Source: a virus. Taken from it: a stretch of 64,000 nucleotides of DNA. A program made the translations under genes and the position numbers. The stretch lies in the IMG/VR virus record IMGVR_UViG_3300006810_000037, positions 5,775 to 69,774 of that record; one strand, written 5' to 3'. Under the pieces are notes generated by a model, which was given only the letters and a program-made list of their open reading frames with translations, did not search any database and had not been told where the DNA came from. Shown here piece after piece: positions 1-64,000 of the stretch; within the stretch, counting starts at the first letter, position 1, and each line of letters starts with the position of its first letter.

Positions 1-52
1 ACTCTTTAGTCTCAGAACTATTCTCCATGTAACTCCTGCACTTTTCTTAATT

Positions 53-721
53 TTACTCTAAAGCATAAAAGACATTCTCAATATCTTGGTGAAAAGGGAA
101 AAAATGTTTAGTTCCTAATTCGAATTCATTTGCAAATTCGGATAAGACATAAGGATTTACACTTTGTTCAAATTTTCTAATAGCGTTGACTTGCGCAAGA
201 GATGCCTCGTATTCTCTAAAAGCTTTTAATAAAATGTCAGGAGCTTTACAAAGGTAGCGCTCACAATTACTTAAAAATAAATCAGCTTCTTCACGTCTTC
301 TCTCTAGTAATCCTCCGATTACTTTATGCTCTGCATCAAAGATCCAACGGTTAAATTCATGTACAACTTCAGAAAAATCTTCTCTCTCAATGGCGTCAAC
401 AATTGAGCTATAAAACGCATCCCATCCTACTGAATGTATAAAAGAAAGCAACGCATTATGCATACAAGAATCAATATCTAAATTAAGAGATTGAACTTGA
501 CCATCAATTACATCTAATTCTGAAAGCAAATACTCAAGAGCTTTTTTCTTAGAAACAAGATGTCCTTTTAGTACAGGTGATCCGTCTGGATAAAACTCTG
601 AGCCATAACCAATCGTGTAAGGAGCTGCTCCTGTTAAAGGATCAGGACATGCACGCTCATTAAAACCTTCGTACTTTTTTACAATACAAATAGCGGACGA
701 AAAATCGTGCATGATAAACAC
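53..721 (-). CDS. Phage lysozyme (GH24/T4-lysozyme-like) with C-terminal extension
   Basis: YEGF..D...YTIGYG catalytic E/D/T pattern and the GLLERRREEADLF tail typical of phage lysozymes. Confidence 0.8.
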   Translation of the reverse strand: MFIMHDFSSAICIVKKYEGFNERACPDPLTGAAPYTIGYGSEFYPDGSPVLKGHLVSKKKALEYLLSELDVIDGQVQSLNLDIDSCMHNALLSFIHSVGWDAFYSSIVDAIEREDFSEVVHEFNRWIFDAEHKVIGGLLERRREEADLFLSNCERYLCKAPDILLKAFREYEASLAQVNAIRKFEQSVNPYVLSEFANEFELGTKHFFPFHQDIENVFYALE

Positions 722-745
722 AAATCTCAGCCAATTATAAACTAT

Positions 746-859
746 TTATTTACCTTGGCCTCGTAATTTTTTTCGCGTTCCTTTTGGTTTTGAATGTTTA
801 CCATTACCTTGTCTAGTTTTCTTAGGCTTTGCCTCTACGTATGTACCACCTTTTAACAT
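746..859 (-). CDS. Small basic phage protein (37 aa, not in ORF track)
   Basis: Hand translation gives MLKGGTYVEAKPKKTRQGNGKHSKPKGTRKKLRGQGK; the PKKTRQG...RGQG pattern resembles a conserved cyanophage peptide. Confidence 0.6.
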   Translation of the reverse strand: MLKGGTYVEAKPKKTRQGNGKHSKPKGTRKKLRGQGK

Positions 860-895
860 TTAATGAGTGCATCTACAATGAGCATAACACTTATG

Positions 896-1198
896 CTACC
901 ATTTTTCGCGGTCAGCCCAGTATGCTGCAGACATTTTTCCTTTGGCAATATTTTTTCCATGCCGTGCTTTAAAAGAGGCACGTTTCTTTTGCATCTTTTC
1001 TGACTCACCAGCTTTTGGTTTACCCGCTGTTTTAGCACCTTGCTCACCAAAACGAATTAGTTTTTCTTTGCCGCCTTCTTTTGCTAGGACCATATGAGAT
1101 TTGTTGGGATGATTAGGAGTTCTCACAGGCTTATTAGGCTTTAGCGAGTCCTTTGCTTTCTTTGCTGCTGATGCTGCTTTTAATCTTTTGTTAGACAT
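896..1198 (-). CDS. Basic conserved phage protein (LIRFG...RASFKARH...SAAYWA family)
   Basis: Motif pattern common in marine phages; co-oriented with the structural module. Confidence 0.7.
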   Translation of the reverse strand: MSNKRLKAASAAKKAKDSLKPNKPVRTPNHPNKSHMVLAKEGGKEKLIRFGEQGAKTAGKPKAGESEKMQKKRASFKARHGKNIAKGKMSAAYWADREKW

Positions 1199-1200
1199 AA

Positions 1201-4059
1201 TTAGAATCCGAAACCTGGTAAACCACCAAAGCCACCACCTGCTCCTCCTAATAAATCTCCTCCGAAATCGGAGGTGAAATCATCTAAGAAGCTTTGACCT
1301 GAAGTTGATTTCTTAGTTTTAATTGTAGTATTATTACCAAAATCTGCAAAACTATTAGGTGATTGTATCGAAGGTGTATCAAGAAAACTTCCGATAGAAC
1401 CCAAGGCCGCTTCTGGACTTGAAGTATTTAAACCTCCTAATATGTCGAAATCTCCAAATTCAGCCTTTACTTCTTCTTTGCTTTGCCCTGGGAAAAAAGT
1501 ATCATAAAACTCATTCTCTGTTCCTTTAAAACCTGCTTGTTGAAATATACCAAATAGACCTGCTCCTTCTCGTCCGCTTTCTTTATCTATTTCCCTTTCA
1601 ATATAATCCACTCCAAGTGTTTCTTGACTAATTTCTTCACCTGCCTCTGCAAGTGCTTTAATCCTTTCTCTTAAAGTAGCAGCATCTTGACCTTGAATCG
1701 TACTGATAAGAATATTTTTAACTTCATCTAATTCTCCTTCTCCTTTTACAAGTCCGAGTTGCCTTCCAATTTTAGTGTTAGGGCCAACACCTGCATTATC
1801 TAAAACACCTTCAGCAAATTCATCGGGTGAAATAAAATTACCAAAGACACCGCCGCCTAGTACATCGCGTTCGTCAAGAAGACTAGGTATAAGCTCAAAA
1901 TTTTTATACCTTTCAATACGATCCTGATCAATTGGATTATCAAAAGCAGCAAAGGTAATTGGAGCCCCGTCTAATAAAATTTCATTTCCATCAATATCCC
2001 TTCCGCCTCTGGTAATGTCGTATAAAGTTCTTGCAAAAGGCTCCTTTTGAATATCGTAAATTAAATTACCTTTATTGTCTTCAAAAGGTTGAGGGACAAT
2101 ACCTCGCACAAGAAGAGCATTAAGGTATTTAGGATCGCCTGACTGAGCCCGTTCAAATTGTTCTTTAAAAAAGTTTTTTTGAAACTCTAGCTTTCTTTCG
2201 TATCTTGAAGAATCTGCTGCTACTTGCTCTTTAACTGGACGATCAAAAAATGGATTTTCAAAAAATCTTGCATCAAAATTTGCATCTAATCCATCTACTG
2301 GCTTTAAGGCATCTAAAAAAGTTTTAGTCTGATCCAATGCTAAAACCTGCAAAGCATTTTTAGTAGACTGCGTCTGAAACGGAGTTTGCAGTTCTTCATC
2401 AACATCGATAAAATTTATAAACTCATTGATTGATTTAGACGCGTTAAATCTTGGGCGTAGATAATCATTAATAAAATCACGAGCAAATTGAGAATCAATA
2501 CCTTTGTAATTAAAATCAGGGTTATTTGGATTGTCTATAGCCTTAATTTCATTATCTATTTTTTTAATACGGTCAAACGTATCTATTTTTTTTCCACTAG
2601 GAACAAATTCTCTACCTGATATAGTAAATAAAATATCTCTGCCACCAGGTAGTTCTTTTAAATACTCCACTACGTCATCTGTTTTCTCAAAGCCTGTTTC
2701 TCTCAAAAACTCTCTGGTAAATTCACCAGAATCTTTATCAAAAACTTCGCCTTTTTTTTCTAAGGCTTGTGATCTAAACTCTTTTTTACTTCCATTTTTC
2801 GCATAAAAAGCTCTACCGAAATCAGCTTTTGATACTTGGCGGCCGTTTGCATTTGCTGATGAACCGAAACCTTGGTTGTTTGTTTTACTTACTACTTCTT
2901 CATAGGCTTCTAAAACTTTAGGATTAGTCTCTACATAAGCAATATAATCTTCTGGTTTTGGTTGAGCATTTTCTAAAATATCTTTTTCTAACTCAAGATC
3001 TGCGAATTTTTTTTCATAATCTTTTGCGTATTTTTCAACCAGATCTTTTTCAAAAAAGTTTTGCCAATTAACGATAGTGCTATTACCACCAAATTGTCCT
3101 AGAGCCCCTCCTAATGTTTTACTGATTTCATCTCTTACACCGGTTGGTAATAATCCTCCGGCATCGCCCAACAAGTCATTTGCTGCGTTACTTCCAAAAT
3201 TACTAAATTGAGAACCTAATAAATTATTTGTTATATCAAATTGCTGTTCTTCTCTTTTTGCACGCTCCAGTCTATTAATAGTAGTTCGTAAAACATCTTC
3301 TGAAAGCCGACCAAATTGTCTAGTTTGTAATAGACCTTCTTCACCTAGTGCCGTAGTTACACTGTCTTCAGCCAATTCGTCTTTTTTATCAGCTCTAAAC
3401 AGATTAATTGTTTGTTGAGTAACGGCAGGACCACCTTCAAAACCTAGCGGGTTGTCACCAACAAATTTTCCTTTACTTGCAAAAGCATTTGGCTCTCGAT
3501 TTTGCGTAGCTCCATTGAATTGATAATCTCCGGCAGCAAACGTGTTGATATCTGGGAAAGTACCCAGGATATCTAAATTGCCTTCTTCAACTGCTCGTTC
3601 ATATTCAGCTTTGACTTCTGGATACTTTTCTAAATAAAATACAGGGTCAAAAAAATTGTCGGCTGAAACAGGTCCTGATGTAAGAGATACAGGCGAGTAT
3701 CCAGGAACTTGTCTTGTGTCAAAAGGCTTGACAACAAAATCTTTATAAAAGTTATCATAAGATTTAAGCAATGCATTTTTCTTTCCGTCAGATATTTGTA
3801 GATTATTAAGTAAAAAATTCTTTTTAGTAAGGTATTGATTTTGGGTATTTAAAGAAGTTCTAGCTTCTTGTACAACAAGATCTATCGCCGCATTAATTCT
3901 TCTTGCTACATTTAATTGTTTACCAGAATAATCGTTTTCATTAAGCCTATTAACAATAAATTTATCTTTTTTTGCATTGTACCTAAAAATCTCATCTGGC
4001 AGTTTTGCCTGATTCATTCCTCCCGTCTGTGTTTCTGGCTGTGTCTGTGTGCTATTCAT
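1201..4059 (-). CDS. Large putative internal virion/ejection protein
   Basis: 952-aa ORF in the structural module with a Gly/Phe-rich C-terminus; function inferred from context only. Confidence 0.55.
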   Translation of the reverse strand: MNSTQTQPETQTGGMNQAKLPDEIFRYNAKKDKFIVNRLNENDYSGKQLNVARRINAAIDLVVQEARTSLNTQNQYLTKKNFLLNNLQISDGKKNALLKSYDNFYKDFVVKPFDTRQVPGYSPVSLTSGPVSADNFFDPVFYLEKYPEVKAEYERAVEEGNLDILGTFPDINTFAAGDYQFNGATQNREPNAFASKGKFVGDNPLGFEGGPAVTQQTINLFRADKKDELAEDSVTTALGEEGLLQTRQFGRLSEDVLRTTINRLERAKREEQQFDITNNLLGSQFSNFGSNAANDLLGDAGGLLPTGVRDEISKTLGGALGQFGGNSTIVNWQNFFEKDLVEKYAKDYEKKFADLELEKDILENAQPKPEDYIAYVETNPKVLEAYEEVVSKTNNQGFGSSANANGRQVSKADFGRAFYAKNGSKKEFRSQALEKKGEVFDKDSGEFTREFLRETGFEKTDDVVEYLKELPGGRDILFTISGREFVPSGKKIDTFDRIKKIDNEIKAIDNPNNPDFNYKGIDSQFARDFINDYLRPRFNASKSINEFINFIDVDEELQTPFQTQSTKNALQVLALDQTKTFLDALKPVDGLDANFDARFFENPFFDRPVKEQVAADSSRYERKLEFQKNFFKEQFERAQSGDPKYLNALLVRGIVPQPFEDNKGNLIYDIQKEPFARTLYDITRGGRDIDGNEILLDGAPITFAAFDNPIDQDRIERYKNFELIPSLLDERDVLGGGVFGNFISPDEFAEGVLDNAGVGPNTKIGRQLGLVKGEGELDEVKNILISTIQGQDAATLRERIKALAEAGEEISQETLGVDYIEREIDKESGREGAGLFGIFQQAGFKGTENEFYDTFFPGQSKEEVKAEFGDFDILGGLNTSSPEAALGSIGSFLDTPSIQSPNSFADFGNNTTIKTKKSTSGQSFLDDFTSDFGGDLLGGAGGGFGGLPGFGF

Positions 4060-4067
4060 TAAAAAAA

Positions 4068-4433
4068 CTAAGCTATTTTTAATTCTATAGGATGGTTTAT
4101 AAGGGAATAAATGTCAATAGTCTCTTGGTTTACCCATCTTTTAATTTCAACCAAACGTTCCTTACAAAAAAATTCTTGCTTTGTATACCACTGTTCCATA
4201 TCATGACTGGCCTTGTTAGAATTACACCTTTGACAAGAAGGAAGTAAATTGCAACGACTGCTGGGACCAGACTTATATCGTGGGATTATGTGGTCAAGAG
4301 AAGTTGCGGAGGCACCGCAGTAAGCACATTTGTTATCCCACGCATCATATATTGATTCTCTAAAACGTCTCTTCGCTCGTTTAGGTGTTAACTCAATGAG
4401 AAGGGCAAGTGGATCCTGTTCATTGTTAAACAT
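4068..4433 (-). CDS. HNH endonuclease
   Basis: CAYC...SLDHIIP...NLLPSCQRCNSNK HNH/zinc-finger motif. Confidence 0.88.
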   Translation of the reverse strand: MFNNEQDPLALLIELTPKRAKRRFRESIYDAWDNKCAYCGASATSLDHIIPRYKSGPSSRCNLLPSCQRCNSNKASHDMEQWYTKQEFFCKERLVEIKRWVNQETIDIYSLINHPIELKIA

Positions 4434-4517
4434 GCCTCTTGAGCAGTTATCTTATTCTAAGTCGACTTAATTCGTAAAATCGAATTTGACAAGCTTTAAA
4501 AAAACGATATCGTACTT

Positions 4518-4754
4518 ATGTACAACTGCTGCGGTCGCAGTATGAAGAACTCTCAAACTTGGAAGACGGCGCAAAAAACCGTCAGTGAGCTTGGCATCGA
4601 TAAGAAAACATTGTTTAAGTACAGAGACGACGGAACCTTGAAGCTTGGACCGCACTTCTTAGCTTTTTCTAACACTTACTCAAGGGACAGCTATCGCTGG
4701 AATGTGAATGCAGTTAAAAGGCAGCTAACAAGCAAGGGTTTGCTTGCAGCTTAA
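4518..4754 (+). CDS. Small winged-helix/HTH DNA-binding protein (excisionase/MerR-like)
   Basis: WKTAQKTVSELGIDKKTLFKYR HTH followed by a YRWNV wing; likely start is ATG 4542. Confidence 0.6.
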   Translation: MYNCCGRSMKNSQTWKTAQKTVSELGIDKKTLFKYRDDGTLKLGPHFLAFSNTYSRDSYRWNVNAVKRQLTSKGLLAA

Positions 4755-5129
4755 ATAACAGCATTTTTTTCTATTTCTATGAGCCGCTATTAAAGTATCG
4801 ACATTTAAATCGATCTTTCCGTTCTTTATAGCTCTTTCAAGTGATCTACAAAGAGTACTTAAACGGCCTTGAATATTTCTAGGCTGTTTTTTAAGTTCAA
4901 AAATTATTGCCCAATGAGGATGCATTGGTTTGATTGGTTTTTTCTTTCCTTGTAAAAGGACTGAGTTATCTGGACCCCAAGAAAAGTTTTTAAGCTGTGA
5001 AGGCTTTAAACCATAAGTAGCAATCATTCCATACAGCCACGCAAGGCTTTTGCTGCGTTCACCTCTATCTAAAGAAAAGAAATCATCAACTATGCGCTGA
5101 TCTAGGGGTGCGCCCATTGTAAAAACCAC
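4725..5129 (-). CDS. Truncated tyrosine-recombinase-like protein
   Basis: WLYGMIATYGLKPSQ resembles box I (YGLRPxE) of cyanobacterial integrases with R replaced by K; no HxxR or catalytic Tyr region in 134 aa. Confidence 0.5.
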   Translation of the reverse strand: MVFTMGAPLDQRIVDDFFSLDRGERSKSLAWLYGMIATYGLKPSQLKNFSWGPDNSVLLQGKKKPIKPMHPHWAIIFELKKQPRNIQGRLSTLCRSLERAIKNGKIDLNVDTLIAAHRNRKKCCYLSCKQTLAC

Positions 5130-5177
5130 AGGGGAGTAAGTTTTTAAAAGCTTGCGTCTAGTTTAACCCCTAGTAAT

Positions 5178-5459
5178 TTATGCGGGGCCTCCGCCCGTTA
5201 TAGTGGCTGCCCAAGCAGCCCCCATTGCACTGATGGTAGATGTTTCCCCTGAACCAAATGGTAGGTTGACTGTATCTCCAGCGTGGTATCGAGAAGGATT
5301 ACCTGAAAGTTTTACAGGACTTCTACCAAATTCTCTTTTACTTAGTTGAGTTTCTGAAAGATCAACTCTCGTTTGAATTATATCTCCAAATCCAGGTGTA
5401 TTAGACATTAGAAGGTCTGCCTCCTGAAGCAGGTACATAAGCTGAGCCGTCTTTATCAT
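5178..5459 (-). CDS. Hypothetical protein
   Basis: ORF continuing the operon; true start probably at MSNTPG (~5408). Confidence 0.55.
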   Translation of the reverse strand: MIKTAQLMYLLQEADLLMSNTPGFGDIIQTRVDLSETQLSKREFGRSPVKLSGNPSRYHAGDTVNLPFGSGETSTISAMGAAWAATITGGGPA

Positions 5460-6990
5460 ACATAGTAAAACCTTCTATCTTAATAAAATCTGCAGGAATA
5501 TTAAGCAATTTCTGCATCATGCTCACCATGATTGGACTTTGAATGTTTAAAGGAGGAACATCCATATATGACAGGCCATACGTGGTTATATTTTCAAATG
5601 CTTTCTGTTGATCTCTGCGTGTATCATCAACTAATTTTTGTTCCCATGTTACCTGCTCACTGGTAAAGGCAGGGTAATCAGAAGGCTCAGGAGGAAATAA
5701 ATCATCTGTATATTTCATAGCATAGATATGTTTGCAGTATCTATACTCATCTAACAAATGACTCCAAGTATCTTGAACCTGTATTAGTTGATTAGGTTCT
5801 CCTGCAGCTGCAGGAGGAATTGTATCGTAATCACCATATTTAACCATGCCCTCACTACGAGGTGCAGGGGCATCAGGGTTTTTAGGTAGGTCAGTACCTC
5901 TTAAATAAACATTTCCAAAGTCGCTAAAAACACCAGGGAAATCACGGTTTGTGTTCGATGGCTTGTTATTTATACCCGCAGAATTTACTGACTGATTATA
6001 AGGCAACTCATATCCAGAAGGAGCAACAATTGTTAGCGCTCTATTCTGTAAAGCTTCTTGCATAATTCTCTCATCAATTTCACCGGCTGTTGTTGTAACT
6101 TCATAACGCCCTGGTTTTAATGTTGCACATCTAGTTATAGGAAAGGTCGGACTTTTTCTCTTACCTAAAAATGTAGAAACATAATAGTATTGTCTACGTG
6201 TAAAATCTTGACAACTACAAGCATATTTAGATCCGTTAATAAAAAATCTTCCTACCTGAGGAGATCTCTGCGAAGGTGTGATTAAGACACTGTCAAATGT
6301 AGATTCAATAGAACCTTGCTTACGTAAAATTAATACGCCATTGTACGGTTCGATTGAATCCAATACCGCCGCTGTATACCCATACTTTATTCCTGTATCT
6401 GGATCAATTGTTTCTTTTGTAATAGGAATACCCGCTTGCGTTAGAACTCTATCTTCTAAAACATCTCCGTTTAAAGGAGTTAAGTTAGGTTGATTGCCAG
6501 GGGTTTCTATGAAGAGCGGAGGAGGCAGCGGATTATTCGCATCCCATGTTCCGTTTAATTGCACACGCCAAAAATTTCCTGAATCAGTAACAGATGCGAT
6601 AGATAATTCTGTATTATTTTGATCAACTAAATTGTCAAATCTAAGACTTCCTGCAAGGATAGATCCGCACCAATGCATTCCCAACTCTTTGTTTTTAGTA
6701 GGAAATCCCCTAATCAGTCCTGCCATAAGTGGCGGATTATCGCCATTCTGTGTAGAACCGGAAGGAAGAGGTATTCGATAAGAGAAGGGATATTCAAATG
6801 CTGCATAAGCAAGATTAGAAGTTGCTAACTCGTAACCTCTTCTCCAGCGATTCCAAGACGCCTCTTTATTGCTTGAATAAAGTGAGTCTGCAACACTACC
6901 ACCGAATTCGGAAACGATTGGAAAAGGACCTGCTTTTGCTTTACTTTGAGGTGGCTCCTTGAATCCAAAAGAATTGCCACGCGGTGACAT
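5401..6990 (-). CDS. Putative structural protein with split SWIM-type zinc finger
   Basis: YACSCQDF and YCKHIYAM half-motifs in a 529-aa ORF. Confidence 0.6.
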   Translation of the reverse strand: MSPRGNSFGFKEPPQSKAKAGPFPIVSEFGGSVADSLYSSNKEASWNRWRRGYELATSNLAYAAFEYPFSYRIPLPSGSTQNGDNPPLMAGLIRGFPTKNKELGMHWCGSILAGSLRFDNLVDQNNTELSIASVTDSGNFWRVQLNGTWDANNPLPPPLFIETPGNQPNLTPLNGDVLEDRVLTQAGIPITKETIDPDTGIKYGYTAAVLDSIEPYNGVLILRKQGSIESTFDSVLITPSQRSPQVGRFFINGSKYACSCQDFTRRQYYYVSTFLGKRKSPTFPITRCATLKPGRYEVTTTAGEIDERIMQEALQNRALTIVAPSGYELPYNQSVNSAGINNKPSNTNRDFPGVFSDFGNVYLRGTDLPKNPDAPAPRSEGMVKYGDYDTIPPAAAGEPNQLIQVQDTWSHLLDEYRYCKHIYAMKYTDDLFPPEPSDYPAFTSEQVTWEQKLVDDTRRDQQKAFENITTYGLSYMDVPPLNIQSPIMVSMMQKLLNIPADFIKIEGFTMYDKDGSAYVPASGGRPSNV

Positions 6991-6992
6991 GG

Positions 6993-7778
6993 CTAGAAGA
7001 AACCGCCCTGAGCAATGACCGTAACTCCAGGAGTGTAGCCTGAAGGATACGTGTTAGTTGGTAAAACACCCGCGTACAAGCGATCACCTTTTTCTAAATA
7101 AATGCCTCGCGCACGAACAGGCGTACCGCCTGACAAACCACTTGTATCGCCTGCTGCGGGAACGGGAGCGCTTAGTTGAGGTAGAACATCCGTGCAGTCA
7201 ACGTCTTGTGAACCAGAAGGTAAGTACTTAGTAAACAGCACAGCATAGTCACCGCTAGCAGGAATAGGATTAGTTGTTCCTCGAGTATGATAAAAGGTTA
7301 TTGTTACACCGTATTGCGCATAAATAAATTGTGACTCAAATGAAAATCCAGAAGCGATTAGTCCTGAATAATTTAAAGCTGTATTAACTCCCGTTAAAGT
7401 TGTTGAGCCCGTATATGTGTAATAACCTTTACCTGAAAACGGTGCTCCTCCTCCTGTTAATACTCCTGTTTCTTGAATAAATACTGTATTACCGCTTTCT
7501 AAAATAATTTCCGTTCCTGATGTTGTCGTATTTACAGTGTAGTCAGGAGGAATTTGATAATCGCTTCTTACAATCTTAACTGAATCCACAACCCCTCCAC
7601 TGTTATTGTCGTCTGACAAAGCAGCATCCATATCGACAATCAATGCAGGCGCTTGGCCTCCTTGGACTTGTAACGTTTTATTAGCTGAGCTACCTGCAAT
7701 TTGAGTAGTAAGTACTGAATGATCAATAAAAGGACGATCAATAAACAGGGGCTGCTTGTTGGTATTAGTTGAAGTCAC
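6993..7778 (-). CDS. Putative virion structural protein
   Basis: T/G/S-rich, beta-type composition; ends VIAQGGFF; structural module. Confidence 0.6.
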   Translation of the reverse strand: MTSTNTNKQPLFIDRPFIDHSVLTTQIAGSSANKTLQVQGGQAPALIVDMDAALSDDNNSGGVVDSVKIVRSDYQIPPDYTVNTTTSGTEIILESGNTVFIQETGVLTGGGAPFSGKGYYTYTGSTTLTGVNTALNYSGLIASGFSFESQFIYAQYGVTITFYHTRGTTNPIPASGDYAVLFTKYLPSGSQDVDCTDVLPQLSAPVPAAGDTSGLSGGTPVRARGIYLEKGDRLYAGVLPTNTYPSGYTPGVTVIAQGGFF

Positions 7779-7812
7779 TTTATTTTACTGAATAATTTTT
7801 ATTTTACCAGAG

Positions 7813-8115
7813 CTATACGCCCAAAAAACTATTGGCGCTAAATCCTGGTATGGTTCCGTTTACTAAAGGCTTGGGTAAAGTTTGAGAAATCTTTGCAGCG
7901 AATAACGCATTAGGATTACTACGTAAAGTTGCAAAAGTTTCAAAGGCCGTTGTATCCATTGGACCATCTCTCACTTCAGCAAGATCAAAATCCATGCGCA
8001 GTTGGTTTAAGGCATCAACCTTACTCATGGCATCCGTTCCATAGCTACTTGCTTGATACCTATAAACTTCTCCTGGAAAAAAATCCTGATCCATGTATTC
8101 ATAAAAACTATTCAT
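7813..8115 (-). CDS. Hypothetical protein
   Basis: ORF coupled to the upstream gene by an ATGA overlap. Confidence 0.6.
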   Translation of the reverse strand: MNSFYEYMDQDFFPGEVYRYQASSYGTDAMSKVDALNQLRMDFDLAEVRDGPMDTTAFETFATLRSNPNALFAAKISQTLPKPLVNGTIPGFSANSFLGV

Positions 8116-8762
8116 TGAAGAAAACCTCCTAGTGGATTTAATACATTATTAATAAGTTGTTCTTTCAAACTATTTACAAATTGATCTCTTAAAGAGGTAG
8201 CTTTATTGTCAGTTTTACGATATTCAGCTGGATCATATCTTAGTTTAGATAACACTTGCTCTACAGTCTGTCTTTGTGGCGCATTTGTACTCATCAATGA
8301 ATCTGTGTTAGAGCCATCAAACGGACCTAAAACTGTTTGGCTGTATTTATAAAGATCTCCACCTGGTAAAAGACTAGCTGTTGTATTTGCGACAGTAGTA
8401 TTGTTTGCGTCTGGCGCATTAATATTCGCATTTGGGTTGCCGCCAAGAATAGTTGCATAAGCTTTTTGTGGTCCCATACCAGTTTCAAAACCGCGCCCTC
8501 TCAGCCACCGTTCAACCGCAGGTAATTGTTCAGAAATTGTATAACTTTTATTCTTGATTTTTTCAGGGTCTAAGCCAGCCTCTCGTCTCTCCGGTCCACC
8601 AAATTGTATTAAGCCGTAGTAATTGCCTCCAGCTCCGCCCCAGATGTTTGGGTTGAATGATGATTCTTTCGCAATAATAGCGCCAAAAGAATAAGGATCT
8701 AAGCCTAATCTATCGGCCGTTGCTTTAATAGCTGCTTTGTCTGCTGCACTTAAATTCGCCAT
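8112..8762 (-). CDS. Lytic transglycosylase/lysozyme-fold virion protein
   Basis: AIIAKESSFNP catalytic Glu motif and YYGLIQF motif. Confidence 0.75.
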   Translation of the reverse strand: MANLSAADKAAIKATADRLGLDPYSFGAIIAKESSFNPNIWGGAGGNYYGLIQFGGPERREAGLDPEKIKNKSYTISEQLPAVERWLRGRGFETGMGPQKAYATILGGNPNANINAPDANNTTVANTTASLLPGGDLYKYSQTVLGPFDGSNTDSLMSTNAPQRQTVEQVLSKLRYDPAEYRKTDNKATSLRDQFVNSLKEQLINNVLNPLGGFLQ

Positions 8763-9985
8763 TACCCCGGTCCACCTGGCCTAAAGTTGTTTAATTGTTG
8801 AAGAAACATTTCACTATCTTCTGGACTCAGCACTGGCTCAAGGCCAGGCTCAGAACCCATGCCTTGTGTCTGCTGCTCCATCCTCCCATTACGATAATAG
8901 TCAGCAAGGGATTGAGCAGAACTCTGCTGGACTCCAACAGGGTTTTCCATATTGTAATTTCTGCCTTCCATCATGGGATTAGTCTCGTCATAAACAAGAC
9001 CAGCCATCAGAGGATTAGGGGTCTTAGGAGTCAGCTGGTCACCATACAAAGCACGGCTAATTGCCATTCCCTGTTCTGCGGTATAGTTCACCATACGAGG
9101 ACCACCTTCTCTGAAGAATGGATCTGCCTGCTGGGCTACCCTGGAAACTTCATTTTGATATGCGCGTCTCTCTAGTTCTTCTCGTGTAGGCAAGGGAGCT
9201 TCATATCTTGGTGGCGGAGGGGCAAATCCACCACCACCACCTGGCTGAAAGTTACGTCTAGGTACGTTGGTTTCAACTCTTGGCGGTTTAGGCAACGGAG
9301 CAAATCCACCGCCACCACCTGGCTGAAAGTTACGTCCAGGTACGTTGGTTTCACCTAGATTTGGCTTGGCAGTTGCATCAGTTGCCCTATCAAGAGTTTG
9401 ACCAATTGTAGGTAAACCAGTAAGACCAGCTAGTGTATTATAATACATAGGCAAACCTCCTGTAGAAAAATCTAGAAGTCCACCAAGGCCTCTTTGTTCT
9501 TGTCCTCTTCCAAATTCTTCTACGGCTCTTTGTCCAGGAAAATTTAAATTACTTACGAAAGAGTCAATTGCAGGTCCAACATTATTTAATGCTCCTTCAA
9601 TTTGACCGGTAATTCCACGTCCGCCACCCATTTCACTGGCCGCGAGTCCAACACCAGTCAATGCTCCAGCTCCTAGTGCAGCCCCTGTAGGAGACACAGA
9701 AAAGCCTCGTCCCCCCTGTGAACGTACATAGGAGGGTGCAGTATTTGGTTGAATAGTTCCCGTGTAAGGTGTATTATTCGGCCTTACATTAACACTAGAA
9801 GGTCGAGTAATAGGTCTTGCAACAACACCGGTCTCTAAGCTTCCGCCTCCAGGACCCATGCGGCCTCCAATTCCTGGATTCCTTGGCGGAACTCTTACCC
9901 TTCCAGTAGCTTTAGTAGCTTTAGCAGCCTTGGGGGCTCGACTAAAAGCTCCGCCTAGTGCTCTCATCAGAAGTTTAGTTATCAT
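8762..9985 (-). CDS. Gly/Pro-rich putative internal virion protein
   Basis: 407-aa low-complexity ORF with an internal duplication. Confidence 0.55.
   Translation of the reverse strand: MITKLLMRALGGAFSRAPKAAKATKATGRVRVPPRNPGIGGRMGPGGGSLETGVVARPITRPSSVNVRPNNTPYTGTIQPNTAPSYVRSQGGRGFSVSPTGAALGAGALTGVGLAASEMGGGRGITGQIEGALNNVGPAIDSFVSNLNFPGQRAVEEFGRGQEQRGLGGLLDFSTGGLPMYYNTLAGLTGLPTIGQTLDRATDATAKPNLGETNVPGRNFQPGGGGGFAPLPKPPRVETNVPRRNFQPGGGGGFAPPPPRYEAPLPTREELERRAYQNEVSRVAQQADPFFREGGPRMVNYTAEQGMAISRALYGDQLTPKTPNPLMAGLVYDETNPMMEGRNYNMENPVGVQQSSAQSLADYYRNGRMEQQTQGMGSEPGLEPVLSPEDSEMFLQQLNNFRPGGPG
9222..9353. repeat. Intragenic direct repeat (2 x 54 bp, 78-bp period)
   Basis: 9222-9275 and 9300-9353 are near identical and encode ETNVP[GR]RNFQPGGGGGFA twice. 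Confidence 0.9.
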
Positions 9986-9987
9986 GG

Positions 9988-10449
9988 CTAGCGGTAGTTA
10001 GCATTTAGGTAAACATTTGAACCTACAGCGTTATCTGCAGGACCTGGCAGGGCTTGGATGAACTCAGCACCTGAACGCTCATAGCGATAACGTGCTTGGA
10101 AGGGATCCTTGTAATTGGGAACGTATAAGATTGCGGCTAAGGCATTGGTCTCATACAGATAAATCTCATCCCATACTTTCAAGGATTCACGAGCATTGCT
10201 GGATGCAATTGTCCGGTCTACATCACCCTCGATCTTTTCGATACGAGTTGAAGGAGAGGTTGCAACTTCAGTCTTTCGCTCAGCTGTATCGCAACGACCT
10301 AAGTGATAAATGATCTTGCGATAAAAGAAAGAGTCAGGAATGGTGTTCATGGCCTCTTCAAGCCGTGCGTAATCACCCGCTGGTACAGACACCGTGAAGT
10401 AACCTAAATGATAACGTACACGGCTTTTATCAAAAGTAGATAACTGCAC
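9988..10449 (-). CDS. Putative head-tail connector/adaptor protein
   Basis: DKSRVRYHLGY N-terminal helix pattern; position near the capsid genes; function inferred. Confidence 0.5.
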   Translation of the reverse strand: MQLSTFDKSRVRYHLGYFTVSVPAGDYARLEEAMNTIPDSFFYRKIIYHLGRCDTAERKTEVATSPSTRIEKIEGDVDRTIASSNARESLKVWDEIYLYETNALAAILYVPNYKDPFQARYRYERSGAEFIQALPGPADNAVGSNVYLNANYR

Positions 10450-10494
10450 TGGTCGACCTCTTATATTCTTATTATATTAGGTTAAACCTTGAAC

Positions 10495-11244
10495 TTAATA
10501 GAATATATCAGGAGACTGCTGATACATTGCAGGTGAAGAATTTACGTAGGAGCTAAGAAAATCATCTCCAGCAAATGGATTAATTGCTTGTTGTATTAGC
10601 TGCATCTTGAGATTATCCATGAGTGACTCTCGAGTCGTTTTTTCTATTTTTCTTTTTCCTCCTCTGCTATCTAGAAATCCCTGTGCGTAAGCTTGATAAA
10701 TGTCTCTCTCGCGTTCTACTTCTGAATAAGGGCCTGGTGACAAGGGCGCGTTCGGATCCATGATCGGCGAAGTCGTCATGGTGTCATTCATGGAACTGTT
10801 CATCTTTTTCGATGGATCTAAATGTAAAACTTGAATGTTATACGGTCTGCCTTGAGCATCTGTAACGGATAAAGTTCCCATACCATCACCGGGAACAAAT
10901 GAACCTTTACCTTTGTAGCCAATTTTAGTTCCCGTACCCAGTCCTATATCAATTCCTGAATGGAATGTAGAAGCGCCTGCAGTAGGTGCGGATCTAGGTC
11001 CAAACCCAGATGTTATTGGATAGTTCCAGCTCCATTGCCCTTTCTCATTTTGCTGTACTAGAGGTGTATTAGTATCGCCTATGACAACATTCTGCAAAAT
11101 AGACCTTGCAGTTTTCGGGTCAATCTTTTGACCCTGATTTTTACCAAACTGAGGTATTACTCTGATATCAGCATGAGGACCTGTTGTGGCAAATCTATCC
11201 TTAGAAGGATCAATGACTGCTCCTATAGGTATAAAATTAGCCAC
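10495..11244 (-). CDS. M23-family peptidase-like protein
   Basis: ITSGFGPR...HSGIDIG (HxxxD), HL, and an N-terminal TGPHAD segment suggesting a permuted arrangement. Confidence 0.7.
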   Translation of the reverse strand: MANFIPIGAVIDPSKDRFATTGPHADIRVIPQFGKNQGQKIDPKTARSILQNVVIGDTNTPLVQQNEKGQWSWNYPITSGFGPRSAPTAGASTFHSGIDIGLGTGTKIGYKGKGSFVPGDGMGTLSVTDAQGRPYNIQVLHLDPSKKMNSSMNDTMTTSPIMDPNAPLSPGPYSEVERERDIYQAYAQGFLDSRGGKRKIEKTTRESLMDNLKMQLIQQAINPFAGDDFLSSYVNSSPAMYQQSPDIFY

Positions 11245-11302
11245 AACATCTACGTTTTTATTTATTATAAAATAAATAAGCTCTTAATTAGTGAGACTAA
11301 CA

Positions 11303-11713
11303 TTAGATACGAATCAAGTCAGCTGCCATCACAGCATCCCAATCCACTGTCTTAACTGTCTTTAACTGATCAAGGGTAGAGAATCTTTCACCCGAAAGAG
11401 ACATCTGAAGATCCTTGATCTTTTTTGCTGTTTTAATTCCAACTCCTTTAATATGATCTGCGATCATTTGAGCAGAAGCATTATTAATATTCAACCGTGT
11501 ATCAGGAGGAAAGTCTCTAGGCGTTTCCTTATTGGCACGATCTTTAATTTGTAAAGATTTTACTTTTTTAGTGGCTTGTGTATCCTCTTCAATCTCTTCA
11601 CGCCAAACAGTAAAAAGGCGACCTTCAGAGTCTTGGACCATCCTCCAATCGCCATTATCCCACTCTGTAATTACTTTTAGAGTGGCTCCCGTTTTTTTGT
11701 GACGGTATAACAT
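11303..11713 (-). CDS. Helix-hairpin-helix DNA-binding protein (ComEA-like)
   Basis: LNINNAS...IKGVGIKTAKKI...FSTLDQL HhH motif. Confidence 0.8.
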   Translation of the reverse strand: MLYRHKKTGATLKVITEWDNGDWRMVQDSEGRLFTVWREEIEEDTQATKKVKSLQIKDRANKETPRDFPPDTRLNINNASAQMIADHIKGVGIKTAKKIKDLQMSLSGERFSTLDQLKTVKTVDWDAVMAADLIRI

Positions 11714-11740
11714 AAGACCAGTAAAATTTACTGGTCTTAT
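11712..11740. promoter_or_regulatory. Perfect 14-bp inverted repeat overlapping the HhH start codon
   Basis: ATAAGACCAGTAAA-A-TTTACTGGTCTTAT. Confidence 0.7.
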
Positions 11741-11750
11741 TTTAACCTAT

Positions 11751-12563
11751 TCAGCTGCCGCTGCTAACAATTTTGTTAGGCAGATAAGCTTCAATGTCGT
11801 TATAGTCAGAAGCAACATCAGGTTGGATGTAGCAAAGCTCAACAACAATGTAGCCATAGGTTCCAGCAGTTGCATCTCCGGAAGAGATGTAGAAACCACC
11901 GGAAGTAGCAGTAGCATTACCGGATGCCTTTGCGTAGACCTTAAAGGTCGTAGCGGCAGTGTTTTCGCGGTATACCTTACCTGCGGTGACACCAGGAGCG
12001 CCGGTAGCGGTCAGGAAAGGCGTTGCGCTAGTGGCAGAAGAACCACCGGCAAAGTAAATCTCACCAGCTTGGCCTCCGGAAGTAGTGGAGGAAAGGTTGG
12101 CTTGAATCATTCCTTCGCCAACGCCTGAAGCGGCGACAGGTGAACCAGCGTTATCGCGACCGAAAGAGATCACATTTCCAGTGGCTGCATACACACCAGA
12201 AGCAACGCGGCGGTCTCCCCAGCCCGAAGCGATGGCGACAGTAGCGCGATAGCCGTAGGCAGGCAGGTCAGTAGAACCGGAGATCACCATTCCGGTGATG
12301 TCGGTACGGGTGTCGTCTTGCCGATAGGGGGAAGGAACGATCACATCAGCAGAGGCAACTGCGCCATCACCAGAAGTTGCGGTGACTTTGACATAACCAC
12401 GCTGTTGGAAGTAGCGGTAACCAGGGACAGCCAACACAGAGGTGGGGCCTGCCTTGGAAGAATTGTTAGTACCGTCTTGATTGGAATCAATGTTCTTGTA
12501 CCAACCGTTTAAGGCCTCTGTCCAGTTACCTGGATAGATTTTCTTAGCGGACAAGTAGGTCAT
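11751..12563 (-). CDS. Putative capsid decoration/minor capsid protein
   Basis: Directly downstream of the capsid gene, with an AGGAG RBS and the same GC-shifted codon usage. Confidence 0.6.
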   Translation of the reverse strand: MTYLSAKKIYPGNWTEALNGWYKNIDSNQDGTNNSSKAGPTSVLAVPGYRYFQQRGYVKVTATSGDGAVASADVIVPSPYRQDDTRTDITGMVISGSTDLPAYGYRATVAIASGWGDRRVASGVYAATGNVISFGRDNAGSPVAASGVGEGMIQANLSSTTSGGQAGEIYFAGGSSATSATPFLTATGAPGVTAGKVYRENTAATTFKVYAKASGNATATSGGFYISSGDATAGTYGYIVVELCYIQPDVASDYNDIEAYLPNKIVSSGS

Positions 12564-12602
12564 TTATCTCTCCTATTGAGGTTTTGTTTTAATTAGTCAG
12601 GC

Positions 12603-13754
12603 TCAAATAGTGCCGTCGTCTTGAACGAAGCTAAATGCGGTGGTGATGAAGTCCTTATTAAGAATTTCGAAACCAGCATACAGTTGCCAAATCAGAATAA
12701 TGAAGCGGCTGAAGTCATCATTATTGTTGATGAGCACCTGGGCGTTAGGGCCACCGATGCCAACACCGATTGACTGAGGACCGAAGAAGTAGCCCTGAGC
12801 GACTTCCTTGGAAGCATAGCTGCTGCCGCCGTCAAAAGACGTATTGACATTCTTGTTGGGGAAGTTGGTGGACTCGTAGAACTTCACACCTTCAAACTGA
12901 ACGCCAGTAGGCATAACAGGCTCACCAGCCAAGAAGTAGGCTTGGCCTGCCTGAGGACCCATGTAGAAGCTGGCGTTGTTAGGCATCATGGGGTTGCCCA
13001 TGTACATGCCTTGACCAGGATTACCGGCGTAACGAGCGATCTCACGGAAGTCCTCGTCACGACGCAGGTGCATCATGAAGGTGGGATCGCAAATACAACG
13101 ATACAGACCGTCAGCAAAGGTAGGTACGTTGCGCTTACGCATCTGCTTAACAACGTTCAGCAGGTCAGTACGCACGGAGAATTGCTGAACCTGAGCTTCA
13201 TACTCAGCAGTGGTGTAAGAGATACGGTTTTGACTGTCTTTCTCTTTAGCGCCTGCAAAATAGTAACCGCCGATGTCATCGGATGCAGCTCCATTAGCCT
13301 CAGCTTTGGCCATTTCGTCAATGAAGACGCGGTCGCGCCAACGACGATAGTCGTCCAGCAGAGTCAGAGAACCGATGCTCTGGTGGAACATGTTCAAGTT
13401 GCCGGTGTCGAGCAGCAGACGCTGAGCGGTAACCAGAGTCTCACGGGCAATTTTAAAGGTTGAAGGCTGGGTGGGATCGCCTGGATCAGCAGGACCGGTG
13501 TACTCTTTCAGCACAACAAGCACCTTCTCCTTGGTGATGTTGCGGCTGTTAGCAGTACCGATGGTCTGATCGGAGACGCGCTCACGGCTCTCCTTGGTTC
13601 CAGGGGTTCCCCAGAACTTGTAGCGATCAAGTTGCACCGTCTGGCCGGGCTGGCGAGTGAAGTCATGGACGACCACAGGCTCAGCAGCCATCTCGCAAAT
13701 GTAAGCGGGGTGAGGGCGATAAAGCTCCGCACCTAGCAGTTTTGGAAAATCGTT
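12603..13754 (-). CDS. Major capsid protein, exon 2
   Basis: Frame is open 21 codons upstream of the tracked Met (NDFPKLLGAELYRPHPAYICE-MAAEP...); GVKFYESTN and NNNDDFSR motifs; spliced product is 387 aa. Confidence 0.85.
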   Translation of the reverse strand, partial: NDFPKLLGAELYRPHPAYICEMAAEPVVVHDFTRQPGQTVQLDRYKFWGTPGTKESRERVSDQTIGTANSRNITKEKVLVVLKEYTGPADPGDPTQPSTFKIARETLVTAQRLLLDTGNLNMFHQSIGSLTLLDDYRRWRDRVFIDEMAKAEANGAASDDIGGYYFAGAKEKDSQNRISYTTAEYEAQVQQFSVRTDLLNVVKQMRKRNVPTFADGLYRCICDPTFMMHLRRDEDFREIARYAGNPGQGMYMGNPMMPNNASFYMGPQAGQAYFLAGEPVMPTGVQFEGVKFYESTNFPNKNVNTSFDGGSSYASKEVAQGYFFGPQSIGVGIGGPNAQVLINNNDDFSRFIILIWQLYAGFEILNKDFITTAFSFVQDDGTI

Positions 13755-14577
13755 CTCCTGGTCTCCAATTTCTTGAAGGGGTGGACCATCTCTTCATCCC
13801 AGAGGGATGCCGGACGCTGTATCTGGTATTACGTTACAAGATCGTGTAACACCCAGTGGCCTCTGCACGTTCCAATCACGGGCTTGATTGGCTTCGCTCA
13901 GGATTACCCTCGTCTTTACGTTAGGGCTTCCCTGAATTCATCCGGTTTTCACTTAACGATTGCTCGCTAAGGTGACAACGCTTGAGAAGTTCAGGTGAGG
14001 TAAAATTTGGAAACTTGTTCATAAACATCATGAATCCAAAATTAGTCTCAGGATTTGGTAATCTCTACTTAACTGAATCCGGAAGAGCTTTTGAAAAACA
14101 CTTGGACGATAATGACCAGGAGTATTTTGAAGAACTTCCTATACAACACACTAGTAAGTATGATCGTGTCTCAATCCTTGTTGACAGTAAAAGAAAAAGA
14201 TTTAATTTACACGTCTTAATGGCTGTTGCTTTCTTGGATTTAGATTTGCGTTCACATGGAACACACAACTTTTCTTTGCAAGTTAATCATATAGATAACA
14301 ACAAAAGAAATAACAATCTAAATAATTTAGAGATTGCTACTAAACAAGAAAACCTTATAAGAAGCTGGACTGAAAACAATCAAATTAACAATGGTTTTGC
14401 AAGTAAAGGAAAGGCGAAAACATCACTCAGGAAATTTTCTAAAGAAGATGTGAAACAAATTAAATCTTTAAAAGAAGCAGGTCTTTCATACAGAAAGATT
14501 GCTGAAAAATTTAATTGTAATCACGGTGCTATTTACCAAATGCTGAAAGGTAATACCTACCAGGATCTGAACTAGCT
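13755..14577 (-). mobile_element. Group I self-splicing intron (823 nt) in the major capsid gene
   Basis: 5' exon ends in U and intron ends in G; P AAUUCAGGGAAG, Q AAUCCUGAGC, R GUGCAGAGGCCA, S AAGAGAUGGUCC; P3 CCGGA/UCCGG; IGS CGUUGUCA (13980-13973) pairs with both exons. Confidence 0.92.
14030..14575 (+). CDS. Intron-encoded HNH homing endonuclease with C-terminal HTH (antisense to the intron)
   Basis: LHVLMAVAF...VNHIDNNKRNNNLNNLE...EN HNH motif; GLSYRKIAEKFNCNHGAI HTH; TAAAAT at 14001-14006 upstream. Confidence 0.88.
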   Translation: MNPKLVSGFGNLYLTESGRAFEKHLDDNDQEYFEELPIQHTSKYDRVSILVDSKRKRFNLHVLMAVAFLDLDLRSHGTHNFSLQVNHIDNNKRNNNLNNLEIATKQENLIRSWTENNQINNGFASKGKAKTSLRKFSKEDVKQIKSLKEAGLSYRKIAEKFNCNHGAIYQMLKGNTYQDLN

Positions 14578-14589
14578 ATCAATGAACAC
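14578..14589 (-). CDS. Major capsid protein, exon 1 (MFID)
   Basis: GGAGGA RBS then GTG TTC ATT GAT; unspliced RNA stops two codons later (AGC TAG). Confidence 0.85.
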
Positions 14590-14684
14590 TTTGGTTTATC
14601 CTCCAGTGTCAGGTTTATCGGGTGAAAGATAAAGCCAAACGGCTTATCTAACAAAATACTAGCATCAAGTAATTTTAAATACTA

Positions 14685-14709
14685 AGAGGGGGTAATAATT
14701 ACCCCCTCT
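14685..14709. terminator. Hairpin between scaffold and capsid genes (terminator or stabiliser)
   Basis: AGAGGGGGTAA-TAA-TTACCCCCTCT. Confidence 0.6.
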
Positions 14710-14716
14710 GTATTTA

Positions 14717-15763
14717 TCATTCCATTACAAACAGCTTGTTAGCCATTGTTGATGGATTTGCCTGGTTCAGGATACGCCAAGCGTTCTGCGGATCATTAAT
14801 CATCTGCTGGTCAAAAACATTCCAGAACTCACGGGTATTCTGTGGACTGGACTGCACGGGAGGAGCAGGCATAGCTGCGCCACGAGTAGGTTGGACGGCA
14901 GTCGGATAACCGCGAGTTTCTAGCTGTTGCGCGGACTCATAGACAGGGTAAGGTCCCTGGGGTCCGAAGAACTGCAAGGTGTAATCTGACAAAACATCGG
15001 GATTAGTTAAAATCTCGTTGTATGCCTTGTTTTCGACGTGCTCGTTGACTGCAAAAGCTGCATAATCGCAAAGCGTATCATGTGCCCAAATAGCATAGTC
15101 GGCATAGTCAGCCAGACACTGACGCTCATCTTGAGCCCAAATTACTGCGTCATCGAGAAGCTTTTCTAGATTTACCGCGTAATTGTTTAGAATCCCTGGT
15201 GCCTCTGGACCGAACGCGTTCAGAACCGCCCTGCTTTCCGGACTCAGATTGTAATAATCCGCTATCGCTCCGTCCACTTCCGCGTGGGCTTCCGCCGCCG
15301 CCCGACCGTATAGAGTCGAGGAGGTTGGGGAATAGCTGGGCGAGGATACCTGGTTGGGCGACCAAGTCAGGCGATCCGATTGTGAAATACCCGGGCTGAT
15401 CGCTTCCGCCTGTGCCCAGTTTCCCGGGATAGCTTGTGGGTATGTCTGGGCCGGAGCTGACGGTGCTGCCTGGAACGGGGATGGGGCTGGCTGACTCAGT
15501 GCGCCTACCACCTTGTTGAACGCCGCCTCCCATGGGTTGGACGGAGGAACCGCCGCCGGTTGGGATTGGGGGACGTATTGAGACGGGCTTGATGGGTAAT
15601 TGATAAGACCCGCCGGAGCCTGTTGGGGGTAATTCATACCCACCGGAATTTGAGCCTGAGGCAGCGCCACCGGAACCGGTGCTGCCGCCACGTAGCTGCT
15701 GGGGGCGACGGCCACTGGTGTTGGGCTCGTCGGTTGGATCGATTGGACGGTAGCGTCCTGCAT
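14717..15763 (-). CDS. Putative capsid scaffolding protein
   Basis: Lies between portal and capsid genes; AGGAG RBS 7 nt before ATG; P/Q/A-rich N-terminus and helical core. Confidence 0.7.
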   Translation of the reverse strand: MQDATVQSIQPTSPTPVAVAPSSYVAAAPVPVALPQAQIPVGMNYPQQAPAGLINYPSSPSQYVPQSQPAAVPPSNPWEAAFNKVVGALSQPAPSPFQAAPSAPAQTYPQAIPGNWAQAEAISPGISQSDRLTWSPNQVSSPSYSPTSSTLYGRAAAEAHAEVDGAIADYYNLSPESRAVLNAFGPEAPGILNNYAVNLEKLLDDAVIWAQDERQCLADYADYAIWAHDTLCDYAAFAVNEHVENKAYNEILTNPDVLSDYTLQFFGPQGPYPVYESAQQLETRGYPTAVQPTRGAAMPAPPVQSSPQNTREFWNVFDQQMINDPQNAWRILNQANPSTMANKLFVME

Positions 15764-17531
15764 AACTCATCTCCTGTTGTAATGCTTCTAAAGTTCGATA
15801 CAGATAAGGTGTTAAATCCAAACGTGGATCTGCAGCCATAGGTAAATCTGGTGACTGCGGGTGAGGGGTCTGCATCATTCCCGACACCAGGCGACTGAAT
15901 GCTTGGAAAGCTCCTTGCAATTCATTTACCATCCTGAATGGGAACCCCGATAACATCGCGGCTCGTTCCTCATCCGTTTTTTGTGGGAAAAGAAACTTCA
16001 GTGCTTCTATACTATCAACACCCAATTCTTGCAAGTTTCTAACAACAATTGAATTGTTAATTAGATCCTGAGAGGTGTCTTCGTAGACCGGTCCAAGCCA
16101 GCGCCATTGCACAGTTAAATCCCCATCTGGAATTAAACCAATGACAGATGGTGGAAGCATTTCAGTCTTAAGTGCGGCCATCATGATCCGCTTAATTTGC
16201 TGATCATAAGCAGCCATTGCATCTGCATATAGCTCCTCTTCTTGTGCCGTAGCTTCCTCAGACAAGTCAATCGGTTTTTCTAAACCAACAGCTGCGGCTA
16301 AGCTATCTCTGAAAAGCCTCTCTTCCTGATAAATAATTAATTCCATGCAACGTGCAATGCCATGCGTATAAATAGCGCGACATTTTTTCTTTGCAGTTGC
16401 AGCAACTCGACCGTAAATAGATTTAAGTTCAGTCGCAGTTACACTTGCCGAAATACTGATTTCATCCTGACCACCCAAGGCGGTACGGATTTCCTCACGT
16501 AAAGTACGGCTAAAAGATACCTGATCACCTGTAACAGCGTCGGGTATGATATAACCAACACGGTCGTTTGGCTCTAAATTAGCGATGACACGAGGAACAC
16601 GAATGTCTCCACCCATGCCACGCGAAATTGGATCTGCTTTAAACATTGATTTGCTTAAAGCGTTTGCACTCATGAAACCAGAATTAGCAGCAATTGATGG
16701 TCTTTGGACCGTCATGTCCCCTGATTCCATTAGATCAGTTTTTGGTCGCGAAGATAACAAGGTAGGATTGCCAAAGAACTGAATGTTCTTTCGCATGTTT
16801 TTAACCATGTCGTCGTGAAGACAAATTTGATCAGCTAAGGAATCAAAGTCACCTACACCTTCTGTCGCAAACCCTTTGGGATTGTTAAAAATCTCTACGC
16901 AAGGAATAAAACCTAATGTGTTTTTAAGCTTCTTAGTTTTACCAGGTGCTGCTTGATCTGGCATATCAAAAGAGATATGTCCATCTGAATGTGTTTCAGT
17001 AATTAAACGTTTTTTAATTGAAAGCTTAATATATTTTTTAGTGCCTGTTGCATTACCCATACCCAGATGACCTGTATGGCCTGTCATGGGAGAGTCGTCA
17101 ATAGTCACTGGCTGCATAGTGCCCCTACCTTGGCGCACTTTATAGCTATAGATGATTACAACTTCATCTAATTCGCCATCAACATTGTAATAAGTTCTGT
17201 ACTCGTGCTTCCTAAAAAAGTAAAGTCTGTAGTTGTTGTTAGTAGGTCGAATGTAAAATAAACCTTGACCGTCACAAAGAAAATAATCCCAAATAGAATC
17301 TAAACGTGTGTCTAATTGATTGTATTTAGCAACACGATCTAAAAAGTCTTTACGTTGGTTGCCAAAATTATCTTGACCGGGGAAGAATTCTACCCCTTGG
17401 CGAATGCCAAATAATCGCATCTGTGCTAGATGTCCAGCAACGATTCCGGTGTCGACTCCTGCACCACCATCTTTATCTAGATAAGCATTAACAATGTCCT
17501 TTAATCTTGCCTTGGAATCTACTGTCGCCAT
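15150..17531 (-). CDS. Portal protein with long low-complexity C-terminal tail
   Basis: Size and position between terminase and scaffold; KNTLGFIPCVEIFN and GVGDFD portal-like motifs. Confidence 0.75.
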   Translation of the reverse strand: MATVDSKARLKDIVNAYLDKDGGAGVDTGIVAGHLAQMRLFGIRQGVEFFPGQDNFGNQRKDFLDRVAKYNQLDTRLDSIWDYFLCDGQGLFYIRPTNNNYRLYFFRKHEYRTYYNVDGELDEVVIIYSYKVRQGRGTMQPVTIDDSPMTGHTGHLGMGNATGTKKYIKLSIKKRLITETHSDGHISFDMPDQAAPGKTKKLKNTLGFIPCVEIFNNPKGFATEGVGDFDSLADQICLHDDMVKNMRKNIQFFGNPTLLSSRPKTDLMESGDMTVQRPSIAANSGFMSANALSKSMFKADPISRGMGGDIRVPRVIANLEPNDRVGYIIPDAVTGDQVSFSRTLREEIRTALGGQDEISISASVTATELKSIYGRVAATAKKKCRAIYTHGIARCMELIIYQEERLFRDSLAAAVGLEKPIDLSEEATAQEEELYADAMAAYDQQIKRIMMAALKTEMLPPSVIGLIPDGDLTVQWRWLGPVYEDTSQDLINNSIVVRNLQELGVDSIEALKFLFPQKTDEERAAMLSGFPFRMVNELQGAFQAFSRLVSGMMQTPHPQSPDLPMAADPRLDLTPYLYRTLEALQQEMSYAGRYRPIDPTDEPNTSGRRPQQLRGGSTGSGGAASGSNSGGYELPPTGSGGSYQLPIKPVSIRPPIPTGGGSSVQPMGGGVQQGGRRTESASPIPVPGSTVSSGPDIPTSYPGKLGTGGSDQPGYFTIGSPDLVAQPGILAQLFPNLLDSIRSGGGGSPRGSGRSDSGLLQSESGKQGGSERVRSRGTRDSKQLRGKSRKASR

Positions 17532-17564
17532 TTACTGGGTCATCTAGATCATTTTATTTTATCA

Positions 17565-17771
17565 CTATTTTCCCTTATATCTCTTGGCTGCACGTGCGGC
17601 TTTACTTGCTTTCTTTGCAGTCTCTGTGTTTGGTACAAACTGCTTACCTTTTCTACTAGCTGCTTTTTTCTTTTCGTCAGTTTCTCTACGTTCTTCCTCT
17701 GACATCTTTGCCCAGGCAGCTTTGGGTAGATATCTTTCTGTTCTTCCTTTTTCTATAGCTTTATCTGCCAT
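17565..17771 (-). CDS. Basic protein, C-terminal half of a DUF5872-like family
   Basis: ERYLPKAAW...KKK...GKQFVPN motif. Confidence 0.65.
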   Translation of the reverse strand: MADKAIEKGRTERYLPKAAWAKMSEEERRETDEKKKAASRKGKQFVPNTETAKKASKAARAAKRYKGK

Positions 17772-17791
17772 TATATTCTGCTTATGTTCAC

Positions 17792-18421
17792 TTAAAGTCC
17801 AGGAGGAAATAACTGCACTGGTACTGTTCTTCTCGGAGGTACACGTCTTGGAGTGCCCTCAAGACCTACTCCAAAACTATATTTTTCTGCGCCGGGAGCT
17901 TCATACGTTCTTGGATCAATTCGATTATTTTTACTAAATCTAATCATGCCACTATAGCCAGGTGGTGGCGTTACTCCATCAAAATCCATGACTCCCGGCT
18001 GGTAACTGCCTTCAACTCCAAGCCGGAGTCCCTCTTCTGCAGCACCAATGGGAATTGTCGCTCCTCCTTGTAAAGCTCCCGTCGTAGGATTGTATGTTGC
18101 ATTAACGTTTGTTCCGTAAATATTTCTATATTCTGCTTTAATAGGAATATCTGTTGTATAAGCAGGTTGCATTCCTCCTGTCTGTATTGGTCCACCTATT
18201 GGTCCACCAAGGACTGGTCCAGGTCCTCCAAATGCTGACGGAGGAACTTGCTCAATTCCTCCCTGTCTCAATGCTTCAGGAGAAGATGTTCCTTCTAAAG
18301 CCTCTAAAGGAATACCTTGCTCTGGAATTAATCCCATTCCAGGTCCAATGGCTTCTGATGCAAGAAGTGTTTAAAAGCCAGCCATTGGCTTAAATTTTGA
18401 ATACTTACCGGCGAGTCTCAT
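17792..18421 (-). CDS. Hypothetical protein, probably interrupted by an in-frame TAA at 18371-18373
   Basis: ATG 18421, just after the upstream stop, reads MRLAGKYSKFKPMAGF*TLLASEAIGPG in frame into the tracked ORF 17792-18337. Confidence 0.55.
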
Positions 18422-18423
18422 GA

Positions 18424-18711
18424 TTAACTTTTTTTTGCTTTTTTTGCAGCGGTTGCCGCTTTCTTGGCCTTATTCTTATCATACTCTTCCTTAGTCTGCC
18501 AATCTTCTTTTCCCCACTTCTTCAGACTTTTTTGACTCTTACCTTCTCCTCCCTTATAACCTCCGCCTGCTTTTTTATATTCAGATGCAGTGAGTTGAGC
18601 TTTTCGCGCAGACCACTGGCCAGGCTTACCGCCTTTACTGCCAGCCATTACGCGATTCTTAATAGATTCGCGCAATCCCGGCTTTGTATATTTGGAATCG
18701 TCCTGTGGCAT
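18424..18711 (-). CDS. Basic protein, N-terminal half of a DUF5872-like family
   Basis: YTKPGLRE...GSKGGKPGQWSARKAQ...YKKAGGGY...SLKKWGKEDWQTK. Confidence 0.7.
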   Translation of the reverse strand: MPQDDSKYTKPGLRESIKNRVMAGSKGGKPGQWSARKAQLTASEYKKAGGGYKGGEGKSQKSLKKWGKEDWQTKEEYDKNKAKKAATAAKKAKKS

Positions 18712-19320
18712 TTAGCTAACAAATTTGTTGACAAAACCTACAGGAACTGAAGCAAGATTCGGATCGCTGCTATATCTCTTATTCTCCTCATCTTCTAGTC
18801 GAATTTGTTCTAATGCTTCTCTACGCAGTTGATCAATAGATCGTGGTCCGATGAAACCATCTCCCATTGGGATTTGATCTTGGTAGCCCGGCATGTTGTA
18901 GAAACCAGGACCTGAGGGTGCTTGGGGAAGAGTATCAACAAAGGTGGGCTGTTGAGCACCACCAGGTAATCTACCGCCAAAATATTCCGCATCTGTGCGG
19001 CCATAAAGGGAACCAAAATTTTGAAGGCCCGTCTCAAAGGCCCTCTTTAAAGGGTCCGTTAGCATATTCATGCTTGGAACCATGGTGTTCCGTTGAGGCT
19101 GCGGTCTGCCGTAAGGATCTCCGGCGACGACACCAAAGTTTCTCCGGCCCTCCAAAATATCAAGGACTGATCCATTTTGATCGAAGGCTAGTTGAGGGCC
19201 ACTGCCTTTATCCTGACCCCCAGTATTAAAGTTAAGGCCAACCATGTCCGCACCAAGGGTTGCCCTTTGCATACCCTCAAAATTACCAGGTGCACCTGGT
19301 CCCATACTGCTGTAATACAT
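18712..19320 (-). CDS. Hypothetical protein (G/P/M-rich)
   Basis: ORF with a GAGG RBS, in the operon. Confidence 0.55.
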   Translation of the reverse strand: MYYSSMGPGAPGNFEGMQRATLGADMVGLNFNTGGQDKGSGPQLAFDQNGSVLDILEGRRNFGVVAGDPYGRPQPQRNTMVPSMNMLTDPLKRAFETGLQNFGSLYGRTDAEYFGGRLPGGAQQPTFVDTLPQAPSGPGFYNMPGYQDQIPMGDGFIGPRSIDQLRREALEQIRLEDEENKRYSSDPNLASVPVGFVNKFVS

Positions 19321-19356
19321 TTAATAACCCTCTACATTTTGAAAGAAAAAGCGCTA

Positions 19357-19650
19357 TTACGCCTCTTCTTCAGCCCCCATAGAACCCATAGGACCCATAG
19401 GACCCATAGGACCCATAGGACCCATAGGACCCATAAGACCGCCTCCAGTGAGTTGCGCACCTGCGCTATACATACGCTTAACGTCCATTGGAGTTAAAGG
19501 TCCATACATGGCCATGCCGTTGATTGGCATTGAACGTTGTAGATAGCCCATCGCTCCGCTAGGACCCATTCCCATCATTCCTGCTTGCATGAGGGCTCCT
19601 GTGTTGCCAGGTGCGCCGGGCATGTTGGCATCGCCACCGCTCATCATCAT
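19357..19650 (-). CDS. Small G/M/P-rich protein with GPM repeats
   Basis: ORF track; collagen-like triplet repeat. Confidence 0.55.
   Translation of the reverse strand: MMMSGGDANMPGAPGNTGALMQAGMMGMGPSGAMGYLQRSMPINGMAMYGPLTPMDVKRMYSAGAQLTGGGLMGPMGPMGPMGPMGPMGSMGAEEEA
19376..19438. repeat. 9-bp tandem repeat (CCCATAGGA)n
   Basis: Five perfect and two imperfect units encoding Gly-Pro-Met. Confidence 0.9.
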
Positions 19651-19669
19651 GGTTCTAAAAGCTTTTTTA

Positions 19670-19849
19670 CTATTCTATTGGTATAAACTTTTCAGGATCA
19701 TTTACTTTTGTAAAAATAATGCCATTTCCTTTTAAGCGAGAATTGAGGACATCACCCTCGCTCCAATCAAGAATATCAAGCAGTTCATCTGATAAGATCA
19801 CATAGCAGCTGCCATCTGACAATTCATTGATCTCAGTAATTTCAATCAT
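19670..19849 (-). CDS. AbrB/MazE-like small DNA-binding protein (59 aa, not in ORF track)
   Basis: Hand translation MIEITEINELSDGSCYVILSDELLDILDWSEGDVLNSRLKGNGIIFTKV...; LDWxEGD motif. Confidence 0.65.
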   Translation of the reverse strand: MIEITEINELSDGSCYVILSDELLDILDWSEGDVLNSRLKGNGIIFTKVNDPEKFIPIE

Positions 19850-20070
19850 CTTTCAATTGTTCTTTCAACAAGCTTATCAAGCTTAATATTAATTTCTGAA
19901 AATGTATCGTTCATTCTCTGCATTTCTCTTATGTAATCTGCTTTTAATACATAATCAATTGGCATTCTATCTACTTTGTTTTCTATCTCTCGCATACGAT
20001 TGCCAAATTTCGAGAGAGTCCATCCACCCCCCGTTATTGCTGCTATGCCAACAGCTATTAAATGTTCCAT
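19846..20070 (-). CDS. Small membrane-anchored coiled-coil protein
   Basis: Hydrophobic N-terminus then MPIDYVLKADY...INIKLDKL, a common phage pattern. Confidence 0.65.
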   Translation of the reverse strand: MEHLIAVGIAAITGGGWTLSKFGNRMREIENKVDRMPIDYVLKADYIREMQRMNDTFSEINIKLDKLVERTIER

Positions 20071-20099
20071 GGGGGTGCCCTCTTTCCTTTATTATAATT

Positions 20100-21626
20100 T
20101 TAAAAATCCACTTGTAGATTACCTTTTCTAGACAAACCATTCAAGAGCCAAACCAAAGCATCAACGCAGTCATCATGACTAGCTACTCCAAAATTTGTAA
20201 GCTCTTCAAACATTGCCGTGAAGTTTCTATAGCGATTAAAGATTACTTTTCTTTCCTCAAATAATCCGATTGTACCTCTAAATCTAGCTAACTTATCAGA
20301 ACGAAAACCTTTAACTGGATGCCATACTAAGTTCCACAGACTTTCTTGATTTAAACAAACTCTTTTAAAATCAGCCTCAAGACTAGCTTGGTAAGCGACC
20401 GCTTCACTATAAATGTCACATGTAGACATGGTGGGATAGTAAAGACCTTTCTCATCCTGTCCAAGAATATTCCAATCAACTAACATCTCTTTTAACGCAT
20501 CTAATTTTTCTAAATTACCCATTACTCTTAGTCGACGGTAATCAATAATGTGTATTCGATCCTCAATTCTTCCTCCTAAGACCATGACTGTAAAATCATT
20601 TTTTTCTTTAACGCCTGAAGACAAATCAATTCCGACAGCGAGTGAATCGAATTCAGTAGCAATTTCAGCCTTGACTACTAACTCTGGGGCAAGGGAAAGC
20701 TCATGCTGCCTCACAATTTGATTCATATACTGAAAACTAAATGAAACGGGTGCCTGTCTTTTCTTCTCTAATAAATAATCAATTGACCAAAATTCAGGCC
20801 AATAACTAAGCTGCTCTCCTGTTTCTTCATCAGTGTTTATAGCAGCAAGCACAACTTGATTCCAATTATTATTCTCATTGAATGTGGTTGCATGAATATC
20901 ATCATGCCGAAAACGAGTGCCTAAACAAATAGCTCTACCTCCTTCAAACATCGTTGGTGCAATAACTGCATTCCAGTTATCTTCCATTTGTTTTCTAACA
21001 TCTGGATTGGCAATATCAGATGCTGATTTAATGGGGTCATCAATCATGACCAAATGTGAACGTTTTGATGTAACGGATCCTTTCAGGCCAGCTGCGCATA
21101 AAGTAAATTGCTCTTCGCCTGTAGTATCAATTCCTGCAAATCTATGATCAATTGACCAGTACTCATTGGAAGTTACGTTTTTAAGTAACTTAACTTTCGG
21201 AAAAACTTCTTGATATTTCTTACTTTCAATTATTCTTTTAATTGTCGCAGATTTAGAGCGTGCAATATCTACTGTGTAAGAAAGATAGAGTATCTGTAAA
21301 GGCTTACCTGCAGTCGTGTGAATACCAATAGCCCACGCAGTTAGTAAACCTAAGACAGTAGATTTAGCAGAGCCTCTTGGTGCAAGAAGATCAATGTTTG
21401 GTCCGCCTATTTTTAATAAGCATTGTGTATCCAGTCGAGTAATAAACTGTTTATTCCATTCTTTATGATGTGATGCTGGCGGTTTATCTGCTACATACTC
21501 ACAAAAGTAACCAAAATCATCACGCGCTTTTTCAAGTTGTTCGATATTTTTGTTGGGTTTAATTTGTTGCCTTGCTGCAGCTGCACGCGCATTTCTACGA
21601 TATGCTTGATAACTATAAGAAGGCAT
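20100..21626 (-). CDS. terL: Terminase large subunit
   Basis: Walker A APRGSAKST, Walker B LVMIDDP, GTRF coupling motif, RNase H-like GIDLS...D...HDDCVDA. Confidence 0.93.
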   Translation of the reverse strand: MPSYSYQAYRRNARAAAARQQIKPNKNIEQLEKARDDFGYFCEYVADKPPASHHKEWNKQFITRLDTQCLLKIGGPNIDLLAPRGSAKSTVLGLLTAWAIGIHTTAGKPLQILYLSYTVDIARSKSATIKRIIESKKYQEVFPKVKLLKNVTSNEYWSIDHRFAGIDTTGEEQFTLCAAGLKGSVTSKRSHLVMIDDPIKSASDIANPDVRKQMEDNWNAVIAPTMFEGGRAICLGTRFRHDDIHATTFNENNNWNQVVLAAINTDEETGEQLSYWPEFWSIDYLLEKKRQAPVSFSFQYMNQIVRQHELSLAPELVVKAEIATEFDSLAVGIDLSSGVKEKNDFTVMVLGGRIEDRIHIIDYRRLRVMGNLEKLDALKEMLVDWNILGQDEKGLYYPTMSTCDIYSEAVAYQASLEADFKRVCLNQESLWNLVWHPVKGFRSDKLARFRGTIGLFEERKVIFNRYRNFTAMFEELTNFGVASHDDCVDALVWLLNGLSRKGNLQVDF

Positions 21627-21682
21627 AAAAAATTCCCTATTCTTCTACACTAACAAAGAATAAGGAAATTTTAACAATAAAA

Positions 21683-22051
21683 TTAATTATCGCATTCTGC
21701 GGCGTGCTTCACGATTTGCCTTCCAGGTCCCATGTCCATACCTTCAACTTCTTCTTCTTCTTCTTCCATTCCCGGTGCCATTCCCGGTGCCTTTCCTTGC
21801 TCTGGGCCTCCCATATCACCAAGGGCAGCATTTAGCTGATTAGCAAAATCAGTTCGCTTCATGCTTGTTCCTTGCATGCCTCCGGTGTTATTTCCTTCTC
21901 CCACAACTGTATTCATGGGGTTTTCAGCACTATCCCCGGGAGTGTTGTACATGCCAAAATTTTCAGTTGATGCAGCGTCTTGACGCTCTAGCATCAGGTT
22001 TTGTAAATTCTCGTAAGTGTTATCACGAGCACGTTGATTTGACTGGCCCAT
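21683..22051 (-). CDS. Hypothetical acidic protein
   Basis: ORF track. Confidence 0.55.
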   Translation of the reverse strand: MGQSNQRARDNTYENLQNLMLERQDAASTENFGMYNTPGDSAENPMNTVVGEGNNTGGMQGTSMKRTDFANQLNAALGDMGGPEQGKAPGMAPGMEEEEEEVEGMDMGPGRQIVKHAAECDN

Positions 22052-22083
22052 CTTAAATACTGTATTTATTTATATTATAACAA

Positions 22084-22707
22084 CTATTCTTCAAGTTGCA
22101 TTCTCGCCCATACTGCCATTGAAGCTTCTTCTAACGGAATAGAGATAGGGTCATCTTTAAAAATTGCAAGCAATTCACGGATGGCCCTATCTGCTCCGGC
22201 AAGCAATAACCCCTTTCTATCTTTCATTGTGGTAAATTCTTCAACCTGGGCGATGTTGCCTCGAATCTCACGCTGCATTTGAGCATTCCTGGCAACACCT
22301 ACATCCCTTTTAATTAAACCGCTTTCAACATCTTCACGTAATTTACGTACATCCTCTGTCATTTCATTGATCTGAAATAAAAGAGTATGTATATGATCAG
22401 GCTTATCGAAAAGTGAAGTTACCCAAACATCACAATCCGCAACGGTTCCTTTGTAGCCAAGGAACCGTGCGTATATGTAAATTTCTACAACCGAATACTT
22501 GTCACAAGCAAAAGACATGAAAGTCTCTCTTGTAGAAGAATCCAAGTTCTCTACAAAGTGAGAAAAGACCTCAGAACTTATAAGCTCGTCGTGCTTGAGC
22601 GTTGTCTCGAGCTTCTTGTGTTCGCTCGGTTTTACGCTGTTCTGAGGCACCTTTTTCGATTGTTTGTCTTTCTTGAGCACCTTCTTCTCTGAGTTTACGT
22701 TCGCCAA
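22084..22707 (-). CDS. Hypothetical helical protein (small-terminase candidate by position)
   Basis: Upstream of terL and helical; start uncertain. Confidence 0.5.
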   Translation of the reverse strand: MANVNSEKKVLKKDKQSKKVPQNSVKPSEHKKLETTLKHDELISSEVFSHFVENLDSSTRETFMSFACDKYSVVEIYIYARFLGYKGTVADCDVWVTSLFDKPDHIHTLLFQINEMTEDVRKLREDVESGLIKRDVGVARNAQMQREIRGNIAQVEEFTTMKDRKGLLLAGADRAIRELLAIFKDDPISIPLEEASMAVWARMQLEE

Positions 22708-22834
22708 ATCGGTAGGCTAAGTCATAAGCTTGTTGATATCTATCAAGCTGCTCAGGACTAAAGAGTTCTTCACTCTTTCCTCCAAATTTGTTTTCCTCTT
22801 CCGAAAATGCGTCGACAACATTACTGGATGCCAT
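22571..22834 (-). CDS. Hypothetical protein
   Basis: ORF track; ends QARRAYKF. Confidence 0.55.
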   Translation of the reverse strand: MASSNVVDAFSEEENKFGGKSEELFSPEQLDRYQQAYDLAYRFGERKLREEGAQERQTIEKGASEQRKTERTQEARDNAQARRAYKF

Positions 22835-22854
22835 GACTCATTTATCGATCGGAA

Positions 22855-23118
22855 TTAGAAGTTACCGAACATACTGGAAAGGCCTCGTGAGTAGATGTTC
22901 TGACGCTCTTGAGCCTGTGCGTCACGGTTCTGGCGAATCTTGGATCCGGTCAGGCGGTTCAGAAGGAAGTTGAACTGCCCACGGTCAAAACTAGGGCCAT
23001 ACTCGTCTTGAACGATGCTAAATCGAAGGTCATTTTGCTGCTGCCTACTGAGCCTTTGAAAGCCTGGATCATTTTCAAGCGCTGACAATCTCTCATCGGT
23101 GCTGTATTGTCTGGACAT
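22855..23118 (-). CDS. Hypothetical protein
   Basis: ORF track; ends GLSSMFGNF. Confidence 0.55.
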   Translation of the reverse strand: MSRQYSTDERLSALENDPGFQRLSRQQQNDLRFSIVQDEYGPSFDRGQFNFLLNRLTGSKIRQNRDAQAQERQNIYSRGLSSMFGNF

Positions 23119-23167
23119 GATTGTGTTTCTAGAAACTACAAACTAATTATACAATAAGTTTATTTTT

Positions 23168-24451
23168 CTAACTAAACAAACCTGCAGCTAATCCCTGGAC
23201 CATTCCGTACTGTCCCTGGATAACAGCAAGCCGTTCTCTTCCTAGATCTTTAATATTTTGAAGACTCTTATCAATATCGCCCTGTAGACTTGTTAACCCA
23301 GAGTTATATAAATACTTGCGTTCATCGCGACGTTGCTGTTGAAAATCTTCAATTTCAGCAATCGTACCAGTGAACGTAAAGTCTTCTATTGGTTTTAATC
23401 CTGCTCTACGACGTGCTCTCTTTGTAAAGTTGTCAGGAGCAAATCTATATTCACGATCGTCAGTGATAACTTCACGTGTAGGGCCTATAGCTTCTTGGTA
23501 TTTAAAGCCTGGTGTTTCACCTCTGTCAATAGGTACTAGACCTTTACCTGTGTATGTGTCTACTAACTTAAGAGAACCTCTCTCAAGTTCACGAATCATA
23601 TCCTTTGAGCCGCCGACTACATTATCACCTGCAAGGTAATTTGGATTTTGTTTTAAATAATCAAGTAGCTCATCATCTGAATATCCTGCTTGCCTTGCTT
23701 TTAAAACGTCATAACCACCAAAATCATCACCGAGTCCATAACGCTTACGAATTGCGTCTAAAGAAGGACGCTGATACTCTTGTTGCTCTCCTTCTGGAAC
23801 AGCAACAGTTTCTGTAAGTCGTTTACCATAATATGAATCATAATACGCATCAAGAGCTCCGCCTGTTCCGAATTTGTCTTTATATTCCTGAGTTTGTGAA
23901 AGGTCTCCTAACAGTGATTGATAATCGTATCCAGGAATTCCCCCTTCAAATCTTGCCGTGTACTTAAGTATTTCATTACCCGTGGCTTCTCGGCCTAAAA
24001 CATTTTCAACCGCTCTTTTTACTTGCTCTTCATTTTGTTTAGGTACAACAGATTTACTGTATAGTCTGTTTATTGCATTTAAATCATCACCAAATCTTTC
24101 ATCTAAATCGAATAAATCGTTGCTCTGAATAAAGTTCTGTAATTGTAATCCAGCTGTAGTGGGTCCAACTCTTCCTGTTTGAACACCAAAGAGTAAATTA
24201 TTCCTGTAATCTTCGTAATTAGCAAGAGCGTTTTGTTGTCGTTGTGGTGAAGTGGTAAACGCAGAATTGCCAAAATTTCTTGCTGCATCTAGTCCCCCAA
24301 ATGCTGAATCTACAATTTCCTCTAATTTCTCATTCGGCTCTGGCTCGAAAACATCAGAGACTGATCCTCCGCTGCTCTTCGATCCTCCAAATATACTACT
24401 CACCGCACCTCCGATTAAAGGAGCAGCAACAGCGCCAAGTAAAGCAGTCAT
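23168..24451 (-). CDS. Putative DNA ejection/pilot protein
   Basis: Hydrophobic Gly/Ala-rich N-terminus (LLGAVAAPLIGGAVSSIFGG); GGAG RBS. Confidence 0.55.
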   Translation of the reverse strand: MTALLGAVAAPLIGGAVSSIFGGSKSSGGSVSDVFEPEPNEKLEEIVDSAFGGLDAARNFGNSAFTTSPQRQQNALANYEDYRNNLLFGVQTGRVGPTTAGLQLQNFIQSNDLFDLDERFGDDLNAINRLYSKSVVPKQNEEQVKRAVENVLGREATGNEILKYTARFEGGIPGYDYQSLLGDLSQTQEYKDKFGTGGALDAYYDSYYGKRLTETVAVPEGEQQEYQRPSLDAIRKRYGLGDDFGGYDVLKARQAGYSDDELLDYLKQNPNYLAGDNVVGGSKDMIRELERGSLKLVDTYTGKGLVPIDRGETPGFKYQEAIGPTREVITDDREYRFAPDNFTKRARRRAGLKPIEDFTFTGTIAEIEDFQQQRRDERKYLYNSGLTSLQGDIDKSLQNIKDLGRERLAVIQGQYGMVQGLAAGLFS

Positions 24452-24462
24452 TTTTTAACTCC

Positions 24463-25089
24463 TTAAGAAAATAAGATTGCGTTGTCGAGGGGGGACGACG
24501 ACCCGAACATCGCTCGGCTTTGTGCTATTCTACCTGCAACGTCTCTTTGAATCGCTAACCGGTTTTGGAAACGCTGCGCTTCTCTCGCTTCGGGAGTGTT
24601 AGCGAACTCAGCCGCTTGTGCCGCAGCTATACGATCTCTATCCCTTCTTACCCGATCAGCTTCACTAGCACGCAAAAAGTTTGCATTAGCGCCAAAACCA
24701 AATTGAGCATCTATATTAAGAGCATTATTAGCTAACTGAGCAAGAGTTGCTTCCCTTTGTGCATTTTGTGCAAATGCTAGCTGCCCTTTAGCAGTTTCTA
24801 AAGCAGCTTCTGTGGTGCGATTGGCTGTATTAAAAGCCAATCCTGTATTAAGACCTCCTAAGACACCTGTAGTAAGATTCCTCCCTGAACTACCACCAAG
24901 ACCGTCAAGGAAGCTACTAAAAAAGTCTCCGCCGCTGTTATTACTTGTATTCCCAAAACCTGAAAATCCGCCTGTGCCAAATAAGTTTTGACCTGCACTA
25001 ATTGAGTTTGCGAAGGAAGGAGTGTTGCTAGCAGCGCCGGGAGTAAACGCACCGAAAGTAGGATTAAAACCGCTGCCTGAAAAAGTCAT
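24463..25089 (-). CDS. Putative ejection/internal virion protein
   Basis: G/S/F-rich N-terminus and Ala/Gln coiled coil; GAGG RBS. Confidence 0.55.
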   Translation of the reverse strand: MTFSGSGFNPTFGAFTPGAASNTPSFANSISAGQNLFGTGGFSGFGNTSNNSGGDFFSSFLDGLGGSSGRNLTTGVLGGLNTGLAFNTANRTTEAALETAKGQLAFAQNAQREATLAQLANNALNIDAQFGFGANANFLRASEADRVRRDRDRIAAAQAAEFANTPEAREAQRFQNRLAIQRDVAGRIAQSRAMFGSSSPLDNAILFS

Positions 25090-25105
25090 GATAACACCTC
25101 TTTAA

Positions 25106-25603
25106 TTAACTAAAGTTGTAAGAGCCTGCTGGGTTAGTGCCGAAGCCTCCAATGGGAACATTGCCCATTCTCGCAAGCGCATCTGTGGCTCTTTGGGCAC
25201 CACCTAAAGCTACTGTTGCAGGCAATACAGCGCCCTGCATAATTGTTTTAGGAATCTGATACAGCAAGTTATAAGGAGCAGCCTGAGCCATTCTTTCTGC
25301 TTCAAACTCATTCTTTAATGCTAATTTTTTTCTAAAATTTTCAATGCTATTTGCATCTATGATATAATCCCAGACCTTATCGTCGCCGCTAACTGTATCG
25401 CTTTGTGCTAATTTAAGTGCGTCATCCACGGAATAGCCTTCATTTATCAGCTCCATTGCTTTTTGCTGTATCGGTCCAACTCCGGACATGTCACTTGGCT
25501 TATCATTAGACATGTCTTGCATTGCTGGAAAATATTTTCCACCTAACTCAATATCTGGTAATTGTGTGCCTAAAGAAAAGCCTGTTCTAAAACGATTAGT
25601 CAT
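25106..25603 (-). CDS. Putative internal virion protein
   Basis: ORF in the same cluster; GAGG RBS. Confidence 0.5.
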   Translation of the reverse strand: MTNRFRTGFSLGTQLPDIELGGKYFPAMQDMSNDKPSDMSGVGPIQQKAMELINEGYSVDDALKLAQSDTVSGDDKVWDYIIDANSIENFRKKLALKNEFEAERMAQAAPYNLLYQIPKTIMQGAVLPATVALGGAQRATDALARMGNVPIGGFGTNPAGSYNFS

Positions 25604-25613
25604 TTAAATCACC

Positions 25614-26129
25614 TCAAAGGCTAAGGCTGCTTACGCCGCTTAAACCTGTTTGTGCGTAGGGATTTGGATTGGACATTAAAGTTTGCAGTGTGCCGAGACC
25701 AAGCTGTTGGGCACCTCCAGCTAACTGGTAGCCATACTTTTGACGTGCAAGGTCACCTTGGATCTGTCCGACCTGTCGGGTTGCTTCCATACCACGACGC
25801 AGATTTTCATTTTGAAGCTGATTAATAAGTGGCAGCATTTCTTTTGTCTGCTGCACGTTAAGACCCAGAACCTTGCTAAGTAACTCAATGTTATCTTCAG
25901 TACTCATGCCGGGACCTTGTCCGCTAAGAGGAGCGCTACCCGTTGCTCTTCTATCACCTTGAATTACGTCCACACCTGCTTGGCCCAGCTTAGTGAGTCC
26001 TCCTAGCGCTAATGCTCCCCCTCCAATAATTGCTGCAGGCATGGCTACATTTTTTACAACAGGAGCAGCCGCTTTTCCTGCCTGAGACAGATAATCCATT
26101 AACTGCCCAAACCATTGTCCCTTAGCCAT
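25614..26129 (-). CDS. Putative ejection/internal virion protein
   Basis: AAIIGGGALALGG hydrophobic segment; AGGAG RBS. Confidence 0.55.
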   Translation of the reverse strand: MAKGQWFGQLMDYLSQAGKAAAPVVKNVAMPAAIIGGGALALGGLTKLGQAGVDVIQGDRRATGSAPLSGQGPGMSTEDNIELLSKVLGLNVQQTKEMLPLINQLQNENLRRGMEATRQVGQIQGDLARQKYGYQLAGGAQQLGLGTLQTLMSNPNPYAQTGLSGVSSLSL

Positions 26130-26169
26130 AATAAAAACTCCTTAATATGTTTTATTTTACAACAACTAA

Positions 26170-26784
26170 TTATGCATCAAAAGTTTGAACTTGATAGGGG
26201 CCAACGTTTAATATTGACCCTGCATTACCTGTTAAGGCGGTAGCTGCGTTTAAAGCAGTGAGAAGATCTTGGGAGTTAGCACTAAGTTGATTGCCTTGCA
26301 TCTGTGCTTGTGCTTGTAACTGCGCTAATTCGAGTTGTTGCTCAGGGCTAATTGTTTGCGAAGGAAGTGACCGTGTTCTTGGTGTTAATAAATTTGCTAC
26401 CGCACCTCCAGCAAGCTGTCCTGCAGCCCCACGCAAATTTGGGTTATTCGCTATGTCACGCACTCCTTTTGGTACTCCAGATACACTTCCTAAACCGGCA
26501 AGAATTCCTTGTGTGCCTACATTTGATACAAGAGATCCGGCTCCAGCCCCAAGGCCTTGGGTCAATGTGGAAATAATTGCTTCAGGTGCTGCAGCCACTA
26601 CTGCACTGTCAAGCGCACTCGACATAGCGGGAGACTTTAAATTACGTGCTCCGACTACTGTGCCTTTTCTGACTAGATTGCTAGCGCCGCCAGGGCCTAA
26701 AATACTGCTTATACCTTTACCACTCTTTAGCAATACCTTGGATAAAAGAGGGGCGAGCTTGCCTGCTAGTTGAAACCCAGCCAT
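26170..26784 (-). CDS. Putative internal virion protein (G/A-rich)
   Basis: ORF track and composition. Confidence 0.5.
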   Translation of the reverse strand: MAGFQLAGKLAPLLSKVLLKSGKGISSILGPGGASNLVRKGTVVGARNLKSPAMSSALDSAVVAAAPEAIISTLTQGLGAGAGSLVSNVGTQGILAGLGSVSGVPKGVRDIANNPNLRGAAGQLAGGAVANLLTPRTRSLPSQTISPEQQLELAQLQAQAQMQGNQLSANSQDLLTALNAATALTGNAGSILNVGPYQVQTFDA

Positions 26785-26827
26785 TTTATTTTATTATCTA
26801 ATATATTTCAATTATACTTTAAAAATT

Positions 26828-27430
26828 CTATTCACTTTGTTCCGTGCTTTCTTCCTCACTTATTTCTTCTTCTTTGCCTCCTTTGTTTGCAAGTAATTCT
26901 GAAATAGATGGGTCATCTGAATTATTACTCTCGACACTACTCATTGCCATCATTTGAATAAAACCGTTAGGATCAGGCCTAGCGTAACTTGGGTTGGGAT
27001 TTTTGGGTTTATCATCGGGATTCATCGTAGGGCTTATCTCAAAAGCCTTCATCCAAGTAGGATTAAAATCAGGTTGATCTTCAGGACGTTGTGCTGTTAA
27101 TGGTCTACCTGCTGTGAAATCATATTGCTCCTGACGATTAAACCTTCCAATCCCTTCAAATAACTCATGGCCTTCAGCTAATTTCGAACCATCTTTGAAG
27201 TAAGGCGAATTACCTACATTTTTTAAATCCGGATTTAATGTCACCTTACGGGTTTTCATCCGGCGCAATAAATCTTCAGATGTAAACCTTGTAGGGTTCC
27301 AGGGATATTGTCCACCTTCTGGTTTTGAACTAAAGAGATCATTAAAGTTTAACTTTTTTAATTGCTTACCTCTTTTATCAAAAGGATTACTTACGTAGCG
27401 TCCTAGATCTAAACGATGATCTCTTCCCAT
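26828..27430 (-). CDS. Hypothetical protein
   Basis: ORF track. Confidence 0.6.
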   Translation of the reverse strand: MGRDHRLDLGRYVSNPFDKRGKQLKKLNFNDLFSSKPEGGQYPWNPTRFTSEDLLRRMKTRKVTLNPDLKNVGNSPYFKDGSKLAEGHELFEGIGRFNRQEQYDFTAGRPLTAQRPEDQPDFNPTWMKAFEISPTMNPDDKPKNPNPSYARPDPNGFIQMMAMSSVESNNSDDPSISELLANKGGKEEEISEEESTEQSE

Positions 27431-27660
27431 TACCTTTTACTCTTATTACGTTTATTTAATCTAACAAGAGTTTCCCTTAGCTTTGCTTCTTCTTTTGTTT
27501 TTTCATCATATTCATCAGGGTTTTTTTCTACATTTGCCTGGAGCTGAGCAGTGGTAATACCCTTCTTTTTTGCTTTTGTGACAAAGCTATAGTTTTTATT
27601 TGTTGTATTTTTAGCTTTATCTTCACCCTTGAAAGACTTATTGGTTTTTTGATTAGCCAT
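27430..27660 (-). CDS. Small basic protein
   Basis: SFVTKAKKKG...AKLRETL pattern seen in phage basic proteins. Confidence 0.6.
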   Translation of the reverse strand: MANQKTNKSFKGEDKAKNTTNKNYSFVTKAKKKGITTAQLQANVEKNPDEYDEKTKEEAKLRETLVRLNKRNKSKR

Positions 27661-29347
27661 TGATCATTTGCCCTCTAATTGACTGTAGGAAATCTTGAGC
27701 TTCTTGACGTGCAGTAGGGCGACCACTTGTTTGAATACGACGCAGCCTTTCGGAAGCTTCAAGAGGTGACATGCGTTGTTGAGCAGCAGGAACCGTTTCT
27801 TCAATGATAGTCGTTTTCTTTACAGTAGGTTCTTCAGAAAGTGTCATTGAAGGAGCAACACGAGCAGGAGGTTGTTCTGAGACTGCCCTGAATTCTGGCC
27901 TAACATAATTAGGCACCATTTCAGGTGAAGGGGCGAAACGTGGAGTTTCTCTGGCGGCAACTTGCTCTTGAATTCTTTTATTTGATGCCTCATTATCATC
28001 CAGCATTTGTGCCATGAAGTTTTGCATCTGCTCTTGCGCTGCACCTTGAGCTGATGTGTTTTGAAGCGCTTGAGTGTACTTTTGCTCTGGCACTTCTTCC
28101 GCCCCACTTAAAATTCGCTTCATGTTGCTAATTCTCTCTCCTACATTTCGATAAAACCTTGCATCACTTTGTGCAAGGGCTTGCGCTTGTTGTAGGAACA
28201 TGTCTGCAAGTGAGCCTGAAGTAAAGCCTGGACCTTGCTCATCCCCTGAATAGATTGCATCCATCTGTTGATCTTGTACGAACGGCTCTCTATTTTTTTG
28301 TTGATTATATAATGTTTCACCGCGTAATTGACCCTGGAGAAGACCGCCGGAAGTACGAGGCTGATCTACTTCTGGATCTACTACCATCACAGTATCTGGA
28401 TCAATAGATCCTTTAGAAACTAAATACTTAGAAGCAAAGTTACCAAGATCACGTTCGCCTGTCTCAGGATTGGTTGGTAAATTTGCGTAGAAGTTAGCTA
28501 AGCTTTCTGCGTCCTCTTCTTTGCGGGCATCTCGTGCCATGGGTACACCGCCCTTGACTCCATAGGTTTCATTGAAACCCATAGGCTCTCTTGAGAGCAA
28601 AGGATTTGAACTACGTTTTGGAGCCACGTAAGCAGTCGATCTGCGCTCTGGCTCTGTAAAGGTAACGTCAATTGTTTGACTGGGAGCCTGACTTTGCAGA
28701 TTACGCATGGCCATTGCTTCCATACCTGCAGCAACGCCTTTTTCGTAATCACTAGGTTCTTCTGTTCTCTTTGGATAAGAAGCCGCTTCTCTCTCCAGTC
28801 CTTTGAGTCGATTCATCATGTCGTCATCGACCATTGCACTTAGGTCAGTGACAACCAAACCGGGCATCCGTTCGGCACGCGCTGCTTTGACTAACTCTTC
28901 ACCTTGACGGGTGCGTTCAGTCATTGTGGGTTCACTGCCCTTTAATAAACCGTAAGGGGCGTAGCCCTCGATTTGACTCGGTGCTTGCTCTGCTGCACCG
29001 GGCCTGGGTGGCGGACTTTCCGGAGGTTGTTCATTGAAGTTTTGATTCTCTCCCTGTACAGCACCTTTAGGTTGCTTATCAAAGAGTCCATAACCTCTGG
29101 CCATTTGATAAGCGTAATTAGCTCCTGTGCCAATGTTTAATGCTTTCCTTGTAAAATCTCTGAACCGATCGCCTAAATCTTTTTCTTCATCTCTTTTTCT
29201 TTGTTCAGGCTCAAAAGCATCGAGCAGCATGTTGCCTACACTGTTAGCTGCTTGTCCAATGAGAATATTTCTAACCATCCCTCGGTCACCTTCCGCATTG
29301 CGCATTGCGAATAAGGTGCCTTCCATGCTTGGCTGCTGGTAACGCAT
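27653..29347 (-). CDS. Large low-complexity hypothetical protein
   Basis: 564-aa E/Q/P-rich ORF. Confidence 0.6.
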   Translation of the reverse strand: MRYQQPSMEGTLFAMRNAEGDRGMVRNILIGQAANSVGNMLLDAFEPEQRKRDEEKDLGDRFRDFTRKALNIGTGANYAYQMARGYGLFDKQPKGAVQGENQNFNEQPPESPPPRPGAAEQAPSQIEGYAPYGLLKGSEPTMTERTRQGEELVKAARAERMPGLVVTDLSAMVDDDMMNRLKGLEREAASYPKRTEEPSDYEKGVAAGMEAMAMRNLQSQAPSQTIDVTFTEPERRSTAYVAPKRSSNPLLSREPMGFNETYGVKGGVPMARDARKEEDAESLANFYANLPTNPETGERDLGNFASKYLVSKGSIDPDTVMVVDPEVDQPRTSGGLLQGQLRGETLYNQQKNREPFVQDQQMDAIYSGDEQGPGFTSGSLADMFLQQAQALAQSDARFYRNVGERISNMKRILSGAEEVPEQKYTQALQNTSAQGAAQEQMQNFMAQMLDDNEASNKRIQEQVAARETPRFAPSPEMVPNYVRPEFRAVSEQPPARVAPSMTLSEEPTVKKTTIIEETVPAAQQRMSPLEASERLRRIQTSGRPTARQEAQDFLQSIRGQMING

Positions 29348-29405
29348 TTCTATATCTCTAATATATTTAATATTTTACCGCTGCTAAACTTGTCATGTAA
29401 ATTAC

Positions 29406-29639
29406 ATGCTTATTATGGACGAAAGTAAACTTTCTGATCGAGTCGCAGGTCTTGAAGATATTAAACAAAAAGCTTTAGATATGGCTGCTGCTGGTGCCGA
29501 TGACCTTACGGTTCGTGATTTTATTACCGATAGTAAAAAAGTACTTGCCTTCGCTGTTCCAGATGAGGATGCGATGCTTAGAGCTGCCGATGCAGCAAAA
29601 AGATTTAAGACTATGACTTTTAATGACAGCGCTGTTTAG
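29406..29639 (+). CDS. Hypothetical protein
   Basis: Divergent ORF preceded by TAAAAT and followed by a terminator. Confidence 0.6.
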   Translation: MLIMDESKLSDRVAGLEDIKQKALDMAAAGADDLTVRDFITDSKKVLAFAVPDEDAMLRAADAAKRFKTMTFNDSAV

Positions 29640-29656
29640 CTTCGCTTAACTCCTTT

Positions 29657-29692
29657 AAAAAAGGTCAGCGCTTTTTAGACTGACCTTTTTTT
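29657..29692. terminator. Bidirectional intrinsic terminator
   Basis: AAAAAAGGTCAG-loop-CTGACCTTTTTTT between convergent genes. Confidence 0.8.
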
Positions 29693-29827
29693 GTTTGTTT
29701 ATTAAATAAAGCTGTATTCGGATTAGCCTTTGGTTTGCCTTTAGGTTTTTGAACCAAAGACCTTAGTTTGCGCAGATCGTAATAATCCGGATTAGCCATT
29801 GTTAATTTCCGCTAATACTATCTTTTC

Positions 29828-30223
29828 TTATTTTTTTTTGCCATAATCTCTAATACTTTTTTCTTCATTTTTCCGTATTTCTGCTCTTCTTTTTGGAGTT
29901 ATCCTCCCACTTTCCTTAGCAGAGTCACGAGCTTCTCTTAACGCCTTAACAAGGCGTGTGTTTTCAGCAAGTACTTTATTGAATTCTTTCTGATTAGTAT
30001 CACTTTTAGCCTTTCGTGCTTGTCTTTCTTCTCTACGCTTTTTCCAATCGGGTCTTCCGGGAGCATTTAACTGTTCTGCAATACTTTTTCCTTTAACGGA
30101 CTCTCTTCTTTTAGCAGCAGTCTCTTTAGAAACCTTCACAGGCTTTAATGCATTCTTTACTCTATTATTTTGCTCACGAAGTTTTTTCAAAGCCTCTCTT
30201 TTAGTTACTTTTCCGGGTGCCAT
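29828..30223 (-). CDS. Highly basic hypothetical protein
   Basis: K/R-rich 131-aa ORF. Confidence 0.6.
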   Translation of the reverse strand: MAPGKVTKREALKKLREQNNRVKNALKPVKVSKETAAKRRESVKGKSIAEQLNAPGRPDWKKRREERQARKAKSDTNQKEFNKVLAENTRLVKALREARDSAKESGRITPKRRAEIRKNEEKSIRDYGKKK

Positions 30224-30289
30224 GCTACTTCTTTTGCTTTTATCTGTATTAATTCTAAAATAATTAACTTATCAGGGCCTTAATAGGGC

Positions 30290-30570
30290 CTATTTTTTTA
30301 AAAAAAATAATTTTTTTTGTTTTTTAAGGTTAAAATTTGGTTAAAAAAGCTATATATATAGGCCGATTTGGGAAAATATTCTGCTGATCATTCTAGCGCG
30401 GGTCTCATTTTTCCCAAACCGAGAGGAAAAAAAATAAACAGGGGATGTGCCTGTGGATAACCCTGGGGATAACGGGGCCAGGCCTGGGAAATGTGGGGAT
30501 ATCCTGACAATTCCTGGGGAGAAAGATGGGGAAATATTAAGATTTCCTGTAGATATCCTGTGGAAAACCA
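30290..30570. other. AT-rich tract plus cluster of DnaA-box-like sites
   Basis: Poly-A/T runs at 30290-30360; TGTGGATAA 30452 (perfect), TGGGGATAA 30464, TGTGGAAAA 30559 and four weaker co-oriented copies. Confidence 0.6.
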
Positions 30571-30699
30571 CCGTTCTAGCTGTGAAAAACGCTGAGATCC
30601 ATTGCGGCGCAAGGAGTTTCCTCAATTCCACAGGTGAGCCGGGCATGTATGTGGATGGTGTATGATCGCGCACGCATTCCTATGTGTTCGACGGAATGG

Positions 30700-30728
30700 T
30701 TGCAGCACTGCCGCTGATGGCCTATAGT
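30700..30728 (+). promoter_or_regulatory. Putative sigma70-type early promoter
   Basis: TTGCAG-N17-TATAGT. Confidence 0.5.
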
Positions 30729-30767
30729 GGATTCATCGGGGACGCCACGGGCTCTCCGGTCAATCGG

Positions 30768-30795
30768 TTGACAGGTCCGCCGGATCTGCTACGAT
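30768..30795 (+). promoter_or_regulatory. Putative sigma70-type early promoter
   Basis: TTGACA-N16-TACGAT with extended -10 TG. Confidence 0.6.
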
Positions 30796-30841
30796 TGAAC
30801 CAAGCGAGGCGGGTGACAGCCGCAGCGCTACAGTTATCCGA

Positions 30842-30875
30842 GCAGGTCACCACCCTGCGCACCTAGACAATTGAA
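30842..30875 (+). promoter_or_regulatory. boxB-like hairpin plus boxA-like antitermination element
   Basis: GCAGG-TCACCAC-CCTGC followed directly by GCACCTAGACAATTGAA, similar to cyanobacterial rrn boxA. Confidence 0.5.
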
Positions 30876-31033
30876 GAAGAGTACCGGCACCGATTGGTTG
30901 CAGGTGGGCGAACTAGAGCCAGCCCCAGTCCGGCCCGGATGCGCGTGACACCGATGGTGTGTGTCACAGCCAGGGGGAGACATCCTCTGTAGCTGAAACG
31001 TAGGCTTTTTGTAAGCTGATGGTAGGCAAATTG

Positions 31034-31120
31034 TGCGGAGTGGCAGCCGCAGCGGACTCATAGATTCACCGTTCCCGGTCCCAAGGGGGGACTGTGCAGG
31101 TTCGAGTCCTGCCGGGATCC
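31034..31120 (+). ncRNA. tRNA-like structured RNA (not a canonical tRNA)
   Basis: D-arm-like GCGG-AGTGGCAG-CCGC; T-arm GCAGG-TTCGAGT-CCTGC; acceptor-like GTTCCCG/CGGGATC lying 3' of the D-like arm. Confidence 0.65.
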
Positions 31121-31164
31121 TTGGCAGCAGTAATGTTGTCAATTGTCCTATCACCACTAAGACA

Positions 31165-31338
31165 ATGATTTCTTTTTCTAAAGTTGAAGCTGATTTTCTT
31201 TCTCATTGCATGGAAATTTTCGCTGATACTTTCAAGGAAGGTGAAGAGATGAACTTCACTGATTATGATCGTGAGAATATTCTTATGAATCATCTTCAGA
31301 TTGAAGAACTTTATCGGAAACTTCAAACATTAAGCTGA
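31165..31338 (+). CDS. Small early protein (57 aa)
   Basis: ATG follows the shared ATCACCACTAAGA leader; 3' part of tracked ORF 31033-31338. Confidence 0.7.
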   Translation: MISFSKVEADFLSHCMEIFADTFKEGEEMNFTDYDRENILMNHLQIEELYRKLQTLS

Positions 31339-31428
31339 TCCGTTCAAGCGGGTCCGGAGTGTGCAATCCCTCCGGCAGTTATTGTCAGCAGCAATGCTGA
31401 CATTCGTTCTATCACCACTAAGAACATG
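31333..31428 (+). repeat. Intergenic structured repeat, copy 1 (mini-tRNA-like fold, hairpin, leader)
   Basis: Near identical to 31775-31870; AGCTG/CAGTT, CCG-TTCAAG-CGG, CCGGAG-T-G-TGCAATC-C-CTCCGG, TCAGCA-GCAA-TGCTGA. Confidence 0.9.
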
Positions 31429-31761
31429 CCTGTTAACAATCCAGACTTACTCTGTGCTTACGGAAGTATGACTGAGCGTCAACAGAAACGCTATGACAAC
31501 TTGAAAGTTGAGCATAGATATGCACGTTTCTGTGCAGACAATGATCGTAACGGAAACCCTCGGAGAATCTGGGTGGTTTCTAACGACAAAGGTGAGGCAT
31601 TATTTGCCTGGGATGAAGGTTACCATGGCCGCAATTGTGTGCCGGGTAGTTTACGTCGATCCTTCGATGATCATTCTGTAAGGGTAGATTGTAACGTCGC
31701 GACTTATCAAATGTTGAAGAAGTTACCCTCCCCTGAATTCGTACCTAATTTCAATTGGTAA
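31426..31761 (+). CDS. Early hypothetical protein
   Basis: NDRNGNPRR...DEGY motif seen in phage early proteins; shared leader. Confidence 0.75.
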   Translation: MPVNNPDLLCAYGSMTERQQKRYDNLKVEHRYARFCADNDRNGNPRRIWVVSNDKGEALFAWDEGYHGRNCVPGSLRRSFDDHSVRVDCNVATYQMLKKLPSPEFVPNFNW

Positions 31762-31774
31762 TTACCATATTGAA

Positions 31775-31870
31775 AGCTGTTCCGTTCAAGCGGGTCCGGA
31801 GTGTGCAATCCCTCCGGCAGTTATTGTCAGCAGCAATGCTGGCAATTGTTCTATCACCACTAAGAACATG
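31775..31870 (+). repeat. Intergenic structured repeat, copy 2
   Basis: Near identical to 31333-31428. Confidence 0.9.
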
Positions 31871-32089
31871 GAGAAACCACTGATCACATCTGAGAGAATC
31901 CCTCACGATTGTGGACACTATCACGAGAGAATTTATAACCACGATACAATCGTGGCCTATATCTTGAGTGAACCTGGAAAGGGTACATATTGCTTCGTTA
32001 ACAACGAAGATCAAATGTGCTGGAAAGGTTATGCAACCGTGGCTGATGCCAAGGAAGCATTCTTCAAACTCCGTCCTGATCTTAATTAA
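31868..32089 (+). CDS. Early hypothetical protein
   Basis: Start defined by the shared leader. Confidence 0.7.
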   Translation: MEKPLITSERIPHDCGHYHERIYNHDTIVAYILSEPGKGTYCFVNNEDQMCWKGYATVADAKEAFFKLRPDLN

Positions 32090-32090
32090 T

Positions 32091-32153
32091 GACGAAACTA
32101 TCCCTCCGGGGATAGTCTCCGGACTTGGCATGTCCGGACTGATGAGTCTGCCA
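32091..32153 (+). ncRNA. Type II hammerhead ribozyme, copy 1 (predicted cleavage after C32117)
   Basis: GAC-GAAAC-TATCCC(TCCG)GGGATA-GTC-TCCGGAC(TTGGCAT)GTCCGGA-CTGATGA-GTC-TGCCA; intact core; loop-1 TGGCA pairs with 3' TGCCA. Confidence 0.93.
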
Positions 32154-32176
32154 CTTGTTCAATCACCACTAAGAAC

Positions 32177-32938
32177 ATGTCAAGTAACGGTTACGTTCTA
32201 CAGCGCGGACTTTCACCTATCAATGGTGAACCTTTCGTTGTAATCATGACAATGAAGTCTTCAAATAAGAAGACCAGTAATATGATCCAGGTCTGGATAT
32301 TGCATGAGGATGTTAATCCTGTTGATGCAATTAAATCAGGCTTAGATGAAACTATATGTGGATATTGTTCACATCGTTTTCGTCTACATCCTGATGGCAA
32401 GTTACATAGGACTTGTTATGTGAATCCAGGTCAAGCACCATTATCTATCTGGCGTGCATACAAGAGGGGTTTATACCCAGGCATTAACAGCTGCTTTAAT
32501 GTTGTCCGGTTATTATCGGGCCGTCATATTAGATGGGGTGCTTATGGGGATCCTTCTGTGATCGACCCTTCTATTGTGAAATCTTTCAATGAGAAAGCTG
32601 AGGGCCACACTGGATACACTCATCAATGGAAGCATTCATTTGCTGATGCTTTCATAGGTGTGTTCCAGGCATCATGTGATTCTTTCGGTGATTATCTTGA
32701 GGCCTCTTCTAAGGGGTGGAAATGTTTCTCAGTTGTTAACAAGGGCGATACCAATGTGGCTAACATCGGCAAGCTATGTCCGACTGAGGTTCCAAACTCA
32801 CAAGCTAAGTGTCAATCATGCACTCTATGTGATGGTTCAAAGACTGATATTTTCATCCCTGCTCATGGCACGGGTGGCAAATTAGTCTCCTATGTAAGCC
32901 AAGATGTGCACGAGCTTTCTGAGCTGCTGTTCAATTGA
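32177..32938 (+). CDS. Cys-rich putative Fe-S/radical-SAM-like phage protein
   Basis: SSNKKT...CGYCSH...CYV...IRWGAYGDP...TGYTHQW...ASCDS...CP...CQSCTLC...AHG. Confidence 0.7.
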   Translation: MSSNGYVLQRGLSPINGEPFVVIMTMKSSNKKTSNMIQVWILHEDVNPVDAIKSGLDETICGYCSHRFRLHPDGKLHRTCYVNPGQAPLSIWRAYKRGLYPGINSCFNVVRLLSGRHIRWGAYGDPSVIDPSIVKSFNEKAEGHTGYTHQWKHSFADAFIGVFQASCDSFGDYLEASSKGWKCFSVVNKGDTNVANIGKLCPTEVPNSQAKCQSCTLCDGSKTDIFIPAHGTGGKLVSYVSQDVHELSELLFN

Positions 32939-32942
32939 TCTC

Positions 32943-33005
32943 GACGAAACTATCCCTCCGGGGATAGTCCTAGGGTTTAGCATCCCCTAGCTGATGAGTC
33001 TGCCA
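32943..33005 (+). ncRNA. Type II hammerhead ribozyme, copy 2 (predicted cleavage after C32969)
   Basis: Same core and stem III; different but fully paired stem I CTAGGG(TTTAGCATC)CCCTAG; CTGATGA-GTC-TGCCA. Confidence 0.9.
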
Positions 33006-33025
33006 CTATTCTTTTCAACAATCCA

Positions 33026-33397
33026 ATGCACAATCACAACATCCTTCGGGCACTTAATGTGCTGTCAATTCTGATCCAAACTAGTTACGAACTAGGCTAT
33101 GAAACCGGTAAGTTTTACCGGCAACACTTACATCATCACGTTGTTTCTGGCATCGCTTTATTAATCACAGTTTGTGTACACTTATATGCAAACCGTAAAC
33201 GATACAGAAATAAGATAGAGGCTTTGTTTGTATATCGATACGAAACAACCATTAACCTTGCGCCAGCTGTTCATCCTCTGTATGCTTCGATGGAATCATT
33301 AATGATTCAAACGAGCAGAGACCTTCGTGCGATCACTGGCATCAAACGTAAGGTCTCTAAGGTAAGGATGACAGATCAGTACCTTTCCATGGTCTGA
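33026..33397 (+). CDS. Early hypothetical membrane protein
   Basis: YELGYETG...hydrophobic helix...APAVHPL pattern. Confidence 0.65.
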   Translation: MHNHNILRALNVLSILIQTSYELGYETGKFYRQHLHHHVVSGIALLITVCVHLYANRKRYRNKIEALFVYRYETTINLAPAVHPLYASMESLMIQTSRDLRAITGIKRKVSKVRMTDQYLSMV

Positions 33398-33404
33398 GCA
33401 CTGT

Positions 33405-33503
33405 GATCTGGGCTGCATCTTGGCGTGACTGTGTGGTGCTTTCGCGCCATGATTCTCTACAGCGTAAGACCCAGGTTTGGGGGGTTGCGCCTACAACTCC
33501 CCT
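33405..33503 (+). ncRNA. Intergenic long hairpin with TAAGA bulge plus second hairpin
   Basis: GATCTGGG/CCCAGGTT closing stem; TGGTGC-TTTC-GCGCCA apex; GGGGGTTG...CAACTCCC downstream. Confidence 0.5.
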
Positions 33504-33563
33504 AGCATTCAATCAACAAGGCTTCATCACCACTGAAGTCTCACACATACATCAACTAAACCC

Positions 33564-33836
33564 ATGATCAATTCATTTCGCCTCGGTAAGAACAAATTTC
33601 TCACGCTTGACACGTATTGTCGCCAAGACTATCCCACAAACACAATGCACTTTTTCCAATCTTTCTTGTCAATTATTGCTGGTATTGGTATTGGAACATT
33701 ATTAACAGTCGCAGCCCAAAAAGAGATTAATAAACATGTTGAAACTACCTGTTATGGACCAGCGGATCAGATTGCATCTGTCCGTTCTTTCATGGGTACA
33801 GTCAAGTATTGCGTTAAGGGGGGTATCAAGCAATGA
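33564..33836 (+). CDS. Hypothetical membrane protein
   Basis: One hydrophobic segment; start uncertain. Confidence 0.55.
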   Translation: MINSFRLGKNKFLTLDTYCRQDYPTNTMHFFQSFLSIIAGIGIGTLLTVAAQKEINKHVETTCYGPADQIASVRSFMGTVKYCVKGGIKQ

Positions 33837-34102
33837 AAAGAATCGAACGTATCAAAGCTTTGATCGATGAAGCTGGCTCTAGCTATGTTTCTGTCACCTT
33901 TATCAAAAAGGATGGCAGCGAACGTCAGATGACATTCAATCCAAAGGATGTGAATGACATCAAGGGTACTGGAGACACCAGTAATGTTGACGCGAACATC
34001 TTTCGTGTTCGTGATAACAAGATACAACAATGGCGTTCATTTGATGCACGTCGTGTGATCAAAATTAAATCCAAAGGAACAATCACTGAATTCAATGACT
34101 AA
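33833..34102 (+). CDS. WYL-like/SH3 beta-barrel protein
   Basis: VTFIKKDGSERQM...WRSF motif. Confidence 0.7.
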   Translation: MKRIERIKALIDEAGSSYVSVTFIKKDGSERQMTFNPKDVNDIKGTGDTSNVDANIFRVRDNKIQQWRSFDARRVIKIKSKGTITEFND

Positions 34103-34340
34103 ATCTAAAGGGTTTGACTGGATGCCCACCATAATTATGGTGGGCTGTTTCATCCTCGTTCCAGGAGGTGGGTTTCTCTTAGGTGTCTTATGCTCCACCC
34201 TTTATTATCTCGGCAGGTTTGTCCTCGACCTCGCAGCTGACGCGGAAGAGGAAGATAAGAAGCAGACCAAAAGTAAACACACCCATACTGGGCCGTTGCT
34301 TCCTAAGCCTCGTCCAAATGTTACCAGGAATGACTCATGA
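34095..34340 (+). CDS. Hypothetical membrane protein
   Basis: Hydrophobic helix; overlaps the upstream stop. Confidence 0.55.
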   Translation: MTKSKGFDWMPTIIMVGCFILVPGGGFLLGVLCSTLYYLGRFVLDLAADAEEEDKKQTKSKHTHTGPLLPKPRPNVTRNDS

Positions 34341-34680
34341 TTAATTACTATGCGCTGCTCACTTCAAAGGATACATCATGGATGGCGGGCGAGGGTGTCT
34401 GACTACGATAATCTACGATTCAGCAGAGGGGACCCTTCGTTTAATACAACTTTCCTTGTTGTACCCAAGGAGTATCTTACTAGAACGCAATAGGCTCAAG
34501 AGCTCACTTCCAAAACCACAGAAAAGACATGACTGAACAGGAGATCAAGATCTATCTTCGGGACACAACGTCATTAACTGAAGACCAATTGGAATTACTT
34601 GCTTATCAAGTAAAGAGCCGACTCGATTACACAAACATCTATGATCAAATTGATCAAATCAAAGACAGATTAGTTGACTC

Positions 34681-35106
34681 ATGAACATGATCAGCAAACA
34701 TCTTCAGAAAGATCTCGAACGACAAATGATTAGGGTGAGAGCCTTAAACTCTCACAGGATCAAACGTGTGAAAGCTTCAAGACCAAAGAGCAACTTTCGA
34801 ATCATCAAACAAATGAACAACAACGCCATGCACATTTCAGCCAACACCAAAGGTCACCTCTTACTTTTGATCGAGCAAAGTAAACATGATTACAGAAAGA
34901 AGCTAGGTAGTAAGGGAGCATGTCGTCATGCTGATCCAGAGAATCTTTCGATTGCCTTTGGTATGAATACGATCAGCATTGAGCTTACCTATACAGAGGT
35001 GATTAGTCCCACTGGCTTCCCTTTTAACAGGCTGGTTTGCAAGCTGCGACTCGACGGTGCTGCTATTAGTCTCAAGCAACTTAAGGAGGAACTCAACAAT
35101 GATTGA
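34681..35106 (+). CDS. Hypothetical protein
   Basis: ORF track. Confidence 0.5.
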   Translation: MNMISKHLQKDLERQMIRVRALNSHRIKRVKASRPKSNFRIIKQMNNNAMHISANTKGHLLLLIEQSKHDYRKKLGSKGACRHADPENLSIAFGMNTISIELTYTEVISPTGFPFNRLVCKLRLDGAAISLKQLKEELNND

Positions 35107-35425
35107 CATCGATTACGAGCGCTCCCTAGAAGAGCAACTGCCCCTTAACAAGACCGTGTTCCGATCTAAGGACGGTGTCAGGTGCACCAGGACAGTCAAC
35201 GGCAAAGAACGGACAAAGATCAACGGCAAACTTCAGCGTATGAATGGAGACGTTGCGGGCTTCAAGGGTGTCCTGAAGCTCTGGTGGAACGGCAAGTGGC
35301 ATGAGGTGCCATCAATGGCTGCCTTTCATGAGTGGACGATGGACAGCGTCTGCCCCACGCCTGATGGAGATGTCGTTGAACCAGACCATGAGGATTCATG
35401 GTTGCGTCTGGCTGGGCTGGTGTGA
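35099..35425 (+). CDS. Hypothetical protein
   Basis: DSVCPTPDGDVVEPD...SWLRLAGLV tail, a common phage motif. Confidence 0.7.
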   Translation: MIDIDYERSLEEQLPLNKTVFRSKDGVRCTRTVNGKERTKINGKLQRMNGDVAGFKGVLKLWWNGKWHEVPSMAAFHEWTMDSVCPTPDGDVVEPDHEDSWLRLAGLV

Positions 35426-35621
35426 TGCGCACGAGCTGAGTGGAGCTACTGAAAGGTAGCAAGTAACAGGGGAGATGCAATAAGGAATCAAGAGGGGCGA
35501 GATGATACCACGCGAGCAAGGCGAAGCTGTATTTGAACTTAATGCACTTGAGTGAATCCCTGTGGTGCCAATGCATCTCAGGGATTTTTGCTGTAACAAT
35601 CGAGAAAATCAGTGCACAAAT

Positions 35622-35810
35622 ACCGATTACACCCTTGTTTTATTTAGCTATAGAGAAAACGTACACAAGAGGGTCTTATGTACAGAAGCTGAGTCTCATC
35701 TGATCCAATCAAGACAATCTCATTAATCTTTTTTGAGACTAATGATCTGTACATTAACTCCCCTAGTGTACGTTTTTCTATAGGGGGATTTGCGAAGGGG
35801 TGTAATCGGT
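35622..35810. repeat. Large imperfect inverted repeat made of two bipartite GTGTACGTTT-N24-GTGTAATCGGT motifs
   Basis: Minus-strand copy 35622-35666 and plus-strand copy 35766-35810; further copies at 36597 and 56333. Confidence 0.85.
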
Positions 35811-35933
35811 TTTTTTGTGTCATTTAATTTCCGATTATGAGTGACCGCAAGGGATCTCAGCTAAGCTGTAATCGGAAAACATGCACACCCAACACTATTG
35901 AGAACCCATCTCAGTAACAACACCACAAGACCT

Positions 35934-36233
35934 ATGAAAACCACGAACAAGATCATTGAGGTCATCTCAGTTGACGTTGATCTCATCGACAAAGAAGGGA
36001 CCACGCATTACATCGCCACTGCGATCCTTGAGGATGTCTACAAGGTGCGTACGAGCCTGCTTGATCCAGCGGAGTGGCGGCCAGGGCAATGCTCAGGTGG
36101 CTTCGAGGTGCCACTAGATGGCGAGCAACCACCGCTCAAGAGCGAGCACGCAGAGCTGTTGACCTATCTCTGTGAGCAAGAGATCGACTGGCGATGCGAC
36201 GACGAAGGTGATGATATGTACATGACTACATGA
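35934..36233 (+). CDS. Hypothetical protein
   Basis: DPAEWRPGQC motif; ATG 35934 within the tracked ORF. Confidence 0.65.
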   Translation: MKTTNKIIEVISVDVDLIDKEGTTHYIATAILEDVYKVRTSLLDPAEWRPGQCSGGFEVPLDGEQPPLKSEHAELLTYLCEQEIDWRCDDEGDDMYMTT

Positions 36234-36267
36234 ACTAACCCTTAGCTAACCCACTGGACTAACCACC

Positions 36268-36474
36268 ATGACACTTGAAGAAATTAAATGCGCCGTGATG
36301 AACGGTCACACCGTTCACTGGGAGAACGAGGCTTATGTCGTTGAGTATGCGCCAGCCATTGATGATTTCTTGATTCGCTGTGTGTTAAATGACACCAGCA
36401 TCGGTCTGACTTGGCAAGACAACGTAACCATGAACGGCAGAGAGGATCAATTCTTCATTGCATCAAAACAATGA
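36268..36474 (+). CDS. Hypothetical protein
   Basis: MTLEEIK..V..G.TVHW....Y.V...IGLTW.D pattern common in phage early regions. Confidence 0.7.
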   Translation: MTLEEIKCAVMNGHTVHWENEAYVVEYAPAIDDFLIRCVLNDTSIGLTWQDNVTMNGREDQFFIASKQ

Positions 36475-36596
36475 TCATTTACATATGACAAAAGCAACCA
36501 CTGATCGCACCACAACAACACAAAGCATGCACAAAACTCGATTACACCTACCCCGATCACACTTATCCACAACCAAAACATACACTTCTACCCCTT

Positions 36597-36641
36597 GTGT
36601 ACGTTTCTTTAGTACCAAGATAATTTATAGGTGTAATCGGT
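36597..36641 (+). repeat. Bipartite motif, copy 3
   Basis: GTGTACGTTT-N24-GTGTAATCGGT; perfect DnaA box TTATCCACA at 36563-36571 just upstream. Confidence 0.8.
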
Positions 36642-36878
36642 TTTTATACACACAAACTTGTACAATCCCCCTGTACATTCAACCCACCCCGACTTGTACA
36701 ATTACCCGTACATTCAACCCACCCCGATGAACATGGACCCAAACGAATTGTTAAGAGAACCTGAAGATTGCATGGATGAATTCATCTACGTGCTAGGTGA
36801 GGACGGTTACTTAGAGCCGGTGTCCATTGCAAGCAAAGAACAAACTGAAGATCAATCAGACGACATCTACATTGACTT

Positions 36879-37160
36879 ATGACTGACAACTACACGGCCA
36901 GATGGAACCTCCAGATGCAGGAGCTCCACCCGAACTGGTATGACCACCTCGACAAAGTAGAAGCTGCCATCCTTGGACAGGATCGGATCTTCAAACTTAG
37001 AGAGGAATCAGGGTGGGAGCTTGATGAAGAAGGCTGGATGGCCCCAGATCCTAACAACCCAGACAACCTCATCCCCGAAGGCGAATGGATAGACCACGGA
37101 CTCCTGCCACCAGAGCAGATCTCCGATTCAGCGGAGAGGGATGCACCCTCAACTACATAA
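36879..37160 (+). CDS. Hypothetical acidic protein
   Basis: ORF track; ATGA overlap. Confidence 0.6.
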   Translation: MTDNYTARWNLQMQELHPNWYDHLDKVEAAILGQDRIFKLREESGWELDEEGWMAPDPNNPDNLIPEGEWIDHGLLPPEQISDSAERDAPSTT

Positions 37161-37355
37161 TCGAACTGTCGCCCCACCTCTCAAAGCCAGTGACAGTAGC
37201 CTTCAGCTCAGTTCAGGCTTTGTATGACTGGCTGAATGACGACTGGATTCTCCTACGAGCTACCCATACAGCATGGATAACTCGCATTGAAATAGGAATC
37301 ACAGTAGTCTATCCAGGCCCCTGCTTTAAATTCGAATCCACTTCAACCTCTGATC

Positions 37356-37865
37356 ATGACCAACAAAAACGAGACAAAGACCAACACAAAAAACCGCCGT
37401 ACTAATGCGGAGCGGGATGAGCACATCGCTTTCGCCAAGCGCATGCTTGATCTCAACGTGCCTTCTTATGCAATCGCACTGCAGATGCAGAAGCGTTTCT
37501 CACTTTGCCGGAGCAGTGCCTTTAGAGACATCGCTATCGCCAACAATGAGAGGGCAAGCAAAGACGAAGGTGGTCTTAAGGCAACACCACCAGCTATGGA
37601 GATGCGTGATGTACTCATCAACATCCTGTTCCAATCAGTCCTTGATGCTTCAACCGAAAGCGATGCCAAAGCACTACCTCGTCTCACAAAAGAGATCAGG
37701 GAGCTCATGAAGCTCGGCGGTCCCGGCGTCGGTCGTCACCCACAGGCTGGGCCGGACAATGAAGAGCAACTGCTTTCTCAAATCCAATACATGTATAACC
37801 GTCGCATGGAGCAAGAGAAAGCAGCGCAGGAGACACAAGCCACCCAAGCACAGGGTCACGCATAA
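37356..37865 (+). CDS. Putative HTH DNA-binding protein
   Basis: IALQMQKRFSLCRSSAFRDI helix-turn-helix-like segment. Confidence 0.55.
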   Translation: MTNKNETKTNTKNRRTNAERDEHIAFAKRMLDLNVPSYAIALQMQKRFSLCRSSAFRDIAIANNERASKDEGGLKATPPAMEMRDVLINILFQSVLDASTESDAKALPRLTKEIRELMKLGGPGVGRHPQAGPDNEEQLLSQIQYMYNRRMEQEKAAQETQATQAQGHA

Positions 37866-37933
37866 CCCTGTGCCATAGTCCCACAATTTTATGGGACTAG
37901 CCCACGTTTCTATCCCACTAAACCATCTGCACC

Positions 37934-38404
37934 ATGCAAACAACTCACGGCACAATGTTCAAAGCTCTGCACTCTAAAGATAGACCTTTATCTCTTTACG
38001 ATTTCAAAGAATTAATCAGTGACGAAATTGCAATCAACAACCACTTCATCGATGTACTGACTGATGGATTTAGTAAAGCTCAAAGGATTGAGCACATAAG
38101 AGAAACATCAAAAAACATTTCTATATATAGGCAAAGAATTGATGGACTTAAATCTCTACGCAACCGAATCGAAGATGCCATTGACAGGAGCAACGCGATT
38201 GAGACTAACGCCTATGCAGAGAAATCTATTGAGGTATGTCCGCCACCATTACAAAAAATACCCACAGGCCCCTTGTTTCCTTCCAAGGCATGCGTCAAGT
38301 CAGAAGAGATATCTGGAACAGCTCCAGAGAATGGAGGAGAGAAACTTGATCAAGGTAAAAAGAGAAGGGGTAAACTACATGCAATGGCAGGTAACCTTAT
38401 GTAA
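37934..38404 (+). CDS. Hypothetical coiled-coil protein
   Basis: ORF track; an alternative frame (38139-38423) overlaps its 3' half. Confidence 0.5.
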   Translation: MQTTHGTMFKALHSKDRPLSLYDFKELISDEIAINNHFIDVLTDGFSKAQRIEHIRETSKNISIYRQRIDGLKSLRNRIEDAIDRSNAIETNAYAEKSIEVCPPPLQKIPTGPLFPSKACVKSEEISGTAPENGGEKLDQGKKRRGKLHAMAGNLM

Positions 38405-38427
38405 AAAGCTAGGGGAAGTGTGAAATG

Positions 38428-38454
38428 ATCCCTGCTTCGGCAGGGATTTTTTTT
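38428..38454 (+). terminator. Intrinsic terminator
   Basis: ATCCCTGC-TTCG-GCAGGGAT followed by a T run. Confidence 0.88.
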
Positions 38455-38572
38455 GTGTAGCTTGATGTGTGCAAATGTTAAATGAATATAAAGAATCAGT
38501 TTGGATGTCATGATCTCCTGAACATTGCGAGACACTTAATCGAATGCAGACTACGTTTGCTTTGTCCGAATC

Positions 38573-38632
38573 AGCTAGGCATCCGGTAGGTAACGCCGCC
38601 TCCAGGAGACACCGAAAGTGTAAGTCCTAGTT
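38573..38632 (+). ncRNA. Structured motif with TAAGT bulge
   Basis: AGCTAGG-CAT...GTG-TAAGT-CCTAGTT; related to 39263-39298. Confidence 0.5.
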
Positions 38633-38860
38633 ACTACTATCAATTTATTTTATTAAATACATTATTAAAACAACCATGTCTACTATCATTTCAATCCATG
38701 CAAACCACCAATACACAGGAAAACAACCGATGACTGAAGAACAACAAGAACTGTATGACATTGTATCTGACTGGTGGGATAAAATTTTTATTGAAACCAC
38801 CAAAGGTCGGTCTGCCTGTATTATTGATTTAGTTAATTCTATTATTGAGCGGAAAAACAA

Positions 38861-39232
38861 ATGAGCATCCCCAATTTCAAAAACCAAAACGACTACCAAG
38901 AGTTTCACAACATCTTTGATGATCAATGGCAATGTAAGCTAGCACTGCTGAATCGTGTGAAGGATGATTTGTTTCCTGACCCTGAATATTCTTGGGATTA
39001 TCTTCAACCGAAGACTTTGGAAGTGATCAATGACATGGTGCAATATATTTTGTATGATGTAAATCGTCAGTTCAAAGAGACACACCAGGACTACAAGACT
39101 GAAGAGGATGACATCTTCATTCCTTATCGTTCTTTCAAAGAGAATGTAACAGAAGAATTGAAAGAAGCATTGGAGAGTCAGAACGATGTTCTCTTATGCT
39201 CAGAGGACGCACAAAAATATTATGATGAATAA
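38861..39232 (+). CDS. Hypothetical protein
   Basis: ORF track; ATGA overlap with a small upstream ORF. Confidence 0.65.
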   Translation: MSIPNFKNQNDYQEFHNIFDDQWQCKLALLNRVKDDLFPDPEYSWDYLQPKTLEVINDMVQYILYDVNRQFKETHQDYKTEEDDIFIPYRSFKENVTEELKEALESQNDVLLCSEDAQKYYDE

Positions 39233-39301
39233 TAAATAACTTTGGGGTCTTCGGACCCCCTTCTAGGCATCCACTCTCCGACGTGATGTAAGTCCTAGCC
39301 A

Positions 39302-39390
39302 GGGAGCGTGCTGAAATTGGTAGACAGAACGGACTTAAAATCCGCCGAGCTGTAAAGCTCATGTGGGTTCAAGTCCCGCCGCTCCTACCA
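39302..39390 (+). tRNA. trnL: tRNA-Leu(UAA) with encoded CCA
   Basis: Acceptor GGGAGCG/CGCTCCT; D-loop AATTGGTAG; anticodon loop CT-TAA-AA; long variable arm GAGC/GCTC; T-arm GTGGG-TTCAAGT-CCCGC. Confidence 0.95.
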
Positions 39391-39408
39391 AACAAACCAA
39401 ACCAAACA

Positions 39409-39621
39409 ATGATGGAACTCACTGAATCAAAACGGGTAACGAAGTCAGTCACTCTAGATGGTCTTTGCCATCTTGCATCACGACCTGACTATATCGAAGC
39501 TACTGAATGGACAAACGGAGAAGGTCTTGACTTCCATGTAGAAAGTCGAGGCGGGAAAGAAAAATTCTCTCTTACTTATGGAGAGGTAAAAGCAATCACT
39601 CTCCTTGGAACTCTTTTCTGA
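39409..39621 (+). CDS. Hypothetical protein
   Basis: DYIEATEWTNGEGLD...FSLTYGE conserved phage pattern. Confidence 0.7.
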   Translation: MMELTESKRVTKSVTLDGLCHLASRPDYIEATEWTNGEGLDFHVESRGGKEKFSLTYGEVKAITLLGTLF

Positions 39622-39643
39622 TCCCTTACATCAATTCAATCCA

Positions 39644-39943
39644 ATGCCAAGAAAGAAACAGCCTTACAGTCGTTTGCAACCTGGTCAAAGAGTTGTGAAA
39701 AAATCAAACATGACTTTGATAGGCAATCAAATTAGCATGCAGCAAAGAAAGCTACCCAATATATTGCACGGAGAAATTATAGAAATAATTACTATTAAAA
39801 ATAAGAGAGGTTCATACCATCCTTATTGTAAAGTTAGATGGGATGAGAACGGAAGAGTAGACTTGGTGTTAGCCAGTCGCTTACATCTAGAAAAAGATAA
39901 AGATTTAATGATCGCATCTCAGGTTGAATCTATCGGTGCATGA
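39644..39943 (+). CDS. SH3/KOW-like hypothetical protein
   Basis: LQPGQRVV...GEII...KVRWD pattern. Confidence 0.55.
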   Translation: MPRKKQPYSRLQPGQRVVKKSNMTLIGNQISMQQRKLPNILHGEIIEIITIKNKRGSYHPYCKVRWDENGRVDLVLASRLHLEKDKDLMIASQVESIGA

Positions 39944-40179
39944 AAGATACTATCAAGCTTAAGCTTGCCCAATGCCCTAACTGTAAACAAAAGTCTTACC
40001 GAATTACATGCACTGATAAAACTTCCACTGCTACTCGCAGACGTTATGTTTGTGACCTTTGTAAGTTTAAAGAATCCAAGTATGAATTGGATGAAGAAAC
40101 TTATGAGAAGTGGAAACGCTATGAGTATGTACTAGGAAAGATTAAAGAACTAGTAACCTACCTTAAATTCAAATACTGA
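39940..40179 (+). CDS. NrdR-like zinc-ribbon protein 1
   Basis: CPNC...TRRRYVCDLC...YE. Confidence 0.65.
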   Translation: MKDTIKLKLAQCPNCKQKSYRITCTDKTSTATRRRYVCDLCKFKESKYELDEETYEKWKRYEYVLGKIKELVTYLKFKY

Positions 40180-40460
40180 TGCCCCAAAGAAAATTCTATC
40201 CCGCTCCAGCTTGCCCCGATTGTAAAAGAGAAGGTCCGGGATCTTCTTACGTTAAGGACACAGTTTATACAGGGGATGGTTTCATTCTCCGCTTCAGAAA
40301 CTGTGCTTGGTGTGAAGGAAAATGGTGGACTAAACAAAGTCCAGAGATGAATATTGATCCTTCAAAGGAACGTGTTGTTCATCCCCCTAAGTATAAAAAC
40401 ATGCCACGCGATATGAAACGCACCTTTTATTTAAAGCCATTATCTATTTCTAACAAATGA
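40179..40460 (+). CDS. NrdR-like zinc-ribbon protein 2
   Basis: CPDC...VKDT...ILRFRNCAWC...WWT. Confidence 0.6.
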   Translation: MPQRKFYPAPACPDCKREGPGSSYVKDTVYTGDGFILRFRNCAWCEGKWWTKQSPEMNIDPSKERVVHPPKYKNMPRDMKRTFYLKPLSISNK

Positions 40461-40777
40461 AATGTCCTGTTTGCAATGCTAAAAAAACAAAAGTCACCTG
40501 CACACAACATAAAGATTCTTTCACTGCGCGTTACTGCAGGTGCTTAACCTGTGATGTTAAATTTAAAACAGTTGAGAGGTATGCATTACGTGAAGAGTGC
40601 AGAACAAACAGCTACGGTTTCATGCGTGGCTCTTCTCATATAGATGAAGACGCTATAAAAAATATTCGTAGGCTAAAAAGAAATGGATATAGCATCAAAC
40701 GTATATCAGAAAAAGTTTCGATTAAACCTGAAGTTGTAGATAAGATTGTAAGGTATCAATCATTTACAAATGTCTAA
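40457..40777 (+). CDS. NrdR-like zinc-ribbon protein 3 with C-terminal HTH
   Basis: MKCPVC...TKV...RYCRCLTCDVKFKTVE; GYSIKRISEK HTH. Confidence 0.7.
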   Translation: MKCPVCNAKKTKVTCTQHKDSFTARYCRCLTCDVKFKTVERYALREECRTNSYGFMRGSSHIDEDAIKNIRRLKRNGYSIKRISEKVSIKPEVVDKIVRYQSFTNV

Positions 40778-40964
40778 AAAGAAAAGGCTTCAGAAATTAA
40801 TTCAGAAGCCTCTTCGGTTTCATCATCAAGACATTCATGAAGAGCTTGATGCAATCAAGCAGCAGCTCGCTCTTCAGAATGAGCTGTTGGCTTGTATCGG
40901 TCTAGATCTCGCTCAGACTTATCCAGTTGTGAGCGAAAGTTTAGAAGATAGCGAAGCTCAATAG
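40770..40964 (+). CDS. Hypothetical protein
   Basis: KPLRFHHQDIHEEL resembles a conserved cyanophage peptide. Confidence 0.6.
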   Translation: MSKKKRLQKLIQKPLRFHHQDIHEELDAIKQQLALQNELLACIGLDLAQTYPVVSESLEDSEAQ

Positions 40965-41084
40965 GAGAACGCTTGTAGCTGATTCCCCTGTAGCAAAGTG
41001 TTTCCATGGTCAGTTCATCGTCAAATCTCAGGCCCCGTTCCCTGCCTGAAGAAGTGCGCCGGTGTAAACCGGTGAACGTTCTCC
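40964..41084 (+). ncRNA. Candidate multi-stem ncRNA
   Basis: GGAGAACG/CGTTCTCC closing stem with three internal hairpins. Confidence 0.4.
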
Positions 41085-41150
41085 AATTATATCGGTGCTA
41101 AATCCAACAAACCTATTGCTTTATTTTTCATCAGGGCTAAATTTATTTCG

Positions 41151-41834
41151 TTGATCACCAACACAATGTCAGTTCTCAAGATCCAACCCAACTCAAATCG
41201 CTCCCCCGATGTGCGTACACCTGAACCATTGCAAGGAGACCACACAACTTGGGATGAATTCTTTGCACTCGTAAAGCCTAGGCTTCGTGCCAGGGCTGAT
41301 GGCTTTGAGAAAATATTTGAATACATCAAAGAACATTTGCTAGATGATCTCGTTATCGTGGAGACAGGTACATATCGTGAGGTGAATAACTATGAAGGCG
41401 ACGGTTGCTCTACTCTTCTCTTTGATGCTTTTATTAAGTATCACGCAGGGTTATTAGTGTCTATTGATATCGATCCCGCTGCTTGTGAGCTGGCTCGTAG
41501 AAGCACAGAGCGTGCTTATGTGACTCAAAGTGATAGCGTTGTTTATCTGAGTTCTTTTATTCATCCAATATCAGTTCTTTATTTAGATTCTTTTAATATT
41601 GATGATTGGAATCATGACCATGATTCTGCTGCTCATCATCTCAAAGAACTGTTCGTTGCAAAAGAACTATTGGAAGATGGCTCCTTAGTAATCGTAGACG
41701 ATAATATTAAAAGCCCTTATGATCAAAAGCTTATCGGCAAAGGTCGTTTGATTAGAGAGGTTCTTCATGACACTCTTGGTATGAAACTTCTTGTCGATGA
41801 TTATCAGCAGGCATTTATCTGGAGTAACTCATGA
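41151..41834 (+). CDS. Class I SAM-dependent methyltransferase
   Basis: IVETGT, SIDID, SDSV, LYLDS and IVDD motifs. Confidence 0.8.
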   Translation: MITNTMSVLKIQPNSNRSPDVRTPEPLQGDHTTWDEFFALVKPRLRARADGFEKIFEYIKEHLLDDLVIVETGTYREVNNYEGDGCSTLLFDAFIKYHAGLLVSIDIDPAACELARRSTERAYVTQSDSVVYLSSFIHPISVLYLDSFNIDDWNHDHDSAAHHLKELFVAKELLEDGSLVIVDDNIKSPYDQKLIGKGRLIREVLHDTLGMKLLVDDYQQAFIWSNS

Positions 41835-42061
41835 GCTACGTAATAGCTACAAACATAAGCGGCATCACTCATTGCATAAAGCCTGATCAAGATGCAGGAA
41901 AGTTTGTTCTCATTCCTATCAACAGTGCATCAGATGTAGCTCGTGCTTTTAATGCCCCACAACAAACCATTGCCCTTCAAATTTTAAACTGGCTAAAAGA
42001 AAATGATTCCATCCTTTCTTCGCACGACTTCGAAGTTTCCTCTGCCTCCAAGTTCGGATAA
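41831..42061 (+). CDS. Hypothetical protein
   Basis: ATGA overlap. Confidence 0.55.
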   Translation: MSYVIATNISGITHCIKPDQDAGKFVLIPINSASDVARAFNAPQQTIALQILNWLKENDSILSSHDFEVSSASKFG

Positions 42062-43868
42062 AGTAGTTCTTCTTTTTGACATAGAAACGAACGGATTTTA
42101 CAATGATGTTAACAAGATACATTGTATCGTTATTAAAGATGTCAACTCAGGACAGACTTTTAGTTACAGGCCTGACCGCATTAGCAACGCTCTTGTTCAT
42201 CTGGATTCAGCTGATGTTGTCATTGGTCACAATATAATTTTCTATGACATTCCTGTAATAGAAAAGCTGCATCCGGGTGCAATAGATTTCTCTACTAAAG
42301 AAGTAATTGACACCTTGGTCTGTGTGAGATTGCTGTGGCCTAAAGAAAAACTTTACGAAATAGATCAAGTTGATTTCAATCATGTTCCCTCCCGTCTTAT
42401 GGGCTCTGCTTCTCTGGAAGCCTGGGGCCACCGCTTCAAAGACTACAAAGGTGATTTCAAAAACTTTGGTACATTCACACAGGAAATGCTTGATTATTGT
42501 TTACAAGATGTCAGTGTCTCGTTCAAGTTATACAAACTGTTGTGTGATCAGCCCCGTAAATACGAACGAGCGCTGCGTCTGGAACATGACTTGGCTCGAT
42601 GTATTGAAAGACAGATTAGATCTGGCTTTGGATTTGATGTTGATGCGGCTAATGATTTGGTGGCTGAACTTGAAAAGCGAAAGGATGAATTAGAGGGCCA
42701 GCTTAGAGAGGCTTTCCCTTCAAAGGATGAGGGTGATTGGTTTACACCAAAGGTAAACAACAAGAACAAAGGTTACGTAACGGGAGTGATGGTATGGAGG
42801 CCAAACGTTATTGAGTTTAATCCTGGTAGCCGTCAGCAGATTTGCGAAAGGCTTAAAGAAAAATATGGGTGGGAACCTACTGCAAGAACAGAGAAAGGTA
42901 ACCCAATTCTTGATGACGAAGTATTAGAAAAACTTATATATCCTGAGGCAAAACTTCTCTCAGAATATATGCTCATCAAGAAAAGGCTGGGACAAATTAA
43001 GGAGGGTTCTAATGCATGGCTAAAGCTAGTTACAGATGATAATTTTATACATGGTGATCTCATTACCAATGGCTGCATCACTGGTAGAGCTAGCCATAAG
43101 TCTCCCAACATGGCACAAGTTCCGGCTGGGTACTCGCCCTTTGGAAAAGAATGTCGCTCCTTGTTCTTACCCCCTGATGGTTTTGATCTTATCGGCGTAG
43201 ATGCTAAGGCACTTGAACTGAGATGCTTGGCTGGTTACTTAGCTATCTATGATCAAGGTGAGTATGGAAGATTAGTTTGTGATGATGATATAGATATACA
43301 TAGTTTCAATCAAGAAAAGTTTGGTGTGGCGACAAGAGATATAAGTAAAAGACTTCTTTACGCAGTGTTGTATGGAGCTGGTTACTACAAAGCAGGTACA
43401 ATCGTTGACCCAAATGAAACAGACTCTGAAAAGATTAAGCAGCTTGGAAGAGAGGCAATCAATTCTTTCATGGCTGGTGTGCCAGCACTAGCTCTTTTAA
43501 AAAAATCTCTCAGCTCAAATTTAGAACGGCGTGGGTTTCTTCTTGGTCTTGACAAACGTCCTTTGTTCTGTAGATCTGAATTTAAATCTTTAAATGTTTT
43601 ACTGCAAGCAGCTGGTGCTGTTCTGATGAAGCAAGTTGTGATTAATATTCATCGTAATTTAAATTCGCAAGGATTGATTTATGGTATTGATTGGCAACAA
43701 CATGCCTTTGTTCATGATGAAGTACAGCTTTCATGTCGTCCTGGCGTGGCTGACAAGGTAAAAGAATTATCTTTAAAGTCTTTTATAGAATCAGGAAATG
43801 ATTTTAAATTTAGAGTTCCTATTGAAGGTGATGCGAAACTAGGATCATGTTGGTATGAGACTCACTAA
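42003..43868 (+). CDS. DNA polymerase family A (T7-like) with 3'-5' exonuclease
   Basis: FDIET and GHNIIFYD exonuclease motifs; DAKALELR motif A; KRLLYAVLYG motif B (Tyr762 type); VHDEVQ motif C. Confidence 0.95.
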   Translation: MIPSFLRTTSKFPLPPSSDKVVLLFDIETNGFYNDVNKIHCIVIKDVNSGQTFSYRPDRISNALVHLDSADVVIGHNIIFYDIPVIEKLHPGAIDFSTKEVIDTLVCVRLLWPKEKLYEIDQVDFNHVPSRLMGSASLEAWGHRFKDYKGDFKNFGTFTQEMLDYCLQDVSVSFKLYKLLCDQPRKYERALRLEHDLARCIERQIRSGFGFDVDAANDLVAELEKRKDELEGQLREAFPSKDEGDWFTPKVNNKNKGYVTGVMVWRPNVIEFNPGSRQQICERLKEKYGWEPTARTEKGNPILDDEVLEKLIYPEAKLLSEYMLIKKRLGQIKEGSNAWLKLVTDDNFIHGDLITNGCITGRASHKSPNMAQVPAGYSPFGKECRSLFLPPDGFDLIGVDAKALELRCLAGYLAIYDQGEYGRLVCDDDIDIHSFNQEKFGVATRDISKRLLYAVLYGAGYYKAGTIVDPNETDSEKIKQLGREAINSFMAGVPALALLKKSLSSNLERRGFLLGLDKRPLFCRSEFKSLNVLLQAAGAVLMKQVVINIHRNLNSQGLIYGIDWQQHAFVHDEVQLSCRPGVADKVKELSLKSFIESGNDFKFRVPIEGDAKLGSCWYETH

Positions 43869-44188
43869 TGTTTTCATTTATTCGCGAACCTTCTGAGGAA
43901 CCTGTTTTGGATCCAAACCACGACTTGATCTGTGACCTCATCTACTTGATGAAGCCCAGTCAATATAAAACTGCAATTGAATATTTAGTTGAACTTCTGG
44001 TGTCAGATATGGGTACAGAAATACTAGAAGGGTTAACTGGAAATAAAACTGGTGATGATGAAGCTCAACAAATGCTGTTAATCTTTTATGATGCAGAGGG
44101 TATTTACACCTGTCTGTCTGACTCTCTTAAACTATTGAGCAACGACAAAGTCTGCTCAGCTCTCAACAAACTTTTTTCACCGCAATGA
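43868..44188 (+). CDS. Hypothetical protein
   Basis: TAATG coupling to the polymerase gene. Confidence 0.6.
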   Translation: MFSFIREPSEEPVLDPNHDLICDLIYLMKPSQYKTAIEYLVELLVSDMGTEILEGLTGNKTGDDEAQQMLLIFYDAEGIYTCLSDSLKLLSNDKVCSALNKLFSPQ

Positions 44189-45021
44189 ACTTCTCCTCTC
44201 TCACTGTCACTCTTATTGGTGATCCTCTCCCTGACAACAGTAATCCTAATTGGTTTGTATCTAAATGCTTGGCCAACGTTACGCAAGCAGGGAAAAACAG
44301 AATAGACACTCCGCTCGAACTAGTAGTTGTGGGTGAACGAGCAAAGATGTTTCAAGAATGTGCGCATGCTGGCATGAAAATCTTTGTTAATCGCGGTACT
44401 CTACGTCACGACTTAGAAACAAAAAAGTTTTCTGTCATCTCAGGTTCAGTTGAACCTGTTGGTGATGGCTTCACACGTTTCAACGATGTCCTTTTGGCTG
44501 GACGTTGTATTAAAGACATCGATGAATCAGATCCTAAAAATGTAAAGAGAACAAGCGATGGACTCTTGATAGTTAACCAAACACTTCAAGTTCGTACCGG
44601 TGATGGGCAGAGTGATCTGTTTAATTTGGTGGCAATCAATGGAGCTAATGACAAGTTGCCTATCGCAAGACTCATGGCTGACTTCACCCGTAAAGGATCA
44701 GGTCTCACAATCCTAGGCAGACTATCTACAAGAGGTTGGGTTGACCAAACTACAGGTGAACCTCGTCAGATAACTCAGATCTCTGTGACCAAAATGACTC
44801 TTCCTCCTAGGCCACAACCGGGAGCAACTCCTGAGATCAAACCTAAAGTAAACATCTCTGATGGAAGCGTTGCGAAATCTCTGTGGCCAGAAAGCTCTGA
44901 GAATGGTTGGACTATACAAGAGACACCGCCAGCTCAGGTGAATGCATTCGATGACAACGAGCATTTTAAGGCTAACATTTCAGAGTTGGGAGCATCGCCT
45001 AGGTGCTTCCAACTGTTTTAA
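44185..45021 (+). CDS. ssb: Single-stranded DNA-binding protein (tandem OB folds)
   Basis: NDVLLAGR...DFTRKGSGLTILGRL...W.D..TGE.R SSB motifs. Confidence 0.72.
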   Translation: MNFSSLTVTLIGDPLPDNSNPNWFVSKCLANVTQAGKNRIDTPLELVVVGERAKMFQECAHAGMKIFVNRGTLRHDLETKKFSVISGSVEPVGDGFTRFNDVLLAGRCIKDIDESDPKNVKRTSDGLLIVNQTLQVRTGDGQSDLFNLVAINGANDKLPIARLMADFTRKGSGLTILGRLSTRGWVDQTTGEPRQITQISVTKMTLPPRPQPGATPEIKPKVNISDGSVAKSLWPESSENGWTIQETPPAQVNAFDDNEHFKANISELGASPRCFQLF

Positions 45022-45045
45022 TCACGTACCATCACGAACAATCCC

Positions 45046-46029
45046 ATGCCATCAAGTATCAAAAAGCGTTCAGCCAGCGACTTCCAAATTTTCTCAAGTG
45101 CTAAATACAAATCAGGTTATCAGACACTTGCTACTCTCCAGCCCCTAAATAAATCAAAGAGGATGGGCTGGTTTCTGAAAGAGCAAGACCTTCAGCATTG
45201 CGAATGGACAGCTTCTGAGAAAGACATGGAATACCCTGAGCATCCTAAAGGTGCTGTCATTTTTAATTACGAGCAAAGCTTTGGCGGCCATGGCTCAGCC
45301 AAAAAAGTAGAGAAGGGTATCAACTTTACATCCATCCGCTTTCAAAGATTGCATGTTAGTCCTCTGATTATTCAAGAGACAGTTGGCAATAAAGAAATGA
45401 TTGGTACTTTCGATCATCCCATCGCCAAGCAATTGTTTGACGAGGACAAAGAGAATGCAGCAAAGGAAAGTGATTACAAACGTAAGTACACTGTACGTAC
45501 AATGTATTGTGTGTATATACTGACAAAAGATAACAAGCGTGCACATAACAAGCCTCTTGTCCTATCAATCAAAGGTCTCAATGGTGTAGATCTTTCTAAC
45601 AAGACAAAAGAATTTGACAGGGCTGTGGAGTCCTGTCTTAATCGAGTGAATGAAGAAGAGGTAAGCGCAACCTTCTCCCAACAAGTTCATGCTCTTTCTG
45701 TGTTCAGCTGCTCTTTTGAGCGTGCAATGGAAGGAGAGCGTGGCGTTGAGATCTGTGGCATCGAAAGCTACGAGATGCCTCTTGCTGGAAGCGTTGATGA
45801 AGCAGCTGAAGCTCTTGATAAGTTCATGATTAGAGAGGAGGACTACGAAAAGACCTGGTCTGATCAAGAGAAATACAAGGGCTACATCCAGTCCTACTGC
45901 GAGATGATCGCAGCAAAGCTCAATGGTCAATATGGAATCAAGGAAGGAGTAGAAATCCTTCCCGCTGCTCCGCGTGAAACCAAAGCCCTTCCTGCCTCAA
46001 ACCCTACAGGAGAGGACGCGTCACTTTGA
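45046..46029 (+). CDS. Conserved cyanobacterial/phage protein (DUF5895-like)
   Basis: GWFLK...W...Y.VYILTKDN...H..PL.L.IKG..G pattern; located in the replication module. Confidence 0.55.
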   Translation: MPSSIKKRSASDFQIFSSAKYKSGYQTLATLQPLNKSKRMGWFLKEQDLQHCEWTASEKDMEYPEHPKGAVIFNYEQSFGGHGSAKKVEKGINFTSIRFQRLHVSPLIIQETVGNKEMIGTFDHPIAKQLFDEDKENAAKESDYKRKYTVRTMYCVYILTKDNKRAHNKPLVLSIKGLNGVDLSNKTKEFDRAVESCLNRVNEEEVSATFSQQVHALSVFSCSFERAMEGERGVEICGIESYEMPLAGSVDEAAEALDKFMIREEDYEKTWSDQEKYKGYIQSYCEMIAAKLNGQYGIKEGVEILPAAPRETKALPASNPTGEDASL

Positions 46030-46221
46030 ACCAAGCTCAGCGTCCATTAGTGCTTTTGTAAGTCCGTTAATCACTCCCGCTCTTTGTGTCGCGATTCTAG
46101 CGAGCAGGATCGCGAGTTCTTTTAACTCGCTTGTTGTTTCCATTGACTCTATTGCTCTCTTTATTTTTTCTTCCCAAAATAAATCCTTAGTGGCTGGCTC
46201 AAACTTCAGTTCACTGAACAT
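46021..46221 (-). CDS. Small helical-hairpin protein (NblA-like candidate)
   Basis: 66 aa; F.EEKIKRAIE...SELKELAILL helix-loop-helix; resemblance only. Confidence 0.4.
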   Translation of the reverse strand: MFSELKFEPATKDLFWEEKIKRAIESMETTSELKELAILLARIATQRAGVINGLTKALMDAELGSK

Positions 46222-46411
46222 GATCTTTATATGTTTTAAATTATTTTAATCACTTTCTTTTCAATGAATCTTTTTATTTTCAAAAGCTCTATGAGACTTA
46301 TCGGTCTTGTCACGACTGCTACACTTTTTGCTCTTGTGCTCTGCAGTGGGCTCAAGGCACATGCTAAGGTTTGTGAAGAAGTGGATGATCCAATTCTTTT
46401 CATCTGATTAA

Positions 46412-46801
46412 ATGACACTCTCAACTTTTCATTCAGCACTCACTCCAAAATACAAGACACATGTTGACACAGTTCCATCAGGTAGATGGTCTCATCTGCA
46501 CCCACACTTGAACGCAACATTTTATGAAAAGCTAAAGGCTCCTAGTTCTCAAAAGGAAGCTAAGTTTCTTTCACGCACTCATAAAGATGCTGCTGAAGAT
46601 TTTCAAATGCAAATAGAAGTTGTCGATCAGGAAATACTTATTTTAAAGGATCCGATTGACTCTTCTGTTCCTGAGTACAATTGTAATTTGTATGAAGATT
46701 TTCTAGAAAAAAAGAAACGTTTAATGATGAGCAAAAGATTTCACGTGAATGCAATGAATGCTTATGACTATTTCTGTTATTGTAAAAGTAATGTTCTTTA
46801 A
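46412..46801 (+). CDS. Hypothetical protein
   Basis: ORF track. Confidence 0.6.
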   Translation: MTLSTFHSALTPKYKTHVDTVPSGRWSHLHPHLNATFYEKLKAPSSQKEAKFLSRTHKDAAEDFQMQIEVVDQEILILKDPIDSSVPEYNCNLYEDFLEKKKRLMMSKRFHVNAMNAYDYFCYCKSNVL

Positions 46802-46816
46802 GTTAATTTAACTGTA

Positions 46817-47080
46817 ATGAATCACGAACAAGCTACGCAACTTTGCGATCTACTTACAAGATTCACGCAAGATGGTACTCCTTTGCAGGCAGTGCTTGGA
46901 GATAAATTTGAATTGGGCGTGACCTTACTTACTTGTGCAATGGTTTCTAATGAAAATCTAGCGGCTTGCATGGAGCCTGACGAGCAGGTCAGAGCAGCTA
47001 TCAATTACTACAACATTATTCAAGAACAAATAGCGAAGTATAAGGGGAATCAAGCACACAGTTTGGAGAAGCTTTTATGA
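46817..47080 (+). CDS. Hypothetical protein
   Basis: ORF track. Confidence 0.6.
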   Translation: MNHEQATQLCDLLTRFTQDGTPLQAVLGDKFELGVTLLTCAMVSNENLAACMEPDEQVRAAINYYNIIQEQIAKYKGNQAHSLEKLL

Positions 47081-47108
47081 TAAAGTTAAAAGACTTTCAC
47101 AAACAAAC

Positions 47109-47303
47109 GTGTCCAGCGCAGTTGCTTGCATCTCTTTCAATGTTGAAGTAGAGATTGAGTATGATTCCTTTAAAGGAAAAACTTTAGAACAGTTCACAGA
47201 AAGTGTCGAAGATGAATTGCATTCATTGATTGCAGAGTTGCGTCCAGATGATGTTACTTGTTTCATCACCAGTACTAAAGATTTTCGTCTGCTTGACCAA
47301 TGA
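47109..47303 (+). CDS. Hypothetical acidic protein
   Basis: ORF track; ATGA overlap with the next gene. Confidence 0.55.
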   Translation: MSSAVACISFNVEVEIEYDSFKGKTLEQFTESVEDELHSLIAELRPDDVTCFITSTKDFRLLDQ

Positions 47304-47593
47304 ATAAACCACGTGCGGTCGGCAATTCCCTAATTGATTGGGACGTTAATGAAGAAAACAAACGTATTGTTTTTCTAGAACACATGTATCGCTGTGATGG
47401 TAGAGAGGATACCGCCCATCCCAGGCATGCAACCTACACAGGTTTGTGGCAAAACTTCTGTCTCAACGAAGCTGGAAAGGCAATGCGTGACCAGTGGTTC
47501 GAGCGGATGGAAGCGGCTGACAAATACATACGGGAGAATCAGGAACTAAACGACGCAACGCAACGTCCTTTTATTTCTGGCTTTGATGATTAA
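47300..47593 (+). CDS. Hypothetical protein
   Basis: LEHMYRCDGR....HP.H.TYTGLW conserved cyanophage-like pattern. Confidence 0.65.
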   Translation: MNKPRAVGNSLIDWDVNEENKRIVFLEHMYRCDGREDTAHPRHATYTGLWQNFCLNEAGKAMRDQWFERMEAADKYIRENQELNDATQRPFISGFDD

Positions 47594-47922
47594 TCAGTTC
47601 AGTGTCGAGGCCAGGTATGTCTGCACCATTTTTTGAAATGTGTGCGGCCCTTTTATAAAAGAAACAATCGGTTTTACCTGCTTCTTCAAGAGCTACTTTG
47701 ATCTTCTTCCAGTTCTCTACTTGGTACTTTTCCATCGGTCGAATCCTACTTTGTGGTTTACTTTTTTAGCTTTCTTTAGAATCTTTTTAGCTTCCTCCCT
47801 GGTCGTACATTGCTCTGCTTTAACATTAAGGGTTGCTAATTTTTTATATTGTTTTAATAAATTCATTACTACCTCCTTAAGATCAGCATAACTTTTTATT
47901 ATCTTAGCGTATCCATTTGACT

Positions 47923-49206
47923 TTACCTATTTGTTTCTTGCCATCCTACTGAAGCTAGTACATCTGCACCTGCAGTATCACTAGATGCAACGAGGATAAG
48001 TTCGATAGGAGTGCTGGTGAAGCTGTTGCGTTCAAGCTGGAATTCAAATAAATTATCACGGTGCAGTTCTGAAGCAGTGGAGCCTTGGTTTGAACCAACT
48101 GCGTAGCCTGCTGTTAACACTTCGCCTGCACCAAGGCTGTAACTTGTTGCTGTGATGTTGTACTCAACTAATGAAGAACTACTATTTGTAACCCAAGTGC
48201 CTCCAGAAGTCGTGCCTCCTTGTACAATTTCCCAACAATAGTTTGCATTGTTAGTAATACCTAATACATTTAATGAATCCAAGATTGCTATGCCGTCAAT
48301 GCGTGTGCTCTTTAGACGTAATGAAATAAGAGGATACACTGTTGAAGCAACTGTAAGATCTCTTGGAGAACCGATTGGTAACTTTGCTTCTGCTGCGTTA
48401 CCCCTTATTTCATAGCCACCCTCTGAAATGACTGTCATACAAATTTGTTTCAAAGTACTACTGCTAGCCGTAGTGTCAGTGTTTGTAAGTTCAACACGCA
48501 AGGGTAAGCAAGCTGTAGTTATGTACGTTCCTGAAGTAACATTTGCGTGCTGGAATGAGTGGCAATGAATGAAGACACCATCTATTACAAATCCGCATCG
48601 GACTGTACCGGAACCGAGCCACTCAAAATCAAACCAAACAATTTGAACCTTTGATAGATCTAAAGTAATCCCTGAAGGTCCGTTGCCATCTAAGGTGTCA
48701 ATATTCCACTCCGTTTTCGATACTTCTGTATTGACTAGGGATCCTGTAACAGAACTTCTCTCAACAAATGAAGGTTCATTAGTACTGTTTAGTTCCAAGT
48801 AGAGGCCATTCTCTGTACCAAAGTATCCGATTCGCTGCCTAAGATTATTTTTAGCTTCTTCAAAATTAAAAGATAAAATAGCAAGCAGAGATTTTCCAGG
48901 TTGATAATTAAATACTTTTTTAGTTTCTCTTAATACTTGTGAGCCTGATGCAGTTGTGACTGTCATGTCAAGTAAGCCTGCATCTGCATTAAAGGCAGAA
49001 GAACCTCCTGCTGCTGTTGACTCAACCCATTCGCCATTGTCTACATAGCGATGAGAAGACTCAAACAAAGTATAAGGATTCGAAACCCTTAGCCTGCCAA
49101 AAGCATCATTGCTTGTAGTTCCAGATGTGCTTATAGCTGTCGTTAAAGGATTAACTACATACACATCTTTAACTAATTCAGAATTATAATAACGACCTTG
49201 TGGCAT
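47923..49206 (-). CDS. Putative virion structural protein (beta-sandwich/lectin-like)
   Basis: DAFGRLRVSNP, YQPGKS and EWLGSG.VR.GF motifs common in phage structural proteins. Confidence 0.7.
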   Translation of the reverse strand: MPQGRYYNSELVKDVYVVNPLTTAISTSGTTSNDAFGRLRVSNPYTLFESSHRYVDNGEWVESTAAGGSSAFNADAGLLDMTVTTASGSQVLRETKKVFNYQPGKSLLAILSFNFEEAKNNLRQRIGYFGTENGLYLELNSTNEPSFVERSSVTGSLVNTEVSKTEWNIDTLDGNGPSGITLDLSKVQIVWFDFEWLGSGTVRCGFVIDGVFIHCHSFQHANVTSGTYITTACLPLRVELTNTDTTASSSTLKQICMTVISEGGYEIRGNAAEAKLPIGSPRDLTVASTVYPLISLRLKSTRIDGIAILDSLNVLGITNNANYCWEIVQGGTTSGGTWVTNSSSSLVEYNITATSYSLGAGEVLTAGYAVGSNQGSTASELHRDNLFEFQLERNSFTSTPIELILVASSDTAGADVLASVGWQETNR

Positions 49207-49313
49207 AACTTTAATCCATATACTTTATCTCTAACATTCTAATGCCCTTCAGGTAAACAAGGGCAACATGCCTTAAAATAAAGAATATAGAATTATAATC
49301 CTGATTAAAACAA

Positions 49314-49751
49314 ATGTTATATGACCTGTTCGGGGACTTCAGCGGTGGAATAAAAGCGAGTGAAAACAGTGCGTCATTCGATGGTAAGACGCTGGGTGAA
49401 TTTTTAAGGAGTGATTACGATTACTTCAGAGGAAATAACAGAAGGGGCGGAGGTTTTAGCGGCAGAGATCCTGAAGATTTATTTGTAGCTTCTTTGATTG
49501 GTGCTGGTCCAAGGTCGAGATTCTTTGCTCCGCTAAGAAATGCAGGTATTGATACACAAGACTATCAATACTATGCAGACAAAGCTGGGATTAAAAATGT
49601 GAATAGTCAAAACGATCTTGATCAAATCATTACAGCGTTTAATGAAGACAGGAGACAAGCTATGGAAATGCCTCAAGAAATGAAAAGTGAAATGGTACCA
49701 CAACCAAGTGCGCCAGTGCCTATGGCTGGTAAATACTTAGGGTTCTTCTAA
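49314..49751 (+). CDS. Hypothetical protein
   Basis: ORF track; ends MAGKYLGFF. Confidence 0.6.
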   Translation: MLYDLFGDFSGGIKASENSASFDGKTLGEFLRSDYDYFRGNNRRGGGFSGRDPEDLFVASLIGAGPRSRFFAPLRNAGIDTQDYQYYADKAGIKNVNSQNDLDQIITAFNEDRRQAMEMPQEMKSEMVPQPSAPVPMAGKYLGFF

Positions 49752-49816
49752 ATTATTAGATACATATTAAATGAAAATATATTCTAGAATATGGCACGTA
49801 GCTTCAACACTTACTG

Positions 49817-50347
49817 ATGGCCCACTTCCCAGATCCCTTCGCAGACAATAATAAAGAAGCTGTTGCACAAGAGGTGCAGCCAACAGTTAAGTATAAGAAA
49901 GATGATAAGACAGCAAAGTTTGTATCAGAGTTGACTCGTGTTTGTGCTACGCTTGACCACCTGCGTATTCAGTCACACCTCATTCATCTAAACTATGAGG
50001 CTTCAAATTTTTTGGGTGTGCATAAGTTTCTGAAAAAGCAGTACGAAGCGCATGCAGAACAATTTGATCGGGTGGGTGAGTACATCCGTTCGATGGATTA
50101 CCTTCTTCCAATGTGCGAGAAAGGTTTGAAATCCGCATCAAAAGGTGTGAAGCATGTGGAATCATATGAACCCAGCAATATGCTGCTCACTTATTATACA
50201 AACCTAGAGAACTTTGCGGTCAACCTTAAAGGCATTAGGAAACAAGCAGAGCGCATTGATGCTCCTGACATTGAAAACTATATTGCCGAGCTGGTTGGTG
50301 AAATGTTCCTGGCAGCTTGGAAGATTAAATCGATGCTAAGAAATTAA
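49817..50347 (+). CDS. dps: Dps/ferritin-like protein
   Basis: HLIHLNYE..NFLGVHKFL..QYE....QFDRVGEYIR ferroxidase-centre pattern. Confidence 0.8.
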   Translation: MAHFPDPFADNNKEAVAQEVQPTVKYKKDDKTAKFVSELTRVCATLDHLRIQSHLIHLNYEASNFLGVHKFLKKQYEAHAEQFDRVGEYIRSMDYLLPMCEKGLKSASKGVKHVESYEPSNMLLTYYTNLENFAVNLKGIRKQAERIDAPDIENYIAELVGEMFLAAWKIKSMLRN

Positions 50348-50500
50348 GACTCTTCTGCCTTAATCCTTGCTTCATACATTGCATCATACTTAGAAGGCAG
50401 AGCCTTTTCCCTCCAATCGGAGGGGGGCTCTGGCATCCAGCGAGCAAGTTCTCTGAAATACTTAGCGAAGCGTTCTGCATCAGCTTCCGCTTTCTTATCC

Positions 50501-50704
50501 TCATCCAAATTTATTCACCTTTAAGTGACGGTCTAAGTCATCACACAATGCATCCATGAACTTAAGCGACTCAATCTTTGCAACGATGTCAGTAATTGCG
50601 CTGATCAATACAGGATTTTCAGCGCGTGCGGCAAATGCAAGTGCTTCTCTCATCGCCTGATTTGCTGTGTCTACAGGAATTTGAACTTGAGTTGCCAAAG
50701 CCAT
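50501..50704 (-). CDS. Conserved cyanophage hypothetical protein
   Basis: REALAFAARAENP pattern. Confidence 0.65.
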   Translation of the reverse strand: MALATQVQIPVDTANQAMREALAFAARAENPVLISAITDIVAKIESLKFMDALCDDLDRHLKVNKFG

Positions 50705-50826
50705 GAAAATTTTATAACTATTAAAAGTATAGCCTTAATGAATTAAAGCTGCATGATGCCAATTACAAATTCGAATTAGTAATAATCTAAAAATAGAATT
50801 ATATTATTTTCTTAATACATAAAGAA

Positions 50827-51651
50827 TTGATGACTTGCAAAAAGGTATGGAAAAAGGATCAAATGGAGGCGCTAAACAATAAGGAGTGTCGCATAACTAT
50901 CAATGGCAAAAGACACTACACTACTCCCTTTGGTCCGGCACCTTCGGTTACTACCATACTCTCAGAGATTGCGAGCGAAGCTGATAAAAAGAAATTAGAG
51001 ATGTGGAGTAAGGCAAACCCTGGAGTAAAAGAAGCAGCAGCAGAAAGAGGAACAGCAATTCATGCTGCCATGGAACACTACCTAGCTGATGGAATAAAAC
51101 AACCAGAAATAAAAGAAGACTATGCAGATTTTTGGACGGGTATGCCAGCAGTGCTAGATCAATTTGATAGTTGCATATGGGCAGAAAGGCCTCTTTTAAA
51201 AGAACATCAATTCACTGTTGGCGGTGATGGTGTGGCTAGAGTGTTTGGAATTAATGAGGAAGGTCACTGCTTTGCTGGGGCACCAGATGTAATCGGTTAC
51301 GTTAAAGGAAAGCTTGTACTTGCTGATTTAAAAACTTCAGTTAAACCTTACTCAAGACGTTGGCCTGACACTTTGAAAAAGGGTTCGCAAGAGTGGAGAG
51401 ATCTACTAGGTGGCTACATGAAATTTAAAAAAACTATTAAACAGTTAGCTGCGTATGATATTGGTATTGAAAATACGCTGGGACTTAAAGTGGATCAGGC
51501 AGCTATCCTTGTTTCAACACCGCTGCGTACACAGGTTTTTAAAATTAGTAGAAAATTCTTAGACTCTTTAAGGGACGATTGGTGGAAGTGTTGCGCAGAA
51601 TACTTTGAACAACTGGATAAGTTCGGCCCTGTTGACAAAGATCTTATCTAA
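50827..51651 (+). CDS. PD-(D/E)XK exonuclease
   Basis: PSVTTIL, RGTAIH, AGAPD...LADLKTS, QLAAY. Confidence 0.85.
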   Translation: MMTCKKVWKKDQMEALNNKECRITINGKRHYTTPFGPAPSVTTILSEIASEADKKKLEMWSKANPGVKEAAAERGTAIHAAMEHYLADGIKQPEIKEDYADFWTGMPAVLDQFDSCIWAERPLLKEHQFTVGGDGVARVFGINEEGHCFAGAPDVIGYVKGKLVLADLKTSVKPYSRRWPDTLKKGSQEWRDLLGGYMKFKKTIKQLAAYDIGIENTLGLKVDQAAILVSTPLRTQVFKISRKFLDSLRDDWWKCCAEYFEQLDKFGPVDKDLI

Positions 51652-51944
51652 TGACAAAAAATATGTGCGAAAAAAAGAAATCAATGAGGGCTAAAGATTT
51701 AAAAAAAAGATACGGGATAAGCGTTGAACAGTATGAACAAATGCTTATAAACCAAAACAATCGGTGCAAGATTTGCGGTTCTAAAGATCCCGGACATAAG
51801 AAAAAACATTTTTCCGTTGACCATTGCCATGAGACTAAAAAGGTAAGAGGCTTGCTATGCACGAGCTGTAACTTAGCCCTAGGTTACTTGAAAGATGATG
51901 TAATTTTGTTAAAGTCTTGTATAGATTATTTTCAATCACTTTGA
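51651..51944 (+). CDS. Endonuclease VII-like protein
   Basis: YGIS...QNNRCKIC...VDHCH....VRGLLC..CN.ALG. Confidence 0.9.
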   Translation: MTKNMCEKKKSMRAKDLKKRYGISVEQYEQMLINQNNRCKICGSKDPGHKKKHFSVDHCHETKKVRGLLCTSCNLALGYLKDDVILLKSCIDYFQSL

Positions 51945-52250
51945 CATGCTTGAGTGCGCTCGCTTTATTACCGTAAGTTTTTTTACTTATTTATATTTGA
52001 AAATAATTGACACTTATCTTAACGTTGAGAATAGGCTTACAAAAAGGCGGAGCAATAATTAAATTAAAGGCGAGGGCGTTGATGCCCTTAGTAGTACTGG
52101 TTACTTTAAAGGGCACCGCACAAATCCCCTTGCAGCCACTGCCTTTTCTTATCTTGTTTTTTTATTTTCTTGATTGTCTTCTATTCAATTTACTTATAAT
52201 TGATTATTGAATTACCGGATCTAAAATAAAAACAGCTGCAAATTCAATCA

Positions 52251-52433
52251 ATGAAATACGTCGTTCAACCGGCGGAGTTTTCTCGTGCCATAAAATCCAT
52301 CATCGCTAACGCTGTAGATGGTGACGTTCTGATTGTGCCTTTTGCGATGCAGTTACATGCTTTCAATTTGTTGAAATCGAATATATGTCCTGACAAAAAT
52401 ATCACCGTACAATTACTAGACGCAAGGAACTAA
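52251..52433 (+). CDS. Hypothetical protein
   Basis: Preceded by TAAAAT; directly upstream of the primase gene. Confidence 0.55.
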   Translation: MKYVVQPAEFSRAIKSIIANAVDGDVLIVPFAMQLHAFNLLKSNICPDKNITVQLLDARN

Positions 52434-52434
52434 T

Positions 52435-55038
52435 ATGTCTATTGATTTTCAACTCAAGCCAGGTGAAATTCGCCTAGATCTGATTCCTAGTTCATGGCCC
52501 CTCACTCCACTTGGACAAGATAAAGCCCCCTACATTTTAGGGTGGCAAAAAAATCCACTGTCAGTTTCTGAAATTGCAGAGGAAGTTTATTCGAACAAAG
52601 CAAAAGCAGTTGGATTACTTTCTGGGCCGGTAGGTAACGAGCCCTACGGTTTGTTATGGGTTGATGTTGATGGTAAAAGTGCTTTCGACATTGTCGAAAA
52701 GCTATCGACAGAAACCTTTGACAAAGCTCTACCGCCTACACTAGCAATTGCAAGTGGGAAGGAAGGACGTTTACGAAAGCTTTATAAAGTATCAAAGAAT
52801 GACTTTGATGTATTCGCGAGGTCAAAGTATCGCTGGCTTGGAGAAACAAATGAGCAACTAGAAGTTCTCTGGACAAAGCGCCAGGGTGTACTCATGGGTA
52901 AACACCCTGATACAAAAGGGTTTTACACAATGCCAGGGCAAGGGTTTGAGCATTGTAAAGATCTTCCCTTTGTTCCAGAGTGGATCATCGCAAATGTTCA
53001 TGCGCAAAATAAAAAGAAAGGGACTCCTTCAATCGAGAGGCAGCGTTATGTAGGAATTAATTTTGCAATCAATAGTGAAATTACAGTTGAAAGAGATATT
53101 CGTATTGCTAGAAATGCAATCTTTAGTTTACCGATTGAGCATTGCGACACCTATGACAGCTGGATTTCTGCCGGTCAAGCTCTGCATTCTATTGATGACA
53201 GCTGCTTAGAAATTTGGGATGAATGGAGTCAGCAATCTAAAAAGTATAAGCCTGGAATATGTGCGTCCAAATGGAAAACATTTGACCGGGAAGGAGGTGC
53301 GGGGATTGGATCCCTTATTGAGGAGGCTAAAAAGTATGGCTTCAGTATCAGCCAAGACTTTAAAGCCCATTCTGTTTCAGACACAGAGGTTGCTGCTGCG
53401 GAACAATTCTTAAAAAACTTTGAGCACGAGGAGAAACAAGATCCGATTGAACTGCTTGAGCAGGAAATGATTGCTTTTCTACAGGAAGATAAAAAACAAC
53501 TTGTGGGTTTTTATGGAGGAGGCAGCCAATTGAAACAAACAAGGAAGCAAAAAGGCTCATTGAATCAAAGTCAAATTTTTCATTTACTCGTACAAGCATA
53601 CGATGACAACTTGAGATACTGCGAAACGCTTAGGCAGTTTCGTTTATTCGATGCAAGCACTGGGCAATGGTTGCTTCTCTCTGATAATAAAATGGGTGCA
53701 GACTTAATGGAACGTTTGGATATCTTAACTGAGTCTGGTCTTATCAGTGGTTATGATAATAAATTAATTAATGACATTAAAAATCTTTTAAGTAATAAAT
53801 TTAACTTTAATAATTGGTATGAAGATCGAGAATATCTTTTATTTACAAATGGAATACTCCATGTGCCTAGTAAAAAACTTATTCCTTTTAACAAAAACGT
53901 TAAATTTGTACACGATCTTTTTCTGATTAATCGTCAGCCATATGCCTACGACGAAACGCAAGTGCCTAGCAGCATCATTGAATGGCTGCACTGGACTCAA
54001 GATGAGCGTGAAGACCGTGTCCAACTCTTACGTGCGTTCATGAGGGCTGTACTCTTGCAGCATCATGAGATCCAGCGCTTCCTCGAGATCGTAGGTTACG
54101 GAAAGACTGGCAAGTCGACCTTCGCAAACTTGTGTGTTGCTCTTGTTGGGCGCGACAACATTGCTACAACTAGCTTCAAGGAAATGGAAAGCAATAAGTT
54201 TGAGCTGACTAACTTTGCAGGAAAGAAGTTAATTGTCTTGCCAGACCAAGATAAGTATGGGGGAAGTGTTGGCGTTCTGAAAAACTTAAGTGGGGGAGAT
54301 ATGGTCCGCAATGAAGTCAAGAATAAAGCAAATGTTACTTCGTTTCAATACAAAGGAATGATTATCATTACAGCTAATGCAGAAATTCAATCCACTGATA
54401 AAAGTACTGGGCTTCAAAGAAGACGCATTACTTTATATTTTAACCGTGTGTTTAAAGGTAAACCGTCCGAACAGCGAAATCTCATTTCATTTAGCAAGAC
54501 TGGAGAACCAGGTGGAGAATTTTCTAAGGAACTACCGGGCTTGATCAACTGGTTACTTTCAATGTCGGAAGAGACGATGAAAGAATATTTAATGGCCACT
54601 TCGTCTTGTGTTGAGGGTTACCACAAGGAAGAGAGTGAGCGCGATCGTCGCGTTTCAACACTCCATGATTGGTTAGGAGAATACATAATCTATGATCCTG
54701 ATTATTGGACTGCAATTGGTGTGAGCAGAGAGAAGCCTTTCAACCAAGAGGGCAATCATAAGTATGCAAACTTTAACACTGAGCTCTACCCAAGTTACTT
54801 AGAGCATTGTTCCAATATCGGACAGAAGTCTTCTACGCGAGGAAATTTTATTTCAAATTTAATCGAATACTGTCGCACAAATAATTTGGCTGTTACTAAA
54901 GAAAAATATAAACGTGCAAATGGTTTGAGGGGACTTCGCATTAGAAATGAGAGCTCTGTTGTGAAGCAGAATGAGTGGCCGTCTGTTCTTGAATACGTAA
55001 ATGACAAAGAGAACTATAAGAATATCTATGAAAAATAA
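52435..55038 (+). CDS. Primase-polymerase / PriCT-2 / D5-like SF3 helicase
   Basis: WVDVDG prim-pol; YDSWISAGQALH...WDEWS PriCT-2; GYGKTGKST Walker A; IIITAN motif C. Confidence 0.9.
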   Translation: MSIDFQLKPGEIRLDLIPSSWPLTPLGQDKAPYILGWQKNPLSVSEIAEEVYSNKAKAVGLLSGPVGNEPYGLLWVDVDGKSAFDIVEKLSTETFDKALPPTLAIASGKEGRLRKLYKVSKNDFDVFARSKYRWLGETNEQLEVLWTKRQGVLMGKHPDTKGFYTMPGQGFEHCKDLPFVPEWIIANVHAQNKKKGTPSIERQRYVGINFAINSEITVERDIRIARNAIFSLPIEHCDTYDSWISAGQALHSIDDSCLEIWDEWSQQSKKYKPGICASKWKTFDREGGAGIGSLIEEAKKYGFSISQDFKAHSVSDTEVAAAEQFLKNFEHEEKQDPIELLEQEMIAFLQEDKKQLVGFYGGGSQLKQTRKQKGSLNQSQIFHLLVQAYDDNLRYCETLRQFRLFDASTGQWLLLSDNKMGADLMERLDILTESGLISGYDNKLINDIKNLLSNKFNFNNWYEDREYLLFTNGILHVPSKKLIPFNKNVKFVHDLFLINRQPYAYDETQVPSSIIEWLHWTQDEREDRVQLLRAFMRAVLLQHHEIQRFLEIVGYGKTGKSTFANLCVALVGRDNIATTSFKEMESNKFELTNFAGKKLIVLPDQDKYGGSVGVLKNLSGGDMVRNEVKNKANVTSFQYKGMIIITANAEIQSTDKSTGLQRRRITLYFNRVFKGKPSEQRNLISFSKTGEPGGEFSKELPGLINWLLSMSEETMKEYLMATSSCVEGYHKEESERDRRVSTLHDWLGEYIIYDPDYWTAIGVSREKPFNQEGNHKYANFNTELYPSYLEHCSNIGQKSSTRGNFISNLIEYCRTNNLAVTKEKYKRANGLRGLRIRNESSVVKQNEWPSVLEYVNDKENYKNIYEK

Positions 55039-55069
55039 GTTACACTTACTCAGGAAGTAGCAGTTTTTT

Positions 55070-56278
55070 ATGACTAAGAAAAAGATTTTATGGAGTGGTG
55101 ACGTTGTTGCCATGACCGGCTTCGCTCGCGTAACAGAAAATTTAATTACCCGACTCGATGATAAATATGAAATCATTGTTCTCGGAAACAATTGGTGGGG
55201 TGATCCCGCACCTGAATTGCAAAACAGATTCAGGATGTATCCATCTTCCAATCGACACCAAACAGAACCATTTGGTGTGCAGCGTATCCGCGAAGTTGTG
55301 GAACGTGAAAAACCTGACATTGTCTTTGTAAACAATGATGTTTGGATTGTTAACCAAATCTATTCACAGATTGAAAATCTACATAAGAAAGGGGACTTCA
55401 AGTTTGTCGCTTACTGTCCCATGGATTCTTATGAGTGGGCAGGCGGCTTACTTGATAAGAGTCCTGCTTGGGATAAACTTATTATCTACACCCAGTTTGG
55501 CGCTCGCGAATTTATGAACGCGGGATTCCCTAAAGAAATTGTAGTTATTCCGCATGGCGTTACAACTTCTCAGTTCACAACTTTAGATAAAGCTGAATGT
55601 CGTAGAGAGCTTGGTCTCAAAGAAGAAAGCTTTATCGTGTTTAATGGAAATAGAAACCAAGCACGTAAGCGTCAAGACGTGACCATTGAAGCCTTCGCTA
55701 AATTTGCGGAAGACAAGCCTGATGCAATGCTTTATATGCACATGGGGCTTAAAGATCAAGGCTGGGACATCATGTCATTATTTGCACAAGAAATGAATAA
55801 GCGTGGCATTGATGCAAATGGGCGCATCATCATGACATCAAATAGTCCGCACCCTCCTAATGTTCCAGTAAGACTTTTAAATGTTATTTATAACGCAGTA
55901 GACGTGGGTGTAAATACCTGTAAAGGCGAGGGGCATGGTCTTGTCAACCATGAACATGCTGCCTGTGGTGTGGCGCAAGTTGTACCAGATCACACTTCTT
56001 TAAAAGAAATTTTCCATGGCGCTGGACTTCTTATTGATACTGCATTCGTTGATGTAGACATGAATTTTAATCGAAGAATGCCAGTCCCTTCCGCTGATCA
56101 TCTTGCTGAGATTCTTAATGACCTGTATCATGATCGAGAAAAATTAAAGGCAATCGGAATGGCATGTAAGGAACGAGCTCTGGATCCTATGTACCAATGG
56201 GAAACAATTGCCGCGAACTTCGAAGAGGTATTCGATGAGGTGCTGGAAGAGAAGGTGGACACAGAGCAGGCCGCCTAA
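55070..56278 (+). CDS. GT-B fold glycosyltransferase (GT4-like)
   Basis: TGFARV, VIPHGV, NRNQARKR, GEGHGLVNHEHAACG (E-x7-E). Confidence 0.88.
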   Translation: MTKKKILWSGDVVAMTGFARVTENLITRLDDKYEIIVLGNNWWGDPAPELQNRFRMYPSSNRHQTEPFGVQRIREVVEREKPDIVFVNNDVWIVNQIYSQIENLHKKGDFKFVAYCPMDSYEWAGGLLDKSPAWDKLIIYTQFGAREFMNAGFPKEIVVIPHGVTTSQFTTLDKAECRRELGLKEESFIVFNGNRNQARKRQDVTIEAFAKFAEDKPDAMLYMHMGLKDQGWDIMSLFAQEMNKRGIDANGRIIMTSNSPHPPNVPVRLLNVIYNAVDVGVNTCKGEGHGLVNHEHAACGVAQVVPDHTSLKEIFHGAGLLIDTAFVDVDMNFNRRMPVPSADHLAEILNDLYHDREKLKAIGMACKERALDPMYQWETIAANFEEVFDEVLEEKVDTEQAA

Positions 56279-56297
56279 GCTCAAAGGCCAAGAAGCA

Positions 56298-56322
56298 GCC
56301 CCTTGAATAAGGGGGTTTTTTT
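56298..56322 (+). terminator. Intrinsic terminator
   Basis: GCCCCTT-GAAT-AAGGGGG followed by a T run. Confidence 0.75.
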
Positions 56323-56332
56323 AATATTCTTA

Positions 56333-56377
56333 GTGTACGTTTTCTTTTGTCTTAGTTAAAATAAAGGTGTAATCGGT
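56333..56377 (+). repeat. Bipartite motif, copy 4
   Basis: GTGTACGTTT-N24-GTGTAATCGGT. Confidence 0.8.
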
Positions 56378-56381
56378 TTTT

Positions 56382-56780
56382 GTGATGTCTTCATTGACTC
56401 GCCGTCGCTACAAAGCACTTCCATTTAACTCGCTCGAACAGGCCCAGGAATACTTGAAACTTTCTGATAAATATCCAAGCGGACTAGAGTGGGTTTACGA
56501 GGACGGCTGGCGCACTAAGGGTGAAATGTGCGGTAAGTGGAACGCAACTGGTGAGTACTATGTCGTCCGCTTGTTTGGAGAGCAATACCATGCACACCGA
56601 ATTGTTTACTACTTAAGGACAGGAGAAGACCCTTCGGGTAAAGACATTATCCACGGAGAAACAAATAAATCTAAAGACAACAGAAAGGATCTTATGGCAT
56701 GGGAAGGGCTTAGGGTCAACAATGTGTCTCACAGGGGCGCACTCCGTTTTCGTACTATCAAAGAAAAGAAAAGTGCCTGA
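56382..56780 (+). CDS. Degenerate HNH-endonuclease-like protein
   Basis: YHAHRIVYYL.TG..P...IIH.....DNR resembles phage HNH proteins with an altered active site. Confidence 0.55.
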   Translation: MMSSLTRRRYKALPFNSLEQAQEYLKLSDKYPSGLEWVYEDGWRTKGEMCGKWNATGEYYVVRLFGEQYHAHRIVYYLRTGEDPSGKDIIHGETNKSKDNRKDLMAWEGLRVNNVSHRGALRFRTIKEKKSA

Positions 56781-57414
56781 GAAAAAGCAACGTATCGTTC
56801 TTCCATTTCACAAGGACATTGATATCCTCGATGCTGAAGGCCTGGAAAACCTAGGGCTCTATCGAGGAATGGATTGCATTCACGGGCACAGCATACGTAA
56901 CATCAAAGACAAATGGTGTTACCACTGTGCTCACAGAATCTCAGTGAACTCCTGCGGGTTTGACATTAACTATATAGATAGCGAATATAAAATTCGCTTT
57001 CTAGAATTTTTAAAACATGTAGATGTAAAAGGCACTAATGATTGCTGGCCCTGTGACATAAAGAGTAAGAGGATGACATTTCCTTCTTATAGATCAGAGT
57101 CTTCAAAAGCATTCTCTGAGAATTTGATGGTTGCGAAGATTATGTACACTGCAGCATGGGGGGATATAGGTTCACTAAGACTAACCAGGAAAAAAGATGT
57201 TTGTACAGTTGACAACTGTGTAAACCCCCTTCACTGGGAGTGTGTTTTAAATATTGACGTAGCTCCGAAAACAATTCATCCTCTGGTGTATGAATTAGAT
57301 TTTGCAAAAATAAAACACTATGGAATTTTGAAGCAGCAAAAAAAGGTAGAGGATTATCGCCTTTCTCAATTCAAAAAGCACATCATTCACCCATCTTTAT
57401 TAATACAAGGCTAA
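56773..57414 (+). CDS. His-Me finger-like zinc-binding protein
   Basis: CIHGH...CYHC, DCWP and VC....CVNPLH motifs; GTG start inferred. Confidence 0.55.
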   Translation: MPEKKQRIVLPFHKDIDILDAEGLENLGLYRGMDCIHGHSIRNIKDKWCYHCAHRISVNSCGFDINYIDSEYKIRFLEFLKHVDVKGTNDCWPCDIKSKRMTFPSYRSESSKAFSENLMVAKIMYTAAWGDIGSLRLTRKKDVCTVDNCVNPLHWECVLNIDVAPKTIHPLVYELDFAKIKHYGILKQQKKVEDYRLSQFKKHIIHPSLLIQG

Positions 57415-57457
57415 AGAACATCTTCGACTAAAATTAAGTTAATACAGTTAACTTATA

Positions 57458-58315
57458 ATGTCACGCATATCGCAAACTACTCCTCAAAGAGGGAGAAATG
57501 CAAACACTCCGTTCCCTTTAGGTACCTTTAACCAGCTTACCCTCCGCGTTATAACAGGTGAATTAGGGCCTGTCTATAAGCCAGTGGGTTTTTCTGATAC
57601 CCTTAGAAACTCTAATGGCGGAATGGGAGGAGGTACATACAACGCTTGGTACCAAGTAGAGTTGGCTGTTCCAGCTTGGATAATCCTAACGAAAGGTTCT
57701 TTTAAGCCTAGAGATTTAAATATATCTGTCTATGATACAAATCAAATAGAAAAATTTGGCAGAAACATATTCGAGAAAACTGGAATAAGTACTGAAGTTG
57801 CTGTCCAAGATTTTAGTATTGATCCGGCTTCTGTAACTATTTCCATGCCTGCTCTTGCGCGTAAAGCTTTCACTGATTGGGCAAAAATTTTCTCGGGAGA
57901 GACCTTTAATTACTATCCCTACTACAATACTGTTGCTGCCACTGGTTCAGATTTATACAATACTTATGAAGCTTACAGTCTAGATAAAGGGGATGACATG
58001 TATTACCCATTGCCTGTGGGTAAATATCTAATCTGCATTTCTATGACAAAAAATGAACCACGTGCTTATGAAGTTGGTTTAGTTGTTGAGCCAAAGGATG
58101 ATATTGTTTACGTTCTTTGTGAAGATGTTTCTGTTGTAAATCTAGGGCTCGAGGATACTACAAGTTCGAGCAATTTATTGGGCGATGCTACACCTGGTTT
58201 CTTTGACACAACCCATGATCATTCCTTGTCTGATTGGGAAGCGGCGTGGAAACGGGATAATAAACCTAATTCTCAACTGCCTGTCATATTTTATCCTTTG
58301 TTAAACAGAGGATAA
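57458..58315 (+). CDS. Hypothetical (possibly structural) protein
   Basis: ORF preceded by TAAAAT; beta-rich. Confidence 0.6.
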   Translation: MSRISQTTPQRGRNANTPFPLGTFNQLTLRVITGELGPVYKPVGFSDTLRNSNGGMGGGTYNAWYQVELAVPAWIILTKGSFKPRDLNISVYDTNQIEKFGRNIFEKTGISTEVAVQDFSIDPASVTISMPALARKAFTDWAKIFSGETFNYYPYYNTVAATGSDLYNTYEAYSLDKGDDMYYPLPVGKYLICISMTKNEPRAYEVGLVVEPKDDIVYVLCEDVSVVNLGLEDTTSSSNLLGDATPGFFDTTHDHSLSDWEAAWKRDNKPNSQLPVIFYPLLNRG

Positions 58316-58354
58316 GCATTTTGCCCTTTAGAATAAAGTATTAGCAAAACGAGC

Positions 58355-58513
58355 ATGTCGGAAAAAGTATTAGTTTCAGAAAAAGTAAAGGATCTCATTG
58401 CTTCCTACTGGAGCGGGCCAGCTAAACAGCATAAATCGAATCCTACAAAAGCTTTTGAGCGGTATTGCAAAGAGGAGCCCTAGCAGTTAGAGTGTAGACA
58501 ATATGATACTTAA
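58355..58513 (+). pseudogene. CP12 C-terminal-like peptide with an in-frame TAG
   Basis: MSEKV...AFERYCKEEP*QLECRQYDT; C-x8-C..YD matches the CP12 C-terminal loop; TAG at 58481-58483. Confidence 0.6.
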
Positions 58514-58515
58514 AT

Positions 58516-59292
58516 GTGTCAACACTTATCACTAACATCCCGCCCCAAAAAGTCTGGGTACGTAAAGAGTATCTTAGGGATTTACGTGATGGGTTTGGTG
58601 AGTACGTGCTTGGTTATTGGGTCTCTCTTAAGTCCTTACCGGGGAGGCCGTTTTACTTTGAAACCTACTTACCGGAATATGGTGCGCTCTATGACAAGCT
58701 ACCGATATCTGCTTTTCTAAACTGGGATTCAGATTCTCCTGAATGTCCTGTCGCTCCAGATCCAGATCTTGATCTTGAAAACCTGCAATTTTGGAATTGT
58801 TTTAGCCATGATATTGTCACACTTGAAAAAAATCTTACTTATACAATGCGGTGGGAAATACGTACTAAGACCTTTGGCACTCTTTGTGGTGATTACTTGT
58901 TTACTATCGACAGCTTTAACGGTGATCGCAGCCGCACAGACATCAGTTTCGCGGAAACCCCAGACGAACACAAATCCTTCAATGTCATCGCACTGCAAAA
59001 TGGTCAGCTTGCAGCCTATCCCAACAACAGATGCCGTCTTATTGATCCTTCTCTGTCACCCGAAGAACTCAAAACCCCAGATTTTCTTGTCTCCACGCGA
59101 TACTTTAATGTCGAGTATCCCAATGAAAAGTTTGGAAGACTAGGGAAGTCTGAAGAATATTTCTGGGAAACCAATACTGAAAAGCAAAGAACAGATGATC
59201 ATAAGTTTATTGAAAGCGTTTACCAGAAGGTAACTAATCGGGACTATAAGGTTTTTGTTCCTGATAATGATGACGAAGCCTTCGACCTGTGA
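58516..59292 (+). CDS. Conserved marine phage protein
   Basis: VWVRKEYL, YDKLPISAF, EHKSFN and NGQ.AAYPNNR motifs. Confidence 0.75.
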   Translation: MSTLITNIPPQKVWVRKEYLRDLRDGFGEYVLGYWVSLKSLPGRPFYFETYLPEYGALYDKLPISAFLNWDSDSPECPVAPDPDLDLENLQFWNCFSHDIVTLEKNLTYTMRWEIRTKTFGTLCGDYLFTIDSFNGDRSRTDISFAETPDEHKSFNVIALQNGQLAAYPNNRCRLIDPSLSPEELKTPDFLVSTRYFNVEYPNEKFGRLGKSEEYFWETNTEKQRTDDHKFIESVYQKVTNRDYKVFVPDNDDEAFDL

Positions 59293-59704
59293 AAGAAGAA
59301 AGAAGCTTACTTTTATTAAACGTTTTGATAATGGTCAGCTTCTTAAAGCTTTTTTGACGCCCGTTAATGTCAAAAACAATAAATGCATATGGAATTTTGC
59401 CATCGCAATCAGTCGTTCCAACAGGCAAATAAATGATTGGAATAGTTGCAGGAAAAACAAACGTGTAAATAAAATTAAATCCAAGCTAACTGGTAATGTT
59501 GGAGCCAAGTCTTTAATAGAAGCTGCACGCATTACTAGGAAATGCTTTTTGCATATACAAAAAGGAGATTCAATAATTTTTAAATGCGAATCATCAATAC
59601 CTAAAAAACAGCTGAGGGTTTTTAAAAAGTGGCTCATAGGCAGGGAAAAATTAAATTGGGAATATTTAGAAGATCTTAATATTTTCTTTATCTATAAAAA
59701 ATAG
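59255..59704 (+). CDS. Hypothetical basic protein
   Basis: ORF track. Confidence 0.55.
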   Translation: MFLIMMTKPSTCERRKKLTFIKRFDNGQLLKAFLTPVNVKNNKCIWNFAIAISRSNRQINDWNSCRKNKRVNKIKSKLTGNVGAKSLIEAARITRKCFLHIQKGDSIIFKCESSIPKKQLRVFKKWLIGREKLNWEYLEDLNIFFIYKK

Positions 59705-59740
59705 AAGCAATTATAATTAAAGATGTTAAACATTATTAAC

Positions 59741-59887
59741 ATGGAAGACATTCTTACCAATCCTTACTTTTGGATCGTGATTGCAGCCTTGTCTGAAATC
59801 ATTGGCATTTCTCCCTTGAAAGACAATAGCATCGTGCAGTTAGTTATTAAGGCTATCAACTCGCTCAAGCCTGTAAAAAAGGGCTGA
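59741..59887 (+). CDS. Small membrane protein, holin-like (48 aa, not in ORF track)
   Basis: MEDILTNPYFWIVIAALSEIIGISPLKDNSIVQLVIKAINSLKPVKKG; near the endolysin. Confidence 0.65.
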   Translation: MEDILTNPYFWIVIAALSEIIGISPLKDNSIVQLVIKAINSLKPVKKG

Positions 59888-60108
59888 TGCCACCGGATGG
59901 TAAAGTAATCTTCACTATCAGCAATAGGTCATTTCTTGACGACGTTAACCGCGAGGTAAGTCGTCAAAAGTTTTATGCAACTTTGTCTAGTAAACTAGAT
60001 AACGCAGAAGAAGAGTGGCATGAAAGTCAACCTCCTTCTGTACCTCCTCCCATAGAGCTGGGAGATTTGCATATTCGTGCGCCCTGGCATCAATCATCTA
60101 GTGGCTGA
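59887..60108 (+). CDS. Hypothetical protein, possible -1 frameshift extension of the holin-like gene
   Basis: In the -1 frame directly after A-AAA-AAG. Confidence 0.6.
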   Translation: MPPDGKVIFTISNRSFLDDVNREVSRQKFYATLSSKLDNAEEEWHESQPPSVPPPIELGDLHIRAPWHQSSSG

Positions 60109-60322
60109 AACCAAAAGATGATTCCATTTTCTTTTTGAATGCTTTTACGTAGAGCGTAGGCTTGATCCTTTGATAGGGTTTCACACCTACGCTCTTTATT
60201 AATTTCCCAACAAACATTAACACGCAATAATTTATCTTTTTTCATCTTGTTTTACTGATGATGATTAAGATACCAGAAGCAATTGCCCAGCTTGTTAAAA
60301 ACTATATATATATATAATAAGA

Positions 60323-61009
60323 CTAGAGAATCTCAAAGACTTTTTTACAGATCTGATACTTGGCAAGTCTATCATCGTACCCATTCCAACCGCCGTTAAT
60401 GCGATAACAGCATTGATCAAATCCTTGATGGATACAAACATCTAATAGTTTGTTGTCTTCGATCCAGCTAATAGCAGAACGGAAAGGATATTGATCAGCT
60501 ACGTAGTCACATCCGCGTTCAACAATTTTAGGGTCGTGTAGCTTCTCCGCGCAACGCTCATAGTTATAGCGTCCTGTTAATTGCAATACACCAGCACCTT
60601 TAAATTTAGGGCCATCACCTGGCTGTATATTGCCAAGATCTGTACGTCCTTCATAAGCCCAGCCATCGGCTAGCTCTTTGAGCCATATAAAATTGTTTGT
60701 TTCATGCATTAAATTTGCAGTGAGCATGGCAACAGCAAAGTCGAATTTATCGAATCCTGTTGCCATTAATAGCTTATTGAAATCACCACAGAAGGTCGCA
60801 TCAAATTTATCTGCAGCGTAGCCGGTAAGCTGCTGCATGACCTGTGGCGTGATTATGTTTTTAGCTGGATCAGCCGGGCCAGCACGGTAAAGTTCTGCGA
60901 ATTCATCAAGCACATCTTCTGGAATTTTAGATTCCAAAAAATTGAATGCCGCAATTTGATGCGGCAATTCCTTGTAGTACTTTGCTGCGTTATTTAGGTT
61001 GATCGGCAT
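60323..61009 (-). CDS. GH19 chitinase-like endolysin
   Basis: HET, YEGRTDLGN..PGDG..FKG.G..QLTGR.NY, INGG.NG..DR; ATG 61009 with a GAGG RBS. Confidence 0.9.
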   Translation of the reverse strand: MPINLNNAAKYYKELPHQIAAFNFLESKIPEDVLDEFAELYRAGPADPAKNIITPQVMQQLTGYAADKFDATFCGDFNKLLMATGFDKFDFAVAMLTANLMHETNNFIWLKELADGWAYEGRTDLGNIQPGDGPKFKGAGVLQLTGRYNYERCAEKLHDPKIVERGCDYVADQYPFRSAISWIEDNKLLDVCIHQGFDQCCYRINGGWNGYDDRLAKYQICKKVFEIL

Positions 61010-61163
61010 CACACACCTCTTCCTCTTCAGGATCGAAATCAAGAGTGTCAATTAATTTTTTAATTAAGTCTAAGGAAAATGCAATAAGGTTGGGATCACC
61101 TGTGACCCTGGCTGAAGCAAAAGAATTAATGCCAGAGACCAATTCGCTTTTTTTGCAAGACAT
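60990..61163 (-). CDS. Small hypothetical protein (57 aa, not in ORF track)
   Basis: MSCKKSELVSGINSFASARVTGDPNLIAFS... Confidence 0.55.
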   Translation of the reverse strand: MSCKKSELVSGINSFASARVTGDPNLIAFSLDLIKKLIDTLDFDPEEEEVCDADQPK

Positions 61164-61196
61164 GAAAACAAATGAACTTCAATAAATATAACATAA

Positions 61197-61505
61197 TTAC
61201 CAAGGAACTCCGCGAGCAGTTGTCGGATTTAAAATTTCTTCTTCTTGTGCTGCTAGGCCTGATTCGATTGAAGTAACTGTTTCATTTCCCAGTGCATCTT
61301 TTGCCCATTGCACTGCTTGTTCTTGGGTAATTTGATCATAAGGAGTGTAATTATCTGGGTCAGGTTCCCCTAATCCTACGCTTCCATAGCTATTTGTTTG
61401 TCCTAATTGTGCTGTCCAGTGTAACGTGGTTACCAAACCCTCTGGAGGTGTATCTCCATCAGGAAGATCCCTGACCATTGAAACTACATTCCAAATTACT
61501 GCCAT
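61197..61505 (-). CDS. Tail-fibre-associated small protein
   Basis: W.V..M.R...G.V..LHW...YGSVGL...TPYDQIT.E....W...ALG...GVPW family found after fibre genes. Confidence 0.7.
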   Translation of the reverse strand: MAVIWNVVSMVRDLPDGDTPPEGLVTTLHWTAQLGQTNSYGSVGLGEPDPDNYTPYDQITQEQAVQWAKDALGNETVTSIESGLAAQEEEILNPTTARGVPW

Positions 61506-61582
61506 GATTAAAAATTACTGATATTCATATTTTAAATCATGTATTGATTGTTTTTATAAATTTATTTTAATTTAAACATTTT

Positions 61583-61705
61583 TCAAAGAACAGCAGAATA
61601 GGCCTCGCCATCTGTAGCATTAACCGTGTAGTGAGCGGTATAAACAAAACCATCAGCGGTTTCCCGCTCAAGATTTGCGATGGCCCATGTGAAAGCGATG
61701 GTCAT
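61583..61705 (-). pseudogene. Truncated paralog of the tail-fibre-associated protein
   Basis: MTIAFTWAIANLERETADGFVYTAHYTVNATDGEAYSAVL* stops before the YGS.GL motif. Confidence 0.6.
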
Positions 61706-61774
61706 AGTTATTAGTAACCTGTTGTGACTGTAGTAGAAAAGCACCGATTTTGCGCGGGGCGGGTTGCCGAAGCA

Positions 61775-64000
61775 TCAGAGCTTGATGCGAAGCTCACCAG
61801 TTGAAGTCTTGTAGACGTCTCCAGTGACGAGTCCACCAGCTCCAGCTGCAGCATCGTCTGCATATGTAGCGAGTCCAGTAAAATTAATATCAGTGGCTTT
61901 TATTGTTCCGTTTACTTCTAGCTTCTCTCCAGGATTCGTCAACCCGATTCCGACTCGGCCGCCGGAGGTAATTCGCAGAGCTTCAGAACCTGGATTAGCA
62001 TTAGCAGTGTCTGGAGACCAGCCTATAGAGCCTGTATAAAATGCCAAAGCTGTTGGCATATCGCTAGCACCATTAAAATCTCCATCTGCGACACCTATGA
62101 GGGCTGCTGAATACAGAATGTTTGCTTCTGTACCATCAGTATGGTTGCCTCCGAAAGAAACACTTCCCAGCTGATTGTCTTCCACAATAGCAGCCTCTGT
62201 TCTATTCCTAGACAGCAAAAGCTTCCCAGAAAAGCTAGTGCTATTGTTAGCGTCGCCTCGCTTTGCAATTACTTCAATTCCTGGAGAAGATGCAGATGTA
62301 CTGCTATCAACAATTTTGATACCGCCAGTTGTGTTTGTTCCTACAATAGATAACTTTGCTTCAGGAGCCGTCGTACCGATCCCGACGAGGCCGCCGGATG
62401 TGATGTGTAGGCGATCATCATTATTAACCCTAAACGCTAAGTCGTCATCTAAATGATTATAAATTATTGCTCCAACATCTTCCTCGTCACTATCTCCAAA
62501 ATATACTGCGCTGGTTGCATTATTACCAGCTCCAAACTGTAAGTGAGTAGGCGAAGTATTTACGTTGTTACCGTTGTGAATGAATAATGTAGTCCCAGCA
62601 GCAGGAGCAGCTCCAGTCCAGGCCGCCCCTAAACGAGCAACTTCGAGTTTTACAGAAGGAACCGACGTCCCGATTCCAACGAGGGCGCCGGACGTGATGC
62701 GCATTCGTTCGTTTTGATTCGTACCAAAGGTAAGATTGCGGCTGTTTTTAGCGTTAAATCCCCAATCCAAATTGCCGTTAGTAATTATCTCTAGTCCATC
62801 GGGAATAGTGCTATTACCAAACGCTGCTACAGTCTCAGCAGTGTTAAACAGTGGGCTTTTAACATTTAAAAGTGAGACAGGAGCCGTCGTACCGATTCCG
62901 ACCAGGCCGTTTTTATCTACAACAAGACGTGGCGTTTCAGATGTATCAGTAGTTGTACTATCTTGCGTGCATAGTTCAATGCGAGTTGGCTTAAAGTTGG
63001 GTTCTACAGCAGACCAACTGCTACCGTCTTGCCTAAAAATAATAGAGCCAGCAGGCCCATAAACACTATTTCTTTGTCCTTCAATTCCAAACTTAAAGAC
63101 TTGCTCAGTTCCACCAGTTACATTAATTGAGCTTGTATTTGTACCCTTAAATTCAGCTACGCCACCCCGTATATGAAGCAACTCATCAGGAGCCGTCGTA
63201 CCGATTCCGACGTTGCCTGTACCGTCTAGATGCAGCGCTGTATTTTGTGCTGTTTGACCTCCACTAGGATCGTGAATTTTGAATTGAATGTAATTGTTTC
63301 CTGTGGTTGTTGTTGCGCTTTGTCTTGCAACAATAGAGTGATACCTTACACCGGAGTCTGTCCTAGAAGTGCGCAAAAATTCGCCTTCTACGTCAAGTGC
63401 TGAATGCTGAATAATCTGCGTTGGATATGTTCCGCTTGTTCCTTTAATGTCTAATTTCGCCCCAGGAACCGACGTTCCGATTCCGACGTTGCCGTCGGAG
63501 GTAATACGGAATCTTTCTGATCCTCCTGTCTCAAAAATTGTGCTTCTTGTTGTTGCTCCATTTACAAGAACGAAATCGCCAGAGTTTCTCTGAGTAAACT
63601 GGACATCACCCGCTGCATCGTCGTCCCTCAAGAAAATACTAGGAGAAATGGCTTGATCGTTTACCCTGAGATTTCCTGTTACGTGAAGTTTTTGGCTAGG
63701 ATTCGTCGTACCGATACCCACCCGGCCTGTATCATCAACAGTCAAACGATCAGTACCATTGGTTGTAATGCGAACTTCATTTGCAGCAGCATTATAAAAA
63801 CCAGTATTTGTATTATCAACAAAAGTAATCGAAGGCTCACTTTCTGTACCAGAAGCAAACAGTCCTGTGCTTAAAATTAAACCGCTTATTTCAAGATCTG
63901 TGAAAGAACCTGTTACAAAAATTCCACTAGTTGCTTGAATCGTATCTCCAGTAATTGTCGAGCCTGAAAGGTTTGTAAATACACCGCTCGTTCCTGAGAT
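61775..64000 (-). CDS. Tail fibre protein (5' partial)
   Basis: Frame is open to the window edge; repeated [RH]I...G.VGIGT..P...L units. Confidence 0.88.
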   Translation of the reverse strand: MSGTSGVFTNLSGSTITGDTIQATSGIFVTGSFTDLEISGLILSTGLFASGTESEPSITFVDNTNTGFYNAAANEVRITTNGTDRLTVDDTGRVGIGTTNPSQKLHVTGNLRVNDQAISPSIFLRDDDAAGDVQFTQRNSGDFVLVNGATTRSTIFETGGSERFRITSDGNVGIGTSVPGAKLDIKGTSGTYPTQIIQHSALDVEGEFLRTSRTDSGVRYHSIVARQSATTTTGNNYIQFKIHDPSGGQTAQNTALHLDGTGNVGIGTTAPDELLHIRGGVAEFKGTNTSSINVTGGTEQVFKFGIEGQRNSVYGPAGSIIFRQDGSSWSAVEPNFKPTRIELCTQDSTTTDTSETPRLVVDKNGLVGIGTTAPVSLLNVKSPLFNTAETVAAFGNSTIPDGLEIITNGNLDWGFNAKNSRNLTFGTNQNERMRITSGALVGIGTSVPSVKLEVARLGAAWTGAAPAAGTTLFIHNGNNVNTSPTHLQFGAGNNATSAVYFGDSDEEDVGAIIYNHLDDDLAFRVNNDDRLHITSGGLVGIGTTAPEAKLSIVGTNTTGGIKIVDSSTSASSPGIEVIAKRGDANNSTSFSGKLLLSRNRTEAAIVEDNQLGSVSFGGNHTDGTEANILYSAALIGVADGDFNGASDMPTALAFYTGSIGWSPDTANANPGSEALRITSGGRVGIGLTNPGEKLEVNGTIKATDINFTGLATYADDAAAGAGGLVTGDVYKTSTGELRIKL

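Follow-up and report, generated by a model that had tools for sequence, protein, structure and literature searches.

Type II hammerhead ribozymes as probable transcript-punctuation modules in a small-gene operon of a freshwater phage

In a freshwater phage genome, two type II hammerhead ribozymes lie one on each side of a single gene. Their arrangement raises the question of whether the pair releases that gene as an RNA unit of its own, possibly a circle, or whether each ribozyme marks the beginning of the message that follows it. The DNA analysed here (the window) is a stretch of 64,000 nucleotides that begins at base 5775 of a virus record of 69,774 bp with direct terminal repeats and extends to its final base, 69774, and DNA of this stretch is present in 14 freshwater metagenome runs. 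The minus strand carries structural and packaging genes up to about position 29350, and the plus strand carries a series of small genes from about 31165, followed by DNA polymerase and primase. A plus-strand early operon of small genes would start past the divergent region near 30300; that a single transcript runs over the whole stretch is an assumption made from gene orientation and spacing only. An earlier note on this DNA had proposed that cleavage at both hammerheads frees a monocistronic RNA, used either as a 5'-OH mRNA or as a circular mRNA. All features described below are on the plus strand.

The flanked gene (32177..32938) encodes a 253-aa phage protein (phrog_2554) with a weak DUF7227 match of 14 bits, under the cut-off. 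This protein had no relative in the PDB at E<0.39, and its Atlas entries are only phage hypothetical clusters. The stop codon of the upstream 73-aa gene (31868..32089) ends 1 nt before the first hammerhead, HH1 (32090..32156), and the second hammerhead, HH2 (32942..33008), is followed by a 123-aa gene (phrog_3587; 33026..33397) that starts 56 nt past the predicted HH2 cut. HH1 is built from stem II GAC/GUC (32091-93 with 32146-48), the GAAA core (32094-97), stem III CUAUCCC/GGGAUAG (about 8 bp, hairpin end at 32116) with the cap UCCG, the cleavage triplet GUC (32115-32117), stem I UCCGGAC/GUCCGGA with the loop UUGGCAU (32118-38), the CUGAUGA core (32139-45) and the pseudoknot tail UGCCA (32149-53). 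HH2 has the stem I CUAGGG/CCCUAG with the loop UUUAGCAU, and its 3' core and tail are as in HH1. The catalytic core (CUGAUGA, GAAA, the A15.1-U16.1 pair and GUC) is complete in each copy. In the structure lines of cmscan, stems I and III of both copies end in loops and stem II is open; minimum free energy folds recover stems III and I. Re-reading the sequence confirmed what the earlier note had described: a complete hammerhead core in each spacer, a stem III that is identical in the two copies (the whole 5' half is the same, 27/27 bases), and a stem I that differs between them yet is paired in each. The predicted cuts at 32117/32118 (HH1) and 32969/32970 (HH2) and the 852-nt piece between them are likewise correct. 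The pseudoknot between loop 1 and the tail that the note had reported for HH1 (UGGCA/UGCCA) is paired at 5/5 positions, to which we add that HH2 pairs at 4/5 (UAGCA/UGCCA), with a G-to-A change in the loop producing an A.C mismatch.

To judge the ribozyme call, the earlier note had suggested a search with Rfam hammerhead models. RF02276 (Hammerhead_II) aligned as a full model, over model positions 1-66, to both HH1 (35.4 bits, E 3.7e-5 in a 1.3-kb scan) and HH2 (31.0 bits, E 4.1e-5 in a 101-nt scan). Because both scores are under the Rfam curated gathering cut-off of 37 bits, a gathering scan of the whole window missed the two hammerheads, reporting a group I intron, a tRNA and a glutamine-II riboswitch and nothing else. 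This cut-off is a bookkeeping threshold and no biochemical feature, and the catalytic core and the three helices of a hammerhead are present. The pattern GAAAC..GTC..CTGATGA occurs 2 times in the 64 kb against 0.14 expected, and 1 of 100 shuffles reached 2. We also built a covariance model of our own, R2, from 10 aligned hammerhead copies in four phage records: two copies from the window, two from its closest relative (L002), and two and four from unrelated phage records (G004 and G005, respectively), where they form intergenic type II arrays. Run over the whole window with filters off, R2 returned exactly HH1 (83.7 bits) and HH2 (77.7 bits) at E<=1.

In the 10-copy alignment, 95.6% of the cells were paired and 13 of the 23 pairs changed on both sides, values that none of 500 shuffles reached, and partners slid out of register were 29-42% paired. 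The helices alone were 95.7-98.7% paired, with changes on both sides in 12 of 18 helix pairs. The middle pair of stem II covaried as A-U, G-C and U-A, and the catalytic core was invariant in all ten copies. The pseudoknot was paired in 90% of its cells with one compensatory pair, carried by a G005 copy (UCGCA/UGCGA); another copy, in the relative L273, has a different compensated form (UGACA/UGUCA). Taken together, the model matches and the covariation, with the fold for HH1 and the alignments for HH2, identify HH1 and HH2 as genuine type II hammerheads of the active type, and from their sequences self-cleavage is predicted for both.

If both hammerheads are real, what do they accompany? In the closest relative, L002, the flanked protein is 94% identical and the same two ribozymes are present (35.9 and 36.0 bits), with compensatory changes relative to the window in stem II (GAC/GUC to GGC/GCC), in stem I and in stem III. 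Further kin (L273, L277 and L279) were found through a search with the conserved leader described below and a metagenome pattern scan, and strong R2 matches number 10 in these four records (2 in L002, 2 in L277, 3 in L279 and 3 in L273). In 11/11 complete copies on five contigs, the window included, the cut precedes, by 56-62 nt, the start codon of an ORF that encodes 50 aa or more. The ORFs before the HH1 site are the 73-aa gene in the window and other ORFs in L002. Successive cut-to-cut distances are 852, 852, 741, 1245, 466 and 1022 nt, the 852-nt spacing being common to the window and L002. In L279 the interval with the same 253-aa gene also carries about 390 nt with small ORFs. The modules of L279 run element X, two genes, hammerhead, gene, hammerhead, gene (plus small ORFs), hammerhead, gene; L279 and L277 share an extra cassette of 217/218 aa.

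Thirteen further loci with homologues of the 253-aa protein at 30-61% identity had no hammerhead at E<=1, and at four loci whose homologues reach 57-61% the genes are closely packed, with spacers free of structure. That relatives at 57-61% carry the gene family in tightly packed genes without a ribozyme is an observation that weighs against punctuation. At least 118 viral loci matched the 15-mer CTGATGAGNCTGCCA, of which two with double matches (L082 and L093) were followed. Since the hammerhead goes with the downstream gene, the spacing varies and ribozyme-free homologues exist, the pair amounts to two successive 5'-UTR modules, and the earlier idea of a device built around one gene is not supported: the cuts are fixed to downstream starts in 11/11 copies, the intervals vary, and the 57-61% homologues have no ribozyme. 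A conserved unit delimited by hammerheads, as in retrozymes, was not found, as both interval length and gene content differ. On this comparison of relatives, the hammerhead is best described as a predicted 5'-UTR module of whichever gene comes next.

The same comparison bears on whether the repeats of hammerhead plus leader act mainly as DNA, offering homologous boundaries for the swap or loss of cassettes, with RNA cleavage being incidental. A 65-nt direct repeat of 83% identity does lie on both sides of gene 32177-32938, and the content of the cassettes between modules varies among the close relatives (the window, L002, L279 and L277). There is a precedent in T4-type phages, in which cassettes of a promoter and a stem-loop shuffle genes. 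However, the stem changes are compensatory and the catalytic core is invariant in 10/10 aligned copies, which indicates selection on the RNA fold and the core, not on DNA identity. We therefore consider a mainly DNA-level role unlikely; the DNA-boundary and RNA-cleavage roles are not mutually exclusive.

A separate question is whether the two copies cut alike. HH2 has lost the seventh pair of stem I relative to its L002 counterpart, and with this loss and the weakened pseudoknot HH2 cleavage may be slow. The loop change that causes the mismatch recurs, uncompensated, in a second lineage (L279), and this recurrence suggests that the mismatch is tolerated or even selected. One could then imagine that HH2, or both hammerheads, cut only at certain Mg2+ or protein states and so time the downstream early genes; regulated cutting was proposed for slower phage variants by Perreault et al., in the accessible parts of their paper (PMC3088659). 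Against such conditional cleavage, the hammerheads have no ligand-binding or extra domain. Moreover, the pseudoknot is intact at the HH2 site of L002, so the mismatch may be neutral drift. We regard conditional cleavage as quite unlikely.

The hammerheads are part of a longer series of structured elements. In the window the order is tRNA-like element, gene, element X, gene, element X, gene, hammerhead, gene, hammerhead, gene. A conserved leader, AUCACCACUAAGAAC, runs with its AUG from 32162 to 32179 ahead of the flanked gene and also lies ahead of the genes at 31165, 31426 and 31868 (allowing up to 3 mismatches, 4 matches where 0.07 are expected), and it follows the hammerheads on their 3' side in L002, L273, L277 and L279. 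The idea that the leader is a promoter for a phage-encoded RNA polymerase was unsupported: PF00940 had no match in the genome, in a search run without a positive control, and a PHROGs scan that covered 10 of the 34 ORFs with 200 aa or more showed no polymerase of this kind. A sigma-70 scan gave fewer sites than in shuffles. The GC-rich spacer 30590-31125 was also considered as a large structured RNA and rejected, its fold being no better than that of shuffles (z -0.32), and blastn of 31400-33500 and 30340-31130 against the phage collection returned no match.

The tRNA-like element (31071..31119) was recognised from its fold and a weak match to the mascRNA-menRNA family (19.2 bits, E 0.78). Its acceptor-like stem is 7 bp long, including one U.U mismatch; besides this stem it has a single hairpin and a canonical T arm (GCAGG-UUCGAGU-CCUGC). 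ARAGORN did not call it. Next along the strand are a P4-type hairpin (31121-31142) and then the leader of the operon's first gene (31165-31338); the contig L275 shows the same layout. Element X is a repeat family with two copies in the window, at 31327..31387 (fold z -3.4; 70.1 bits with our model R1) and 31769..31829 (recovered by folding; 67.8 bits with R1), each followed by a P4 hairpin (31383-31402 and 31823-31846) and the leader. The P4 hairpins were flagged solely as weak terminator-like sites. Element X is a three-way-junction RNA (P1, P2 and P3) and occupies the same slot before the next gene as the hammerheads.

An invariant 17-mer of element X was found at 34 viral loci, 28 of them with a strong match to the X model, and the element also occurs in seven metagenome contigs; some contigs, L310 and L295 among them, have 2-3 copies at spacings of 250-750 nt. 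Among 24 strong matches, 92.3% of the cells were paired and 8 of 14 pairs changed on both sides, in an alignment fitted to the X model, which favours a pairing result. P3 carries a 7-nt loop, UGCRAAY, and its 3' strand passes without a break into that of P1, much like the T arm and acceptor stem of a tRNA; in one variant (L313, 4226-4284) a canonical T arm stands in the same scaffold. ARAGORN made no call on element X, and no match of the Rfam tRNA clan was obtained at E<=10. No Rfam family at all matched element X at E<=10 in scans of window 30600-32100, of 31318-31432 or of L299 7690-7830, nor did any match it at gathering in 13 of the 34 X-pattern loci (125 kb), and a known ribozyme class was dropped as an explanation of the element for want of a family match in these stretches. 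The X 17-mer had 76 loci in genome_contigs, about what we estimate for chance in 596 Gb, with flanks devoid of X hairpins. The loop pattern TTCAAG..TGTGCAATCC matched at least 118 loci in viral contigs, and among the matches listed all were coding stretches of other phages and none was X-like; a tightened form of the pattern had 0 viral matches.

Judged by its architecture, element X may serve as a pared-down tRNA-like signal for processing; the bolder alternative is a self-cleaving RNA of a new kind. We also put forward, tentatively and as a reading that may well be wrong, that three interchangeable RNA modules punctuate the operon by making RNA ends, and that element X, with two T-loop-like hairpins and a presence on at least 28 viral contigs, often as 2-3 copies between small genes, is an undescribed family doing the job of the hammerhead, whether by offering RNase P or RNase Z a minimal tRNA-like substrate or by being a self-cleaving ribozyme of a new class.

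For the hammerheads themselves, transcript punctuation is the most likely role, and we consider it probable that they divide a long transcript into single-gene messages. The identity of the motif, its covariation, its fixed spacing to start codons and its modularity among relatives are direct observations. Hammerhead products carry 5'-OH and 2',3'-cyclic phosphate ends. Each hammerhead would fold on the nascent polycistronic RNA and cut itself after GUC; the upstream message would then have the stem III hairpin and a 2',3'-cyclic phosphate at its 3' end, and the downstream message would open with a 5'-OH and the stem I hairpin, followed by the leader and by the start codon, which lies a fixed 56-59 nt from the cut. 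The 3-bp stem II would be the sole bridge between the two cleavage products. With so short a helix joining them, the products are expected to separate quickly, making the cut effectively irreversible, and quick separation suits punctuation and argues against religation. The hammerhead would be one of three interchangeable boundary modules, the others being the tRNA-like element and element X, and each module would stand directly after a stop codon and ahead of the 5' hairpin and/or the leader of the next cassette. Cleavage in the cell could benefit the phage by giving defined 5' UTRs or by uncoupling the stability or translation of the cassettes.

Metatranscriptome contigs from four runs, at a depth of 2-8, place the operon genes in RNA libraries. 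At this depth none of the contigs spans either cut site, and assembly into contigs drops rare forms. On the 3' side, four runs have contigs that start at 32134, 32136, 32140 and 32148, and one run has a contig starting at 32982; contigs on the 5' side stop at 32074 and 32101, and the one stopping at 32101 continues into unlike sequence. These ends are at most a weak hint of a break in the RNA, and evidence neither for cleavage nor against a circle.

The remaining alternative is that the 852-nt RNA is ligated, by the reverse reaction of the hammerhead or by a host ligase of the RtcB type, into a circular mRNA that can be translated. The earlier note was right that release of 32118-32969 and joining of its ends would rebuild a hammerhead: because the 5' halves of the two copies are identical (27/27), the junction would equal the HH1 sequence exactly. 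The end chemistry is compatible with ligation according to established hammerhead knowledge, and the 852-nt spacing is retained in L002. Against this, the ends would be held together by the 3-bp stem II only, and the rebuilt junction, being an intact ribozyme, would cut again. The interval between hammerheads is not conserved beyond that pair of phages (741, 1245, 466 and 1022 nt), and in L279 it contains extra ORFs. The phage genome has no match to RtcB (PF01139) or to RNA_ligase (PF09414, Rnl2-type); a search with PF09511 (T4 RNA ligase 1) also had no match in the genome, and its controls gave none either. No joint of 32969 to 32118 was reported in the contigs of the four RNA runs, which have a depth of 2-8 and from which rare forms are dropped. 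For clusters of this sort, Perreault et al. considered products that are circular or spliced and detected none, as far as the available text of their paper goes (PMC3088659), and a full-text literature search yielded nothing on phage mRNA circles, as judged by titles and abstracts. A circular message is thus very improbable in our estimate. Of the two outcomes that the earlier note had offered, the processed monocistronic 5'-OH mRNA stands as the likeliest product, and the circular mRNA found no positive evidence.

How does this arrangement compare with known systems? Placing structured RNA at cistron boundaries recalls organelle transcripts, in which tRNA punctuation and tRNA-like 't-elements' serve as processing signals for RNase P and RNase Z. 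In the phage, the slot of the hammerhead can be taken by the tRNA-like element or by element X, whose hairpin resembles a T loop; these may, by analogy, be processed by RNase P or RNase Z, whereas the hammerheads need no protein. In retrozymes and viroid-like RNAs, the open helix is lengthened by the RNA's own pairing. Such RNAs are replicative or non-coding and keep to a typical unit length, whereas the phage intervals vary in length, contain an ordinary gene and have an open helix of 3 bp. What the phage shares with them is that two hammerheads in the same direction delimit a ligatable unit with 5'-OH and cyclic phosphate ends, and the retrozyme and viroid-like units use type I or III hammerheads, according to a review (PMC7761336).

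Closer parallels come from bacteria and their prophages. Desulfovibrio vulgaris has three type II hammerheads near phage-like genes with cleavage in vivo and in vitro, as given in the accessible portion of the cyPhyRNA-seq report (PMC8782182). The ribozyme type and the presence of two copies a few hundred nt apart are alike, but cleavage was demonstrated there and is predicted here, and the gene context is different. The closest match is with the prophage clusters (PMC3088659), including the triple arrangement at ardA in Agrobacterium tumefaciens and the clusters in Clostridium scindens and Azorhizobium caulinodans. In the available text of that work, same-strand hammerheads lie between phage genes and flank single genes or short blocks, the flanked genes are not constant, and the type II pseudoknot of loop I with the 3' tail is present. 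Cleavage was seen in vitro and, at one locus, in vivo in E. coli, and Perreault et al. read it in 2011 as processing transcripts into operon- or gene-length mRNAs, with circles also considered (PMC3088659). Set against what these parts of the paper describe, the present locus belongs to the genome of a free phage from fresh water, its ribozyme comes joined to a conserved leader and at a fixed distance of 56-62 nt from the start codon, and two structured modules other than hammerheads alternate with the ribozyme in the same operon.

The hammerhead arrangement is therefore a new example of a layout known in phages since 2011, and the supplement of Perreault et al. may already list the subfamily. 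The main by-product of the analysis is the mixed set of boundary modules with the unclassified X family, a candidate new processing RNA. With three module types on one 2-kb transcript, the locus is a compact test bed, and it adds a comparative argument on the purpose of gene-flanking phage hammerheads: the fixed distance to the start codon, together with a slot common to the tRNA-like element and element X, points to defined mRNA 5' ends at cassette boundaries, not to circles.

Element X, a conserved RNA built around a three-way junction (P1, P2 and P3), has two copies in the early operon, at 31327-31387 (copy 1) and 31769-31829 (copy 2), both on the (+) strand; small phage genes carry the element in their 5' UTRs. 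A CUGAUCCGUUCAAGCGG stretch is invariant in element X, and the P3 stem, which carries the loop UGCRAAY, covaries. Beyond the window (loci L293-L326 and L275-L291), element X was present in 28 of the 34 viral loci that had been retrieved by an element X 17-mer, as well as in 7 metagenome contigs, and some contigs had two to three copies. No family in Rfam 15 was matched by element X, which may serve as a processing signal of a minimal tRNA-like type or else be a new ribozyme.

Three start codons are each preceded, about 25 nt upstream, by a P4 hairpin with a GNRA-type loop (31121-31142, 31383-31402 and 31823-31846, (+) strand), and comparison of the window with its closest relative (L002) and contig L275 revealed covariation in the P4 hairpins. 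Cleavage by a hammerhead would place stem I, the hairpin that opens the 3' product, at the 5' terminus in a position equivalent to that of the P4 hairpin.

At the head of the operon is a tRNA-like element (31071-31119, (+) strand) that combines an acceptor-like stem and a canonical T arm with a single hairpin. This element closes a non-coding stretch of about 800 nt and is directly followed by the 5' hairpin and the leader (the conserved sequence before the start codon) of the first gene, and L275 has the tRNA-like element in the same layout. Within the divergent non-coding region upstream, several TGGGGA(T/A)A / TGTGGATAA-like repeats (30440-30570, (+) strand) adjoin an AT-rich tract (30260-30340), and the repeats may resemble replication-origin elements, either DnaA boxes or iterons. 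The non-coding stretch at 30600-31000 ((+) strand) is GC-rich (56-62% GC versus about 43% for the genome); its fold was no more stable than that of shuffled sequences (z -0.32), and database searches with it returned no match.

Other RNA elements in the window include a group I intron inside the structural gene region (13762-13994, (-) strand; RF00028, 87 bits), a tRNA-Leu(UAA) (39302-39390, (+) strand) and a glutamine-II riboswitch aptamer (41027-41081, (-) strand; 47.2 bits). Given the distribution of the glutamine-II riboswitch, its presence hints at a cyanobacterial host for the phage.

Hammerheads in series are also found in two phage records unrelated to the window phage. On the (-) strand, four type II hammerheads lie at 1034-2783 of L093 (G005) and two at 2321-3325 of L082 (G004), each between genes, and the best copies exceed the Rfam cut-off with 46.7 and 40 bits.
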